Source: an uncultured bacterium
GTDB lineage: Bacteria > Fidelibacterota > Marinisomatia > Marinisomatales > UBA1611
NCBI GenBank assembly: GCA_965660855.1
Contig: CBFIBM010000001.1
Location: forward strand, 1 to 64,000
Direction of reading: 5' to 3'
DNA: 64,000 bases
Part shown: positions 1 through 64,000 of the stretch, piece by piece
How positions within the stretch are numbered: position 1 is the first letter of the stretch
How the letters are laid out: every line of letters begins with the position of its first letter
Notes under the pieces: model-generated
The model's database searches: none
Told to the model about the DNA's origin: nothing
What the model saw: the letters and a program-made list of their open reading frames with translations, nothing else
Made by a program: the position numbers and the translations under genes

Positions 1-60
1 CCTTCAATTTTGTGTCCTTTATTTGATAAACAATGGATATATATGATTAAAGATGAAACA

Positions 61-89
61 AAAAAGCCCCGCAGTTAAGCGAGGCTTTT
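61..89. terminator. Intrinsic terminator downstream of tRNA-Asp, probably bidirectional
   Basis: AAAAAGCCCCGC-AGTTAA-GCGAGGCTTTT hairpin flanked by A and T runs; on the minus strand the stem is followed by a U-tract. Confidence 0.8.
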
Positions 90-120
90 ATTGAGGAGTG
101 TTTGGTATTACTCTTCAGTG

Positions 121-193
<73 letters not shown>

Positions 194-194
<1 letters not shown>

Positions 195-451
195 TATAAT
201 TTTTTCAAACTATTTTTATCTTTGACTAGTAATGAAAGCGGTATAAGAACTATATATCCAATAAATAATAGTATAGGAGCAAAAGTTAGACTTTGGAAAC
301 TATTAACAGAACCCAATGACATTACAAAATATCCTAACAAAATAAAAAATAATCCGGAGAAAAATAAAATATAGTTCGTTCTTCCAAAAGACCATGAATC
401 AAAAAGTTCTGAATTCTTTATTTTGTTATTGTTAAAAAATAGTTTACTCAT
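194..451 (-). CDS. Small two-TM membrane protein, DUF3098-like
   Basis: 85 aa with FGRTNY followed by a hydrophobic helix and a SLTFAPILLFIGY second helix, resembling DUF3098. Confidence 0.7.
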
Positions 452-555
452 TAATAATAAAATTACAATTTAATTTTCTAGAGCCAAAAGCATTTTTAAC
501 ATTTTATATTCTAATTACAAACTAAAATAAATTTCTTTATATTTCCCGGTCTAAA

Positions 556-1587
556 ATGGGCAAAAAATTTAACATAAAGTCTTATTCATGGGTAATTTTA
601 ATTTCTGCTTTCAGTATTCTTTTCTTATCTCTTTCATCGATTCTTTTTTGGCCTCAAAATAACTCTCATAAAATTATAAAAATTAAAATAGACTCAGGAA
701 CTTCACTTAACGGTATATCAGAATTGTTATTTAAAAAAGAAGTTATATCAAACAAAACAACCTTTAAATGGGCTGTGAAAATTTTAGGTAAAGAAAAGAA
801 ACTACCTACTGGTACATTTAGACTTGTAAACTCAAATTCAAATTATTCAATTATCAATCAATTCATCAATGGCTCTCCCGAAATAATAAAAGTAAGAATA
901 TTAGAAGGGTGGAATAAACATCAAATAGCTGAACACCTTTCAAAATCCATGGGATTTAATGTCGATAAAATTATATCACTTATTAATGATGAAAATTATA
1001 TTTCAAAACAAAAAATAATAAGTAATTCACTTGAAGGATATTTATTTCCTGATACTTATTTTTTCTTCGAGGGAGAAAAAATCGAATCTGTTTTATCTCA
1101 ACTGGTAGGGCAGTACAAAAAATTCTGGACTGATAAAAACATAAAACGTGCAAAAAAATTAGGATTATCAAAACATGAGGTTACTACTTTAGCCTCAATA
1201 ATTGAAGGTGAAGCGATCTATGATATTGAACGGCCTAAAATATCTGCTGTTTACCATAATAGATTAGATATTAATATGAAGTTACAAGCAGACCCTACCA
1301 TTCAGTACATAATTTCTGATGGACCAAGACGCCTATTAAATAAAGATTTAAGGATTGAATCACCATATAATACATATCTTCACAAAGGTTTGCCGCCTGG
1401 CCCTATAAACTCTCCTGGTAAAGAGTCTTTAAAGGCAGCTTTATTTCCAGAGGTCAATGATTTTATTTATTTTGTTGCAACTGGAGACGGTTACCATACT
1501 TTTAGTACAAATGAACGTGATCATAATATGGCTAAAAAAAAGTTACAAAAATTAAGAAGAAAAATTAGAAAAAAGAGAAAAATATGA
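556..1587 (+). CDS. mltG: Endolytic transglycosylase MltG (YceG family)
   Basis: N-terminal TM; LEGYLFPDTY, LASIIEGE, LQADPT and SPYNTY..GLPPGPI motifs. Confidence 0.95.
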   Translation: MGKKFNIKSYSWVILISAFSILFLSLSSILFWPQNNSHKIIKIKIDSGTSLNGISELLFKKEVISNKTTFKWAVKILGKEKKLPTGTFRLVNSNSNYSIINQFINGSPEIIKVRILEGWNKHQIAEHLSKSMGFNVDKIISLINDENYISKQKIISNSLEGYLFPDTYFFFEGEKIESVLSQLVGQYKKFWTDKNIKRAKKLGLSKHEVTTLASIIEGEAIYDIERPKISAVYHNRLDINMKLQADPTIQYIISDGPRRLLNKDLRIESPYNTYLHKGLPPGPINSPGKESLKAALFPEVNDFIYFVATGDGYHTFSTNERDHNMAKKKLQKLRRKIRKKRKI

Positions 1588-3755
1588 GTTTAAATAATTT
1601 AAATAAAACACAAAAAGAAGCAGTAAAAGCTACAAAAGGCCCTGTACTAATTTTTGCTGGTGCAGGTAGTGGAAAAACAAGAGTCCTTACTCATAAAATG
1701 TTTTATTTAATTAAGGAAAAACATTATAAACCTGAAAATATATTATCCGTTACCTTTACAAATAAGGCTGCTAAAGAGATGAAAGAAAGAGTAATGGATT
1801 TATTAGAAACAAAAGATTTACCAATTACTATTGGAACGTTTCATTCGGTTTGTGCACGATTATTAAGAGTTGAGGCAAAGTACTTAAAAATAAGTCCTAA
1901 CTTTGCAATTTATGATGTTCAAGATCAAAAAGATTTATTAAAAGTAGTATTAAAAAATTTAAATATTTCAAAAGATCAACTGACTCCAAATAATGTAAGA
2001 AATCAAATTAGTTATTTAAAAAATAAAATGATAAGTCCATCGACTCAATCAAGAAAAGCAAGAACTATTATTGAGAAAAAAATAGTTGAAGTTTATTCAG
2101 AATATCAAAAAGCTTTGAAAGAAAATGATGCACTAGATTTTGATGATTTACTTTTAAAGCCATTAGAACTCTTTGATGAAAATCCGAAAATACTTAAGAA
2201 ATATCAAAATAAATGGAAATATATCCTTGTTGATGAGTACCAAGATACCAACCGCCCTCAGTTTTTCTTTTTAACTAAATTGGCAGAAAAAAATAAACAA
2301 ATATCTGTAGTTGGTGATGATGATCAGTCTATTTATGGCTGGAGAGGTGCAGATGTTAAAAATATATTAGACTTTGAAAAATCTTTTCCAAGTTGTCAAA
2401 TTTTCACATTGGAAAAAAATTACAGATCTACTCAGCAGATATTAGATGCCGCAACTGCTGTGGTATCGCATAATGATATTAGAGCGACAAAAAAATTAGT
2501 TGCCGAAAATGGGTCTGGTGAATTGATAGGTTTGATAGAAACTAGAGATGAGCTTGAAGAAGCTGATGCTATTATTTCAGCTTTAGAAAAAGAAATAAAA
2601 TTAAATAAGAGGAACTTTAGTCATTTTTCCGTTCTCTACAGAACAAATGCACAATCGCGTGCTTTAGAGGATAGTTTTAGAAGAATGGGTATTCCGTATA
2701 ATTTAGTTGGAAGTATTAGGTTTTATGATCGAAAAGAAGTAAAAGATGTCCTAGCATATCTAAGGCTTGTAATAAATCTTAGAGATACTGTTTCATTACG
2801 TAGGATAATTAATTTTCCTCCAAGGGGTATTGGAATGAAAACAATGGACAAATGTGTTGATAAATCAGATGAAGAAAAAATAGAATTATTTGATGTCTTG
2901 AAAAAAGCAGATCAGTTATCAATTAGGGGTAAGCAGTCTATTGCTTTAATTGCGTTTTATGAATTAATAAATAAATATCATATTTTGAGAAACAAATTAA
3001 GCGCTAATGAACTTAGTAGAAGTTTAATAGAGGAAGTCGGTATCTTAAATAAATTTAAGAAATCAGATAATGGCGAGGATAAAGAAAAATATGAAAATAT
3101 TTTGGAATTATTAAATAGTATTGATGAATTTTGTTCGAAAAAACCAGATGCAAATTTAAGTGATTTTTTAGAAGAGGTATCTTTGCTTTCAGATATAGAT
3201 CATTGGAATGATTCAGATAACAGAGTCACATTAATGACTGTTCATTCTTCAAAAGGTTTAGAATTTCCAGTAGTATTTATTGCTGGTCTCGATGATGGTT
3301 TATTTCCTTTACATATAACACTTGAAGATAAAAAAGAAACGGAGGAAGAGAGAAGGCTTTTCTACGTTGCTTTAACTAGAGCACAAGAGAGAGTATTACT
3401 CTTATACTCCACAAACCGCAGGAGAATGGGTGGAGAAAATATTCTTGGAATGCCGAGCAGGTTTATTGGTGAAATTCCACCTGAATTTTTGGATCGTATT
3501 GAGTTCCAAAGCGCATTAACAAGAAGAGTAGTTGGAGGACCTTTAAAGAAAAATACAAAAGTTACCGTTACAAGAACGGTAACTACATTTGATGATTTTA
3601 AAGTTGGAGATGCAGTAGAACATTCTATTTTTGGATTAGGTAAAATTATGGTTCTAAGCGGTACAGGAGAGAACCAAAGAGTTGGAGTTGTCTTTAAAGA
3701 TGGTACAAAAAAGAAATTAATCGTAAAATACGCTAATCTTACTAAGCTGAACTGA
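1584..3755 (+). CDS. pcrA: UvrD/PcrA SF1 DNA helicase
   Basis: AGAGSGKT, VDEYQD, VGDDDQSIY, NYRST, TVHSSKGLEF and EERRLFYVALTRA motifs; C-terminal Tudor-like domain. Confidence 0.95.
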   Translation: MSLNNLNKTQKEAVKATKGPVLIFAGAGSGKTRVLTHKMFYLIKEKHYKPENILSVTFTNKAAKEMKERVMDLLETKDLPITIGTFHSVCARLLRVEAKYLKISPNFAIYDVQDQKDLLKVVLKNLNISKDQLTPNNVRNQISYLKNKMISPSTQSRKARTIIEKKIVEVYSEYQKALKENDALDFDDLLLKPLELFDENPKILKKYQNKWKYILVDEYQDTNRPQFFFLTKLAEKNKQISVVGDDDQSIYGWRGADVKNILDFEKSFPSCQIFTLEKNYRSTQQILDAATAVVSHNDIRATKKLVAENGSGELIGLIETRDELEEADAIISALEKEIKLNKRNFSHFSVLYRTNAQSRALEDSFRRMGIPYNLVGSIRFYDRKEVKDVLAYLRLVINLRDTVSLRRIINFPPRGIGMKTMDKCVDKSDEEKIELFDVLKKADQLSIRGKQSIALIAFYELINKYHILRNKLSANELSRSLIEEVGILNKFKKSDNGEDKEKYENILELLNSIDEFCSKKPDANLSDFLEEVSLLSDIDHWNDSDNRVTLMTVHSSKGLEFPVVFIAGLDDGLFPLHITLEDKKETEEERRLFYVALTRAQERVLLLYSTNRRRMGGENILGMPSRFIGEIPPEFLDRIEFQSALTRRVVGGPLKKNTKVTVTRTVTTFDDFKVGDAVEHSIFGLGKIMVLSGTGENQRVGVVFKDGTKKKLIVKYANLTKLN

Positions 3756-3773
3756 TATCTTTAATTCTAAAAT

Positions 3774-4184
3774 ATGAATAAAACATTAATTCAAGTATTA
3801 AAAAAAGAAGGTCTTAGGTATACCCTCCAGAGACAAGCAGTATGGGATGAGATAAGACAGAAAACTGAGCACAGGGATGTGGAAGATATTTATCAGCAGC
3901 TTAGAAATAATAATATTAATGTTTCTAGAGCAACATTATATAGGACAATAGATGTTCTCGTTAAGAATAAGATGGTTAGAAAAATGGATGTTGGTGAAGG
4001 GAAGAGCCTTTATGAACCTAGATTGGACGATGATCATCATGATCATATGATTTGTGTAGATACAGGTAAAATTATTGAATTCTACGATGAAGAATTAGAG
4101 ACATTACAAGAGACTATTGCCAAAAAGCATGGTTATAAAATTGTAAGGCACGTACATCAATTATTTGTTAAAAAAATTAAATAG
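3774..4184 (+). CDS. fur: Fur-family transcriptional regulator
   Basis: GLRYTLQR, VSRATLYRT, HHDHMICVDTGKIIEF. Confidence 0.9.
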   Translation: MNKTLIQVLKKEGLRYTLQRQAVWDEIRQKTEHRDVEDIYQQLRNNNINVSRATLYRTIDVLVKNKMVRKMDVGEGKSLYEPRLDDDHHDHMICVDTGKIIEFYDEELETLQETIAKKHGYKIVRHVHQLFVKKIK

Positions 4185-4659
4185 ATTTAACCATTTTTAT
4201 TGACTTTAACGATTCTCTTACTTCTTCATAACCAGACTTTTTATAAAAGTTGATTGCGATTTTATTTTTTTTTAGCACCTTCAAGGTAAAAGTATTTCGG
4301 TTTCTTTTTACTCCAATTTTCTCAAGTTCCTTTACCAAACTATAACCAATCCCCTTGCATCTATATTCTTTATCTATTATGATATGAAATAAATGGGCAG
4401 TATCCTCCTTCATAGAAATACTTCCATAACCTATCACCCAGTCCTTTTTACTGACTGTAATTGATATAACGTCATCAATTTTATGATAATAATTATTTTT
4501 TACCCAATCTTTCATTTGAAATGGGTAAATTGTTTTTGGAGACACAAAGTTTAATGTTTTAGGATTTGAAAACCAGTTTCTAAAAATAGAATCTAATTTC
4601 CGATAATCATCGCTAATTGAATAGTCTATTTGTTTAAAAATTAAATTCACACCATTCAT
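4177..4659 (-). CDS. GNAT family N-acetyltransferase
   Basis: YRCKGIG acetyl-CoA motif and N..AINFYKKSGY. Confidence 0.85.
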   Translation of the reverse strand: MNGVNLIFKQIDYSISDDYRKLDSIFRNWFSNPKTLNFVSPKTIYPFQMKDWVKNNYYHKIDDVISITVSKKDWVIGYGSISMKEDTAHLFHIIIDKEYRCKGIGYSLVKELEKIGVKRNRNTFTLKVLKKNKIAINFYKKSGYEEVRESLKSIKMVKSI

Positions 4660-4708
4660 AACTAAAATTACAAAAAATTAGTAATTTATTGCTTAATTAA
4701 ATCATAAA

Positions 4709-5671
4709 ATGAAAAAACTTACTGAAATCAATAATTTTAAAGAGGGCACTGCTATTCAAGGCTTTTTTTTGTGTGCATCTAAAAATTTAAGACATACAAG
4801 AACAGGAGATTTATTTCTTGATTTAGAATTGAGAGATATAACCGGTCATATTGATGCAAAAATTTGGGATAATATTGAAAAGTTTAATAAAAAATTTAAT
4901 GTTGGAAATGCAGTCGCTGTTTCAGGTTTTGTTGAACGTTTTATTGACCACAATCAGTTAATCATTAGAAAAATTAATAAGGCAACGGTTCAATACTATG
5001 GGAGATATGGTTTTGACCCTGCTAGGATTGTTCCTTCTTCTAAGCATGATCCAAAAAAAATGTGGATAGAATTAGAGGCTATTATCAACACATTAAAAGA
5101 TAAATACTTAAAAGCATTAGTTCTTAACCTATATAATTCAAATAAGAAAAAAATAATGTACCACCCTGCTTCAATTAATATGCATTATAATTATAGATCT
5201 GGATTTTTAGAACATATTCTAAAAATGGCTAAAATATCAAAAAAGATCGTTTCATTATACAATGTTGATAAAGATTTAGTAATTGCAGGAGTTTTTCTTC
5301 ATAAAATTGGGAAAATCAAAGAGATTAGTTCTGAATATTTATTAAAAAATACAAGTGAAGGTAATCTCATTGGTCATAATGTACTTGGGCGAGATATGGT
5401 AAGACAAGAAATTACAAGAATAAAGGGCTTCCCATCTCATTATTCAAATAAAATAGAGCATATTATTTTATCTCATCAAGGTAGGTACGAATGGAAATCT
5501 CATAAACTCCCTTCTTTTCCAGAAGCTCTATTAATTCATCTCATTGGATTTTCTGATTCGAGAATGAATCTTATGAGTTTAGCAATTGATAACGATAAAG
5601 AATCGGGAGGCTTTACAAACAAATTTAATTATTTTGGAATTCCAATTTTGAAAGATAGTGAACCTAGGTAA
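4709..5671 (+). CDS. YhaM/Cbf1-like OB-fold + HD-domain protein with degenerate metal ligands
   Basis: LRDITGHIDAKIWD OB-fold; GFLEH, LHKIGK (HD to HK), GNLIGH, HIILSHQG, PEALLIH. Confidence 0.85.
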   Translation: MKKLTEINNFKEGTAIQGFFLCASKNLRHTRTGDLFLDLELRDITGHIDAKIWDNIEKFNKKFNVGNAVAVSGFVERFIDHNQLIIRKINKATVQYYGRYGFDPARIVPSSKHDPKKMWIELEAIINTLKDKYLKALVLNLYNSNKKKIMYHPASINMHYNYRSGFLEHILKMAKISKKIVSLYNVDKDLVIAGVFLHKIGKIKEISSEYLLKNTSEGNLIGHNVLGRDMVRQEITRIKGFPSHYSNKIEHIILSHQGRYEWKSHKLPSFPEALLIHLIGFSDSRMNLMSLAIDNDKESGGFTNKFNYFGIPILKDSEPR

Positions 5672-6179
5672 GATAGTAAAATCAGCGGTATTCTCTGCAA
5701 CCGCTATCGGGTTAGGCTTTGCATTTCTAGTAGTACCAAATATAGAGTTTATAAGTGTCACAATTTTTCTTTCGGGGCTGTACCTAGGCTCAAAATATGG
5801 CGCTCTCGTTGGTGGTATATCAATAATGATATATTCAATTCTTAATCCGATGGGGTCAGGCTTAGCTTATTTACCTCTATTAATAGGTCAAATTATATCA
5901 ATGATTATTATTGGAATATTAGGATCATACTTAAGCTTTATTTTAAAAAAAGGTAGATTAAAATCTAGAATTCTATTTTCAGGGGTTGCAGGATTTATAT
6001 CTACTTTTATATATGATTTTATTACAACTATTTCTTTTCCTATAAGCGTTGGATATAGTTTAAATGAAATTATTATTTATGGTATATCGGGATTAATTTT
6101 TACTGCGATGCATTTAGTATCAAATACTGTAATATTTATGATTGTAGTGCCAAAGTTTATCGAAAGAATTGAAACCTAG
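5658..6179 (+). CDS. ECF transporter S-component, CbrT-like
   Basis: 173 aa, highly hydrophobic (about 6 TM); VPNIEF..TIFLSG..LG...G pattern of the CbrT-like group; GTG start. Confidence 0.7.
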   Translation: MNLGKIVKSAVFSATAIGLGFAFLVVPNIEFISVTIFLSGLYLGSKYGALVGGISIMIYSILNPMGSGLAYLPLLIGQIISMIIIGILGSYLSFILKKGRLKSRILFSGVAGFISTFIYDFITTISFPISVGYSLNEIIIYGISGLIFTAMHLVSNTVIFMIVVPKFIERIET

Positions 6180-7766
6180 ATGAATTTTTTTATATTAATC
6201 CTCAGCAGTACTTTTTTAATATCTTCAACAATAGAAAAGATTTCATTTGATTGGGGTGGGCAATATGGTTTAATCAAAAATAATGGAGCAGTGCTTTTTA
6301 ATACGGATTGGAGGTCAAATCACCTATTTTTTGATGGTACTTGGGCAAATTTCCCAACTATGTATGGTGAATTAATTGAAACGGGTTTTAATGATATAGT
6401 CTCCATCGGTTTTGATAATGAAAATAATGATTCATTGTACTCGAATACTGATGTATTATATAAAATTGGAGATTTTTCATTAGATCAGTTTTCATTTAAT
6501 ATTGAAAGATCTGATAAGAATAGAGCCTATAATATTTATGCTTTTAAAAGATCATTCGCAGGTTTTGAAAATCAGTACTTTAATAATTCATCACAGCCTA
6601 TACAGCAATCATATATTGTTTCATTATTATCCAATAAAGAGAATACAATTGGGAGTATTCATTTAGGGCATTTCAATACTTATTCAAATTTTCCGGATGA
6701 GGAATCAAGCTCTAAATACCGTCAAATAATCACCACGGCTAATTCTAAAATTCAACAAAATTATGGGAAATTTTCTTTGATCTTGTCCCTAGATAATTTT
6801 TTACAAAAATTAAGATCAAATCATTCATTATCAATTACAACGAAAAATAGATTTTTGGTACGTAGTATTTTTGAGGGGAAAATTAACTTTTCAGGTTCGA
6901 ATGATTGGGATACATCTATTTCATTTTTACAAAATAAAAGATCAATAAAAACTGATTCAATTAGATTTCAAAATTGGAATAGTGTATTAGTAAATATGCT
7001 TTACAAAAACCTTGATCTTCATATAAAGTATGGATCAATAAATAAACAATTACTATCAGGGTATGGCTTAAATATTCATAAAGAAATTATGGGATTTTTT
7101 TTAAAATTATCTTTATTAGCAGATTCAAAACCATCACATCCTTATTATCAAATAGCCAATGATACAAATGAAAATCAATCGTTCGAAAAAAATATTTCTA
7201 AAATATTAACATTAAATTACCAGACTGGTAAAAGTTTATTTCATTCAAGAGTTACATTTATAGATGGAGTAAACTCATTTTGGAATAATAATGAAAAAAC
7301 CAGAACTCTCTTTATAAAAATTAATAATCAACTCTCTTCAAATTTTTATTTTAGTGTATTTTACAACCATGAAAAAAATATAACATATCATACTGGAGGT
7401 ATGGGAGATTGGTATGGCATGGATATAGATTATAAAATTAACATTTTAAAAAATAACATGGATTTTATAGTTAATACTAATATCAAGAATTATAATAAAA
7501 GGACATCTAACGTATATTTTAACCCGATTGAAATGATACCGATAAGGAAAAACCTGTCTGATAATATTGGAAATATGACTCTATTGAATTTTGGTATAAC
7601 AATAAATATATCTTCAGTTACATTTCAATATAATTGGATTAACTTACTTGAATTACTCAATATTAATAATGAATCAGAAAAGTTTAATAAAGTAACTTTT
7701 AATCCAATAATGCCATACAATGGCTGGCAGAAACAAATATCTATTGTATGGCATTTTTTAAATTAA
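6180..7766 (+). CDS. Putative outer-membrane beta-barrel (FCB-group 'putative porin'-like)
   Basis: Signal peptide, alternating amphipathic strands, C-terminus ISIVWHFLN. Confidence 0.55.
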   Translation: MNFFILILSSTFLISSTIEKISFDWGGQYGLIKNNGAVLFNTDWRSNHLFFDGTWANFPTMYGELIETGFNDIVSIGFDNENNDSLYSNTDVLYKIGDFSLDQFSFNIERSDKNRAYNIYAFKRSFAGFENQYFNNSSQPIQQSYIVSLLSNKENTIGSIHLGHFNTYSNFPDEESSSKYRQIITTANSKIQQNYGKFSLILSLDNFLQKLRSNHSLSITTKNRFLVRSIFEGKINFSGSNDWDTSISFLQNKRSIKTDSIRFQNWNSVLVNMLYKNLDLHIKYGSINKQLLSGYGLNIHKEIMGFFLKLSLLADSKPSHPYYQIANDTNENQSFEKNISKILTLNYQTGKSLFHSRVTFIDGVNSFWNNNEKTRTLFIKINNQLSSNFYFSVFYNHEKNITYHTGGMGDWYGMDIDYKINILKNNMDFIVNTNIKNYNKRTSNVYFNPIEMIPIRKNLSDNIGNMTLLNFGITINISSVTFQYNWINLLELLNINNESEKFNKVTFNPIMPYNGWQKQISIVWHFLN

Positions 7767-7771
7767 CATTT

Positions 7772-9061
7772 TTATTTTAACAAACTTAATTTAGTTATTT
7801 CAACTAGACTTTTTTGTTTGAATACTGCAAAATAGATACCCGATGCATATAGAGCTCCATTCCATTTAATTTTTTTTTGTCCTTTTGTATAATCATTAAT
7901 ATTAAGTTCTTCTATAATACGCCCACTGATATCACATATATAAAGTTGGTATGGTGATTCTTCGTGGACATTAATCTGTATAACTGTTTCATGGTTAAAT
8001 GGGTTAGGATAGTTTTGAATAGGTGCTAGACTAGGAATAAAAGAGTTATTATCTATTGAGTTTTGATCGTATTCATAAACTGCATAGGAACCGGGCATTG
8101 CGCTAACAATTAATTCATCCAGAATTAAACCTTCTTGATTTAAGATAAAAACTGTATCAGGAGCGACATAGTCAGAGGTCCCAAAAATTAAGTTATCTTC
8201 ATAAGCCCAAGCAGAATAGATAGATGATAAGTTTCCTATTTTACTTGAAATGTTAGGTGTGAGATCATTGTTCAGTGTGACAACTCCATCGTCATATACT
8301 TGATAAATTTCGTTCTGAAAAATAAAAATATCTGACCCATAACTATTTGTTTGTCCAGCATTATGTCTTTGAATTTCGCCATTAATAAGATTTATACTTG
8401 ATGTCCCAGAGTATTGATTCCAAATATCATCATACGATGAAGATGTAATATATAGTATTGAATCTTTCAATGTCATCATAGTAGGTCCTGGCTCAACTGA
8501 AAAGGTTCCAACAATTTCATGATCGCTTAATCTCATCTTTACAACTTTATCATTTGTAGACCAATCTAAATTATTTGGCAATGATACAAATAAATGATCT
8601 TCAAATTCCACCATGTACTCAGGCATACCATTCATTATAACGGTATCAATAATCTCCATGTTATCTAAATTTAAAACTAAAATAGCATTTTGATTCCAAG
8701 AGGATATGTAACCTTTGTTATTATTAAAGGTAATATATCTCGGACTAGAATTTGGTAATTCTACAGTCATCTCATATTCCGCAGTTTCACTTAAGTTCAT
8801 TATTTCAATTGTATGAGAATTATTCATTACTATATAAAGTTTTCCATCATAGATATTTAAGGATTGTCCTACATCACCAAGTGGGTTTGAATTCTCATCC
8901 CAATGGATTGATTCATGAAAGTAAACCTCATTCATACTTGTCGACCAAAGACTAGAGTTTGCTGACCCGAAATTTCCTTCGCACAATGTAAATAAATTAA
9001 TATTTTGACTCATAAGAATTGGAAATTGGAATAAAAATATTAACATTATTTTATTTTTCAT
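7772..9061 (-). CDS. BtuG/YncE-like beta-propeller with C-terminal T9SS-type (Por secretion) sorting domain
   Basis: EGNF, LGDVGQS, KLYIVMNNS and SPRYI blades; C-terminal NYPNPFN...DISGR...WNG...ASGIYF...KLSLLK. Confidence 0.8.
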   Translation of the reverse strand: MKNKIMLIFLFQFPILMSQNINLFTLCEGNFGSANSSLWSTSMNEVYFHESIHWDENSNPLGDVGQSLNIYDGKLYIVMNNSHTIEIMNLSETAEYEMTVELPNSSPRYITFNNNKGYISSWNQNAILVLNLDNMEIIDTVIMNGMPEYMVEFEDHLFVSLPNNLDWSTNDKVVKMRLSDHEIVGTFSVEPGPTMMTLKDSILYITSSSYDDIWNQYSGTSSINLINGEIQRHNAGQTNSYGSDIFIFQNEIYQVYDDGVVTLNNDLTPNISSKIGNLSSIYSAWAYEDNLIFGTSDYVAPDTVFILNQEGLILDELIVSAMPGSYAVYEYDQNSIDNNSFIPSLAPIQNYPNPFNHETVIQINVHEESPYQLYICDISGRIIEELNINDYTKGQKKIKWNGALYASGIYFAVFKQKSLVEITKLSLLK

Positions 9062-11100
9062 TTATACATCCTTTTTTGATTAAGTGTTATTGTTGTTGTA
9101 ATGTTTTTTCTAGGTTCGGGGTAACCTTTTGATGATTCGTACTCAGTATCGAATATATTTTTTGCAGAAGCGCTGAAAATTAAATCAAATCGATTAAAAG
9201 TTGTTTTATGTATGAGATGTATTGATGTAATTGAACTTTTTGGAATTATATTATTTTTAGGGTAGCTGTAAGCTGATATCATTTCACTTATGTAGTGTAT
9301 ATCGGTTGATATAGTAAAATTTTTAATATTTTTTTCAAAAAATATGGTTCCAATATTTTTTGGTGTATATCGTAATCTTCTTTTATCTTTTCCATGGTAA
9401 GATTCTGTGATCCCAAAAGATAATTTGGTATTAAAGTACCTATTATTTTGAGTTAAATACCCAGTGATTCCATATCTAATAACATTATCAATATTTTCTG
9501 CTTGCCAATAAGATTGGATTGGTCGCCATTGAATTAAATTATAAGTTTTTGAATTAAATATATTAAGGTCTAGGTTACCATTAAGTATTTGATTCAATCT
9601 AATACTAATAGAATTATTTTTCCCTGTTTCAGCATTTAGCTGAGGGTTCCCTCCCGGTTGCCAGAATAAATCATTAAACGTGGGATATCTAAAGTGAGAC
9701 GAAGAGCTAAAAGTGAGGTTTTTTAAAAATATATTTTCGTTAAAATTATAGCTTATGACAAAAGAATTTGTGTTTTTATTATATAGGCCTTTTGAAAAGT
9801 TTTTTTGAGCTGTAAACGAAAAATTTATTTTCTTTGATGTTATAAATTGTGAAGACGAACTTAAACTAGAAAAATACTTCTGACGTTCAATAGTATTGGT
9901 TTTCAAATAATTACTTTGAACTTTAATCTTAAGACTAGATTTTAATTGTTTTATTTTAAAAATTGGATTAGAAAAGGATATGGTTGAACTATTTAACTGA
10001 TTATTGCTTTTAATATTGTATAGAGGATTTTCATAATAATCATTTGTTATTTTTAAAAAATAACTTAAAGATCCACGACCAAGTTTATTAAACCAATTCA
10101 AGCTAGAGGCAAAGATACCTAAATTGTCATTGTGGTGTGCTTCTGAAGGGGACCATAGCAATCCAGGAACTCCTCTTGTTTGATTTGTAATCAAAGAAAA
10201 TCCTTTTACGAAAACAGCTGGGTTGATTTTCCTGATAAATTGCAAAGAACCATAGTTTTGGTAAAAGTGATTATTAGATCTATTAAATACTCTATCTCTC
10301 CATGAAACTTTATAATTTCCTTTGGTCTTATTGTAGCCCGTAAAGAAAGATGTTATATATTTTTTTGAATTCCATGAAAAGTTGATATTGGATTTATAAC
10401 TATCAAATGAACCAATTGAACTCGAAATTGAATTATTTTGATTACGATTATTTAATTCTAAAACACCATTTTGTGAACCTGATGAAATTAATTTTTCACC
10501 ATTTATTATTAATCTAGCTTCGTTGATGAAAGCTGCAGGTAGTTGAGATAGATCTGTAACACCAGTTTGTACATTTGTTAAATCAAACCCATTAATTGTC
10601 ACTTTTGTTTGCGATGTAGGACCTCCATTTAAACTTACTGTGGTGATACTTCCGGGTCCTCCAATTGATCTTATTTGAACTCCAGGTAAGCGTTCTAGGA
10701 ATTCTTTGTGTGAAATATTTTCATAACTACTTTTCTTACTTATAGAAACGCCTTTTGAAAGGTCATCAGATAAGTGTTTATAACCTACTGCCTCTACACC
10801 ATCAATCGCTACCGGATTATCTGATAATGTAATTAATAATTTTTCACCTCTATACACAAGTATAATAGATGAATATCCAAATCTTGAAATCCTCAAAGAA
10901 TCATTAATTACTGTTTTTGGTGGTATTAAAGCAATTCCCCTATTGTTTGTAATACTCCAATTTTTATTTGTTAGGTTGTGAATGTAGGTAAACTCTAAAA
11001 ATCTATTAGAAGTATTTTTAACAACTATTCTCTCAGCATTTAGTTGGAGGTGGCAACTAATAGCAAGTATTAAAATTTTTTTTAACTTAAATAATTTCAA
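9058..11100 (-). CDS. TonB-dependent receptor, probably cobalamin (BtuB-like); start codon uncertain
   Basis: Plug motif LPGVQIRSIGGPG...SQTKVTING; FRYPTFNDLFWQPGGNPQL..E; KNIFDTEY...GYP.P; lies downstream of a B12 riboswitch. Confidence 0.85.
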   Translation of the reverse strand: MKLFKLKKILILAISCHLQLNAERIVVKNTSNRFLEFTYIHNLTNKNWSITNNRGIALIPPKTVINDSLRISRFGYSSIILVYRGEKLLITLSDNPVAIDGVEAVGYKHLSDDLSKGVSISKKSSYENISHKEFLERLPGVQIRSIGGPGSITTVSLNGGPTSQTKVTINGFDLTNVQTGVTDLSQLPAAFINEARLIINGEKLISSGSQNGVLELNNRNQNNSISSSIGSFDSYKSNINFSWNSKKYITSFFTGYNKTKGNYKVSWRDRVFNRSNNHFYQNYGSLQFIRKINPAVFVKGFSLITNQTRGVPGLLWSPSEAHHNDNLGIFASSLNWFNKLGRGSLSYFLKITNDYYENPLYNIKSNNQLNSSTISFSNPIFKIKQLKSSLKIKVQSNYLKTNTIERQKYFSSLSSSSQFITSKKINFSFTAQKNFSKGLYNKNTNSFVISYNFNENIFLKNLTFSSSSHFRYPTFNDLFWQPGGNPQLNAETGKNNSISIRLNQILNGNLDLNIFNSKTYNLIQWRPIQSYWQAENIDNVIRYGITGYLTQNNRYFNTKLSFGITESYHGKDKRRLRYTPKNIGTIFFEKNIKNFTISTDIHYISEMISAYSYPKNNIIPKSSITSIHLIHKTTFNRFDLIFSASAKNIFDTEYESSKGYPEPRKNITTTITLNQKRMYK

Positions 11101-11199
11101 CTATGCGCAAATAGAATTGGGGAATAGTGCATAAAGTATAGGTAATAATTACCTTAGTCATACTTTTCTCCCGAAAGTCTTGATTTTAAAAAATTATCA

Positions 11200-11360
11200 A
11201 TTAAGGTTTCCTGACTTAAATAGTATCGACACAATTGACCTTCTCCTCAAATTATATTTGAGAATGGTAATAAAAAAAGTGTATTCTATTATTACAGTAG
11301 CGGGGACTGTATTCGATTCACACGAATTTCCCTTTTAGAGTGATATTTGTTCCTAAAATT
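11200..11360 (-). promoter_or_regulatory. Cobalamin riboswitch (boundaries approximate)
   Basis: Minus strand reads AAAAGGGAA..GTGTGAATC..ACAGTCCCCGCTACTGTAA...CCATT...GAGAAGG...AAGTCAGGAAACCT (B12 box at 11204-11217), upstream of the TonB receptor. Confidence 0.92.
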
Positions 11361-11448
11361 AATTTATAGATATAACATTTACAATTGTTATAAATTTAAA
11401 TAATTATGAAATTTATTGTTTAAATAACTATAAACTCTTGATAAAAAT

Positions 11449-12129
11449 ATGAATAAATGGTTCTTAGTTAAAGTTGGTGTTGCACCGGTGTATTCAGAAC
11501 CTAGTTTTAGATCTGAATGCCTTACTGAAATAGTTTTAGGAGAAAATTGTTTAATTTCAGATGAAACTAAAGATTGGTTGCATATTGTTACAGAGGATGA
11601 TTACAAGGGCTATGTAAATAAGTTTTATGGTAAAGTTCTTTCAAAAAAAGTAGTTAATACTTTCTGTATTTCATCACCAAACTCAGACGGCTTTTTTAGC
11701 AATCAGTATCCATTTGGTGCAATGGTTAAAAATGAAATTTTAGGTGCATCAAAAATTAAAAATAATTTTGATAAAAAATTAGTTATTCCAATAGCAAAGC
11801 AATTAATTGGAATACCCTATAAATGGGGTGGTAAAAGCTCATTAGGTTTTGATTGTTCTGGATTAGTGCAGTCAGTTTTAAAAGTATGCGGCATGAAAAT
11901 ACCGCGAGATTCAGCCCAACAATTAGAATATTTTAAAAATAAAAAGGTATCAATGATAGATGCGAAATCTGGAGATCTACATTTTTTTGGTAAAGAGAGA
12001 GCTGTTACTCATGTAGGGTTTTCTTTAGGCGGAAGTGGTATTCTCCATTCACATGGTTATGTGAAAGAACAAGATATTAAAAGTAATAAGCTCTTATCGG
12101 AAATCTATCTACAAAGTTGCTCAATCTAA
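11449..12129 (+). CDS. SH3 + NlpC/P60 (C40) cell-wall peptidase
   Basis: PYKWGG...GFDCSG, THVG and LHS catalytic motifs; N-terminal SH3b-like region. Confidence 0.9.
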   Translation: MNKWFLVKVGVAPVYSEPSFRSECLTEIVLGENCLISDETKDWLHIVTEDDYKGYVNKFYGKVLSKKVVNTFCISSPNSDGFFSNQYPFGAMVKNEILGASKIKNNFDKKLVIPIAKQLIGIPYKWGGKSSLGFDCSGLVQSVLKVCGMKIPRDSAQQLEYFKNKKVSMIDAKSGDLHFFGKERAVTHVGFSLGGSGILHSHGYVKEQDIKSNKLLSEIYLQSCSI

Positions 12130-12143
12130 CGTAAATTCTGAAG

Positions 12144-12698
12144 ATGAAATTTCCTAAATCTAAATCAGTTAACGGACATATTATGAACCGTGCTGTTTTG
12201 GTTCTCAATGCGAACTATTCTCCGATGACTATTTGCTCAGCCAAAAGGGCCATCTGTATGGAATTTTTGAATAAAGTAGAAGTTTTAGCTAGCTATGAAG
12301 ATATAGTTAGAAGTCCGTCTATTTCTGTAAATTTACCAAGTATAATAAAAATTAAAGATTACGTGCGTTATGATAATTTATCTGTAGATCTTAATAGGAA
12401 AAACTTATTAGAAAGAGATAATCATATTTGTCAATATTGTGGTATTTCGAAAATACCTATGACATTAGACCATATTATCCCAAAATCTCAAGGTGGCAAA
12501 GATTCTTGGGAAAATTTAGTTACTGCTTGCAGACCTTGTAATCAGAAAAAAGGTAATCAAAGACCTAGGGAAGCTGGAATGGTCTTAAAGAAGAAACCTA
12601 AACATCCAAATAGGCTACAATTTTTTCAACGTTTTGCGAGAGAAAAACAAAAAGAGTGGAGGCCCTATCTTTTCATGGAGCCGTTTAAATTAAGCTAG
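12144..12698 (+). CDS. HNH endonuclease family protein
   Basis: VLVLNANY; RDNHICQYCG...TLDHIIPKSQGG..SWENLVTACRPCN. Confidence 0.92.
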   Translation: MKFPKSKSVNGHIMNRAVLVLNANYSPMTICSAKRAICMEFLNKVEVLASYEDIVRSPSISVNLPSIIKIKDYVRYDNLSVDLNRKNLLERDNHICQYCGISKIPMTLDHIIPKSQGGKDSWENLVTACRPCNQKKGNQRPREAGMVLKKKPKHPNRLQFFQRFAREKQKEWRPYLFMEPFKLS

Positions 12699-12715
12699 AT
12701 GAGGATTTTTATTTA

Positions 12716-13684
12716 ATGACAAGAGTACTAAGCGGCATTCAAAGTTCTGGTTCATTACATTTAGGCAATTACTTTGGTATGATGGATAGAATGATAAAAT
12801 ATCAAAATAGTAATGATCTGTTTTGTTTTATCGCTAATTATCATGCGCTTACTGTTTTGCCAAATGCAGAAGATTTAAACAGAAATACGTATAATGCAGT
12901 TTGTGATTTTTTAGCTCTTGGTTTAGATCCTAATAAGTGTACTTTTTGGGTGCAATCAGATGTCCCACAAGTAACTGAACTAACCTGGATACTAACTTCA
13001 CTTGTAAATAGAGGCCTACTGGATAGAGCTACATCATTTAAAGATAAAGTTTCAAAGGGTTTGAGTCCGAATATGGGATTATATTCTTATCCTATTTTAA
13101 TGGCTGCAGATATTCTATTATTCAATAGTGAATTAGTTCCTGTTGGTAATGATCAGAAACAGCACCTTGAAATGACAAGAGAAATAGCAATTAGGTTTAA
13201 TAATCAATTTGGAGACATCTTAATTATTCCGAAAGAAGATATAAATGAAGAAACTAAACTAGTACCTGGTATTGATGGTCAGAAAATGAGTAAGTCATAC
13301 GATAATACAATTCCGATTTTTGATGACTCTGAACTGATTAGAAAAAAAGTGATGAAAATAAAAACAGATACGACAGAAATTAATAAACCAAAAAACATAA
13401 ACACCCCACTTTTTAAACTTTATTCGTTATTTTTAGATAACACTGAAAAAAAGGATTTAAAATTAAGATTTGAAACTCCAGGAATGAGATATGGCGATAT
13501 AAAGCTAGATTTGTTCAGTAAACTGATGGATTATTTTAGTCCATATCGAAAAAAAAGAGAGCAATTTCTCAATAACCCATCAGATGTTATGGATATTTTA
13601 GATATGGGTGCAAAAAAAGCACAGAATTCAGCCAATAAAGTTCTGGAAAAAGTAAGAACAGCCACGGGGATATCATTTAAATAA
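12716..13684 (+). CDS. trpS: Tryptophanyl-tRNA synthetase
   Basis: HLGN, YPILMAADIL, VPVGNDQKQH, KMSKS. Confidence 0.97.
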   Translation: MTRVLSGIQSSGSLHLGNYFGMMDRMIKYQNSNDLFCFIANYHALTVLPNAEDLNRNTYNAVCDFLALGLDPNKCTFWVQSDVPQVTELTWILTSLVNRGLLDRATSFKDKVSKGLSPNMGLYSYPILMAADILLFNSELVPVGNDQKQHLEMTREIAIRFNNQFGDILIIPKEDINEETKLVPGIDGQKMSKSYDNTIPIFDDSELIRKKVMKIKTDTTEINKPKNINTPLFKLYSLFLDNTEKKDLKLRFETPGMRYGDIKLDLFSKLMDYFSPYRKKREQFLNNPSDVMDILDMGAKKAQNSANKVLEKVRTATGISFK

Positions 13685-14409
13685 TGTCTTATAAAATACA
13701 TATTAAAAATTTTGAAGGACCTCTAGACTTACTTATTTACTTTATTAAGAGGGATGAGATAGATATTTATGATATTCCTATTGCTAAAATTACTAAAGAT
13801 TTTATTGACGTTATTGAGCAATGGAAACGATTAAATATGTTAGTTGCCGGCGATTTTATTGTTATGGCATCTACACTTATGAGGGTAAAGGCAAAAATGC
13901 TTATTCCTCGACCTGATTTGGATGAAGATGGTATAGCAATAGATCCAAGGGAGGAATTGATGAATCAGTTGATCGAATATTCTAGATTTAAAAATGCTGC
14001 TGAAATACTAAAAGAAATGAATTTTGAGAACAGTTTTTTTACACCAAGGCAATTTGAACAACTTATTAAAACAGATAAAGAAGATCAAATTAAAGTAGCA
14101 TTAAATGATATCTCTTTATTTGATCTTGCAAAATCTTTTAAAAAGTTAATGGAGAATAAGCCAGTAATTTCTCAATTTGAGCTAAGTAAAGAACCTGTAA
14201 AACTAGAAAATCAAAAAACCTTAATACTTAAAAATTTTGACAAAAATGGAAGAATTAGTTTTAATTTTTTAATTACAAAGATTAAAACTAAGCTAGAGAT
14301 TGTAGTCACATTTCTAGCTATCCTCGATCTAATTAAAGAGGGAATATGTGAAGTGATACAAGATTCTCTTTTTGGTGATATCAATTTGGTACGAATTATT
14401 AAGAACTAA
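13684..14409 (+). CDS. scpA: Segregation/condensation protein A
   Basis: FEGPLDLL, DIYDIPI, VVTFLAILDL. Confidence 0.95.
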   Translation: MSYKIHIKNFEGPLDLLIYFIKRDEIDIYDIPIAKITKDFIDVIEQWKRLNMLVAGDFIVMASTLMRVKAKMLIPRPDLDEDGIAIDPREELMNQLIEYSRFKNAAEILKEMNFENSFFTPRQFEQLIKTDKEDQIKVALNDISLFDLAKSFKKLMENKPVISQFELSKEPVKLENQKTLILKNFDKNGRISFNFLITKIKTKLEIVVTFLAILDLIKEGICEVIQDSLFGDINLVRIIKN

Positions 14410-14996
14410 TGAAAGTAAAAGATATAAATAGTATCATTGAGGCATTGCTTTTTGCAAGCCCTGATCCTCTTAATCAAAAGAAAATAAATTCAATTTTTCC
14501 GTCAAAGGTACCAGATTTAAAAAGTGTAATTTTAAAATTGAATAATACCTATAAAAAAAATAAAAATGCCTTTGAAATTCGTTCAGTTTCAAATGGTTAC
14601 CAACTAGTAGCAAAAAAACAATATCATGAATATATACGTCTTATGTTAAGTAAGACGGGGAAGATTAATTTATCTCCTGCCGCACTAGATTCATTAGCGA
14701 TTATAGCATATAAACAACCTGTAAGCCGTTTTGACATAGAAGCAATTAGGGGCGTAGATTCAAGTGGCGTTATAAAAACTCTACTAAATCTACAACTAAT
14801 ATCAATTAAAGGTAGAAGTTCGGGGCCAGGGAGAGCTTTATTATATAAAACTACAAGTTTATTTATGCAATTTTTTGGATTAAAAAATATTACAGATCTT
14901 CCAAAGTTAAAAGAGATATCCGAATTAATTAATGCTGATCCACGCTTAGGAGAGCAAATTGCAGTATTTGATAAAAAAGAAGATCAAATTAATTAG
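14409..14996 (+). CDS. scpB: Segregation/condensation protein B
   Basis: IEALLFAS, LAIIAYKQP, IRGV, GR..LY.TT..F...FGL. Confidence 0.95.
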   Translation: MKVKDINSIIEALLFASPDPLNQKKINSIFPSKVPDLKSVILKLNNTYKKNKNAFEIRSVSNGYQLVAKKQYHEYIRLMLSKTGKINLSPAALDSLAIIAYKQPVSRFDIEAIRGVDSSGVIKTLLNLQLISIKGRSSGPGRALLYKTTSLFMQFFGLKNITDLPKLKEISELINADPRLGEQIAVFDKKEDQIN

Positions 14997-15009
14997 CATA
15001 AGTACATTA

Positions 15010-15711
15010 ATGCGTTTAAATAAATATCTATCAAAATCTGGCATAGCATCTAGAAGAGAATCTGATTCTCTAATTCAAATGGGTACGACAGAGGTCAATG
15101 GAAAATTATGTTTAGATCCTGCTTATCAGGTGAAAAACGATGACGTTGTAAAATATGATGGAAAAAAAATAAAGCTTCAAACTGAAAAATATGTTTTTAT
15201 GTTAAATAAGCCTAAAAAGGTAATTACCACGGTAAAAGACCCTCATGGAAGGAAAACCGTTTTAGATTTACTCAACTTGAATATCAGAGTAGTCCCCATT
15301 GGTCGTTTAGATCAGGATACAACTGGAATTCTGTTATTGACAAATGATGGTGATTTGCATCAATATTTAACTCATCCTAAGAATAGTATACCTAAAGACT
15401 ATGAACTTGAAATTGAAGGAAGATTAAATGATAATCAGGTAAAAAAAATAGCCCGCGGTGTTTATATTGGTAATAAAGAATATGGTAAAGCTGAGTTTTT
15501 AAGCCAAGAAACAAAGAAAGGGAGGTCCAAAGTATTACTTCGGTTGAGGCATGGAAAAAAAAGAGAGATAAGACGATTAATGTATAGGGTAAGAGCTAAA
15601 TTATTTAATCTAAAAAGAGTTAATTATGCAGGTATTAAAATTGGTAACCTCAAGATCGGTGGATGTAGAGCTTTAACGGAAAGTGAAATAAAGAAACTAT
15701 GGTCAGCTTAA
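15010..15711 (+). CDS. rluB: rRNA pseudouridine synthase, RluB/RsuA family (start moved to ATG 15010)
   Basis: MRLNKYLSKSGIASRR S4 domain; LNKP; GRLDQDTTGILLLTNDG; follows scpB. Confidence 0.88.
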   Translation: MRLNKYLSKSGIASRRESDSLIQMGTTEVNGKLCLDPAYQVKNDDVVKYDGKKIKLQTEKYVFMLNKPKKVITTVKDPHGRKTVLDLLNLNIRVVPIGRLDQDTTGILLLTNDGDLHQYLTHPKNSIPKDYELEIEGRLNDNQVKKIARGVYIGNKEYGKAEFLSQETKKGRSKVLLRLRHGKKREIRRLMYRVRAKLFNLKRVNYAGIKIGNLKIGGCRALTESEIKKLWSA

Positions 15712-15790
15712 TTATCCAATTTTGTGTTTTCTTGGTTGGCTTTAGTTCGGAAATTTGTTAATTTTGTCGGCTCATTGAGAATTTAATCAT

Positions 15791-16435
15791 ATGATAATCG
15801 CTATAGATGGTCCATCTGCGTCGGGAAAAAGCACTACGGCAAAGTATATTGGTGAAAAATTAGGAATATTGCATCTAGATACAGGAGCTATGTACAGAGC
15901 TATTACGCTAGAATGCATTCAGAAAAGTATTCATCACACCAGTGAAAAGAATTTGTTATCATTATTAAGAAGTATTCATATTTCTTTTGACTCGAAAAAT
16001 CAAATTTGCATAAATAATAAAAATGTAGAAAATCTGATTAGAAGTCAGACTGTGACATCGCAAGTTAGCAATTTTAGCGCTGTGAAAATTGTTAGGGAGA
16101 GAATGGTCAGAAGACAAAGAGAAATATCAAAAAATAATGATTGTGTTATCGAAGGAAGAGATATTGGAACTGTAGTATTTCCAAATGCAGATTTCAAATT
16201 TTATTTGGATGCTTCTGCAGAGGTTAGAGCATCTCGAAGATTAATTGAGCTTGAGAAACGCGGTGAAAAAATAAAATTTGTGGATCTTGTGAAAAGAATA
16301 AAAGACAGAGATTTTTTTGATATGAACAGGGAAATTTCTCCTCTAAGAAAAGCTCTTGATGCGATAGTGATTGATACATCTGATTTGAGTATTGATGAAC
16401 AAATAGAAAAAATAATAAAAATTGTAACTAATTAA
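15791..16435 (+). CDS. cmk: Cytidylate kinase
   Basis: IAIDGPSASGKST, LDTGAMYRA, EGRDIGTVVFP. Confidence 0.97.
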   Translation: MIIAIDGPSASGKSTTAKYIGEKLGILHLDTGAMYRAITLECIQKSIHHTSEKNLLSLLRSIHISFDSKNQICINNKNVENLIRSQTVTSQVSNFSAVKIVRERMVRRQREISKNNDCVIEGRDIGTVVFPNADFKFYLDASAEVRASRRLIELEKRGEKIKFVDLVKRIKDRDFFDMNREISPLRKALDAIVIDTSDLSIDEQIEKIIKIVTN

Positions 16436-16456
16436 TAACAAGGAAACATCAAAAGT

Positions 16457-18397
16457 ATGTTTGAACAAAATAAAGAACAGGTAGAAGAACAGGTTTTAGA
16501 AAGTATTGATAATAATGATGGAAATGAAACCAGTGAAGATTATTCACCATCTACCCCAGCCAAAAATGTAGCTGAAACTCAAGATTATTTACACCCAAAC
16601 CTTTTTCAAAATGTAAAAGTAATTAATGAATCAGAATTAAATAATAATAACGAAGAATCTTTTATTGATGATAACCTAGAATCACTCTACTCTAGTACAT
16701 TTGGGGATATATCAGAAAACTCATTGATTGAAGGTCGCGTTGTAGGAATGAATGACAGAGATGTCTTAATAGACATAGGGTTTAAATCAGAAGGTATTAT
16801 TGATAGATCTGAGTTTAAAAAAGATAATTTACCTTCGATTGGAGATCAAGTTGAAGTCTATTTAGAGTTTATCGAAGATGCTAGCGGGAATACGATTTTA
16901 TCAAAAGAGAAAGCGGATTTTATGCGTAGATGGAAAGAATTAAATGATGCCTTTGAGAATGAAACATTAGTTACTGGAATGGTCATTAGAAGAATTAAAG
17001 GGGGGCTGATCGTTGATCTCGGAGTTGTTCAGGCTTTTTTACCAGGTTCTCAAGTGGATGTTAGGCCAATCCAAGATTTTGATGTTTATTTAGATAAAGA
17101 AATTGAATTGAGAATTGTGAAGTTTAATGAAGCAAGAAAAAATATAGTTGTTTCCCATAAAATAATTCTTGAAGATAGCCTTAAAGAACAAAGAGAGGCT
17201 CTTTTTGAAGAGTTAGAGGTTGGTTCAATTTTAGAAGGTAGAGTGAAAAATATCACTGACTTTGGAGTGTTTGTTGACCTTGGTGGGATAGACGGCTTAC
17301 TTCATATTACAGATTTATCATGGGGACGTGTAAATCATCCATCTGAAGTTATAGGGATGAATGATTCCATAACTGTTAAAGTTATAGAGTATGATGAAGA
17401 TAGGAAAAGAGTATCATTAGGCCTCAAGCAATTAACTCCACATCCTTGGGATGAGGTCGAAGTAAAGTACCCTATTGGTCAAACCGTTAAGGGGAAGGTG
17501 GTCAGTTTAACAAATTATGGATGTTTTATTGAATTGGAGCCAGGTGTTGAAGGCTTAATTCACGTTTCTGAAATTTCTTGGACTAAACATATAAAAAATC
17601 CCGCTGAAGTATACTCCATGGGAGATGAAGTTGAAGCTAAGGTTCTATTTATTGATAGTGATGAAAGAAAAATCAGTCTAGGTGTTAAGCAATTAACTCC
17701 TGACCCTTGGGGTGCAATTGAAGAAAAGTATATGGTTGAAACAGTTCATAAGTGTACAATCCAAAATCTAACACAATTTGGAGCATTCGCTGAATTAGAA
17801 GATGGAATCGATGGCCTTATTCATGTTTCAGATTTATCATGGACAAAAGTAATTAAGCATCCAAAGGAAGTGGTTGAAAAAGGTCAAGAGATAGAGGTTA
17901 AAATACTTGAAATTTCTAGAGAGAACCGAAGGATATCACTTGGTTACAGACAAGTTTTTGAGGATCCATGGCCTGAAATAATTTCTAAGTATGATTCAGG
18001 TAATGAGGTAAGTGGTGAAATAATTCGAGTTCTAGATAAAGGAATTATAGTTCAATTAGAAAATGAAGTTGAAGGTATAATACCATTTGGTAAAATGTCA
18101 AAAAAAGATCGTAAACTATTAGCCGGACAATATGAAATTGGTGCAAATTTATCTGGTATTGTCATGAAAGTTTCTCCTGAAGATAAAAAAGTTGTTTTAT
18201 ACAAAGAAGAACTTGCGGGGTCTGGAAAGAGGAATAGTGCTACTGATGAAGTAAAACAATATCTTAGTAATCAGAAAACTAATACAGGTGAAAAATTAGA
18301 TTTGCCTCAGGAATTACTAGATATCGCAAGTCAAGCTGAGAAAGATGGTATTGCAGATGACGAAAATACTAGTGGTGAAGAAACTTCTGAAAAATAG
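16457..18397 (+). CDS. rpsA: 30S ribosomal protein S1
   Basis: Repeated S1 domains (FGVFVDLGGIDGLLHITDLSW and similar); follows cmk. Confidence 0.97.
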   Translation: MFEQNKEQVEEQVLESIDNNDGNETSEDYSPSTPAKNVAETQDYLHPNLFQNVKVINESELNNNNEESFIDDNLESLYSSTFGDISENSLIEGRVVGMNDRDVLIDIGFKSEGIIDRSEFKKDNLPSIGDQVEVYLEFIEDASGNTILSKEKADFMRRWKELNDAFENETLVTGMVIRRIKGGLIVDLGVVQAFLPGSQVDVRPIQDFDVYLDKEIELRIVKFNEARKNIVVSHKIILEDSLKEQREALFEELEVGSILEGRVKNITDFGVFVDLGGIDGLLHITDLSWGRVNHPSEVIGMNDSITVKVIEYDEDRKRVSLGLKQLTPHPWDEVEVKYPIGQTVKGKVVSLTNYGCFIELEPGVEGLIHVSEISWTKHIKNPAEVYSMGDEVEAKVLFIDSDERKISLGVKQLTPDPWGAIEEKYMVETVHKCTIQNLTQFGAFAELEDGIDGLIHVSDLSWTKVIKHPKEVVEKGQEIEVKILEISRENRRISLGYRQVFEDPWPEIISKYDSGNEVSGEIIRVLDKGIIVQLENEVEGIIPFGKMSKKDRKLLAGQYEIGANLSGIVMKVSPEDKKVVLYKEELAGSGKRNSATDEVKQYLSNQKTNTGEKLDLPQELLDIASQAEKDGIADDENTSGEETSEK

Positions 18398-18426
18398 GAT
18401 TAAAGATTATTTTTTTTTGATTATTA

Positions 18427-19404
18427 ATGCAAATTAAAATCAATCCTGAATCAAATTTTACAGAAAAATTTGGCCTAACCTTTGGGGCTTTTGGACTATC
18501 ATTACTCCTCTGGATTTTTGTTGTCTCAGAAAATGAATATACAATGGTTTTGGATTTTCCAATTGAAGCCAGAAATCTGAGTGTGCAAAAAGCTCACAAG
18601 GAGGAAGTTCCTTCTTTTGCAAATGTAAAAATTAAAGGTGCTGGAAGAGATTTATTTAAGACCTACGTTTTATTCCCATTTACCGATTCTAAGCTTGTTC
18701 TCGATTTAGAAGGTATTTCAAAAGATTATGAATTTATCTTAAATGAATATTTTGAACAGAATCCTCAAAAAGTCGTTATCCCCTTAAATTATAATATTGA
18801 ATTTGTTGAGGTTGTATATCCTTACAAAATAAAGATAAGTCTAGATGAATTTATTTCTAAAAAAGTACCAGTCCTTTCAAATTTAATTATCACCCCTAAA
18901 GATGGATTTACCATTGTTGGAGATGAGGTTATACAACCAAATCAAATAACAATCGCGGGACCTGAAGAAGAACTTGCTCTGATTAATCACTTAGAAACAA
19001 CTTTTGATACTATTTCTGATATTGATGGATTATTTTTTAAAAAATTTCCAATAATATCTTTAGGAAATTTAATTAAATATTCAGAAGAGTTTGTTGATAT
19101 AAATTTAAATATCCAACAAATTAGTGAAAGAATTATTGCTAATATACCTGTTAAAATTGTCGATGTACCTCCTGGTATAAGGGTCTTCTCATCCCCCCAA
19201 ACAATTTCCTTAACTATAATTGGAGGTATTGAAAGGATTTCTTTATTAAAACCGAATGAAATTAAAATCTATATTGATTTTAAAAATTGGAATATGAATA
19301 AACAGTTTTACGAACCTGAAGTAATAATCCCTTCAGATTTATTAGAATGGAGAGATTTATCACCAAGAAATTTAGAGCTTGCTGTTGCAAGAGAAATTAA
19401 ATGA
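18427..19404 (+). CDS. YbbR/CdaR-like membrane-anchored protein
   Basis: SLLLWIFV anchor followed by repeated P..(V/I).I.G beta domains. Confidence 0.75.
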   Translation: MQIKINPESNFTEKFGLTFGAFGLSLLLWIFVVSENEYTMVLDFPIEARNLSVQKAHKEEVPSFANVKIKGAGRDLFKTYVLFPFTDSKLVLDLEGISKDYEFILNEYFEQNPQKVVIPLNYNIEFVEVVYPYKIKISLDEFISKKVPVLSNLIITPKDGFTIVGDEVIQPNQITIAGPEEELALINHLETTFDTISDIDGLFFKKFPIISLGNLIKYSEEFVDINLNIQQISERIIANIPVKIVDVPPGIRVFSSPQTISLTIIGGIERISLLKPNEIKIYIDFKNWNMNKQFYEPEVIIPSDLLEWRDLSPRNLELAVAREIK

Positions 19405-20396
19405 TAGTTTTAGGAATTGAAACATCATGTGATGAAACAGCTGCTGCTATTTGTAATAATGGTAAAATAATTTCAAATATTATTAGCCAACAAGTGATAC
19501 ATGAAAAATTTGGTGGTGTTGTGCCGGAAATTGCCTCAAGAGAACATGATCTTTTATTAAATCAAGTAGTTGATAGAGCAATTAAAAAAGCAAAGATTAG
19601 AATATCGGATCTTGATGCAGTAGGTGTAACGCAAGGCCCTGGACTCAGCGGTACTTTATTAACGGGTATTAGTTTTGCAAAGGGGTTGGCTTTAGGTCTT
19701 GGAATCCAAATTATTCCAATAAATCATCTCGAAGGACATATTTTTGCAAATTTTTTAGCTCAGCCAGATTTAGAATACCCATTTTTATGCTTACTTGTTT
19801 CTGGTGGGCATACTCAGATTTGGCAGATAAAGAATATTAATGATTACACATTACTGGGTGAGACTAGAGACGATGCTGCAGGAGAAGCATTTGATAAAGG
19901 TGCACGTATTTTGGGGCTAGGCTATCCTGGAGGTCCTAAAATTGAGAAAAAAGCTAAGGAAGGGAATCCTTATAAAATAGATTTCCCTAGAATATTACTT
20001 GATAAAGAAAGTCTTGATTTTAGTTTTAGCGGATTAAAAACATCTCTATTATATTATTTTGATAACTTTAAGAAAACTAAAAATATTAATGTATCTGACA
20101 TAGCGGCAAGTTACCAAATGGCTATTATTGAAACTTTAATTGAAAAAGTTAAAAGAGCATTAAAAAAAACAAAATATAAAAGATGTGTTATTGCTGGAGG
20201 TGTTGCAGCGAATTCATTATTAAGGGAAAAAATCCAAGAAGTTAACCCCGGAAAAGATTTTGTTTTTCCAGATTTATCTTTTTGTACTGATAATGCTGCA
20301 ATGATAAGTTTTCTTGCAGAAATTAAATTAAATTCGCAATCTTCTAAATCTTTTTCAAATTTTTCTTTTGGTGCCTTACCAAATCTCAGGTTATGA
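19401..20396 (+). CDS. tsaD: tRNA N6-adenosine threonylcarbamoyltransferase
   Basis: LGIETSCDET, GGVVPEIASR, NHLEGH, VSGGHT, GEAFDK, TDNAAMI. Confidence 0.97.
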   Translation: MIVLGIETSCDETAAAICNNGKIISNIISQQVIHEKFGGVVPEIASREHDLLLNQVVDRAIKKAKIRISDLDAVGVTQGPGLSGTLLTGISFAKGLALGLGIQIIPINHLEGHIFANFLAQPDLEYPFLCLLVSGGHTQIWQIKNINDYTLLGETRDDAAGEAFDKGARILGLGYPGGPKIEKKAKEGNPYKIDFPRILLDKESLDFSFSGLKTSLLYYFDNFKKTKNINVSDIAASYQMAIIETLIEKVKRALKKTKYKRCVIAGGVAANSLLREKIQEVNPGKDFVFPDLSFCTDNAAMISFLAEIKLNSQSSKSFSNFSFGALPNLRL

Positions 20397-20404
20397 GTTA
20401 AAGT

Positions 20405-22495
20405 TTGTCATTAAACTTCGATCATAATATTTATTATATATTCACCTTATTGATACTAATAGTATTATCAATATATGTAGTAAATAAATATAAAATTAAC
20501 AATATTAAAATTATACTCCTCCTTAGGGTATTTTTATTTTTCTCTGTTGTATTTTTACTTTCTAACCCTAAAATAAATAGGACATCAAATAAAGTTAATC
20601 AATTAGAGTGGAATATCTATTTAGATAAGTCACTTAGCATGAACTATCATCAGCAGCCATCCCCCACATCTTATAGGTTAGGAGTGAATACATTTTTAGA
20701 AAAATTAAGTAGAAAAGAAATTGGTATTAATCTTTTTAATTTTGGAAATCAAGTTGAACCAGGCTGGAATTATCTAAATCAAAATTTAGATGATGGATCT
20801 ACAAATTTAGGCGAAGTTATAAGGCATATAAGAGCAAATGATAAAAATATAGCTGGATCTTTAATTATCTCAGATGGTCAGGAGAATTTTGGTAAACAAA
20901 TTTCTGAAGATGATATTGTAGGTCTAAATACTATTCATGTAATTGGTGTTGGAGCAGAGGAATCCTTGGTGGATGTCATGATCAATTCTTTGATTGTACC
21001 ACCAGCATTAATAAAAGGGGAAAAAGCAGAAATTAAAGTAGAAATATCAGCCACTGGGTTTTCGGATGAAAAAATTAATGTTACTCTTCTTTCAAATGAT
21101 AAAATTTTGGGTTCAAAATTGGTAAGTTTATCGGGTTCTGGAAGTAAAAAAGAAGTTAGATTCCTTATTCATCCCTTAGAGATGGGTGAAATAAATTATA
21201 TAATTCAAGCAAGTACTGTTCCTGAAGAAATTAATATTTTAAACAATAAACAATCTTTTTCAATTCAAGTTTTAAAAGATAGTTATAAAATTGCGATGAT
21301 TACAGGTGCGCCCAATTTTAATACAAGAATAATAAAAAATATGATAAATAGTGATGAGAATTTTATATTAGATCACTATGTATACACTTCTGAAAAATAT
21401 TTAAAACCAATCCAGGAATTTTGGGAAACAAAGTATGATTTAATTATTTTTGATAATAACCCAATTGAACAAAATAAAGCAGAATGGGAAAAGTTTTTAC
21501 GAGTTTTTGCAAAAAAAATCCTTTCTCAAAAAACAAGCTTGGCTTTAATTCCTGGTTATGATACAGAAATAGAAACTTTTTCTTTATATATGAGTCTTTT
21601 AGATCTTAAGTTAAAATCTCCATTGATAACTTTAGATGATGAATATATTTGGGATTTAAATGCTAATTGGAGTTCTTTTTTCCCATTTTCAAATGATAAT
21701 TTTAGTTTTCTAAAGAACTTTGATAATCCTCCGTTATATGTAGATATGAAAGTTGATAGTTTAGGCGCTAATGTTTTAGCTGACTTTTCTATTTCAGGTG
21801 TTAAAATCCCTTTAATAGTGACTAAAGAAAAACATCCTCTTAGGGGGTTTTTATTTACCTCTCCTGATTTGAATAAAATTTTTTTTGAAGGAGATGGCTA
21901 TTCTCAACAAGTCAAGAATAATATATTTAATCCAATTTTTTCTTGGTTAATGAAAACTGGGAGTGGTAATGATTTTTTTTTCAGGACAGATAAGAAAATG
22001 TATCAACAAGGAGAACAGATAAAAGTAATAGGTAAATCAATTAATAATAAAAAATTAGATAATAGCATTATTAATATTTTTAGCAATGGGGAAAAAATTA
22101 GTTCAAAACCAATTAATTATAATTCAGAAACAGGTTTATATAATGGAAATTTCTGGGCTTCAAAATCAGGAAATCTCGATTATGAGATTTTATCTATGGC
22201 TAAAGACAAGGCCATTAATATTGCAAATGGTTCTATTATAGTTCAAGATAGTCAAATAGAATTAAATAATGTATATCTTAACAAATATTCTTTAATAAGC
22301 CTAACGAATAATACTGGTGGGACTTTTGCTTCTTGGAAGGATAGGAATAATATAATTGAAAAAATTAATTTAAATTTCAGAAATGACTATTATAAAAATG
22401 TGATTTCTTTAAAAAGTAATAAATTTATACTTATGCTGCTCTTTGGTTTATTGTCGCTTGATTGGGTTTTGAGAAAAAAATTAGGATTATTTTAA
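20405..22495 (+). CDS. Membrane protein with vWA domain and Ig-like regions
   Basis: N-terminal TMs, MIDAS-like DKSLS...T...SDG, C-terminal DWVLRKKLGL; TTG start. Confidence 0.7.
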   Translation: MSLNFDHNIYYIFTLLILIVLSIYVVNKYKINNIKIILLLRVFLFFSVVFLLSNPKINRTSNKVNQLEWNIYLDKSLSMNYHQQPSPTSYRLGVNTFLEKLSRKEIGINLFNFGNQVEPGWNYLNQNLDDGSTNLGEVIRHIRANDKNIAGSLIISDGQENFGKQISEDDIVGLNTIHVIGVGAEESLVDVMINSLIVPPALIKGEKAEIKVEISATGFSDEKINVTLLSNDKILGSKLVSLSGSGSKKEVRFLIHPLEMGEINYIIQASTVPEEINILNNKQSFSIQVLKDSYKIAMITGAPNFNTRIIKNMINSDENFILDHYVYTSEKYLKPIQEFWETKYDLIIFDNNPIEQNKAEWEKFLRVFAKKILSQKTSLALIPGYDTEIETFSLYMSLLDLKLKSPLITLDDEYIWDLNANWSSFFPFSNDNFSFLKNFDNPPLYVDMKVDSLGANVLADFSISGVKIPLIVTKEKHPLRGFLFTSPDLNKIFFEGDGYSQQVKNNIFNPIFSWLMKTGSGNDFFFRTDKKMYQQGEQIKVIGKSINNKKLDNSIINIFSNGEKISSKPINYNSETGLYNGNFWASKSGNLDYEILSMAKDKAINIANGSIIVQDSQIELNNVYLNKYSLISLTNNTGGTFASWKDRNNIIEKINLNFRNDYYKNVISLKSNKFILMLLFGLLSLDWVLRKKLGLF

Positions 22496-22496
22496 T

Positions 22497-23813
22497 ATGA
22501 AAAGAATTACCATTATAGGTACAGGCTATGTAGGATTAGTCACCGGAGCAGGATTATCAGATTTTGGTAATGATGTAACTTGCGTTGACATTTCAAAGGA
22601 GAAGATAAAAGCATTAAAAAATGGTACTATACCAATTTTTGAACCTGGTTTAGATGAATTAGTATCAAGAAATGTTTCAACTGGAAGGTTGAGATTCTCA
22701 TCGAATATAAATAAATCAATTCAAGATACTGAGGTTGTTTTTATAGCTGTTGGCACGCCAGAAAAGCATGATGGACAAGCTGACTTGGATGCAATAAAAT
22801 CTGTTTCTAAAATAATTGGTGAAAATATAACCAACTATTTAATTGTATGTACTAAGAGTACTGTTCCTATAGGAACTTCGAATGTTATAATTAATGAAAT
22901 AAATCATCACAATATTAATGACATTAATTTTGACTACGTATCTAATCCTGAATTTTTAAGAGAAGGATCTGCAGTAAAAGATTTCTTATGGCCTGACAGA
23001 GTAATTATAGGTGCCCAAAATGAAAAAGCCTTTGAAATAATGAGAGACATATATAGACCATTATACGTAAATGAAAAACCAATTATGCATACTAATATTG
23101 AAACAGCTGAAATGATCAAATATTCTTCTAACGCATTTTTAGCACTTAAAATTAGTTATATAAATGAGGTTGCTAATTTATGTGAGAAAGTTGGAGCTGA
23201 TATTCATGAGGTTGCAAGGGGAATGGGACAAGATGGTAGAATTAGCTCTAAATTTTTACATCCTGGTCCTGGTTATGGTGGTTCATGTTTTCCAAAAGAT
23301 ACAAAAGCTTTTTCAATGTTATCAAAAAAGTATAATCTAAAAATGGAAACAGTTGATGCAGCGATAAATGTTAATATCAAACAAAAAAAAAGGATGGTAA
23401 AGAAATTAAAAAAATTATTAAATTTTAATATTAAAGATAAAACTATTGCTATTCTAGGACTTGCATTCAAACCAAATACTGATGATATAAGAGAATCACC
23501 TGCAAAAGATATAATTAATTCAATTTTAGATCATGGTGGATTTATAAATGCATATGACCCTGTTGCAAATGATGCTATGTCTGAAGTATATCCTGAAATT
23601 AATTATTGTGACTCCTGGAGAGATGCATGTGAAAATGCTGATGCTGTTGTTTTAATAACTGAATGGAATGAATTTAGAGGAATAGATTTATATATTTTAA
23701 AACAAATTTTAAGTTCACCATTAATTTTAGATACTAGAAATATTTTTAGTGTTGATAAGTTGAAAAAAAATGGATTTATTTATGACAACGTAGGAAGAAA
23801 CAATATTAAATGA
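22497..23813 (+). CDS. ugd: UDP-glucose/GDP-mannose 6-dehydrogenase
   Basis: GTGYVG, KSTVP, NPEFLREG, GYGGSCFPKD, GLAFKPNTDD. Confidence 0.93.
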   Translation: MKRITIIGTGYVGLVTGAGLSDFGNDVTCVDISKEKIKALKNGTIPIFEPGLDELVSRNVSTGRLRFSSNINKSIQDTEVVFIAVGTPEKHDGQADLDAIKSVSKIIGENITNYLIVCTKSTVPIGTSNVIINEINHHNINDINFDYVSNPEFLREGSAVKDFLWPDRVIIGAQNEKAFEIMRDIYRPLYVNEKPIMHTNIETAEMIKYSSNAFLALKISYINEVANLCEKVGADIHEVARGMGQDGRISSKFLHPGPGYGGSCFPKDTKAFSMLSKKYNLKMETVDAAINVNIKQKKRMVKKLKKLLNFNIKDKTIAILGLAFKPNTDDIRESPAKDIINSILDHGGFINAYDPVANDAMSEVYPEINYCDSWRDACENADAVVLITEWNEFRGIDLYILKQILSSPLILDTRNIFSVDKLKKNGFIYDNVGRNNIK

Positions 23814-24358
23814 AAGTTATAGCCACTAACCTACCAGAGGTCAAAATTATTATTCCTAAAATTTTTAATGATGAAAGAGGACACTTTTTTGAATCATATA
23901 AAGAAAGTAAGTTTAAAGAAATAGGTATCCCTTTTTATTTTCCACAAGATAATCACGTATTTTCAAGGAAGAATGTAATTAGAGGGTTACATTATCAACT
24001 TATAAAACCACAAGGTAAGTTAGTAAGAGCAATTCATGGTGAAATTTTAGATGTTGCTGTAGATATTAGAAGAGGGTCTCCAAATTTTGGAGATCACATA
24101 TCAGTGAGGTTATCTGAAAAAAACAAAAAAATGTTATATGTTCCAGAAGGGTTTGCGCATGGATATAGTGTATTGTCAGAAGAATGTATTGTGAGTTATA
24201 AATGTACGAATATGTATGATATAAAAAATGAACATGGAATAATTTGGAATGACTCGAATTTAGATATAACATGGGAAGTTGATAACCCCATTATTTCATC
24301 CAAGGATTTACATTTACCTGATTTAAATACTCAAAATAAACTTCCAAAATTTTTATGA
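23810..24358 (+). CDS. rfbC: dTDP-4-dehydrorhamnose 3,5-epimerase
   Basis: DERGHF, RGLHYQ, DVAVDIR, PEGFAHG. Confidence 0.95.
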   Translation: MKVIATNLPEVKIIIPKIFNDERGHFFESYKESKFKEIGIPFYFPQDNHVFSRKNVIRGLHYQLIKPQGKLVRAIHGEILDVAVDIRRGSPNFGDHISVRLSEKNKKMLYVPEGFAHGYSVLSEECIVSYKCTNMYDIKNEHGIIWNDSNLDITWEVDNPIISSKDLHLPDLNTQNKLPKFL

Positions 24359-25413
24359 GTAAATGTAATATTTTAATTACTGGAGGCTTTGGATTTATCG
24401 GATCTAATTTTATTAAATATCTTTATGAAAATTTTAAAGAAGCCCATGTAGTAAATCTGGACAGCCTTACTTATGCTGCAAATGAGGAAAACTTAATTGG
24501 CCTTCCTAAATCTTTTCATAATCATATCAATGGAAATATTTGTGATAAAAATATACTTCAAAAACTGTTTAAAAAATTTAATTTTGATTTTGTTATAAAT
24601 TTTGCAGCTGAAAGTCATGTTGATCGTTCAATAGATGATCCATCTAAATTTATCAAGACAAATATTTTTGGAACGTACACACTTTTAGATGAATCTTTAC
24701 AATTTATCAAAAAAAATAAAAATAAAAATTTATTTAAATTTATTCATATTTCAACAGATGAGGTTTATGGATCACTTGGGGAAAATGAATACTTTTACGA
24801 AGATACCGCATATAATCCAAACTCTCCTTATTCTTCTTCAAAGGCAAGCTCAGACCACTTAGTCAGAGCGTGGAATAAAACATACGACTTACCTACAATT
24901 ATTACTAACTGTTCAAATAATTATGGGCCGTATCAATTTCCTGAAAAACTTATACCTTTAATGATAATTAATTGCTTAGGAGAAAAAGAACTTCCAGTTT
25001 ATGGTAATGGTCTAAATATTAGAGATTGGCTTTTTGTTAGAGACCATTGTTCAGCAATTTTTAAAATAATGATCAAAGGTGAAGTTGGAGAAACCTATAA
25101 TATTGGCGGCAATAACGAAATAAAAAACATTGATATTGTTAATATCATTTGCAAAAAATTAGATGAGAAAATTCCACGAAAAAATAATGTTTCATATAAA
25201 GAGTTAATTAAATTTGTGAAAGACAGGCCAGGGCATGATTTTAGGTATGCTATAAATGCTGATAAAATTAAAAATGAGCTAAAGTGGGAGCCTAATGAAT
25301 CTTTTGAAACTGGAATTGAACAAACAATTGATTGGTATTTAGAGAATCAAGAATGGTGGAAAAAAATTCAGGATAATACATATAATCAAAAAAGATTAGG
25401 GGTTATCAGCTAA
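24355..25413 (+). CDS. rfbB: dTDP-glucose 4,6-dehydratase
   Basis: [35 protein letters not shown]. Confidence 0.96.
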
Positions 25414-26285
25414 TGAAAGGAATTATTTTAGCAGGTGGGAGTGGAACTCGTTTATATCCATCTACACAAGTTGTTTCTAAACAGCTTCTACCTATATATG
25501 ATAAACCTATGATATTTTATCCTCTTTCAACCTTAATGCTTGCAGGTATAAGAGATATATTAATTATATCAACTCCAGAGGATACTAATAGATTTCAGAA
25601 ACTATTATCTGATGGTAGTCAAATAGGAATTAATATTTCTTATAAAATTCAACCTTCACCTGATGGTTTAGCACAAGCATTTATCATTGGAGAAGAGTTT
25701 ATTGGTTCAGATTCAGTTGCATTAATTCTTGGAGATAATTTGTTCTTTGGACATGGATTCTCAAATATGTTGAATCATAGTAAAAATATCGTTCTTCGTG
25801 AAAAAAATGCAGTAATTTTTGGGTATAACGTAAAAGATCCTGAAAGATATGGAGTTGTGGAGTTTAATGAACAGAATGAAGTTGTAAGTCTTAAAGAGAA
25901 ACCGGTCGACCCCGCTTCAAATTATGCAGTAGTAGGGTTGTACTTTTATCCAAATGAAGTAGTCGAAGTAGCTAAATATATTAAGCCTTCAAAAAGAGGA
26001 GAATTAGAAATTACGTCAGTAAACGAAGTTTTTATGAAAAAAAAGAAACTGTCAGTTGAATTAATGGGTAGAGGATATGCATGGCTTGATACTGGTACTC
26101 AAGATTCAATGATTAATGCATCAAATTTTATAAAAACAATTGAAGATAGGCAGGGACTTAAGGTTGGTTGTATTGAAGAGATAGCTTATTTAAATCATTT
26201 TATTGACGACGCTCAAATTCTGAAAATTTCTAAGAAATATAAAAATGAATATGGGAATTATTTAAAATCTATCATTAAAAGATAA
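25413..26285 (+). CDS. rfbA: Glucose-1-phosphate thymidylyltransferase
   Basis: [37 protein letters not shown]. Confidence 0.97.
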
Positions 26286-26298
26286 TCTTACAGATTAT

Positions 26299-27642
26299 TT
26301 ATTTTATATTATAAAAAAAACCAATATCAATAGAGTTTTTCTTTAATGATACTCTATCATTATCCTCAAAAACAACGACATTTTTAAAATCTATATTACT
26401 AAATGATATTCTACCTGATAGCTTATTTTTATAATGCTTAACCAAATAAAAGGAACTTATTATTTTTTCTTCTACTATTATAGATTTGTGAAAACGTGGG
26501 AGATGTTTATCTATGTAATTATCTTGAATTGAGGATTTGTCATTTAAGCCACGTTTGATAGTAGTAATATTAAGATTGATTTCTAGATCTTTTAATTTTT
26601 TTTGTGCAAATAATATTAATTCTTGAGAATGAGGACCTGCCCAAAAACCTAGTGGCTTATTATGACTGTAAAAATCATTAACATTAAACTTATGCTTATA
26701 TATTCGCTGATCTGTCCAATTATACTCGAATCCCCATGTAATAAGTTTATTTAAAAATATTTTTGAATTAAACCCTAATTGCCAAGCAAACCAATTATGA
26801 TTTTTAGAATTAAATAACCATTCTGGTGTTAGTTCATCCATAAAAAAAGATAAGTAAATAGCTTTGTTTTTAGTTGGATTAAATCTTAAATCAAAACCCA
26901 TTTGAATGTTATCCGTATCACCTAAATAATTTTCTATGGGGTAAAATGGTATAACTGGAATACTGTAGTTAAGGTCTAATCCTCGAAATGCGTAGATAAC
27001 TGTTTCGTTCAATGCAAATAATAGTTTTTTATTTATTATCCACTCCAGTCTATGACCCGCTATAGACCTTTTTACATTAATAGATCTTCCAAGGTTATTA
27101 TTACTATTGTAGTAATAATTATATGATGAATCAATAATTCCACTCACTAGAAAACCATGAAAATAATATAGTCTTAAATTATCATTAATTTTCCAATCAA
27201 AACCAAGCTGCGGGTAGGAAGGCGCCTTGTTTGAAAGGTGGATGGCATTAACTCCATGCCCCCATTTTCTATCAAATTTTCCAAAATAAATATTGTAATT
27301 ATTCCCATAATATGAAATTTTTGCTTCAGAAAACTCACTCCAATAACCATCAGAGTCTTTAGATTTATCTATGTATGGTAATGATTGTTGATTAGTCAAA
27401 GAATAAAATGAAGTATCTATTCCTTCACCAAGAATTCCAAGCTGTATATATTTTGATGTGATTATAAAATTATTTTTTTCATAGAAGAATTCTAATCCAG
27501 CGCCAAATGTTGTGATTGGTCTATTAGAGGTTATCCAGTCTTTCCCGGATGATGAATATTCACTAAATAAAATAGGTTCAATAAAGTGATTTTTTGAAAA
27601 TAATGAGTTTATGATAAATAAGAATAAAAATTTTATAAACAT
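26299..27642 (-). CDS. Capsule assembly Wzi-like outer-membrane protein
   Basis: GKFDRKWG.G....LSNKAP, GHRL, ETVIY, DN..MG.D and PLG.WAGP motifs; within the polysaccharide locus. Confidence 0.7.
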   Translation of the reverse strand: MFIKFLFLFIINSLFSKNHFIEPILFSEYSSSGKDWITSNRPITTFGAGLEFFYEKNNFIITSKYIQLGILGEGIDTSFYSLTNQQSLPYIDKSKDSDGYWSEFSEAKISYYGNNYNIYFGKFDRKWGHGVNAIHLSNKAPSYPQLGFDWKINDNLRLYYFHGFLVSGIIDSSYNYYYNSNNNLGRSINVKRSIAGHRLEWIINKKLLFALNETVIYAFRGLDLNYSIPVIPFYPIENYLGDTDNIQMGFDLRFNPTKNKAIYLSFFMDELTPEWLFNSKNHNWFAWQLGFNSKIFLNKLITWGFEYNWTDQRIYKHKFNVNDFYSHNKPLGFWAGPHSQELILFAQKKLKDLEINLNITTIKRGLNDKSSIQDNYIDKHLPRFHKSIIVEEKIISSFYLVKHYKNKLSGRISFSNIDFKNVVVFEDNDRVSLKKNSIDIGFFYNIK

Positions 27643-27650
27643 TTATTTAC

Positions 27651-29627
27651 TCACTCACTCCTAGCACCGCGGAATATTATATTATAAAATGCTTTTGAAA
27701 AATATTTTACATCTGTAAGAAAAGGATTCCTTTTCTTTTTTAATAAATATAACTCTTCACTTTTAATAATATCTTCAAAAGAACTTGGCATATCTGCATA
27801 ATAAGGCGGAACTAAACCTGGCTTTGCTTGGATTCTTAATTTTTGAATTTTACTTGGATATAAGCTAAAATAATGTTCACTAAGAGCTCTTACACCAATT
27901 AGTTTTATATCTCCAATTAACCAATTGTATATTTGAGGAATTTCGTCAATGAAATAGGATCTAAAAACTTTTCCCCAAGAGGTTATTCTAAAATCATTTT
28001 TGAATTTTCCCGAATTTCCAAGATCATGTTTATTATAAATATGATCTTGGATAAATTCACTGTAAGGATACATTGTTCTTAATTTATAAACATAGATTCG
28101 CTCACCTTGGTAACCAATTCTTTTTAATTTCACAATTGGTCCGTAAGAAGGATATTGCTCATTGGATATTGTATTAATTTTTCTAGCAATAAAATAAGAG
28201 GTATATCCTATAATTTTTTCTTCAATTACTTCATAGCCACAAAAAGATAATCTTCCTAGAATTTCAGCTTTAGATAAAATTCGATTTTTTCCTCTTGTTA
28301 ATAAAAAGTAAATCTGTTTTGTAAATGCTAGTTTGGGGAATACTCTATAAAAGAAAAAATGAAAAGGTAATAGAATTATGTATAAAAAATGGGGCATTTT
28401 TGATCTTAGATGACTATTCATGCTTTCCAAAGGAATAAAATTTCCAATAAGTAAACCATCATTTTCTAATTTTGAATATACATCTAAGAAATATTCATTA
28501 ATTCTACGAAAATCATTTATCTTATGTAAATTGATAATCAGTTTATTAGAATTATTTATCAAAAACTTTATATTTGAAGAAGTTTCAGTGTTAAATATTG
28601 ATAATTTGCTTTTATCAATTTTTTCAGAATTTATTGATTCCCAAATAAAATCAATTACATCTTTAATATTTTTTCGTTTTATTTGATTTAAACTTTGTTT
28701 GAGATCGCTTCTTAAAAAATCATTTTTATGTTTGCTGACTTTTTTTTGTATTTCAAGTCTCTTTTGACTATCATTCAGATTTTTTACTCGTTCATAATTA
28801 AATTCTTGATTTTCATTTAATTTGCTTCTTTCTGAAAAATATAAAAAGTATGTAATTATTTCAAATGTGGAATGAATAAATAACACACTAACTAATTGTC
28901 TAATAAATATATATTCAATTCTTAAAATAAAATAAGAAAAATTAATAAATAAGAAAGATAGAATAGATGCTTTTATGTATGGAGCAATTTCATAATAATG
29001 ATTTATTGATATTGGTGTTTTATATCTGTTTGTAAGTAGCGTGGAAAGACCCCAAGATAAAATTAATAATAAAAAATTTTGCTCTTGGAATAAGTTATAC
29101 TGAAATGATCCGTTATTAAAATAATTATATAAAATATAGATAACGATTAAAGATATTCCACCTGGAATAAACCATTTTAAATGAAAAACTTTATTACTTA
29201 TAAAATCTCTATTTCTTTTCAAAGAAACTATTTTTATATCTGCGATTTTTATAAAGTATCTAAATATAATTATCAAAATAGACTCAATTAAAGTAACAGA
29301 AAACGTAAATGATAAAATAAATAATCTAGAAATACTCCACATATCTGAAAAAGAAATGGAAATAACAATAAATAAAAGTGACATCGTAGATGACCAAAAT
29401 ATTATTCTTAGAATAATTTGAAATTTATTATCAATTATTAAATTATATTTATCATAATAAAATGAAAATACTACCCATAAAGAGATGCTAATGGGATATA
29501 ATTTTAAGTAAACACCTGAAGGAATAAGAATTTGAAATTTTTGGAAGTGTAATAAAAAGAATATTATATTTAAAATAAATAAATCTATTAAAAGTAAAAT
29601 ATTTTTCAATTTATTCTTTTCAATCAT
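27651..29627 (-). CDS. Polyprenyl-phosphate sugar (phosphoglycosyl) transferase with extended N-terminus
   Basis: C-terminal RIG..G....YKLRTM, DFRIT..G, DEIPQ, GDIKLIG; about 8 N-terminal TMs. Confidence 0.85.
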   Translation of the reverse strand: MIEKNKLKNILLLIDLFILNIIFFLLHFQKFQILIPSGVYLKLYPISISLWVVFSFYYDKYNLIIDNKFQIILRIIFWSSTMSLLFIVISISFSDMWSISRLFILSFTFSVTLIESILIIIFRYFIKIADIKIVSLKRNRDFISNKVFHLKWFIPGGISLIVIYILYNYFNNGSFQYNLFQEQNFLLLILSWGLSTLLTNRYKTPISINHYYEIAPYIKASILSFLFINFSYFILRIEYIFIRQLVSVLFIHSTFEIITYFLYFSERSKLNENQEFNYERVKNLNDSQKRLEIQKKVSKHKNDFLRSDLKQSLNQIKRKNIKDVIDFIWESINSEKIDKSKLSIFNTETSSNIKFLINNSNKLIINLHKINDFRRINEYFLDVYSKLENDGLLIGNFIPLESMNSHLRSKMPHFLYIILLPFHFFFYRVFPKLAFTKQIYFLLTRGKNRILSKAEILGRLSFCGYEVIEEKIIGYTSYFIARKINTISNEQYPSYGPIVKLKRIGYQGERIYVYKLRTMYPYSEFIQDHIYNKHDLGNSGKFKNDFRITSWGKVFRSYFIDEIPQIYNWLIGDIKLIGVRALSEHYFSLYPSKIQKLRIQAKPGLVPPYYADMPSSFEDIIKSEELYLLKKKRNPFLTDVKYFSKAFYNIIFRGARSE

Positions 29628-29842
29628 CTATTTTATCCACCATTTTATATTTGATTGTATTTATTTATTGAACATGAATTTAATTTAAAATGTAAATAAT
29701 TAGGGTGTGATGGACTGCACCATGGATAAGAAGATGTTATATAAAACGTAAGCATTTTTTATTTATTTTTTAAAAAAGTTAACGTTTTATATCAATATAT
29801 TATATTCCAATTGTTATTTAAATTTATGTATTTAAAATAATA

Positions 29843-30904
29843 TTATGAAATATTAAATTGAAAGCTAGGGTCTTTTTTTAGTATTTTAAAACTTTTTGGA
29901 TAATTTGTGATAAACCAGTAAATAAATTTCTTTAATTTAATCTGTTTTTTGATCATCTCGCCACTTCTTAAACGATATTTAGTTTTTATATCTTTTTGAT
30001 TTAATATATCCAATGCTTTTGGTAGAACACCTTTTGATGAAGAAAATCGATATATTAATCCAAATTTTTCCTGTTCTTTGATCGTACCAGCAGTTAGAGA
30101 GTTTACATAAATTGCGGGTGTACCTATCATAGCACATTCAGATGCCATTGTCGCACCTTCTCCAATAAAAAGATCAACAAATTTTAGAAGATTATGAATA
30201 CTATTGGGCTGAATTGGTAGTTCATATTTTATGAACTTTTCAGGAATTTTACCTTCGCATGAGATAAAAATATTTACGGAATCTTTAATTGAATTAATTA
30301 AAGATTCAAGATCCTTAATTAAAAATCCGCTTTGCCCAATATCATGACTTGCATTCCATGATACTAAGCGAATTAATACCGATTTATCATGAATTATATA
30401 TTTAGGATTAATGATGGGCTTTGATGAGATATTATCATTCATGTAGCATTGTTCCATAAAACCATTAAAACGGATATGCTTCTTTCCTAAATCTCGATCA
30501 TAAACATTTGGGGTAAGTACAACATTTGAAAATGGTAAAAAAGAAGCAATACCTAATTTAGCGTGCTCTGTATCTGTAAAAGCTATATGATGTTTATTCA
30601 TCATAAATGATACCTGTGCTGCATATGGTGATGCGAAGCTAATAAAAAGATCTGGACAGAATTCTTTTGCCTTTTTGAATAAAATCAAATTGGTTTTTAA
30701 AAGATATATAATTTTTCCAATTAAGGTGTTTTTCCCTTTTCCTCGATTGTAGTATCGTATGTTACAATCATTAAGTAATTCAATTGTCACGTCTTTATCT
30801 CTAGCTGAAACAAAAACATGATGTCCTTTTTTTTCTAATTTATTTATCAAAAATTTAAAATAATGGACATGAGCAGGATGACCGATATCAATGAAAAATT
30901 TCAT
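29843..30904 (-). CDS. DUF354-like GT-B fold protein
   Basis: IDIGHPAHVHYF, ARDKD, DTEHA, GEGATMASECAMIGTPA. Confidence 0.8.
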   Translation of the reverse strand: MKFFIDIGHPAHVHYFKFLINKLEKKGHHVFVSARDKDVTIELLNDCNIRYYNRGKGKNTLIGKIIYLLKTNLILFKKAKEFCPDLFISFASPYAAQVSFMMNKHHIAFTDTEHAKLGIASFLPFSNVVLTPNVYDRDLGKKHIRFNGFMEQCYMNDNISSKPIINPKYIIHDKSVLIRLVSWNASHDIGQSGFLIKDLESLINSIKDSVNIFISCEGKIPEKFIKYELPIQPNSIHNLLKFVDLFIGEGATMASECAMIGTPAIYVNSLTAGTIKEQEKFGLIYRFSSSKGVLPKALDILNQKDIKTKYRLRSGEMIKKQIKLKKFIYWFITNYPKSFKILKKDPSFQFNIS

Positions 30905-32037
30905 AATTTCTTGGTCTTGTTTATTATTTCAAGAACTTTATTCATATAGGTATTTTTTGATATTAAAATATCATGAGAAGTTTGTCGCTTATCGATATTT
31001 TTGTTAATTCTTTTTAACTCAATTGGGTTTTGAATTATTTGAGACAACAATTTTGTCAACTCAGAGTCTTTATTTGGATTAAATAAGAAACCATTTTTAT
31101 TATTTATATATTCTTTTATCCCTCCAACGTTAGAACCAATTACTGGTGTTCCTGATGCAATAGCTTCAAGCCCTACCAAACCTAAAGGTTCCTCTCTTGA
31201 AGGAAAAACAAAAATATCTGCTATATTATATAAAATATTCAATTTTTCTTGGTTTACTTTTTTTAAAAAAAAAATAGAGTTTCCTAAATGATGTATTGCT
31301 TTAAGTTTCTTTTTATTTGATTCAAGTTCTGGACCATCAGAACATATTAATAAATGAATTTTTTCTAAATTATTTTTACTTAAATTGCTTAGTCCATTCA
31401 CTAAAATATCTAAACCTTTTCTTGGAATAGCACTGCCCGCAAACATCAAGATGAACTTTGCAGGATTGATGTTAATTTTTATTTTTTCTTCATAAACTAT
31501 TTTTTCATCTAACTCAAAAAATTTATTATAATTTACTCCTGGCGAAAGCACACTTAAATTTTTCTTGTTAAAATTAAAATATTTTAAAATTTTAATTTTA
31601 ACATCAGTACTATTAGCAAAAATAAAATCACAATTTTTAATAGTAAACCTATATATTTTTTTATATATATTATTTGATGATGGGTAAATATTTAGATCAC
31701 CGCCATGAACATGAAGTATTACAGGAATATGAAAAATTTTTTTAAAAATTACTGCTATAAAACCACTTATCATTACTCCATGGGGATTTAGGACATTAAA
31801 AGATTTAATTTTAAACAAAAGCTCTATCTGACTCAAAAAGAAAAAAAGGTATTTAATTAAGTTGAAGATAAATTTTTTTCTATTACTGGCATTTCCCCAT
31901 AGATCATAAATTTTATTATAGAAAACTTTAACTTGAATCGAATCTTTATTTAATTCATCAACTAGATTTTTAATAAAAATTTGATTTATTTTATTTTTTT
32001 TTGTTGGGTAACTATTACAAATGATGGCAATTTTCAT
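30901..32037 (-). CDS. Glycosyltransferase family 4
   Basis: HGGD, KGLD.L, FVFPSREEPLGLVGLEAIASGTPVI. Confidence 0.9.
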   Translation of the reverse strand: MKIAIICNSYPTKKNKINQIFIKNLVDELNKDSIQVKVFYNKIYDLWGNASNRKKFIFNLIKYLFFFLSQIELLFKIKSFNVLNPHGVMISGFIAVIFKKIFHIPVILHVHGGDLNIYPSSNNIYKKIYRFTIKNCDFIFANSTDVKIKILKYFNFNKKNLSVLSPGVNYNKFFELDEKIVYEEKIKININPAKFILMFAGSAIPRKGLDILVNGLSNLSKNNLEKIHLLICSDGPELESNKKKLKAIHHLGNSIFFLKKVNQEKLNILYNIADIFVFPSREEPLGLVGLEAIASGTPVIGSNVGGIKEYINNKNGFLFNPNKDSELTKLLSQIIQNPIELKRINKNIDKRQTSHDILISKNTYMNKVLEIINKTKKL

Positions 32038-32043
32038 GAAATA

Positions 32044-33288
32044 CTAAGAATTTTTAATTTTTCGATTCTGTGATAGACTTCCAAGGAAGAAAAAGAATAA
32101 TGTTCCAGATGTAACAGAGTCTATTACATGACCACCAAAAAATGCATATAATAAAAATAAAGAAAAAACTAAACCATCTCTTGTAAAAATTATTTTAATA
32201 TATGTCTGGATATTCCAAAAAATGATTACTAGAAATAAAACAAGGCCAACTATCCCATATTTGAAAAAAAAGTCAAAAAAATCCATTGATGCATGTCTGA
32301 AAATAAATTCTCCGCGTTTCTCCCAAAAAATATTTTGACCCGTTAAACTTTTTCCAAATAATGCTGAATTTAAATTTTTATAAGATTCATTCATCTGGAT
32401 GTTCATGGATGCATATCTTCTAAAATTAACAGATGCAACGTTATTAATCATTTTATTATCATAAAGTCCACCAACTTTTTCTGCAGCCGCTATTGATTTA
32501 CTAATATTGAGCCCAAATCTTTTTTCATAAAGTTCAATAGCTTTTTCTGATATTGTAGAAAAAGATAAAATCATAATAAATGAGGAAAATGTATAGAATA
32601 TCAACTTATTCAAACTAAGGTATTTTCTCTTTAAAGCAAAAAAGATTGGTATTATGAATCCAAAAATACTTTTTGATGCTATTATAAAACCGTTAAATAA
32701 GGTAAAAGAAATTGGAATAATTTTTCTTCTTAATGTACCATCCATTATAAAAAAAGTGAAGAAAATTAGATTCAAAATTGATACTGGGTTTCCTCCTTGG
32801 AACATTCCTTTCGAAGTACCTGAAAAACGATATGCTTCTAAGCCAAATCCAAAAAAATAACCATTGAACAGGTTTAAGGTTAGAACAGTAAAGTTAATAA
32901 GCATGATTTTTTGTATCAAGTTTTCAGTAATAAAAAATCTGTTTCTGACATAAACTAGAATGAAAATTAAAAATTGCTGTCTTAAAATATATGGAATGTT
33001 TTCTGAGAACATCCGACCAGAGGGATTAATTATATAATTAAAGAATAAGTTGAAAATAAAATAACATAATATTAAAATTGCAAAAAATTCATCAGCATAT
33101 AATTTTTTTTTTTTTAATTGATAAACGTAATAAAAAATTAATATTAAAACTAGAGGACCTCTTACCCAATATCCAATATTAAATAAAGGGTTTGTAATTC
33201 CGATATAAACTCTTATAAACCCACTAATTGCATCAATAAATAAAAATAAATATAAATAATGCTTAATTAAAAAATTTAGGTTCAGCAT
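32044..33288 (-). CDS. Probable polysaccharide polymerase Wzy
   Basis: About 10 TMs, periplasmic loop, HASMDFFD..YG..G pattern; lies between the flippase and glycosyltransferases. Confidence 0.65.
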   Translation of the reverse strand: MLNLNFLIKHYLYLFLFIDAISGFIRVYIGITNPLFNIGYWVRGPLVLILIFYYVYQLKKKKLYADEFFAILILCYFIFNLFFNYIINPSGRMFSENIPYILRQQFLIFILVYVRNRFFITENLIQKIMLINFTVLTLNLFNGYFFGFGLEAYRFSGTSKGMFQGGNPVSILNLIFFTFFIMDGTLRRKIIPISFTLFNGFIIASKSIFGFIIPIFFALKRKYLSLNKLIFYTFSSFIMILSFSTISEKAIELYEKRFGLNISKSIAAAEKVGGLYDNKMINNVASVNFRRYASMNIQMNESYKNLNSALFGKSLTGQNIFWEKRGEFIFRHASMDFFDFFFKYGIVGLVLFLVIIFWNIQTYIKIIFTRDGLVFSLFLLYAFFGGHVIDSVTSGTLFFFFLGSLSQNRKIKNS

Positions 33289-34517
33289 ATATTTATTTTT
33301 TTCTTCAATAAATTTATTTTAGTTATTGCAGTAGCTATTTGAAATCCTATTCCAACTAGAATACCAATTGTATAGCCTATAGCTACTCCCAATAACCCTA
33401 AATTGGGGATTAATAACAACCAAGTAGCCAATGACACAGTTAAGATTATAATACCTCCAATATTAGGATAAATAACATATTTTGTTCCTGACAAAAAAGC
33501 AACAAATGGTATTGAGATCATTCGGATAAATACACTCGGAATTAAGATAGTTAATGCTGCGCTTCCAGAAATAAAATTTTCTCCAAATATTCCAAGGATA
33601 TCTTCAGAGAAAACAAAGATTAAAGAACAAATTGAAAAAGACAAAAAAATTAACAATAATGTTGATTTTTTTAATATTCTCAGAATTTCATCAAAATTAT
33701 TTTGACCAAATAACTTGGAAAACTCCGGAAGAAAAACTTGAGTAAATAGTTTAGGTATAAACATTAAAATACTAATAAACGATAAAATAGATGAGTATAT
33801 ACCGGCTTCAGAATTTGTTAAATACATTCCTGTAATAATTACTGATAAATAACCAGTTCCAGTGCTAGCCACAGTACCAATCATACTTGTAAAACCATAT
33901 TTGTAAAATATAGATGAGGTGACCTTACTATTAAATGTTTTATCTTCAATTAAATTGGATATAATTTTTTTATAATTTAGGATAAATGTGATTACAGATA
34001 ATATGATAAAAAATGAATAAGAAATAATAAGAGTTTTAATTAATAATGCATCCAATTTATTTGTACAAACGTACAAAATAGAACAAACCATTATTAATCC
34101 TGAAACTATTTCAATAATTACATATTGTTTGACTAAGTCTATACCGTAGAAGGCTCTTCTAAAAATTATATAAAAAGTTCTAACAAATATATAAACTAAT
34201 ATCGTTATTCTTATGTCGGCAGGTAATGAAAACAAATTATAAAATGAAGACCATCCAAAATAAATAATTATTGAGGATATAATAAGAGATATGAATGATC
34301 CAAAAAATATTAATTTTATTACATGGTTGAATTTATTCAAATTTTGAGATCCTCTGTATTCTGCTAAAAACTTATTGCCAGAACTTCCAAAAAAATTTGT
34401 TATAAAAATTGTGATAATTAATGAAAAGCTTATTGAAATACTAACTGAGCCTAAAACCTCATCACCAAAATTTTTTGCAATAAGGAAATTAAATAGAAAT
34501 GGTACTAGTCCAACCAT
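33282..34517 (-). CDS. wzx: Polysaccharide flippase Wzx (true start probably further upstream)
   Basis: About 12 TMs; EAGIYS, QVFLPEFS and LIPNLGLLGVAI motifs. Confidence 0.8.
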   Translation of the reverse strand: MVGLVPFLFNFLIAKNFGDEVLGSVSISISFSLIITIFITNFFGSSGNKFLAEYRGSQNLNKFNHVIKLIFFGSFISLIISSIIIYFGWSSFYNLFSLPADIRITILVYIFVRTFYIIFRRAFYGIDLVKQYVIIEIVSGLIMVCSILYVCTNKLDALLIKTLIISYSFFIILSVITFILNYKKIISNLIEDKTFNSKVTSSIFYKYGFTSMIGTVASTGTGYLSVIITGMYLTNSEAGIYSSILSFISILMFIPKLFTQVFLPEFSKLFGQNNFDEILRILKKSTLLLIFLSFSICSLIFVFSEDILGIFGENFISGSAALTILIPSVFIRMISIPFVAFLSGTKYVIYPNIGGIIILTVSLATWLLLIPNLGLLGVAIGYTIGILVGIGFQIATAITKINLLKKKINIC

Positions 34518-34583
34518 TACTAGCGCAATAGCTGTATAAAAAGAATTGAGTATTAAACGATTATTTTTAATAACCCTTGTCTC

Positions 34584-35783
34584 TTAATTTTTTCGATCAG
34601 AAAATAACGCAAAAGGGATAGAAAGCATACATCCTGTAAAAAATGATAGTATGACAATAAGAGTTCTCTTAGGCCTAGATTTTTTAACAGCCGGTTCAGC
34701 TAAATCTAGAATATTTATTAGTAGCTTTTCTTTGGCTTCATCAATTTTTGCTATTTCAAGCTGTTGACGAATTGTTATATATACAGTCCTATTCTCTTCA
34801 ACACGACTTTCGAGCCTTTCTCTAATCATTTCCGTGGTAGGAGTATCAAGGCGTAATGGATTATTTTTTCGAAATTTTGTAAGTTTGTCTTCTGAGTTTT
34901 CTGTTTTTAATTTTGCTTCTTCCATTTGCTTCTGCACAAAAATAATATTTCTATTTGCTTCCCTTTTCTGTTCTATAGAAATAAAGTTTTTTACATATTC
35001 TGCTATATAATTTGCAATGTTTGAAGCTAGTATTGGATCCTCCATTTGAACTCGAACAGTTATTAAACCTGAAATTTCTTCTTTTACAGAAATTAAATCA
35101 TCTAACTTTAAAATCGATTCATATGTGTACAAGTCTAATTTATTAAGATTTTGGCTACCTGATGGAAGAATGCTCCGTATTATTTTCATTGGTGAAAACA
35201 TTTTTATTTTATCTATTTCCCAATAGGTAATAAGGTTTGAACCTTTTGGGTATTTTTGTGATTTCCAATCTTTAAGAACAATATCTTTTTTTAACCTTCT
35301 ACTTCTAATAATATCAGGAATATTGTAGGTAGGTGCACTAGAGAGCCCGCCCATGCCAAAAGATTTTGCTAAACCTTGAAAATCTCCTAAAATACCTCCG
35401 CTTTGGCTTAGCTCACCCGCAGGGTATAATGAAATATTTGACTCAAAATAAATGGTAGCAATCAGGGAATAAGTCAAGCCAATAGTTGTGGATATAAGTG
35501 CAAATTTCACAACTAGTTTTTTCTTATACTTTAAAATATTCCAAATTTCTTTCACATTAATTTCATCATTATCCGTAATCAATGAATCTTGTTCAGATTT
35601 AATATTTTTTTTATCTAAATCTATAAATCCTCTTTTACGAAATTCTGCAATCCTATTTCTTAATGTTTTTTCAGTAAGTCCATTTTGTTTTGCTATGAGG
35701 CTCCTTTCCTCGGGACTGTCAATTATTTTTGGATGTTGCTCAATAATTTTTAATATTTTTTCTTCGTGAGGAGTTAGTTTCAT
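34584..35783 (-). CDS. Wzz/GNVR-type polysaccharide co-polymerase with N-terminal HTH-like extension
   Basis: DEINVKEIWNIL + TM1, coiled-coil periplasmic region, ILD.AEPAVKKSRPKR + TM2; first ~55 aa HTH-like. Confidence 0.8.
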   Translation of the reverse strand: MKLTPHEEKILKIIEQHPKIIDSPEERSLIAKQNGLTEKTLRNRIAEFRKRGFIDLDKKNIKSEQDSLITDNDEINVKEIWNILKYKKKLVVKFALISTTIGLTYSLIATIYFESNISLYPAGELSQSGGILGDFQGLAKSFGMGGLSSAPTYNIPDIIRSRRLKKDIVLKDWKSQKYPKGSNLITYWEIDKIKMFSPMKIIRSILPSGSQNLNKLDLYTYESILKLDDLISVKEEISGLITVRVQMEDPILASNIANYIAEYVKNFISIEQKREANRNIIFVQKQMEEAKLKTENSEDKLTKFRKNNPLRLDTPTTEMIRERLESRVEENRTVYITIRQQLEIAKIDEAKEKLLINILDLAEPAVKKSRPKRTLIVILSFFTGCMLSIPFALFSDRKN

Positions 35784-35790
35784 ATTTTTT

Positions 35791-37485
35791 TTAGTTATTT
35801 TCTAAAATTCGTTGAATAACTACAATTGTAGTAATTATTTGAGAAAAAGCAGTGATTGCTTCTCTAGTTATTATCCATTTTTCATAGTCGGGTTTTTCAG
35901 GAATGAATATTATATCAGTATTTTCAATTATTTGATTTTTTTTAAATTTTTTCTTTTGTCCTGTCGAGGATTTTATTAGAAATCTTTTACTACTTCTTCC
36001 TTTAATTAGGCCACCTGATTGATCAATATAATAAGAGATTGATTTATCTTTTATATATGGATACCTACCAGGCTTATTTACGGCACCTATAACTTCAATG
36101 TAAGGATAATAAGTAGGTATATGGATTTCGTCGTTTGCTAAAATTAATTCTTTAGAATTTTTTAAAATATTTAATTTTGTTTCCAAATACCCTTTCTGCG
36201 ACCTAATTCTAGCTTTTGCATATGCATTTTCATCAGTTGTTCTATTCAAATCATTAATTAATAAGATTCTTTCTAACTCTAAATCGGTCTCTTCTCCAAT
36301 CTCTTTATTATAAATTCTAATTTTACTTGTGTCGGCATATTCTGTAAATCCACCTGCACTTTGAATTAATTTATTAAATGAAGTTGTTAATGGATAAATG
36401 CCTGGATAATTAATTTCTCCGGATATTTTTACCATTTTTTTTGATTTCTTGTAATCTAAGTAGGGAATCATTACCTGATCTTCAGGAGATAACTTAAAAG
36501 AATTTTTTTCACCAAGACTTAAGTAAGTAGACTTACTGTCAAACTTATTCGAATGAATGATTTCCACTTTGATCTCTTTTATATCCTTTTTGAGACCTCC
36601 AGATAACTCGATGAGGTCTTCCAGTGTATCACCGTATTTATATTCATAGCTACCTGCATTTTGTATTCCTCCGTAGATATAATTTTTATATTCTATAAAT
36701 GGGATATTAATTATATCTCCTTGATTTATATACGGGTTTTGGGAAATGTCGCCCGTAGATTGAAATCTTTGAAGATCTATATTAATGGTATCATTAGCCC
36801 TAATAACTTTAATGTTTCTTTTAGATAATTTTTTGAAATCTATTAAGTCTTTATTCTCAGGTATCCGATTATTGTACAACTCTTCAATTGAATAACTATT
36901 TTGGTAATTAGAATTTTCCTTGCTGTTTTTTTCAGATTTGTTACTTAGTTCTTCTTGTATTTGCTCCTCATATTTCTGTGTTACATCAGCAAATAAATCC
37001 GATATACGACTGATGGCTGTAGATGAAAAATATCCAGCATTTTTAAAATGACCAGTAACAAGAACTTTAAATTCGCGTATTCCTTCTAATTCAACATTTA
37101 CTTGAGCATCTAGATTCCAAGTCTTTATCTTATTTCTAATAAGTTTAATGAGCTGATCAAGAGTTAATTTGTTAGTTTTGATTATACCAACGGAAGGAAT
37201 TAAAAGTTCACCGGAGGGTGATATGATAAGATTATAATCAAATGTTTCATTGCTAGAAATAACATTTATATGAATTTTATCGCCAGGGCCAACCCTATAA
37301 TCTTCAGGTATCACAGATTTATCTAAAATGAATAAGTCCTTTTTCCCAGAATTTGAAGAATAGTTTGCATTAGAGGTATTTGCCTTTGCCATTCTTTTTT
37401 GTGCCATACGTAGGGAATTAATATCTAAAGTTTGTAATTGTGGCAAGCAGTGAATAGTTAATACTATAACAAGAATTCGTTTCAT
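35791..37485 (-). CDS. Polysaccharide export protein (Wza/KpsD-like, SLBB repeats)
   Basis: YRVGPGD.I, G.LLIPSVG and repeated G.(I/V)..(P/A)G.Y...I..(A/S)GG SLBB motifs. Confidence 0.85.
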   Translation of the reverse strand: MKRILVIVLTIHCLPQLQTLDINSLRMAQKRMAKANTSNANYSSNSGKKDLFILDKSVIPEDYRVGPGDKIHINVISSNETFDYNLIISPSGELLIPSVGIIKTNKLTLDQLIKLIRNKIKTWNLDAQVNVELEGIREFKVLVTGHFKNAGYFSSTAISRISDLFADVTQKYEEQIQEELSNKSEKNSKENSNYQNSYSIEELYNNRIPENKDLIDFKKLSKRNIKVIRANDTINIDLQRFQSTGDISQNPYINQGDIINIPFIEYKNYIYGGIQNAGSYEYKYGDTLEDLIELSGGLKKDIKEIKVEIIHSNKFDSKSTYLSLGEKNSFKLSPEDQVMIPYLDYKKSKKMVKISGEINYPGIYPLTTSFNKLIQSAGGFTEYADTSKIRIYNKEIGEETDLELERILLINDLNRTTDENAYAKARIRSQKGYLETKLNILKNSKELILANDEIHIPTYYPYIEVIGAVNKPGRYPYIKDKSISYYIDQSGGLIKGRSSKRFLIKSSTGQKKKFKKNQIIENTDIIFIPEKPDYEKWIITREAITAFSQIITTIVVIQRILENN

Positions 37486-37745
37486 AATTTTAATTTATTT
37501 TTTTTGGATATGATTACAGGAACGGATCTCTATCCTTTTATATTTTCAGTTATTTTTTATTTGTTAAACTAATAGCAGTTTAAATCGATAGAGTATCCTG
37601 AATCATTATTGAAATTATTCCTATTATTAGGGACATGCAAACAAATTATTGCCCGGGCATATGCCCGATTTAGATTGGTTTTGTTATTATTGGTTTTATA
37701 CTGAAAAGCCAAATAAATTAAATAAATAAAATTAGATAAAATAAT

Positions 37746-39014
37746 ATGATTTCAATAAAAGAAATAAGAGAAAAACCAGAGTATATAGAGAAAAAGCTGA
37801 TTTCTAAGAACGATAGATCGGATATTAGTAATCTTTTAAAAATTGATAATGAGCTGAGAAATCTAAAAACTAAATCTAGTGAATTAAGAGCTAGTCGTAA
37901 TTCAGCTTCGGAGAGTATTGCTTTAATTATAAAAAATGGTGAAGATCCATCTCATGTAATAAGTCAAACAAAAAATATTGGTGAAGAATTAAAGTTTGTT
38001 GAAAAAGAATTAGACAGAGTAGAAAAAGAGTTCAGCTATATTATGGAAAGAATTCCAAATACCCCGCATGATTCTGTTCCAGTTGGGGAAAATGAATCTG
38101 AAAATATGTTAGTCAGAGAATGGGGAGAGAAGAAAGAATATGATTTTCCTCTGAAAAACCATTTGGAAATTGGTGAAAGCTTAAATCTTTTTGATTTTAA
38201 AAGAGGAGCAAAATTATCTGGTAGTGGATTTCCACTCTACGTAGGCAAAGGTGCAGAACTGGAAAGGAAATTAATTAATGCTATGCTAGACTATCATATT
38301 CACACCTTTGATTTTAAAGAAGTTTTACCATCAGTATTGATAAATAAAGAATCGATGCAAACAACTGGGCAACTTCCAAAATTTCAAGATGATATGTATC
38401 ATACTGAGGTGGATAATTTATATTTAGCACCTACTGCTGAAGTACCAATAACCAGTTTTCATAGAAATGAAATTTTAAATGAATCTGATCTTCCCCTGAA
38501 ATATGTTGGTTATACACCGTGTTTTCGAAGAGAATCAGGATCTTATGGTAAAGATACAAGAGGCCTACTTCGAGTACATCAATTTAATAAAGTTGAGCTT
38601 GTAGAATTCACCACACCTGAACAGTCATTTGATCGATTAGAAGCATTAACTTTACAAGCTGAAAGTGTGTTGCAAAAATTAGGTCTACATTATAGAGTGA
38701 TAGAGTTATGTTCTGGAGATTTAAGTTTCTCAGCTTCAAAGTGTTATGATATAGAAATATGGGCTCCTGCTGAGAAAAAATGGCTGGAAGTTTCATCTTG
38801 TAGTAATTTTGAAAGTTTTCAAGCCAGAAGAGGTAATATTAAATATCGTTCGGATAAAAATAAAAAAATAAATTTTATACATACTATAAATGGATCGGGA
38901 GTTGCAACTCCAAGGCTTGTGGTTGCATTAATTGAAACATATCAGAATTCGGAGGGTATTGTTCGATTTCCAAAAGAAGTTGCTTCTTTTTTAGGCATTA
39001 AAGAACTTTTATAA
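37746..39014 (+). CDS. serS: Seryl-tRNA synthetase
   Basis: LAPTAEVP, FRRESG, RGLLRVHQFNKVE, EVSSCSN, HTINGSG. Confidence 0.97.
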   Translation: MISIKEIREKPEYIEKKLISKNDRSDISNLLKIDNELRNLKTKSSELRASRNSASESIALIIKNGEDPSHVISQTKNIGEELKFVEKELDRVEKEFSYIMERIPNTPHDSVPVGENESENMLVREWGEKKEYDFPLKNHLEIGESLNLFDFKRGAKLSGSGFPLYVGKGAELERKLINAMLDYHIHTFDFKEVLPSVLINKESMQTTGQLPKFQDDMYHTEVDNLYLAPTAEVPITSFHRNEILNESDLPLKYVGYTPCFRRESGSYGKDTRGLLRVHQFNKVELVEFTTPEQSFDRLEALTLQAESVLQKLGLHYRVIELCSGDLSFSASKCYDIEIWAPAEKKWLEVSSCSNFESFQARRGNIKYRSDKNKKINFIHTINGSGVATPRLVVALIETYQNSEGIVRFPKEVASFLGIKELL

Positions 39015-39722
39015 TTGAGGTATTTTTTTCTATGCATTAATGTAGTTCTATGGACAAATGTGTTTGGGCTATTTGGAATTTTTATTTCTTTTTTTGAAAA
39101 AAAAAAGGGTCAGATGCTTGGGAAATGTGCAAGGAAATGGGGGCAAACAATATTATTGCTTTCAGGAATTAAATATTCAGTATCAGGGTTAGATAATATA
39201 CAAACTGAAAACAAATCTTATTTTTTTGCTTCTAACCATGCTTCTGCATTAGATATCCCATTAGCATTCGCAGGAATCCCAATCTGGCTTGTCTCAATTG
39301 CAAAAATTGAATTGAAATCAATACCTATTCTAGGTTGGGTTATGACAACAGCTGGACATGTCTTTGTTGATAGAAAAAATAAGGAAAAAGCATTTTCATC
39401 ATTAGAAATTGCAAAAAAAACATTAAATAAAAATCCGAGATCCATACTTATTTTTCCAGAGGGAACCAGAACAATCAATGGAGAATTAATGGATTTCAAA
39501 ACGGGTGGTTTAAAAATGGCTATCGATCTTGGAATACCCATAGTCCCGATAGCTTGCAGAGGTACTTATGAAATGTTAAAGAAAGGTTCAAAGAAAATTG
39601 GAAATAATAAATTAGAATTAAAAATTGGGAGTCCAATTTTCACTGATATTGACAGAAAATTAGATAAAAAGGATATTGCAATAATACTTAGAAAATCCAT
39701 AGAAAAATTATTAAATGATTAG
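39015..39722 (+). CDS. plsC: 1-acyl-sn-glycerol-3-phosphate acyltransferase
   Basis: NHASALD, FVDR, IFPEGTR; TTG start. Confidence 0.9.
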   Translation: MRYFFLCINVVLWTNVFGLFGIFISFFEKKKGQMLGKCARKWGQTILLLSGIKYSVSGLDNIQTENKSYFFASNHASALDIPLAFAGIPIWLVSIAKIELKSIPILGWVMTTAGHVFVDRKNKEKAFSSLEIAKKTLNKNPRSILIFPEGTRTINGELMDFKTGGLKMAIDLGIPIVPIACRGTYEMLKKGSKKIGNNKLELKIGSPIFTDIDRKLDKKDIAIILRKSIEKLLND

Positions 39723-39731
39723 ACAATTTAG

Positions 39732-40190
39732 ATGATAGATAAAAGAATTTTAATTGAAAAATGCTATGATTTGAGGAAAAAATCTCATTCTGTTGTTTTT
39801 GCTAATGGATGTTTTGATCTATTACATAAAGGGCATATTGACCTGCTTAGTGCAGCCGCAAATTTGGGTGAATATCTTATTGTCGGTCTAAATTCTGATT
39901 CCTCAGTAAGGAGGCTCAAAGGGCCTGATCGACCCATTCAAAAACAAGAAGTTCGAAAGAAAAACTTGCTAAAATTAGAATTTGTAAAAGATGTTTTTAT
40001 TTTCGATGAGGATACGCCTTTAAATCTGATTAATATTTTAAAACCCAAATTTTTAGTTAAAGGTGGAGATTACAAATCAGAAGAAATTGTGGGGTACAAA
40101 GAAGTCAGGAGTTGGGGTGGAGTGGTTAAAACAGTCAAGCTCACACCAGGTTTTAGTACAACAATTTCAATTAATAAAAAAAGACTTTAG
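39732..40190 (+). CDS. RfaE domain II-like (heptose-1-phosphate) adenylyltransferase
   Basis: NGCFDLLHKGH, GLNSDSSV..LKG..RP, KGGDY, GFSTT. Confidence 0.9.
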   Translation: MIDKRILIEKCYDLRKKSHSVVFANGCFDLLHKGHIDLLSAAANLGEYLIVGLNSDSSVRRLKGPDRPIQKQEVRKKNLLKLEFVKDVFIFDEDTPLNLINILKPKFLVKGGDYKSEEIVGYKEVRSWGGVVKTVKLTPGFSTTISINKKRL

Positions 40191-40250
40191 GGGTTGTTGA
40201 ATGTATAATATGAAACTTATATTTCATGGCGGAGTTTCGTTTAAATTCAA

Positions 40251-41873
40251 TTGAATATACTATTTAAAGCCATATTAACTTTTCTGTTATCTTTCAATAT
40301 TTTAATGGGAGATAAGAGCAATGTTATCCCTAAACCAATACCCGTTCCTCAAAATTTATTAGTCGAGAGAAAAGTTGATAATCTAAGTATTGATGAAACT
40401 AGAAATCGTCTCCCTGAAATCCTATCAGATGCTAAATTATTGATGTCAGAAATCATTATCTCGGATTTCAATAAAGATACTTTAGAAGTTGCATTTTTGA
40501 TGAGCCGTGTTTTTGAACTTCTCATGGAAGCTGACCAAATTGGAGAAAAAAACCTAGAGGATAAAGAAGAGTTTGATAGATTTAATGGAACCTTTAAAGA
40601 CTTATATACTCAAAAGTTAACCACAGTCCAAAATCCAAATACACCAGTTATGGCCGAAAAAGTATGGACCGAAGTAACCGAAGCAATTGAAATTGAAATG
40701 GGTGAAACTAGTCTTACAATTATTGATGATAGAGATGGCCACATTCCTCTTGTACGAACAAAACAAGTTGACCAATTTATTAATTATTTTCAAACAAAAG
40801 GTCGAAAGCAGTTTCAAATTTGGTTAGAAAGGCATGAAAAATATAAAGGCTTAATACTTCCAATCCTTGCTGAACATGGTATGCCTGAAGAATTTATTTA
40901 TTTAGCAATGATTGAATCAGGGTTAAACCCAAAGGCATATAGTAAGGCTAATGCTTCAGGGATGTGGCAGTTTATTTTAGCGACTGGTAAGCAATATGGA
41001 CTTTCAAGGGACTGGTATAAAGACGAGAGACGAGATCCTGTTAAAGCAACACATGCAGCGTGTAAATACTTAACGGATTTGAATACTAAATTTGATAATT
41101 GGTATCTAGCATTAGCGGCTTATAATTGTGGTGAAGGTAGAGTGTTAAGAGCTTCTAAGCTTCATCAAACTTATGATTTTTGGCAAATGCATTCACTTCC
41201 AAGAGAGACTAAAAATTATATACCATATTTTTTATCAGCTGCAATAATCGCAAGGACACCAGAAGCGTATGGTTTTAAGATTCCTAAAAATGTAAAGCCA
41301 TTTGAGTATGAAACAATAATTTTAAAGAAAAGTGCAGATATTGCAGTTCTAGCAAGAGTAGCAGGACTTAAGCCCAATGTATTAAGAGAGTATAATCCAG
41401 AATTAAGACAATCTGCTACTCCTTCAGATGGTAATTATTCTTTGAAACTTCCGAAAGGTGTAAAAAATAGGTTTTTAGTTGCTTGGAATGCAATACCAGA
41501 AGAAGAGAGATTCGCGCCTCAATTTGTTGTACATAGGGTTAAGTACGGTGAAAGTTTATGGACCATATCAAAGAAATATAGTGTGTCCATACATGACTTA
41601 GCTTCAGTAAATAAAATAAGAAATAGAAATAAAGTTAAAGTTGGCCAAAAATTAAATGTTCCACTGAAAGGCGGCAGAACATGGGGTAGTAGAGATAATG
41701 GAGGACCTCCTGGACATTCTAAAAGGGTATATAAGGTAAAAAGAGGAGATACACTGGGGCAAATTGCTGAAAATTTCAAAACTCGTGCTAGTAAAATCAG
41801 GCGATGGAACAATATGAAATATGGTTCTCATCTTATCAGACCGGGACAGAAACTTGTTATATGGGTCAAATAG
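40251..41873 (+). CDS. mltD: MltD-like lytic transglycosylase with two LysM domains
   Basis: MIESG, ASGMWQF, LAAYNCG, ETKNY; two C-terminal LysM repeats. Confidence 0.9.
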   Translation: MNILFKAILTFLLSFNILMGDKSNVIPKPIPVPQNLLVERKVDNLSIDETRNRLPEILSDAKLLMSEIIISDFNKDTLEVAFLMSRVFELLMEADQIGEKNLEDKEEFDRFNGTFKDLYTQKLTTVQNPNTPVMAEKVWTEVTEAIEIEMGETSLTIIDDRDGHIPLVRTKQVDQFINYFQTKGRKQFQIWLERHEKYKGLILPILAEHGMPEEFIYLAMIESGLNPKAYSKANASGMWQFILATGKQYGLSRDWYKDERRDPVKATHAACKYLTDLNTKFDNWYLALAAYNCGEGRVLRASKLHQTYDFWQMHSLPRETKNYIPYFLSAAIIARTPEAYGFKIPKNVKPFEYETIILKKSADIAVLARVAGLKPNVLREYNPELRQSATPSDGNYSLKLPKGVKNRFLVAWNAIPEEERFAPQFVVHRVKYGESLWTISKKYSVSIHDLASVNKIRNRNKVKVGQKLNVPLKGGRTWGSRDNGGPPGHSKRVYKVKRGDTLGQIAENFKTRASKIRRWNNMKYGSHLIRPGQKLVIWVK

Positions 41874-41913
41874 ATTCCATAAATTAATACATACCAAATC
41901 AATGTGAGGCAAT

Positions 41914-42201
41914 ATGATAAAACAAGAAATAGTAGATATAGTCTCTGAAGCAACTGGTTTGACAAAAGTTGAAACAGAGATAGTGATAAATGGTGTAATG
42001 GGAACTATAATTGAATCATTGGCTAATAATGAGCGTGTTGAATTAAGAGGTTTTGGAACATTTGGTATAAAACATAGAATGCCCAAAAAAGCTAGAAATC
42101 CCGGTACTGGCGAACCAATATATTTACCAGAAAGGTTTGTTCCAACCTTTAAACCAAGTAAATTAATGCGAAATAAAGTAAATGATTTAATCAATAAATA
42201 A
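41914..42201 (+). CDS. HU/IHF family DNA-binding protein
   Basis: VELRGFGTF, ARNPGTGE, PTFKPS. Confidence 0.95.
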   Translation: MIKQEIVDIVSEATGLTKVETEIVINGVMGTIIESLANNERVELRGFGTFGIKHRMPKKARNPGTGEPIYLPERFVPTFKPSKLMRNKVNDLINK

Positions 42202-42212
42202 ATGGAAACTAA

Positions 42213-42308
42213 ATGCCAAGTGGTAAAAAAAGAAAAAAGAAAAAGATGAATACTCATAAACGTAAAAAACGTTTGAGAGCTAATCGTCACAAGAAAAAAG
42301 ATAATTAA
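42213..42308 (+). CDS. 31-aa basic peptide, bS22/mS38 (AURKAIP1/COX24 domain)-like small ribosomal protein
   Basis: Not in the ORF track; translates to MPSGKKRKKKKMNTHKRKKRLRANRHKKKDN. Confidence 0.85.
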   Translation: MPSGKKRKKKKMNTHKRKKRLRANRHKKKDN

Positions 42309-42350
42309 TAGATAGAGTTTTGGATTAAAATTCAGAGCTCTATTTATTTT
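42307..42350 (+). terminator. Hairpin/terminator after the HU-bS22 unit
   Basis: AATAGATAGAGTTTTGGA-TTAAAA-TTCAGAGCTCTATTTATT inverted repeat with G-U pairs, ending in T-rich sequence. Confidence 0.65.
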
Positions 42351-42372
42351 ATCACAGTCGAACGCTAGTAAA

Positions 42373-43587
42373 ATGCAAGAAAAAACCTCTTTCTTGACGG
42401 TATCAAGCCTTAATTCTAAAATTAAAAATGTTTTAGAGGGTGATTTTCAAAACATCATGGTTAGAGGTGAAATCTCAAATTTCCATCTTCACCCATCATC
42501 TGGGCATATGTATTTCACACTAAAAGATGTTAAAAGTGAAATTAAATGTGTAATGTTTAAAGGAAATAATCTCAATTTAAAATTTAAACCAGGTAATGGA
42601 ATGAAAGTCCATTTAAGTGGCTCACTAACCATTTATGAACAAAGAGGTCAGATCCAACTGAGAATCATAGACATGAGCCCTGAGGGTGATGGAGATTTAT
42701 TTCTAGCATACGAATTATTGAAAAAAAATCTTTATAAGGAAGGTCTATTTGAGGTTAGTAATAAAAAGATCATTCCAAAATATCCCAGAATCATAGGTAT
42801 TGTAACATCAATTACAAGCGCAGCATTTCAAGATATTCTTAGTATTATTGAGCGCAGAGCACCTCACTTGGAGATTATTGTAAGATCTGTAATTGTACAA
42901 GGAGAATCTGGTTCGAAAAATATTATTTCAGGAATTAAAGATTTTAATAAATATGGCATTGTTGATACTATTATTCTTGCCAGAGGTGGTGGATCTTTAG
43001 AAGATTTATGGTGTTTTAATGAGGAGAGTGTAGCAAGAGCTATTTATAAATCTAAAATTCCTATAATTTCTGGTATAGGGCATGAGACTGACTTTACTAT
43101 TGCCGACTTTGTATCAGATTTAAGAGCACCAACTCCTTCTGCAGCTGCAGAATTAGTTTCTCCTGATAAAGAAAGTATTCTTACTTTATTTCACCAAATA
43201 AAACATCAATTAAAATCTTCTGCATTAAAAAAAATAGAAGGATATTTAATTAGATTAGATTACATAGAAAATAGGGCAAATCTCCAGCAACCCGGTAAGA
43301 AAATTAAGATTCAACTTGATAAAATTACAGAAATTCAAAAAAATTTGATAATGTTCACCAAAAATAAAATAATAAAAAAGAAACAAGAAATTTCATCCAT
43401 AACTCGACAATTATTAAATTTAAGCCCTGAAAATGTTTTAAAACGTGGTTATTCAATTGTCTTTAAAGAAGATGGGAAAACTATTCTGAGTAACTCAGAA
43501 GATGTTGCTTTAAATGAAACATTCAAAGTTAAAATGGCAAAGGGATTAATAATTGCAAAAAAATCTGGTGAACATAAAAATAAATAA
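42373..43587 (+). CDS. xseA: Exodeoxyribonuclease VII large subunit
   Basis: SGHMYFTLKD, ARGGGSLEDLW.FN, GIGHETD, RAPTPSAAAE. Confidence 0.97.
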   Translation: MQEKTSFLTVSSLNSKIKNVLEGDFQNIMVRGEISNFHLHPSSGHMYFTLKDVKSEIKCVMFKGNNLNLKFKPGNGMKVHLSGSLTIYEQRGQIQLRIIDMSPEGDGDLFLAYELLKKNLYKEGLFEVSNKKIIPKYPRIIGIVTSITSAAFQDILSIIERRAPHLEIIVRSVIVQGESGSKNIISGIKDFNKYGIVDTIILARGGGSLEDLWCFNEESVARAIYKSKIPIISGIGHETDFTIADFVSDLRAPTPSAAAELVSPDKESILTLFHQIKHQLKSSALKKIEGYLIRLDYIENRANLQQPGKKIKIQLDKITEIQKNLIMFTKNKIIKKKQEISSITRQLLNLSPENVLKRGYSIVFKEDGKTILSNSEDVALNETFKVKMAKGLIIAKKSGEHKNK

Positions 43588-43592
43588 ATATC

Positions 43593-43817
43593 ATGAAAAA
43601 CAAAAAGAGCTCAATAGAAAAAACAATATTAAACCTTGAAAAAATAGTTGCTAAAATGGAAATGGGTGAAGGTAGCCTTGAGGATAATATTAAATGGTTT
43701 GATGAAGGGATTAAATTGATCAATGATTGCCGAGATGAATTAGAAAGCTCTGAAAAACGAGTAAAAGAGTTAATCAAGAATAGTGAAGGCTCTTTTGAAT
43801 TAAAAAATATTGAATGA
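43593..43817 (+). CDS. xseB: Exodeoxyribonuclease VII small subunit
   Basis: LEKIV..ME.G..SLE....FDEG..L...C; follows xseA. Confidence 0.92.
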   Translation: MKNKKSSIEKTILNLEKIVAKMEMGEGSLEDNIKWFDEGIKLINDCRDELESSEKRVKELIKNSEGSFELKNIE

Positions 43818-44695
43818 AAAATATCTCCACATTTGGTATCTGGGGAAATACTGATAAAAAATCATTTTGGAGAGTTTTTCCTGATATTTTGATATGGTCA
43901 AGAACTAAAAACCTTACCCCCTTAGTAACAAAGCGAATTTTTAAACATCCAAATTTTAATAATAAAAACTTAGATGTAATAAATAGTGTTGATGAGATTA
44001 ATGATCTGGACTTTATTTTAGTGCTTGGTGGGGATGGTACTTTTCTTTCGCTTGCTAGGAATATGAAAAATTGTAAAACGCCCATATTAGGTGTCCATTT
44101 AGGAGATTTAGGTTTTTTAGCTAAAGTTACATTAAGTGATCTTTTTCATCGATTGGATCAAGTAGCAAAAGGAGATTTCATTTTAGAAGATCGTATCTTA
44201 ATACAGTCTATTTTAGAAAAAACAGATATTGATTTAAAGTATTATGCACTAAATGATTTTGTTTTAAGTAATGCAGAATTTCATAGAATGCTTAATACTA
44301 CCGTCATGGTGGATAACCATTTAGTTGGTAATTATAAAGCTGATGGTGTTATTGTTTCAACTCCTACAGGATCAACTGCATATTCATTATCTGCAGGAGG
44401 TCCAATAGTAACACCAGAGGTTGATTCAATAATTATTACTCCAACTGCAGCACACTCTTTAACCTCAAGGCCATTAGTGATTCCCTCAAATGCTAAAATA
44501 ACAATAAAGTTTACCAATAATACTGACCCTGTGTTATTTACTGCAGATGGACAAATTCATGAAACACTAAATCCTGAAAATATTGTTCGAATTACTAAAG
44601 CTGATTTTAAAGTACATTTAATCAGTTTTATTGATAATGATTATTTTCAAAATTTAAGAAAAAAGATGGGATGGGGTAAACGAGGTGAAAATTAA
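43814..44695 (+). CDS. nadK: NAD kinase
   Basis: LGGDGT, LND, DGVIVSTPTGSTAYSLSAGGP. Confidence 0.96.
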   Translation: MKNISTFGIWGNTDKKSFWRVFPDILIWSRTKNLTPLVTKRIFKHPNFNNKNLDVINSVDEINDLDFILVLGGDGTFLSLARNMKNCKTPILGVHLGDLGFLAKVTLSDLFHRLDQVAKGDFILEDRILIQSILEKTDIDLKYYALNDFVLSNAEFHRMLNTTVMVDNHLVGNYKADGVIVSTPTGSTAYSLSAGGPIVTPEVDSIIITPTAAHSLTSRPLVIPSNAKITIKFTNNTDPVLFTADGQIHETLNPENIVRITKADFKVHLISFIDNDYFQNLRKKMGWGKRGEN

Positions 44696-44697
44696 AA

Positions 44698-45462
44698 TTA
44701 TTTAAATTCTTTCCATCCATCGAATTTCATATGTATTTGAGAATTAAATTTAGGTTTTTTAATATACTCGTTGTCTCCTTTTTTGCCGGATAAATGTATA
44801 CATTTCCAATTATCTCGAATTACTAAAGTTGATGTTGGAATTATCCTTAAAGTTAGGCCTATCCTCCAGTCACTTGAATAATTAGGATTAGATCCATGTA
44901 TTATATTTGGATTATGAACAGATATATCTCCAGGATTTAAGTTTATGTTTTTTGCATTTCTTGTATTTATGTCTTTCTTATCAATTCCTAAGTCTAAAAC
45001 ATATTTTTCTGGATTTAGTTTCATCATTTTTGATGGGTGAAGAATTTTTTTTTTCTGGGAGCCAGGTATTACTTTCATGCATCCATTATTTTTGTTTGAG
45101 TACGTTCCTGCAACCCATAATGATATTACTTTCATAGGATCTAATGGCCAATATGATCCATCTTGATGCCATCCTACAGGTCGGCCATTGTATGGTTTTT
45201 TTGCGATGTAGTGTGCTCCAAACAGGGCAAAATCTGGTCCCAGATAATGTTTTGAAATTTCAGTTATGCAATCTTGGTTGAGAATATGATGTATGAAAGG
45301 ATCTCCAACAAGCATATCATGATGAAATGCTTCTGGTCTAGTTTGAGGGTAAAGGTTGGATAAGAATTTCACGTGATTTTGCATTTCTTCAGTAATCTTA
45401 TCTGATAATGCATTATGGTAAATAGTATACCCTAGTCTTTCAAAATTTTTGTCGTGGTTCAT
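44698..45462 (-). CDS. PhyH-family Fe(II)/2-oxoglutarate dioxygenase
   Basis: WHQD, NGCMKVIPGS, IHGS..N...R. Confidence 0.88.
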   Translation of the reverse strand: MNHDKNFERLGYTIYHNALSDKITEEMQNHVKFLSNLYPQTRPEAFHHDMLVGDPFIHHILNQDCITEISKHYLGPDFALFGAHYIAKKPYNGRPVGWHQDGSYWPLDPMKVISLWVAGTYSNKNNGCMKVIPGSQKKKILHPSKMMKLNPEKYVLDLGIDKKDINTRNAKNINLNPGDISVHNPNIIHGSNPNYSSDWRIGLTLRIIPTSTLVIRDNWKCIHLSGKKGDNEYIKKPKFNSQIHMKFDGWKEFK

Positions 45463-45465
45463 TTT

Positions 45466-45867
45466 TTATTTATACAGTTCTATATGTCGCCTCATTAAAC
45501 AATCATCCATAATAATCATAATATTTTTATCATTTGCTAGATTAAAAGCCTCGATGGAGTGCACTCCATCTTGCATCCAAATAGCTGCGACATTAATCGA
45601 AATTGCTTCTTCCACAACAGGATAAACAAAATTTGAATTTCTAAATATATTTACTATATCAATCTTTTGTTTTATTTGAGTCAAGTTCTTGTAGCATTTT
45701 TTACCATCTATAGAACTATGGTTGGGGTTAACAGGTATAATATTGTAACCATTCACTTGCATGTACGATGATACATAGTTTGAAGCTCTCTCTTTTTTTG
45801 GGCTAAATCCAACAACTGCAATTGTTTTAAGAGAAAATATTTTTTTATAAATTTCTATATTACTCAT
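45466..45867 (-). CDS. CoA-binding protein (YccU-like); start placed at ATG 45867
   Basis: IAVVG.S....RAS, IIPVNP, DIVNIFR, IWMQ.G. Confidence 0.88.
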   Translation of the reverse strand: MSNIEIYKKIFSLKTIAVVGFSPKKERASNYVSSYMQVNGYNIIPVNPNHSSIDGKKCYKNLTQIKQKIDIVNIFRNSNFVYPVVEEAISINVAAIWMQDGVHSIEAFNLANDKNIMIIMDDCLMRRHIELYK

Positions 45868-46765
45868 CCTTGAATAAATTGTATAAAACATAGCTAGCAA
45901 TCTTAGGGTTTTCATTTAATCTTCTAAGGGAATAATCATACCAGTCAGGTCCGAAGGGAACATAGATCCGAACTTTAAATCCATTCTCTTTTAATTTTTC
46001 AAGCATTCCACCCATAGGTACACCATAAAGGCACTGGAATTCAAACAACTCTTTAGATATATTATCATTCTTTATCCATTCTAATAGTTCCTTTATAAGT
46101 TGTTTATCATGAGTGGCATATGCACAAAAAACATTGTTCCTTGCCATTTTTTTTGCTGAAAGAATGAAATTTTTTACTATGTCTTCCTTATTTTTGAAAG
46201 CAATAGTGTCTTTTTCATCATAAATACCTTTGCATAATCTGATATTACTTTCAGGGTATTTATATAATTCATCAAGGTCTGATTGAGTTCGAAATAAATA
46301 AGCCTGTATAACGATACCAATATTTGAATTTTTTGATTTGAAAAATTTATAGATGCTAATTGTATCATCGGTATTTTCTGAGCTTTCCATATCCAATCTT
46401 AAAAAATTATTAGTTTTATCAGCCTTTTCTGTAAGTATTTTTATATTTTTCATTACTTCCGCCTTTGATATATCAAGACCTAAATGTGTTGGTTTAACTG
46501 ATATAGTGCAGTCAAGGTTGTGATCAAAAATCTTATCATAAAGTAGACAATAATCATTGGTTATTTTCCTAGCTTCAGATTTTGTTTTGATATGTTCACC
46601 TAGAATATCAACTGTAGCTAAAAAACCTTTTTTATTTAAGGTTTTAACCTTTTGGATTACTTCTTCAATCGTTTCACCTGCTACATATGGGCTGGCAAAA
46701 GGTTTAGCAAACCACTTTGGTAAAAGAGGAAGTGTTTTAGTTATTAAAAAGTTGAAAATTATCAT
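45860..46765 (-). CDS. Monofunctional proline dehydrogenase (start placed at ATG 46765)
   Basis: YVAGE, DILGE, SVKPT.LG, LDME, QAYL.RT, RLCKG.Y, ATHD, YVPFG..W..Y..RRL.ENP. Confidence 0.92.
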   Translation of the reverse strand: MIIFNFLITKTLPLLPKWFAKPFASPYVAGETIEEVIQKVKTLNKKGFLATVDILGEHIKTKSEARKITNDYCLLYDKIFDHNLDCTISVKPTHLGLDISKAEVMKNIKILTEKADKTNNFLRLDMESSENTDDTISIYKFFKSKNSNIGIVIQAYLFRTQSDLDELYKYPESNIRLCKGIYDEKDTIAFKNKEDIVKNFILSAKKMARNNVFCAYATHDKQLIKELLEWIKNDNISKELFEFQCLYGVPMGGMLEKLKENGFKVRIYVPFGPDWYDYSLRRLNENPKIASYVLYNLFKDE

Positions 46766-46843
46766 ATTACCAATATTAATTAAACACTGTGGTAGAACCA
46801 ATTAGTTTCATTTCAAAATTAATTTTATTTCTTTAAGTTTAAT

Positions 46844-46873
46844 TTGACTCTCCAAAACTTAGGTGAGTAACTT
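46844..46873 (+). promoter_or_regulatory. Possible sigma70 promoter of the nuo-nqr cluster
   Basis: TTGACT-N18-TAACTT about 30 nt upstream of nuoA; weak evidence in AT-rich DNA. Confidence 0.35.
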
Positions 46874-46905
46874 CATAACTTACTATTAAGGATTTCGTTA
46901 AGAAT

Positions 46906-47322
46906 ATGTATAGAGATTTTGGAACTATTTTATTTGCCACATTGCTAGGAATTATTCTAGTTGCTGCTCCACTAATAATACAATGGCTTATATCACCCTC
47001 AAACAAGACTAGAGAGAAATTAGAAACCTATGAATGTGGGGAAGAAGTGGAAGGCTCTGCATGGCTTCAATTTAATATACGATTTTATGTGATAGCTCTA
47101 ATATTTCTAATTTTTGATGTTGAAGTAGTCTTTTTATTTCCATGGGCTGTAGTTTTTAAGGAAATGGGTTTATTGGCACTAGTTGAAATGGGCATTTTCC
47201 TCGCAATTCTATGTATAGGTCTTGCTTACGTGTGGGTTAAGTCTGATCTTGACTGGGTAAAAAGAAGAGTTCGTTACGGTACCGGAAGATATAAAAATAT
47301 TGCTATAAAAATGGAGAAGTGA
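46906..47322 (+). CDS. nuoA: Complex I subunit A
   Basis: [25 protein letters not shown]. Confidence 0.96.
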
Positions 47323-47323
47323 A

Positions 47324-47815
47324 TTGGGATTATTAGAAAATAAATTTAATGATAACATCATCGTTGAGAAGCTTGATAAACTCTTAAGTTGGAGTAGATC
47401 AACGTCTCCTTGGTTTTTTCAATTTGGTACAGCTTGTTGTGCTATTGAGATGATGGCTGCTGCTGCAAGTCGCCATGATTTAATGAGGATTGGTATGATT
47501 CCAAGATCATCTCCTAGGCAAGCAGATGTTATGATAGTTGCTGGAACAGTAACTATGAAAATGGCTTTGAGAGTAAAGAAGCTTTACGAGCAAATGGCAG
47601 ACCCTAAATACGTTGTTGCAATGGGATCATGCGCCACAAGCGGAGGTCCATATTGGCAGCATGGATATCATGTTCTTAAAGGTGTTGATATTGTTATACC
47701 TGTTGATGTTTATGTACCTGGTTGTCCACCAAGACCTGAGGCCTTAATTGAAGGTCTATTGAAATTACAAGAGCAAATCCTTGAAGAAAGACCACTTACA
47801 AGAAAAATGGCATGA
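47324..47815 (+). CDS. nuoB: Complex I subunit B
   Basis: [30 protein letters not shown] start. Confidence 0.96.
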
Positions 47816-48711
47816 GTCCTGATACTGAAAAAATAATAATTGAGCTAGTCTTAAAAGCCCTTAATGGGGATATGGATAGCATTAACAACCTTGATGATCG
47901 CGTTCTGCGTTCTAAAGCAAAAGCTGCACTTTTCAAGGCTAAAAAAGATCCTGATGCCTACAGAGAAAAATATTCAAAGGGCAGTATTCAGAATGATAAT
48001 GAAAACAATCTCAAAAATGATCCAATAACAAACTATGTACTCAAGGGTCTCGATGGAGACATGGATCAAATAAATGCTATAGAAGACCGTGTTTTGAGAG
48101 GGAAGGTTAAAGCTGCACTTGTTAAAGCTAAAAAAGATCCAAAAAGTTTCAAAATGCAGTTAGGCTTGAAAGAAGTAAAGAAGCAAACAATTGAATTAGA
48201 TGAAGAAAAGGTCGATATTGAGGAATCTACAAATCAAAAAATTAAAAAATTAGCGCTAGAGAAATTTCCTCAATCAATTTTGAATGATGATGTTGAAAAA
48301 TTTCTGTTAGTTGATCCAAAAAGTTGGTCAAGCTTGTCCGCTTATTTGAAAACAGAAGAAAGTCTATTTTTTGATTCTCTTCAATGCCAAACTGGGTTTG
48401 ACCTTGGTGAAGGCTTATTGGAAGCAAGGTACAATTTGCATTCAATGAAACATGATCATTACACAGAAATTAGAATTCAAGTAACAAAAGATAATCCTAG
48501 AATACCTTCTGTTGAGGAAGTATGGAGGATTGCAGATTGGTTTGAAAGAGAGACATATGACATGTTAGGAATTCATTTTGATGGGCATAGAGATATGCGG
48601 CGGATTTTATTACCAGATGATTGGGAAGGTTGGCCACTAAGGAAGGACTATGAGGTTCAAGAAACATACCATGGTATTGTTATACCAAAGATGAAGGAAG
48701 GATGGGAGTAA
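47812..48711 (+). CDS. nuoC: Complex I subunit C with long repeat-containing N-terminal extension
   Basis: [18 protein letters not shown]...RILLP.DW.G.PLRKDY. Confidence 0.93.
47848..48141 (+). repeat. Two copies of a 35-codon repeat in the nuoC 5' region (47848-47952 and 48037-48141)
   Basis: [35 protein letters not shown] vs [35 protein letters not shown], 26/35 identical. Confidence 0.95.
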
Positions 48712-49823
48712 TTAGAGGCGAAGAAATGGTCCTGAACATTGGGCCCCAGCACCCTGCAACGCATGGTGTTTTAAGATTGCAGGTAAAAACTGATGGAGAA
48801 ATTGTCTCAGAAATTAAACCGTATATTGGTTATTTGCATCGTTGTTTTGAAAAACATTGTGAAAATGTAACTTACGAACAAGTATTGCCATTCACAGATA
48901 GGTGTGACTATTTGGCATCTATGACAATGAATTTCGGTTATGTAGTTGCAATGGAAGAGCTAATGGAAATTAGAGTAAATGACCGCGTCCAGCATATTAG
49001 GGTTGTAATGGCTGAGTTGCAACGCATTGCTAGTCATCTACTCGGGCTTGGAGCATTTGGTTTAGATATTGGTGCATTTACACCTTTTCTTCATATGCTT
49101 AGAGATAGAGAAAGAATCCTTGATTTATTTGAAATGACATGTGGAGCAAGGTTATTATATAATTATATGTGGATTGGTGGTTTGAGCCATGATTTACCTG
49201 TAGGTTTTGTTGAATCAACCTATAAATTTTTAGATTATTTTGAGCCAAAGATTGATGAATTTGTAAATCTATTAGTCCATAACAAGATTTTTGTTGAAAG
49301 AACTGCAGATATTGGAGTTATGCCGCAAGAAGTAGCTATAAGCTATGGTGTTACTGGACCTAACCTTCGCGCATCCGGTCTGAATTGGGATTTGAGAAAG
49401 AATGATCCATATTCAATTTACAATAAATTTGATTTTAATATACCTGTAGGACAAGGTGGAAAAGGAACTGTTGGAGATTGTTGGGATCGATTTTATGTGC
49501 GAGTTCTTGAAATGAAAGAAAGTATAAAAATTGTCCGTCAAGCATTAGCTAGTATGCCAAAAGATGGAGATGTCCACCAATCGCTTCCAAAAAAGATTAA
49601 GCCTCCAATTGGGTCCATTTATAGAAGAACTGAATCACCTCGTGGAGACTTGGGATATTACATTGAAAGCGATGGCTCGAACGTACCATATCGACTAAAA
49701 ATGCGTTCCCCCGCCTTTACTGCTCTCTCTGTAATAGATGAAATTGCAGCGGGTTGGTTATTATCCGATGTTTTAGCTATTTTAGGAAGTTTAGATATTG
49801 TATTAGGTGAGATTGATAGATGA
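48702..49823 (+). CDS. nuoD: Complex I subunit D
   Basis: GPQHPATHGVLRL, GYLHR, DRCDY, ESPRG, SLDIVLGEIDR. Confidence 0.96.
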   Translation: MGVIRGEEMVLNIGPQHPATHGVLRLQVKTDGEIVSEIKPYIGYLHRCFEKHCENVTYEQVLPFTDRCDYLASMTMNFGYVVAMEELMEIRVNDRVQHIRVVMAELQRIASHLLGLGAFGLDIGAFTPFLHMLRDRERILDLFEMTCGARLLYNYMWIGGLSHDLPVGFVESTYKFLDYFEPKIDEFVNLLVHNKIFVERTADIGVMPQEVAISYGVTGPNLRASGLNWDLRKNDPYSIYNKFDFNIPVGQGGKGTVGDCWDRFYVRVLEMKESIKIVRQALASMPKDGDVHQSLPKKIKPPIGSIYRRTESPRGDLGYYIESDGSNVPYRLKMRSPAFTALSVIDEIAAGWLLSDVLAILGSLDIVLGEIDR

Positions 49824-50893
49824 CGGTTGATTTTATCTATAATAGTTTAGTTGCATTTTTTCCAGATTGGGCAAATAAAGATCCTTTTTTAATGATATCA
49901 ATGCTATTGCCTTTAGTAGCAACATTTGGTTTTATCACAATTTATGCATTAGTAGTAATCTATGCAGAATTAAAAGTTTCATCTTTTATTCAAGATAAAG
50001 TAGGCCCTATGGGGCAAGGAGTTGGTCTTCACGCTGGAAAATGGGGACTTCTCCAACCAATTGCTGATGCTTTAAAGTTACTTTCTAAAGAAGATATTAT
50101 ACCAAGTAGTGCGAATAAAGTCCTTTTTATCCTTGCTCCATTTATGATTTTCATAGGAGCTTTTATAAGTTTTGTTGCTCTTCCTTTCAATGAATCTATT
50201 ATTGTTTCTGACCTTAATATTGGAATTTTTTATATATTGGGTGTTGGAAGTTTGGCAGTTATAGCGCTGATATTAGCAGGTTGGTCTTCAAATAATAAAT
50301 GGTCTTTATATGGTGGGATGAGGTCTGCGGCACAAATAATAAGCTATGAGATACCCGCTGGCATAAGTCTTATAGTTGTCATAATGCTTGCTGGCAGTCT
50401 AAATATGCAAGAAATTATTCTTTATCAGGAAGGTGGTATAGGTAATTGGATTATTTTTGATAACCCATTTATGCCAATAGCTTTTGTTGTTTATTTTATA
50501 AGTGCACTGGCTGAAACCAATAGAACTCCATTTGATTTACCTGAGTCTGAGTCAGAGCTTGTTGCGGGATTTGTTACAGAATATTCAGGTATGCGTTATG
50601 CTTTTTTCTTTCTGAGTGAATATGCTAACATGTTTGTTGTGAGTGTTGTTGCGGTAACAGGATTTCTTGGCGGATGGCAAAGCCCTTTTGCCAATTATCT
50701 AAATTCTCCTGTAATGGGTTTGTTTTGGATGCTGAGTAAAACTGCTTTTCTTATTTTTATTATGATATGGATCCGATGGACGGTACCTAGGTTAAGGGTA
50801 GATCAGCTGATGCATCTGTGTTGGAAAGTTTTTCTACCAATTGGATTATTTAATATTTTTGCAGTAGCCATTTGGACAGTTTTAATTGGGTAA
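49820..50893 (+). CDS. nuoH: Complex I subunit H
   Basis: GLLQPIADALKL..KED, RSAAQIISYE, ETNRTPFDLPE.ESEL..G..TEYSG. Confidence 0.96.
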   Translation: MTVDFIYNSLVAFFPDWANKDPFLMISMLLPLVATFGFITIYALVVIYAELKVSSFIQDKVGPMGQGVGLHAGKWGLLQPIADALKLLSKEDIIPSSANKVLFILAPFMIFIGAFISFVALPFNESIIVSDLNIGIFYILGVGSLAVIALILAGWSSNNKWSLYGGMRSAAQIISYEIPAGISLIVVIMLAGSLNMQEIILYQEGGIGNWIIFDNPFMPIAFVVYFISALAETNRTPFDLPESESELVAGFVTEYSGMRYAFFFLSEYANMFVVSVVAVTGFLGGWQSPFANYLNSPVMGLFWMLSKTAFLIFIMIWIRWTVPRLRVDQLMHLCWKVFLPIGLFNIFAVAIWTVLIG

Positions 50894-50898
50894 ATAAT

Positions 50899-51480
50899 AT
50901 GATTAAATACTTTACAGGAATTTGGACAAGCGTATCAACTATTGTTGGTGGGATGGGTATTACATTCGTTCACCTAATACGAGCTAGAAAAGATAATGTC
51001 ACTCTGCAGTACCCAGAAGAGCGTTGGCCAAGACCAGAACGAAATATTGGTTTCGACCATGATAGTTATAATGTAATAAGGTCAAGATTACATGTGGATA
51101 TGGATGACTGTATTGGTTGTTTGAAATGTGAAAGAGCATGTCCCGTTGATTGTATCAAGATAGTTACTGAGAAAGCACCAGAAAGAGGAACTGATATTAA
51201 AGAAGTTAGTCATGTTGGAGTTACGTCTAATGGAACTAGAAAAGCTATGGTAGTGACTAGATTTGACATAGATATGTCAGAATGTTGTTATTGTAATTTA
51301 TGTACATATCCATGCCCTGAAGAATGTATTTTTATGACTGGTGGGCCAAACAGTAGCAAGCATCCAATCGATTATGAGTTTTCAGAGCCAGATAGGGATA
51401 ACTTGATATACAAGTTTGCAAAATCAGGCACAAAAGAAGGACTTGAAAAGCTTAGAAATGAAAAAGTTGCTGAGTCTTAG
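50899..51480 (+). CDS. nuoI: Complex I subunit I (2x[4Fe-4S]); start placed at ATG 50899
   Basis: TLQYPEE, CIGCLKCERACP, CCYCNLCTYPCP. Confidence 0.95.
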   Translation: MIKYFTGIWTSVSTIVGGMGITFVHLIRARKDNVTLQYPEERWPRPERNIGFDHDSYNVIRSRLHVDMDDCIGCLKCERACPVDCIKIVTEKAPERGTDIKEVSHVGVTSNGTRKAMVVTRFDIDMSECCYCNLCTYPCPEECIFMTGGPNSSKHPIDYEFSEPDRDNLIYKFAKSGTKEGLEKLRNEKVAES

Positions 51481-51490
51481 AGGTTGATGC

Positions 51491-51979
51491 ATGGCTGATA
51501 TAGTTTTCTGGTTTATTGCTGCATTTACAATAATTTCGGCCCTGTTCGTAGTATTGAATAATCAATTGTTGTACTCTGCAGTTGCATTATTATTTACTCT
51601 TTTTGGAGTGGCTTCTCTTTATGTTTTTCTCTGGGCTGACTTTATCGCTGGAGTTCAACTACTTGTGTATATAGGTGGTATTTTAGTGCTGATAATATTT
51701 GGTATAATGTTAACAAATAGAATTTCATCTGTTAGGCTATCTCAAACTAATGTTCAACAAGGTATTGGAGGAGTTGTTTCGTTTTGGCTTTTGATTTTTT
51801 TGACATTAGTTATTACAAAAACTCCGTGGTTACAAAAGGAAGCGGTTGAACCAGTGACAACTGTTAATGATATTGGTGTTTTACTATTAACGAAGTATTT
51901 ATTACCCTTTGAGGCTGTATCTTTATTGCTTTTAGGAGCTCTCATTGGAGCAGCAATTCTTTCCAGAGAAGCCACATAA
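51491..51979 (+). CDS. nuoJ: Complex I subunit J
   Basis: QLLVYIGGILVL..F.IML, YLLPFE. Confidence 0.94.
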   Translation: MADIVFWFIAAFTIISALFVVLNNQLLYSAVALLFTLFGVASLYVFLWADFIAGVQLLVYIGGILVLIIFGIMLTNRISSVRLSQTNVQQGIGGVVSFWLLIFLTLVITKTPWLQKEAVEPVTTVNDIGVLLLTKYLLPFEAVSLLLLGALIGAAILSREAT

Positions 51980-52284
51980 TGGATCATTTAAATAATTATT
52001 TATTTATCTCTTCGGTTTTATTTTCACTCGGTGTTTTTGGTGTTATGACAAGAAGAAATGGCATCGCTGTTCTAATGGGAGTAGAGTTAATACTTAACGC
52101 TGCAAATATTAATTTTGTAGCATTCTCACGATTTGGAGGTATGAATTTAGATGGACATATATTTAGTCTTTTTGTCATAGTCCTCGCGGCTGCAGAAGCG
52201 GCGGTTGCCCTTGCAATCGTCATCAATATTTACAATAATCTAAATACTATCAATATTGATGATGCATCAGAATTGAGGAATTAA
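51979..52284 (+). CDS. nuoK: Complex I subunit K
   Basis: LMGVELILNAANIN, AAAEAAVALA. Confidence 0.95.
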   Translation: MDHLNNYLFISSVLFSLGVFGVMTRRNGIAVLMGVELILNAANINFVAFSRFGGMNLDGHIFSLFVIVLAAAEAAVALAIVINIYNNLNTINIDDASELRN

Positions 52285-54332
52285 TGGATAATATGTTAAT
52301 TAAATACTCAATTCTCATTCTTTTTCTTCCTCTATTGGCTTTTATAATTCAAATATTTTTTGGTAAAAAGCTTCCGCGTCAGGGAGATTGGGTATCAATC
52401 TTTGCAATTGTGACTACTCTGGTTCTTGCATTGATTATGTTTGTTAATATGATTATTGAATATAATCCTAATTTTAAGAATGAAGCTTCTTTCACATGGT
52501 TAGATATGGGCTCGTTTAAAATAGAGTTGGGGTTTTTAGTAGACAACATAACTATAATAATGCTTTTAGTTGTAGCCTTAATTTCAACATGTACTCATAT
52601 ATTTTCTACTCAATATTTAAAAGGGGATATTCGATATTCAAGATATTTTGCTTATCTAGGTCTTTTTACATTTTCGATGAATGGTATTGTTCTTGCTAAT
52701 AATTTGATGTCGATGTATATGTTTTGGGAACTTGTTGGGGTGAGCTCTTATCTCTTAATTGGACATTGGTTTGAGAAAGATTCAGCAGCAAATGCAAATA
52801 AAAAAGCTTTTTTAACCAACAGGGTAGGTGATATTGGTTTCTTCATAGGAATTATGTTGATTTACACGGCTATTGGTTCGTTTGCTTTTTCTGATATTTT
52901 TTCCGGTGTTTCTGCAGGTTTAATAAAAGGATCTACCTTGACTATAGCAGGAATTGGTTTGTTTCTAGGTGCAATGGGTAAATCATCTCAATTCCCATTA
53001 CATATATGGTTACCAGATGCTATGGAGGGTCCAACCCCAGTTTCTGCTCTGATGCATGCAGCTACTATGGTTGCAGCTGGTGTTTATCTATCTGTTAGAA
53101 TATTCCCAATTCTAACACCCGATGCACTTCTTGTTGTTGCCTATGTTGGCGGAATTACTGCAATTTTTGCTGCAACTATTGCTATTACACAAAATGATAT
53201 TAAAAAGGTTCTTGCGTATTCTACGGTTAGTCAATTGGGTTATATGGTTTTAGCAGTTGGAACAGGAGTGTATACTGCTGCATTTTTTCATTTGCTAACG
53301 CATGCAATGTTCAAAGCCAATTTATTTTACGGTTCAGGTTCTGTGATTCACGCGATGCATCATGCTCTTCATGAGAAACATGACCATGAGACAGACCCAC
53401 AAGACATGCGTAATATGGGTGGCTTTAGAAAGAGAATGCCAATTACACATTTGTCAATGATGATTAGTACTTTGGCAATCGCGGGTGTACCATTTTTTTC
53501 TGGCTTTTTATCTAAAGATGCAATTTTAGCTGGAACCTTATCATTTGCGCAGCATCATCCAAAGCATATACTCTTACCTATTTTTGGTTTTTCAGCGGCA
53601 GCAATCACAGCTTTTTACATGTTTAGAATGATGTTTCTCACTTTTTACGGAAATACTAAAACTCCTGATATTATCAATGATATCCATGAATCACCAAAAG
53701 AAATGACTGGGCCATTGGTTCTTCTTGGTACTCTCAGCCTCTTTCTCTGGTATACACTTCCAAATTTTAATCCATTTTCAACCGATGGCTGGTTTACTAA
53801 ATTAGTAGAACCCATCAGTGCTGTTGTTCCAGGAAACCTTACTGCCAAGGAGATAGCAGATGGTGCTCATCATGCTCACTATCTGGCAATGTATATCTCT
53901 ATAGCTGTTGCCTTTTTGGGTATTCTTTTTGCATATTTAATGTACATAAAGAAAGCCTTTATCCCAGAAAATTGGGCAAAGAAATCGGGCTTTCTTTACG
54001 ACTGGAGCTTGAATAAGTATTATTTTGATGAGAATTATAACAAATTCCTTTATCAACCAACTTTACAACTCGCTAAAAAAGTATCATGGATTGACTGGGA
54101 TTTATATGATAAATACTTCATAAATGGCTTTGGTCATTTAACTAATATTGCAAGTAAAATTACGGGAAAATTTGATTTCAATGGTATTGATCAAATTATT
54201 GTAGATGGTAATGGTAAGATTGTTAATTTACTTGGAAAAATTTTTAGAAAAATACAAACAGGTCGTTTACAAAATTATATTTTGTATGTAACAGCAGGAG
54301 TGATCATACTAATGATCATTCAATCATTTTAA
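52284..54332 (+). CDS. nuoL: Complex I subunit L
   Basis: WELVG..SYLLIG, NRVGD, WLPDAMEGPTPVSA, AYSTVSQLG, HA.FKA, QTG..QNY. Confidence 0.96.
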   Translation: MDNMLIKYSILILFLPLLAFIIQIFFGKKLPRQGDWVSIFAIVTTLVLALIMFVNMIIEYNPNFKNEASFTWLDMGSFKIELGFLVDNITIIMLLVVALISTCTHIFSTQYLKGDIRYSRYFAYLGLFTFSMNGIVLANNLMSMYMFWELVGVSSYLLIGHWFEKDSAANANKKAFLTNRVGDIGFFIGIMLIYTAIGSFAFSDIFSGVSAGLIKGSTLTIAGIGLFLGAMGKSSQFPLHIWLPDAMEGPTPVSALMHAATMVAAGVYLSVRIFPILTPDALLVVAYVGGITAIFAATIAITQNDIKKVLAYSTVSQLGYMVLAVGTGVYTAAFFHLLTHAMFKANLFYGSGSVIHAMHHALHEKHDHETDPQDMRNMGGFRKRMPITHLSMMISTLAIAGVPFFSGFLSKDAILAGTLSFAQHHPKHILLPIFGFSAAAITAFYMFRMMFLTFYGNTKTPDIINDIHESPKEMTGPLVLLGTLSLFLWYTLPNFNPFSTDGWFTKLVEPISAVVPGNLTAKEIADGAHHAHYLAMYISIAVAFLGILFAYLMYIKKAFIPENWAKKSGFLYDWSLNKYYFDENYNKFLYQPTLQLAKKVSWIDWDLYDKYFINGFGHLTNIASKITGKFDFNGIDQIIVDGNGKIVNLLGKIFRKIQTGRLQNYILYVTAGVIILMIIQSF

Positions 54333-54359
54333 AATAAAAAAGAACGAGTAGGGGAGAGG

Positions 54360-55904
54360 ATGGAAAATATTCTCAGTTTATTAATCTGGTTGCCTATTGT
54401 TGGTATGGGCGTAATTGCATTCGTTCCACGAGATAAAAATGATTTAATTAGAATCATAGCAGCTATAACAACAGGTTTACAATTCATTCTAACAATTGTA
54501 TTGTGGAGTGATTTTGACAAATCTACAGGTACAATGCAATTTATTGAGAGGTTAGAGTGGATACCTTCTCTGAACATAGCATATATATTAGGTGTCGATG
54601 GGCTTAGCCTGCCAATGGTTATTCTAACCGGTTTGTTATTTTTTATAGGGGTCTTTGTTAGTTGGAGTATTGAGAAAGCTGTAAAAGGATATTATGCTCT
54701 GTTTTTATTGTTGAATGCAGGCGTAATGGGTGTTTTTCTAAGTTTAGATTTCTTTTTATTTTATGTTTTTTGGGAAGTTATGTTACTACCAATGTATTTT
54801 TTAATTGGAATGTGGGGAGGTCCTCAGAGAGAATACGCAGCAATTAAATTTTTTCTCTACACGTTATTTGGTTCTGTTTTGATGCTTGTTGGCATACTAG
54901 GTTTATATTTTACATGTGGTAAAACTTTTGATATATTAGAACTCCAAAGAGTTGCTCCTACTGCATTAAATGGTGTTCTCTGGTGGGGAGTTAGTGCGAT
55001 AAAAATTATTTGGGTATTACTCTTTATTGGATTTGCAATCAAGGTTCCTGTATTCCCATTTCACACATGGTTACCTCTCGCTCATGTTGAAGCACCTACG
55101 GCTATTTCTGTATTGCTTGCAGGTATATTATTAAAGCTAGGGGTCTATGGTATTTTAAGAGTCAACTATGGTCTAATGCCGGATGGTGTCTATTGGTTCT
55201 CTGGTGCACTTGCATTTCTAGGGCTCATAAATGTTATTTGGGGAGGATTATGTGCTCTTGCACAAACTGATTTGAAGAAGCTTGTAGCATATTCAAGTGT
55301 TAATCACATGGGTTATTCTTTAATAGGTATGGCAGCTGTGATAGCAGCTGGTGAATCAAATGGCTATAATTTAAAAGCTGCTCAAGCTGGTTTAGGTGGC
55401 GCTGTATTCCAAATGTTTAACCATGGAACAATATCAGCAATGCTATTTATTTTGGTTGGAGTTATTTATGATAGAGCACACCATAGAGAGATTGAGGGCT
55501 TTGGTGGATTGGCAAGCCAAATGCCTGTTTATACTGCAATAACTGCCTTAGCATTTTTCGCAGGTTTAGGTTTACCTGGTTTATCGGGATTTATTAGTGA
55601 GGCTATGTGCTTTATTGGTGCCTTCCCCGTATTTAAGGGTATTGTTATTGCATCTACAATTGGTATTTTGCTAAATGCAGCCTACTTCCTTTGGGCTTTT
55701 CAAAGAGTGTTTTTTGGAAAATTAAATGAAAAGTATGTTGATATATCAGAAATTAATAAAAGAGAGCTATTTACGGTCGTTCCTTTGCTAGTTATCACTC
55801 TTTTCTTTGGAATATATCCTGCTCCCTATTTGGATATTATTTCGAAAACAATGGATGTAATTATAAATCACGTTGTAACATTATCAACTCTAGCCAGCAT
55901 GTAG
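54360..55904 (+). CDS. nuoM: Complex I subunit M
   Basis: GVDGLS, FYVFWE, KVPVFPFHTWLP.AHVEAP, AYSSVNHMG. Confidence 0.96.
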   Translation: MENILSLLIWLPIVGMGVIAFVPRDKNDLIRIIAAITTGLQFILTIVLWSDFDKSTGTMQFIERLEWIPSLNIAYILGVDGLSLPMVILTGLLFFIGVFVSWSIEKAVKGYYALFLLLNAGVMGVFLSLDFFLFYVFWEVMLLPMYFLIGMWGGPQREYAAIKFFLYTLFGSVLMLVGILGLYFTCGKTFDILELQRVAPTALNGVLWWGVSAIKIIWVLLFIGFAIKVPVFPFHTWLPLAHVEAPTAISVLLAGILLKLGVYGILRVNYGLMPDGVYWFSGALAFLGLINVIWGGLCALAQTDLKKLVAYSSVNHMGYSLIGMAAVIAAGESNGYNLKAAQAGLGGAVFQMFNHGTISAMLFILVGVIYDRAHHREIEGFGGLASQMPVYTAITALAFFAGLGLPGLSGFISEAMCFIGAFPVFKGIVIASTIGILLNAAYFLWAFQRVFFGKLNEKYVDISEINKRELFTVVPLLVITLFFGIYPAPYLDIISKTMDVIINHVVTLSTLASM

Positions 55905-55916
55905 GTTATATAAATA

Positions 55917-57407
55917 ATGAATAATCTACAAAGCCTTCAGTTTTATTATCCTGAAATACTATTAACTTTTGTTATTTTAGCTAGTATTTTATACGACTTA
56001 TTTCTTGACAAATTAAAGTCTTACAAGGTTGGGTTCGTATTAATTGCGGGTCTTATCGTTGTAGCTATCTCTATATTTTTACAGGATGATTCTGTTACTT
56101 CTCTTTTTACTGATTCTGTTGCAAAAGACCCCTATTCTCAATTTTTTAAAATTCTAATAATCGCAACTACTATACTTGTGTCAATTGTTAGTTTGAAAAA
56201 CAAAGAATTAGAAATATATCGCAAAGGAGAATACTTTACCTTACTTGGTATAATTACATTTGGTTTATTTTTGATGGTCTCTGCAATTGATCTTATAATG
56301 CTTTATTTGTCAATTGAAATTGTATCAATTATATCTTTTGTTCTAGCGGGCTACTTAAAGCAAAATACCCGTTCTAATGAAGCTGCTCTAAAGTACGTAG
56401 TATATGGTGGATTTTCTTCAGGTGTTATGTTATTTGGACTAAGTTATATCTTCGGATTAACGGGTAGTACAAATTATTTTCAAATTCAAAAAGCTCTCGC
56501 TTCTTTACCTGCGGAGGCAAATACAGCTGTTATAATTTCAATAATTTTAGTCCTTGCTGGATTTGGTTATAAAATTTCTGCTGTACCATTTCATTTCTGG
56601 ACACCAGATGTATATGAAGGTTCGCCTACAACAATTACTGCTTTTCTTTCAGTTGCACCTAAAGCTGGAGCATTTGCTATGATGATTAGGTTTTTTAACC
56701 AAGTTTTTGCTAATGGTGGTGCGATGAACGGATTAGAGGAAATCTCATTAGCATACTTTCCTTGGGCAGAAATTTTAAGCGTACTTGCTATTATTACTAT
56801 GACTATTGGTAACATTGTAGCTATCCAACAAAACAGTATCAAAAGAATGCTAGCATATTCAAGTGTTGCCCACGCAGGGTACATGCTTCTCGCAATGCCT
56901 GTCATGTCGGGAGACAGTACATATGCAATTATGATTTATTTAGTCATGTATTTATTTATGAATTTAGGTGCCTTTTTTACGGTAGTTTTAGTAAAAAATA
57001 AAACTGGAGGAGAGACTTTCAAGGATTTTGAAGGTCTCGGTTGGGAAATGCCATTAGTGGGCGCATTAATGACGCTATTTATGGTGTCGCTTACGGGGCT
57101 ACCACCAACAGCAGGATTCGTTGGTAAATTTTATATTTTTGCTTCTTTGATTCAAGGGGGTGAAGCTTTTTATTATTTGGTTTTTATTGGTGGAATAAAT
57201 AGTGTCATTTCCCTATACTATTATCTAAGAGTTGTCAAAGTCATGTACTTTTCAGGAAGGAAAATAGAAGTATTAAAATCACCTGGTGTAGTTATGAGTA
57301 TCATGCTTTTAGTTACTGGAATTCCCTCATTAATTTTAGGTATATACTGGGTTCCCCTTGCTGAATGGGTTCAAAACTCATTAGTATTTTTTATTCAAAC
57401 TATTTAA
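55917..57407 (+). CDS. nuoN: Complex I subunit N
   Basis: SNEAALKY, KISAVPFHFWTPDVYEG, KRMLAYSS.AHAGY, YYYLR. Confidence 0.96.
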   Translation: MNNLQSLQFYYPEILLTFVILASILYDLFLDKLKSYKVGFVLIAGLIVVAISIFLQDDSVTSLFTDSVAKDPYSQFFKILIIATTILVSIVSLKNKELEIYRKGEYFTLLGIITFGLFLMVSAIDLIMLYLSIEIVSIISFVLAGYLKQNTRSNEAALKYVVYGGFSSGVMLFGLSYIFGLTGSTNYFQIQKALASLPAEANTAVIISIILVLAGFGYKISAVPFHFWTPDVYEGSPTTITAFLSVAPKAGAFAMMIRFFNQVFANGGAMNGLEEISLAYFPWAEILSVLAIITMTIGNIVAIQQNSIKRMLAYSSVAHAGYMLLAMPVMSGDSTYAIMIYLVMYLFMNLGAFFTVVLVKNKTGGETFKDFEGLGWEMPLVGALMTLFMVSLTGLPPTAGFVGKFYIFASLIQGGEAFYYLVFIGGINSVISLYYYLRVVKVMYFSGRKIEVLKSPGVVMSIMLLVTGIPSLILGIYWVPLAEWVQNSLVFFIQTI

Positions 57408-57419
57408 AGAAAAATTAAA

Positions 57420-58754
57420 TTGGAAAAAATCGAAATAACAAAAGGACATGATATCAGGATTTCAGGTATTCCGAATTTAGAATCGTATTCTCATATTATG
57501 CCAAAAAAAATTAGTATTTCACCAAAATCATTTAGAAATATTAAGCCGAAATTATTAGTTGCTGAAGGTGAAGTTGTGAAAATAGGTTCCCCTTTATTTT
57601 ATGATAAAACTAAAACAAAAGTGAGATTTGCATCTCCAGCAGCAGGTAAAATAGCTAATATAAAGTTTGGACCCAGAAGAGTTATAGAAAATATTGAGAT
57701 TGAAATAGACGGTTCAGAAGCTCTAAAAAATGATTTTTTACAAGGCAAAAAACTTTCTTCCCTTAAAAGAGATGAAGCACTTCAGTTTATTTTAAAGTCA
57801 AATTTATTTCATTTTTTTAGGGAAAGACCTTTCAATCAAATTCCAAATCCAGATAAAATACCAAGAGATATATTTATTTCTGGCTATAATACTGCTCCAT
57901 TATCTGTTGATTTAGTAAGATTGATTAGAGATAATCATAAAGTTTTTCAAAAAGGTTTGTCCCTTGTATCAAAATTAACTGGCGGTAAGACATTCTTCTC
58001 CAGCAAAGAAAAATTTAATTTCAAGGATGTTGAGAACATACTAATCAATGGACCTCACCCTGCAGGTAATATTGGTATCCAAGTGCATCATATCAAACCT
58101 CTTAAGCCTAATGAATTCATATGGACGATAAATGCACAGCATGTATTGACACTGGGTAAATTGTTTGAAAAGGGTATTTATGATCCTGAAATTATTGTTA
58201 GTATTGGAGGTTCTGGGGCGATTGCTCCATATACAGCAAAAACAATATCTGGCGTACCAATATCAAGCTTAATAGAAAATCAAAATTTAAATAAAAAAAA
58301 TATCAGAATAGTTTCAGGAGATGTTTTAACGGGTAAAAATGTTTCAGAGGAAGGCTATATTGATTTTTATGATTCTACATTATCATTAATTAATGATAAT
58401 GTAGATAGGCCTTTTTTAGGAATGCTTTCAATTGGTAGTAGTTCAACAAAATATAGTCTCACAAGGGTATTTTTCAATATGAAAGAGGTCTTGTTTAACT
58501 TTACAACAGCTCAAAATGGTGAATTGAGGCCAATTGTACCATTAAATACGTGGGAAAAAGTATTACCTATGGATATTTTCCCTAATGAGCTATATAGAGC
58601 TATCCTTGCTAAAGATATAGATGAGATGGAAAAACTTGGTATTTGGGAATGTGACGATGAAGATTTTGCATTGTGTTCATTTTCTTGTCCAAGCAAAATA
58701 GATGTTGGCGAAGTAATTCGAGACGGCTTGGACTTAATATATTTAGAGGGTTAA
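57420..58754 (+). CDS. nqrA: Na+-translocating NADH:quinone reductase subunit A
   Basis: KGHDI.I.G, KPKL.V.EG..VK.G.PLF.DK, GPHPAGN, SGDVLTG, EDFALCSFSCPSK; TTG start. Confidence 0.93.
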   Translation: MEKIEITKGHDIRISGIPNLESYSHIMPKKISISPKSFRNIKPKLLVAEGEVVKIGSPLFYDKTKTKVRFASPAAGKIANIKFGPRRVIENIEIEIDGSEALKNDFLQGKKLSSLKRDEALQFILKSNLFHFFRERPFNQIPNPDKIPRDIFISGYNTAPLSVDLVRLIRDNHKVFQKGLSLVSKLTGGKTFFSSKEKFNFKDVENILINGPHPAGNIGIQVHHIKPLKPNEFIWTINAQHVLTLGKLFEKGIYDPEIIVSIGGSGAIAPYTAKTISGVPISSLIENQNLNKKNIRIVSGDVLTGKNVSEEGYIDFYDSTLSLINDNVDRPFLGMLSIGSSSTKYSLTRVFFNMKEVLFNFTTAQNGELRPIVPLNTWEKVLPMDIFPNELYRAILAKDIDEMEKLGIWECDDEDFALCSFSCPSKIDVGEVIRDGLDLIYLEG

Positions 58755-58760
58755 TGATTT

Positions 58761-59945
58761 ATGCAGTGGCTTAGAAATATTTTTGACAATTTAGCTCCAA
58801 TGTTTGAAAAAAATGGGAAATTAGAAAGATTTCATCCCTTATTTGAAGCTACAGATACAATATTATTTAGTACTGATGAAAGAACGGAAAGCGGTCCACA
58901 TATAAGAGATAATATTGATATTAAAAGAGTTATGATTCTTGTCGTTTTATCTTTGGTACCTTGTTATGTTTTTGGAGCAATCAATATCGGGTATCAAGAA
59001 TCTCTAACTTTTGGGTTTGATGCAAATTGGCAAAGAAATTTAATTTCGGGCCTGTATAAAATAGTTCCGATTTTAGCGGTAACATTTGCAACTGGTGCAT
59101 TCTGGGAAATTTTATTCGCAATAGTGAGGAAGCATTCTATCTCCGAAGGCTTTCTTGTGACTTGTGCCTTAATACCTTTAACTCTTCCCGCAACGATTCC
59201 TCTTTGGCAGGTAGCAGTTGGAACCAGCTTTGGAATTGTCATTGGCAAAGAGATATTTGGTGGTGTTGGCATGAATATCTTCAACCCTGCGCTAACAACT
59301 AGAGCCTTTTTATATTTCACATATCCCGCGCAAATATCGGGAGACAAGGTATGGGCAATTGCTCCAGATGGTTATTCAGGGGCTACTGCTCTTAATATTC
59401 CTGCTGGGCAAATAGATTCAGATGCTGTTGCATTATTAAATGAAGCATCAGTAAATACCGTATTTGATTTTTCATGGTTTAATATGTTCATGGGATGGAT
59501 ACCTGGTTCAATTGGTGAAACAAATAAAATTTTAATTATTTTAGCTGCAATATTTTTAATATACACAGGTATTACTTCATGGCGTATAATGCTTGGTTCT
59601 GTTATTGGGTTAGTTCTTACCGCATTACTTACAAATTTATTTGCACCATATTCCTCAAATGCAATGCTTACAATACCTCCTCATTATCATTTGGTCATGG
59701 GAAGTTTCTTATTTGGAACTGTTTTTATGGCAACAGAACCTGTAACCAGTGCACATACAGAAATTGGTAAATGGTATTATGGCTTTTTCATTGGAATGTT
59801 AACGGTCATAATTCGTAGTATTAACCCTGCTTATCCAGAAGGAATTATGTTGGCAATATTATTAATGAATGCATTTGCACCATTAATAGATTACTTTGTA
59901 ATCAAACAAAATATAAAAAAGAGAATGTTAAGATATGCGCAGTAA
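58761..59945 (+). CDS. nqrB: Na+-NQR subunit B
   Basis: HIRD..DIKR.M, KEIFGG.G.N..NPAL, FMN site DGYSGAT, FMATEPV, YPEG.MLAIL. Confidence 0.96.
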   Translation: MQWLRNIFDNLAPMFEKNGKLERFHPLFEATDTILFSTDERTESGPHIRDNIDIKRVMILVVLSLVPCYVFGAINIGYQESLTFGFDANWQRNLISGLYKIVPILAVTFATGAFWEILFAIVRKHSISEGFLVTCALIPLTLPATIPLWQVAVGTSFGIVIGKEIFGGVGMNIFNPALTTRAFLYFTYPAQISGDKVWAIAPDGYSGATALNIPAGQIDSDAVALLNEASVNTVFDFSWFNMFMGWIPGSIGETNKILIILAAIFLIYTGITSWRIMLGSVIGLVLTALLTNLFAPYSSNAMLTIPPHYHLVMGSFLFGTVFMATEPVTSAHTEIGKWYYGFFIGMLTVIIRSINPAYPEGIMLAILLMNAFAPLIDYFVIKQNIKKRMLRYAQ

Positions 59946-60645
59946 TACATATACATTAGTTTTTACATCGGTCATAACAATATTTTTTGGTTTTCTACTA
60001 TCCGTTGCTGCAACAAGTCTTAAGCCCAGACAAGATATAAATATTGAAATTGATATGAAAAAAAATATTTTAGGTGCTCTAGGGTTAAAGCCTAAATTAT
60101 CTTCAAAGTGGACTATTGAAGAAGTGCAAAATGTTTATAAAAAAAATATTATCGGTATAGTATTAGACAAAAATGGGTCAAAAACTGACAAGAATCCAAA
60201 AGATATAGATACAGATAAAAATGAAGATTTTTTTCCTATTTATATTCATAAAACAAGTGATGAGATAAATGGATATGTGATTCCAATATCAGGTAAAGGT
60301 CTCTGGTCGACATTATACGGATATTTTGCGATTGAGCCTGATTGTGAAACCGCAAAAGGAATTACATTTTATAAACATGGAGAAACTCCTGGTCTAGGTG
60401 GAGAGGTTGAAAAAGATTGGTTCCAAAATAATTTCAAAGGTAAAAAGTTCATAGATGAGAACAATATGTTAGTAGGAATTGAGGTTGTTAAAGGCACTGT
60501 GGATGAATCATCGGATGATGCTTATAGGCAGGTTGATGGTATTTCAGGTGCAACAATAACTAGTAAAGGTCTGGAGGTTTTTTTAAGAGAAGATTTAAGA
60601 AAATATCAGCCATATTTTAAAATACAAAAAGAATTTGCTGGATAA
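59935..60645 (+). CDS. nqrC: Na+-NQR subunit C
   Basis: [17 protein letters not shown] site [11 protein letters not shown]. Confidence 0.96.
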
Positions 60646-61271
60646 TGGCTATCTTAAATAAAAAATCTAAGCTTGCATTTACAGATCCTCTAATGGCGAG
60701 TAACCCTATTAGTCTGCAGGTGTTAGGAATTTGTTCTGCACTAGCTGTGACTGTTCAAGTTCAAACTGCTGTAGTGATGACTTTAGCAGTAATTGCTGTC
60801 CTCGCAGCATCGAATACAACAATTTCATTGCTAAGAAATAAGATTCCTGGAAAAGTTCGAATTATCATTCAACTTTCAGTTATAGCAACACTCGTCATTG
60901 TTATTGATCAAATATTAAAAGCATATATGTATGATATGAGTAGACAATTATCAGTTTTTATTGCACTTATAATCACAAACTGCATTGTGATGGGAAGAGC
61001 CGAAGCATTTGCTATGCAAAATAATGTAAAGGATTCTTTTCTAGATGGAGTTGGAAACGGTCTTGGTTATGGAGGAATATTAATTGCAGTTGCAGTTTTT
61101 AGAGAATTTTTAGGCAATGGATCTATTTATGGGATTCAAGTCATTCCAAACGGACTTTATTCAAATGGATATGAAAACATGGGATTAATGGTCTTGGCTC
61201 CGGGTGCATTTGTGATATTAGGATTAATTGTATGGTTACATAGAATTATGGCTGGAATTGAGGAGGAATAA
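60645..61271 (+). CDS. nqrD: Na+-NQR subunit D
   Basis: [29 protein letters not shown]. Confidence 0.96.
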
Positions 61272-61886
61272 ATGAGTGTAGAACATTATGTTAATTTATT
61301 TACACGGTCTGTTTTTATTGATAACATGATATTAGCATACTTTTTAGGTATGTGTTCATTTTTAGCAATTTCAAAAAAAATTGATACCTCCTTAGGGCTA
61401 GGGTTTGCAGTAGTTTTTGTATTAACTGTCACTGCACCTTTGAACTGGGTAGTCCATGAATTTTTCTTAATGGATGGTGCTCTATCATGGGCTGGTTTTC
61501 CTAATGTAGATTTAAGTTTTTTAAATTATATAATTTTTATTGCTGTTATAGCTACAGCAGTACAATTAGTTGAAATGGTGCTTGATAAATTTTCTCCAAC
61601 TCTTTACAACAATCTTGGAATTTTTCTGCCATTGATTGCAGTGAACTGCGCAATTTTAGGCGGTTCTATGTTTATGGTCGAGAGAAAATATACATTTTCA
61701 GAAACAATAGTATACGGATTTGGTTCTGGAGTTGGGTTCCTTTTAGCAATTGCTGCAATGGCAGCGATAAGACATAGATTGAGGTATTCAAATGTACCAA
61801 AAGAATTGAGAGGAGTAGGAATAACAATGCTCTTGACAGGTTTAATTTCAATGGCCTTTATGGCATTTAGTGGGATTGATTTATAA
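61272..61886 (+). CDS. nqrE: Na+-NQR subunit E
   Basis: [31 protein letters not shown]. Confidence 0.96.
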
Positions 61887-63115
61887 TGGAACAAATATTT
61901 TTAGGAGTTACAGTAGTATCGGCAATTATAGTTTCTTTAGTATTGTTAATTAATTTTGCTGAGGGAAAGTTACTCCCTCAAGGAGATATCTCAATCTTGA
62001 TTAATAATGATTCTGAAAATCAGGTAAAAACCCGACCGGGATCAACTCTGCTAAATGTTCTTTCTAATCAAACTATATTTTTACCATCTGCTTGCGGTGG
62101 TGGGGGAACATGTGCAATGTGTAAATGTCAAGTCCTTGATGGAGGGGGAGAAATACTACCAACTGAAACAGGACATATTTCAAGAAGTGAAGCAAAAGAC
62201 AACTGGAGATTAGCATGTCAGGTAAAGGTAAAAGAAGACATGAAAATTCGTGTTCCAGACGAAATATTTAGCATTCAAAAGTGGGAATGTACTGTAGAAT
62301 CAAATACAAATGTTGCAACTTTCATTAAAGAATTAGTTCTAAATCTACCAGAAGGAGAGAATCTTAATTTTGAAGCTGGTGGATATATCCAAATTGACAT
62401 ACCGGAATATCATAATCTAGCATTTAGCGAATTTGATGTAGAGGAAGAATATCATCCTGATTGGGATAAGTTTAAAATATGGGATTTAGTAGCCAATAAC
62501 GAAGAGCCCGTTTTCAGAGCTTACTCAATGGCAAATCATCCAGCAGAAGGAAATAGAGTAATGTTAAATGTTCGTATAGCTACACCACCGCCTCCATTAT
62601 GGAATGAAGCTCCTCCAGGGTTAGCATCTTCATACATATTTAATCTTAAGCCTGGTGATAAAGTAACCGTTTCTGGTCCATATGGAGAGTTTTTTATAAA
62701 AGATACTGATAGAGAGATGGTCTACATTGGAGGAGGTGCAGGTATGGCTCCTATGCGCTCTCATTTATTTCATTTGTTTAATACTTTAAAGTCCGGAAGG
62801 AAAGTTTCTTTTTGGTATGGAGCAAGATCAGTGAGAGAGATGTTCTATGATGACCAATTTAAAGAAATTGCTAAGAAATTTCCAAATTTTACATACAATG
62901 TTGCTTTATCTGAGCCTATGAAAGAAGATAATTGGGAAGGTGCTACTGGTTTTATACATCAGGTATTACATGATGAATATTTGTCTAAACATGAAGATCC
63001 AACTGAGATAGAATATTATATGTGTGGACCACCGCCAATGATTAACGCTTGCGATAACATGTTAGATAGTCTTGGTGTTGAAAAAGAGATGATAGCATAT
63101 GATAGTTTTGGTTAA
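61886..63115 (+). CDS. nqrF: Na+-NQR subunit F
   Basis: [15 protein letters not shown] [2Fe-2S] domain; [21 protein letters not shown]. Confidence 0.97.
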
Positions 63116-63131
63116 AACTTATATCAAACCG

Positions 63132-64000
63132 ATGTACAAAGAGGCCCATATTATTATGGGCTTCTTTTTTTTATGGTGTAGTTGTTCATCTCCAGATACA
63201 TACATAAATATTAATGGTCAGACTATGGGAACAACTTACTCTATAAAATTAAATATAGAAGATAAAAACTTAGATCATGATGATTTAAAAAATAAAGTAG
63301 ATTCAGTTTTAAATAGATTAAATACAGTTTTCAGCACATGGGATAATGAAAGTGAAATTTCTAATTTTAACAAAGCTCTTGATACTGATGGCATTTTAAT
63401 TTCTGAGGATTTTAAAAATGTTATAAATAGAGCACTCTCAATCTCAAACGCGACAAATGGTTATTTTGATGTTACAGTGTTTGATTTAATGTCATTCTGG
63501 GGTTTTGGACCTAAACCGTATAAAAAACCAATTAAATTAGAGAGGATTGATTCTATATTAAATTTTACTGGTTCTGAATTTTTAGTATTAGAAAAAAATA
63601 TTTTAACTAAAATACATCCTTTTGTAAAAATTGATTTAAACTCTATTGCAAAAGGGTATGGTGTGGATAAAATATTTAATTATCTAGTTGAACAAAACTT
63701 TAAAGATGTATTTGTTGAAATTGGTGGTGAAGTCAGAGCAAGAGGATACAACCCTAAAGGATCATTTTGGAAAATTGGAATAGAATCTCCTTATGAAGAT
63801 GTTAAAACAAAAGAGCCATTTATTGGAATAATTGAACTAAATAATAAATCAATGGCAACTTCAGGTAATTACAGAAATTTTATAAAATATAAAAACAAAG
63901 TACTAGGTCACACCATTGACCCAAGAAAAGGTTACCCCGTAAACTCAAATATTTTATCCGTAACCGTAATTTCGGATTTTGGAATTGTATCAGATGCTTG
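63132..64000 (+). CDS. apbE: FAD:protein FMN transferase ApbE (lipoprotein), truncated by window end
   Basis: Not in the ORF track; MYKEAHIIMGFFFLWCSCSS...GQTMGTTY...SEISNFN...FDVTV...WGFG...DLNSIAKGYGVD...VEIGGE...ATSGNY...HTIDP. Confidence 0.92.
   Translation, partial: MYKEAHIIMGFFFLWCSCSSPDTYININGQTMGTTYSIKLNIEDKNLDHDDLKNKVDSVLNRLNTVFSTWDNESEISNFNKALDTDGILISEDFKNVINRALSISNATNGYFDVTVFDLMSFWGFGPKPYKKPIKLERIDSILNFTGSEFLVLEKNILTKIHPFVKIDLNSIAKGYGVDKIFNYLVEQNFKDVFVEIGGEVRARGYNPKGSFWKIGIESPYEDVKTKEPFIGIIELNNKSMATSGNYRNFIKYKNKVLGHTIDPRKGYPVNSNILSVTVISDFGIVSDA
63138..63172 (+). terminator. Intrinsic terminator after nqrF, overlapping the apbE 5' coding sequence
   Basis: AAAGAGGCCCATA-TTAT-TATGGGCTTC followed by eight T. 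Confidence 0.8.

Follow-up and report, generated by a model that had tools for sequence, protein, structure and literature searches.

ToxR, TcpP and CadC are membrane-tethered one-component regulators, in which an OmpR/PhoB-type winged helix is combined with one transmembrane (TM) helix. RodZ consists of an XRE-type helix-turn-helix (HTH) domain, a TM helix and a periplasmic domain, and its membrane-anchored HTH contacts MreB, a protein role for an HTH. Marinimicrobia (SAR406) are abundant, uncultured bacteria of the ocean interior and, to our knowledge, nothing is known about the control of their cell-surface polysaccharides. Passages of one preprint describe VanZ-1 Lipocone proteins in which HTH or RHH domains are fused to exopolysaccharide or lipid-carrier membrane enzymes, and propose that these fusions couple the state of the enzyme to transcription (bioRxiv 10.1101/2025.01.14.632903). 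Here we analyzed a 64,000-nucleotide stretch of DNA (the window) from an uncultured marine bacterium of the Marinimicrobia/SAR406, which encodes a protein, HTH-PCP, that joins an N-terminal HTH to a Wzz-type polysaccharide co-polymerase (PCP). The initial annotation did not recognize this as a characterized fusion, and a literature search likewise found no published description of an HTH-Wzz fusion.

The fused gene and its N-terminal domain

The gene and the parts of its product are as follows.

34584..35783, minus strand: HTH-PCP gene, a 399-aa open reading frame for an N-terminal HTH and a kinase-less Wzz/GNVR polysaccharide co-polymerase
35619..35783, minus strand: HTH domain, residues 1-55, predicted from the AF2 model, Lrp/AsnC structural neighbours, the Csa3 winged HTH (wHTH) and HTH_24
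Residues 38-51 (TEKTLRNRIAEFRK): presumed recognition helix of the HTH, net charge +3
35523..35618, minus strand: linker, residues 56-87, with a pLDDT of 56-57 for residues 51-70 and variable alignment columns
35454..35522, minus strand: TM1, about residues 88-110, from a hydropathy peak at residue 90 and an AF2 helix at 88-108
34668..35453, minus strand: periplasmic co-polymerase domain, from the AF2 model and Foldseek matches to Wzc, WzzE and KpsE
34599..34667, minus strand: TM2, about residues 373-395, from hydropathy peaks at 373-377 and GNVR at 323-394

HTH-PCP belongs to the PCP superfamily by its Wzz domain (PF02706; residues 73-126, 30.5 bits versus a Pfam cut-off of 25.5), its GNVR domain (PF13807; residues 323-394, 41.8 versus 27.7 bits) with TM2, its two-TM fold and its OPX/Wzx/Wzy-type neighbours. 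The AF2 model (pLDDT 76) has long coiled-coil helices at residues 250-307 and 315-354 of the periplasmic domain, and with the body of the protein Foldseek retrieved Wzc (9r6b; E 3.3e-11), WzzE (8p3p; 2.6e-9) and KpsE (8tsh; 3.6e-7). Pfam and NCBIfam found no kinase family in HTH-PCP, bearing out the initial annotation that a Wzc kinase domain is absent; the C-terminal BY-kinase of PCP-2a proteins was not among the matches, and the cytoplasmic tail after TM2 is only four residues long. By analogy with known PCP topology, the HTH would lie in the cytoplasm, and in this orientation the protein has the ToxR/CadC-type layout of an N-terminal DNA-binding-type domain, a TM helix and a periplasmic domain.

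Ahead of the co-polymerase, residues 1-55 read MKLTPHEEKILKIIEQHP...RNRIAEFRKRGFID (minus strand of 35619-35783) and are followed by a variable, low-confidence stretch (residues 56-72), by a conserved L-I-T-x-N-D-E-I-N that marks the start of the Wzz domain, and by a basic patch, KYKKK, ahead of TM1. The initial annotation had described an AsnC/Lrp-like winged HTH that precedes the normal Wzz start motif, DEINVKEIW; the sequence is as it was quoted, with the motif at residues 73-81. An AF2 model of residues 1-62 (pLDDT 86.9) has helices at 5-16, 18-21, 24-33 and 38-51, and structurally it comes closest to the N-terminal domains of Lrp/AsnC proteins (Z 5.7-6.6, rmsd ~2.2 A over 53-57 residues); the fold matches are modest at Z <= 6.6 and also include protein-contact winged-helix domains, such as those of ESCRT-II and Rpa2. 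The best sequence match of the HTH profile was the DNA-binding wHTH of Csa3 (E 2.3e-6 to 1.1e-5), and Pfam HTH_24 was matched at E <= 0.1 by 18/18 family members (best E 2.9e-7), with the copy in the window scoring 18.3 bits, under the cut-off of 21.9. Foldseek returned no match at E <= 0.001 for the 62-residue model; matches from the ESM Atlas, with scores of up to 0.78 that make them leads only, were all to winged-helix families. One of these leads is named 'MarR family EPS-associated regulator'. The segment E38-K39-T40-L41-R42-N43-R44 is invariant in two alignments (20/20 and 18/18 sequences). These models and matches indicate that the N-terminal ~55 residues form a three-helix HTH that is basic and of the HTH_24/Lrp-AsnC type, which supports the annotated HTH. 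The likeness to Lrp/AsnC is confined to the HTH type: the protein is without the RAM domain of that family, and a wing was not modelled with confidence.

The fusion is genuine, lies in one frame and is no assembly artefact, and the sequence and RNA-library data are compatible with expression of HTH-PCP. An independent DNA run yielded a 2101-nt contig that covers 34981-37081 with two differences, and two RNA-library contigs (35574-35925 and 35594-35831) also bridge the join of HTH and Wzz. The single frame that was annotated here is open in 25/27 species-representative loci, the remaining two being cut by contig ends. After M1, the first in-frame Met is residue 194. Identity by codon position across codons 1-54 was 0.66/0.88/0.49 (window and 24 loci), a pattern of translated sequence that argues for translation of the N-terminal stretch. 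Furthermore, 118 of the best 120 homologues (of 495) align over 99% or more of the query length, which, together with the invariant EKTLRNR, argues that this stretch is more than a chance extension.

Distribution of the fusion and a palindrome in its cluster

HTH-PCP is a conserved single-copy feature of one Marinimicrobia order. Of the 401 genomes sampled from the phylum, 105 contain the HTH domain, among them 60 of the 190 that are of high quality, and the domain occurs in 41 of 114 genera, so that the fusion extends well beyond the assembly in which it was annotated; it occurs nearly always once per genome, as it does in the genome of the window, and at the start of frames of 390-600 aa. 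Among the matches listed, all 116 proteins with this N-terminus and a Pfam record carry Wzz and/or GNVR, and searches of the sampled phylum genomes and the listed homologues found no HTH domain of this kind outside co-polymerases. Orthologues of sister orders are without the domain, and the alignment of one unfused orthologue (P0124, 339 aa) begins at query residue 71. Of five further genomes examined, three are of the window's own family and are counted as lacking the HTH, which is no evidence of loss: in one the gene is cut by a contig end (G193), and two gave no HTH match with the query used (G217, G259). A search for a stand-alone form returned 72 short proteins, mostly on contigs of < 3 kb; of the seven on contigs of > 20 kb, two run only a few residues past the HTH and the other five break off in the linker, in TM1 or further into the co-polymerase, and, judged from the proteins alone, all seven look like truncated or frameshifted copies.

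Other Wzz/GNVR proteins, including those of G059 and G191, carry at their N-terminus an XRE-type HTH_3 domain (33-39 bits, cut-off 23), and the genus with this domain falls inside a family in which the remaining genera have the EKTLRNR domain. The XRE-type HTH at this position is an independent second fusion. The presence of two independent HTH types at one position suggests that the arrangement was selected and is not accidental.

HTH-PCP lies in a polysaccharide cluster with the following features.

37651..37666, minus strand: site A, GGGCATATGCCCGGGC, a candidate operator or anchor site, with the palindrome GCCCGGGC at 37651-37658 after GGGC-N4
37486..37650, minus strand: leader region from site A to the Wza-like start codon, conserved in the upstream alignment
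35791..37485, minus strand: Wza-like outer-membrane polysaccharide export gene (Poly_export and three SLBB domains, Pfam)
37282..37289, minus strand: site B position, in the G-P-G-D codons of the Wza-like gene; in the window a degenerate GCCCTGGC, 7/8
33282-34517, minus strand: Wzx-like flippase (Pfam)
32044-33288, minus strand: O-antigen-ligase/Wzy-like protein (Pfam 24.3, under the cut-off of 31)
30901-32037, minus strand: GT4 (Pfam)
29843-30904, minus strand: DUF354 (Pfam)
27651-29627, minus strand: Bac_transf (Pfam)

The Wza-like gene ends 7 nt ahead of the HTH-PCP start codon, an order common to related loci, and the order of the remaining genes (27651..34517, minus strand) is also kept. 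The leader (37486..37650) contains the promoter-like blocks TTTG and AGAATAA, and a sigma-70 scan of the intergenic region gave one site versus 2.9 expected. A long-range helix with arms at 37586-37599 and 37523-37535 was seen only by a per-sequence duplex search (z <= -3.3 in 17/20 sequences, with changed arm sequences); RNAalifold returned no pairs from the MAFFT alignment of 20 leaders, and matches to Rfam families within 37400-37800 were at chance level at E <= 10. The RNA-library contigs reach 37556 at most and leave 37608-37800 uncovered; such contigs do not place a transcript start. The sigma-70 scan also picked out the GC hairpin described below as terminator-like on the plus strand, where no gene ends.

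What is new here is that the rare, GC-rich palindrome GCCCGGGC is kept with the HTH-PCP cluster. At site A it is invariant in 23/23 aligned upstream regions, including six from which the upstream GGGC arm is missing, and it was found upstream of the fused gene in 24/24 short-form loci with upstream sequence. The window contains one copy versus 0.05 expected and the 2.09-Mb assembly four, of which site A is the sole intergenic copy and the other three are intragenic. The short-form site A can form a 4-5-bp GC hairpin. Site B is exact in 23/24 related short-form loci, as GGC CCG GGC in the GPGD codons of the Wza-like gene, and the two copies are often ~160-450 bp apart. Long-form clusters have an exact copy 1-4 kb upstream in 13/14 cases, within ugd, where other families carry it, or the signal-peptide codons of the Wza-like gene, and six of the eight genomes that have just one copy genome-wide carry it 1.0-3.7 kb upstream of HTH-PCP; the sites of long-form clusters and of one genus of the window's family fall within coding sequence. 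At the IYEPGL codons of ugd, the site CCC GGG C occurs in 12/13 HTH-bearing clusters versus 0/8 genomes from domain-free lineages, controls that include the nested XRE genus, while the probability of CCC-GGG predicted from local codon usage is 0.006-0.043.

No copies of GCCCGGGC were found in 12 unfused orthologous loci, and CCC GGG is absent at GPGD from 11 unfused loci, including four of 32-42% G+C. Three genomes of one genus (G233, G321, G226) have exact copies only on other contigs, L060 has only a 7-mer in its place, and G242 carries the HTH domain and no exact copy in its assembly. Taken together, these counts show that GCCCGGGC co-occurs with HTH-PCP in the same cluster, 0.2-3.7 kb upstream, either intergenically or in coding sequence by way of rare codons. 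The association is confounded by descent: most HTH-bearing genomes belong to one order, and many of the unfused controls are of 23-25% G+C.

Possible roles of the domain and the palindrome

We place at about even chances the reading that HTH-PCP is a membrane-tethered regulator or anchor that acts on its own cluster. Its body, a kinase-less co-polymerase, would partner the adjacent Wza-like exporter, Wzx and the Wzy-like polymerase; its HTH would sit on a flexible cytoplasmic tether of about 20-30 residues; and the HTHs of the co-polymerase oligomer could bind GCCCGGGC, an arrangement that would couple the export machine physically and regulatorily to its own operon. One option is transcription feedback that follows the state of the protein's periplasmic or membrane portion, as in ToxR or CadC, and another is that the locus is anchored at the membrane. 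The locus-specific palindrome makes a DNA reading of the HTH plausible, as a correlation, and DNA binding as the selected property of the domain is easier to accept because an XRE-type HTH_3 occupies the same position in the nested genus. For two HTHs to sit on the same face of the DNA, a palindrome of 8 bp whose 4-bp half-sites abut is short, and the palindrome could belong to a factor other than HTH-PCP.

It is rather unlikely that the HTH is a protein-docking module and not a nucleic-acid binder, one that would bring a protein of the cytoplasm to the co-polymerase ring, be it a glycosyltransferase, the initiating transferase, a separate kinase or a cytoskeletal element, and leave the palindrome to another factor. 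Such a module would be consistent with the wing that lacks a confident model, with fold matches to protein-contact domains and with the restriction of this HTH to co-polymerases throughout our searches, a pattern that a dedicated adaptor would show, whereas its basic, invariant third helix, the DNA-binding domain of Csa3 as its best sequence match, the co-occurring locus-specific palindrome and the replacement by a different HTH class (XRE, HTH_3) at the same position in a nested genus all argue against docking.

In most lineages the sites are in transcribed or coding DNA, a location that suits an RNA-level or transcription-elongation signal just as well. GCCCGGGC would then be unrelated to the HTH and serve as a pause or anti-termination signal, as the hairpin GGGC-N4-GCCC or as part of a structured leader, with the HTH binding mRNA or something else, and we consider this unlikely. 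While the coding sites would be present in the transcript, the short-form site can pair as a hairpin and the leader downstream has its conserved long-range helix, the palindrome is kept where the GGGC arm is missing (6/23 upstream regions), and, in the samples examined, gains and losses of the sites went along with those of the HTH. Additionally, three of the four HTH-bearing genomes checked contain a lone NusG-family gene, which makes a dedicated RfaH/UpxY-type reader unlikely there and weakens an RfaH/ops-type explanation; that NusG was not found in the 84%-complete genome of the window is uninformative, as even the housekeeping copy is missing from this assembly.

The tethered-regulator reading can be taken further, to a quite improbable form in which the HTHs of the ring would seize GCCCGGGC of their own cluster in cis. 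The N-terminus would emerge during coupled transcription, translation and membrane insertion and pin the locus where the exporter is built, the DNA between the two sites, which are a few hundred bp from each other, would form a loop, and the transcription level of the operon would depend on how far polymer or partners occupy the periplasmic or membrane part. The export machine would thereby be its own locus anchor and transcription sensor, and the XRE sister genus would have reached the same solution independently.

A gene-calling or assembly error, with a downstream start or two genes falsely joined and the HTH-like stretch outside the protein, is extremely improbable: there is no obvious Shine-Dalgarno sequence before the ATG, RNA-library contigs differ by 1-2 nt in a T-run just 5' of the start, and a number of short predicted proteins stop within the linker or TM1, but the T-run indel is outside the frame, which is open in 25/27 loci with the other two cut by contig ends, no in-frame ATG follows until residue 194, third-position variation of the HTH codons is coding-like, the join is crossed by contigs from an independent DNA run and from RNA libraries, and the domain recurs in 105 genomes.

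If the co-polymerase carries its own DNA-binding-type domain, Wzx/Wzy export would be linked directly to gene expression, which would dispense with a separate regulator or a tyrosine-kinase relay. The matching rare palindrome is retained in the cluster even where this requires rare codons. Within ugd and the Wza-like gene, the palindrome would be an example of a non-coding signal that constrains synonymous sites. For a direct test of the pairing of HTH and palindrome, a 60-residue peptide and a 16-bp site would be enough.

Comparison with described systems

Like Wzz/WzzE (PCP-1), Wzc (PCP-2a) and KpsE (PCP-3), HTH-PCP has Wzz and GNVR domains and a helical periplasmic domain between its two TM helices, and as in PCP systems its neighbours are Wza-like, Wzx and Wzy-like. 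It differs from Wzc in the missing C-terminal BY-kinase and from all the matched solved PCPs in its predicted cytoplasmic N-terminal HTH.

For the HTH, Lrp/AsnC domains are the nearest fold (Z 5.7-6.6) and HTH_24 the nearest Pfam model, and the sequence pattern is shared. HTH-PCP differs from Lrp/AsnC regulators in that the RAM/ligand-binding domain is absent (no Pfam match to AsnC_trans_reg, with residues 73-399 being Wzz/GNVR), the copy in the window is under the Pfam cut-off and the wing is not modelled. The likeness to the C-terminal wHTH of Csa3 (PDB 6w11/2wte/6wxq) runs from helix 2 through the turn and helix 3 to where the wing begins (SEKTLINKIAELKKFGIL versus TEKTLRNRIADLKKYGVI); Csa3 is a CRISPR-associated transcription factor, the match covers only ~30 residues, the organisms and contexts are unrelated, and HTH-PCP is without a CARF domain. 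RodZ, also a membrane-anchored N-terminal HTH on a cell-envelope machine, offers a precedent for a non-DNA role, although its HTH class differs from that of HTH-PCP (the sister-genus variant is XRE-type) and so does the partner machine.

As far as the relevant passages on the VanZ-1 fusions go, HTH-PCP resembles them in being an envelope-polysaccharide membrane protein with a cytoplasmic DNA-binding-type domain and differs in its membrane domain; a Wzz-HTH fusion is unmentioned in the co-polymerase- and HTH-related passages of that preprint (bioRxiv 10.1101/2025.01.14.632903). With ToxR, TcpP, CadC and the VtrA/ToxR-like systems of PMC9214523, it would share a cytoplasmic DNA-binding-type N-terminus, a TM segment and a periplasmic domain. 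Unlike these, HTH-PCP has an HTH_24-like HTH, the OmpR/PhoB-type Trans_reg_C being absent from the Pfam matches of HTH-PCP and of 18 family N-termini, and it has two TM helices; its periplasmic part also does work of its own in the export machine. ToxR/CadC-type systems serve as the working model for signal flow in HTH-PCP, which would run from the periplasm to the promoter.

The fused co-polymerase and its gene cluster

The open reading frame at 34584..35783 (reverse strand) encodes a 399-residue protein, hereafter HTH-PCP, whose N-terminal start is identical to that quoted in the initial annotation. Pfam searches of the whole protein revealed Wzz at residues 73-126 (30.5 bits, cut-off 25.5) and GNVR at residues 323-394 (41.8 bits, cut-off 27.7), no kinase domain, and only sub-threshold helix-turn-helix (HTH) models (HTH_Mga, E 0.041; HTH_28, E 0.058), while Wzc, EpsF and other chain-length models of NCBIfam gave partial matches far below threshold. 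Hydropathy peaks at residue 90 and at residues 373-377. The full-length AF2 model (pLDDT 76) runs from a helical unit through a low-confidence linker, TM1 and a periplasmic domain of two long helices to TM2, and its Foldseek matches are Wzc (9r6b, E 3.3e-11), WzzE (8p3p, 2.6e-9), KpsE and WzzB. HTH-PCP is a member of the co-polymerase superfamily and, as it has no kinase domain, is not of the Wzc type, in agreement with the initial annotation. The surrounding genes are listed below.

Gene cluster around HTH-PCP (Pfam assignments)
from 37746, divergent from the cluster: serS
35791-37485, reverse strand: Wza-like exporter
34584-35783, reverse strand: HTH-PCP
thereafter, reverse strand, in order: Wzx-like flippase, O-antigen-ligase/Wzy-like protein, GT4, DUF354, Bac_transf
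26299-27642, reverse strand: final frame of the cluster, 447 aa, without a Pfam family at E <= 0.001

The whole of HTH-PCP is matched by 495 proteins. Among the best 120 listed, 118 are 396-408 aa long and align over at least 99% of it, and the named ones are from Marinimicrobia/Neomarinimicrobiota. Residues E38-R44 (EKTLRNR) are invariant in 20/20 aligned sequences. A survey of one genome per species yielded 27 loci, in 25 of which a single frame spans residues 1 to about 398, the other two being cut by contig ends; across the 25 genes, identity at codon positions 1/2/3 of codons 1-54 is 0.66/0.88/0.49. At least 0.90 of the words of the fusion stretch occur in 14 runs of six studies (three possibly the source), and run X5 gave an independent 2101-nt contig across 34981-37081 with two differences. 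The junction from the Wza-like stop to the HTH start is also covered by RNA-library contigs; because such a library can hold DNA, they are compatible with expression of the fusion and fall short of proving it. These relatives and contigs bear out the fusion of HTH and Wzz in one frame, and argue strongly against an artefact in which the HTH stretch is not truly part of the co-polymerase.

The one indel at the Wza-like/HTH junction (1-2 nt, RNA-library contigs of three runs) falls in the T/A run at 35784-35790; it lies outside both frames and is strain variation or homopolymer error. Two contigs have unusual settings. In a single-cell assembly (L027, 1-6703), the Wza-like gene and serS are inverted downstream of a truncated HTH-PCP and a Wzx fragment, which is a rearrangement or a chimeric contig. 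A 2964-nt contig (L012) in a bin titled Alphaproteobacteria MarineAlpha6 carries a full HTH-PCP gene, 63% identical to that of the window, and is probably mis-binned Marinimicrobia.

The N-terminal domain and its distribution

Residues 1-55 (35619-35783, reverse strand) form what we call the EKTLRNR domain. Modelling residues 1-62 with AF2 on an alignment of 18 N-termini gave a pLDDT of 86.9 and helices at 5-16, 18-21, 24-33 and 38-51. Foldseek returned no match to this model at E <= 0.001, the rows of top probability being LrpA (probability 0.99, TMq 0.65) and AsnC. In an exhaustive structural search, nearly all of the first twelve rows were Lrp/AsnC-type N-terminal domains (Z 5.7-6.6, rmsd about 2.1-2.6 Å, 53-57 residues aligned); thirty chains had Z >= 5 and none reached Z 8. 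The domain's sequence profile matched the DNA-binding winged helix of Csa3 (E 2.3e-6), then GerE (1.2e-3) and Lrp-type proteins (0.05-0.12). HTH_24 was found in 18/18 N-termini scanned separately (best E 2.9e-7), and the window's copy scored 18.3 bits, just below the 21.9 cut-off. Together, the structural neighbours, the Csa3 match and the HTH_24 hits identify the domain, at the level of profile and model, as a divergent HTH_24-type three-helix HTH, so that the N-terminus is an HTH as initially proposed. Its basic residues (12 K+R) outnumber the acidic ones (9 D+E), and the third helix, too, is basic.

The domain profile gave one strong copy in the window's genome and matched 105/401 sampled genomes of the phylum, 60/190 high-quality genomes and 41/114 genera, nearly always as a single copy heading a frame of 390-600 aa. 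Domain-bearing genomes fall almost entirely in the window's order (35/43 in its family), and the profile search found none in several other families (0/37, 0/38, 0/26, 0/33). When residues 1-60 were searched, every Pfam-recorded protein among the 116 listed carried Wzz and/or GNVR. Two co-polymerase bodies, 34-36% identical overall, follow the domain: the window's 400-aa type and a 430-500-aa type. The closest unfused proteins (P0124 and P0125, 339 aa) align from about query residue 70, and unfused orthologues, in frames of 327-383 aa, are spread over four families belonging to other orders of the class.

Short matches to the HTH are mostly contig-end fragments. Seven predicted proteins of 56-171 aa on contigs of 20-298 kb (P0242, P0349, P0353, P0381, P0366, P0346, P0323) start like HTH-PCP, P0346 only past a 66-residue lead. 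P0353 and P0381 end a few residues past the HTH, and the other five reach the linker, TM1 or a later part of the co-polymerase before stopping; all seven may be frameshifted or truncated copies.

An XRE-type HTH_3 precedes Wzz in P0163, P0175 and P0174 (33.0, 38.9 and 23.9 bits; Pfam cut-off 23) and in L077:1309-2472 of genome G059 (37.4 bits). The genus of G059 and G191 has the EKTLRNR domain in 0/18 genomes, belongs to the window's order, is nested within a family that carries the domain in its other genera, and has the XRE form in 2/6 genomes tested. This fusion (L077 in G059, L101 in G191; P0163, P0174, P0175) comprises HTH_3, Wzz and GNVR in 367-440 aa and lies behind a Wza-like gene.

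A palindrome in domain-bearing clusters

Loci of the window's type run from divergent serS and an intergenic region to the Wza-like gene, HTH-PCP, Wzx and a Wzy-like gene. Excluding three loci without upstream sequence (L002, L012, L020), the palindrome GCCCGGGC occurs in 24/24 and is invariant in an alignment of the window with 22 other upstream regions; it is usually flanked by GGGC-N4 on the 5' side and by a TA-rich block, TTTG and AGAATAA on the 3' side. In 23/24 loci the Wza-like gene contains a second copy, about 360-450 bp downstream of the first. Where the search pattern found its G-P-G-D codons, these read GGC CCG GGC in 14/16 genes, the exceptions being the window (GGC CCT GGC) and L011 (GGT CCT GGA). 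One exact copy occurs in the window (37651-37658), where shuffled sequence would give 0.05; its 2.09-Mb, 31% G+C assembly has four, the other three intragenic.

In the longer type of cluster (ugd, sometimes rmlC, rmlB, a short Wza-like gene, HTH-PCP), 13/14 loci contain an exact GCCCGGGC between 1 and 4 kb ahead of the HTH gene. Every such copy is within a coding sequence, either that of ugd (at IYEPGL, VARAIG or VARAMG) or the signal-peptide part of the Wza-like gene, where it reads GGGC-N4-GCCCGGGC. L060 has only ACCCGGGC. Genome-wide counts in these lineages are low, mostly 1-13. Eight HTH-bearing genomes carry a single copy. Six of them (G288, G189, G245, G320, G278, G317) have it on the contig of the HTH gene, 1.0-3.7 kb upstream of that gene; in the other two, from one genus (G233, G321), it is on a different contig. 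Of the two-copy genomes, the pattern holds for G183, G185 and G347 but not for G226.

The IYEPGL site of ugd reads CCC GGG C in 12/13 HTH-bearing clusters, the thirteenth having the motif in its Wza-like gene (ugd of L071 was missed by the search pattern), versus 0/8 genomes of domain-free lineages (G258, G207, G018, G006; and G107, G150, G191, G059 of the XRE genus). The frequencies expected from local codon usage are 0.006-0.043 for CCC-GGG and 0.003-0.12 for GCC-CGG. Control locus L098 has two 7-mers elsewhere. G205 and G309, from genera mostly with the domain, have the site and no HTH gene that we could find, and were counted as ambiguous. Among unfused orthologous loci, GCCCGGGC is absent from all twelve and CCC GGG at G-P-G-D from all eleven; eight of the controls are weaker because of their 23-25% G+C, the other four having 32-42%. 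GCCCGGGC is missing altogether from nine or more genomes that carry an unfused orthologue. These comparisons show, as a correlation among related genomes, that the palindrome is retained in the cluster, as DNA or RNA, where the EKTLRNR domain is present.

In one genus of the window's family (L070, L071, L047-L052), the 16-nt motif GGGC-N4-GCCCGGGC, intergenic in other genera, falls in Wza-like signal-peptide codons (..LG[NY]ARAQ..), about 50 nt past the start and 1.2 kb before HTH-PCP. The leader between palindrome and Wza-like start (37486-37650, reverse strand) has the conserved series AAGGAATACTATCGA...CTGCGCCCAGTTTA...AAAGGCAA in 20 species-level genomes. In 17/20 sequences (duplex z <= -3.3), pairing links the 5' block of the leader to a block further downstream (arms 37586-37599 and 37523-37535), the arms varying by lineage (GGAATAC/GTATTCC, GGAAATC/GATTTCC, GGATTTC/AAATTCC). 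The leader matched no Rfam family, and RNAalifold gave no pairs on the MAFFT alignment; possibly it is a cis-regulatory RNA of polysaccharide operons that has yet to be described.

Possible function and comparison with known systems

In the reading we favour, HTH-PCP would bind nucleic acid as a co-polymerase tethered to the membrane, with its HTHs acting on the palindrome in the cluster that encodes it. Two copies of the site, the usual state, would suit a multivalent binder. The position of the site varies: in the window's family it adjoins promoter-like blocks, and elsewhere it falls inside the first genes. We consider nucleic-acid binding by HTH-PCP reasonably probable, regulation or anchoring of its own locus evenly balanced, and binding at GCCCGGGC itself a possibility a little short of even.

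The HTH may instead dock a protein, as the membrane-anchored HTH of RodZ does; the retention of the palindrome with the domain speaks against this. The palindrome may also be a transcribed or RNA signal not linked to the HTH, a reading that its coding positions favour and its absence from the unfused loci speaks against. A dedicated NusG paralogue, a possible elongation reader of such a site, was not found in three of the four HTH-bearing genomes checked, which have one NusG-like gene each. In genome G047, from the window's family, a further NusG-like gene (G047:C11:3179-3457, 63.7 bits) accompanies the housekeeping one; the other four genomes checked have one each.

As the initial annotation had suspected, a characterised HTH-Wzz fusion was not found in the open full-text literature searched. 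The Lipocone preprint (bioRxiv 10.1101/2025.01.14.632903) reports VanZ-type membrane enzymes that are fused to HTH or RHH domains in exopolysaccharide contexts, and its passages matching Wzz, HTH domain or co-polymerase contain no Wzz fusions; there the partner is a VanZ-type enzyme, whereas here it is Wzz/GNVR. Lrp/AsnC proteins are defined by a RAM domain, which HTH-PCP does not have, and it therefore lies outside that group. The earlier label of AsnC/Lrp-like winged HTH holds for the HTH type only, given HTH_24 and the fold neighbours; the AF2 model shows no confident wing. Likewise, ToxR/CadC have an OmpR-type domain and HTH-PCP, without one, stands outside them; its working mode may be like theirs.
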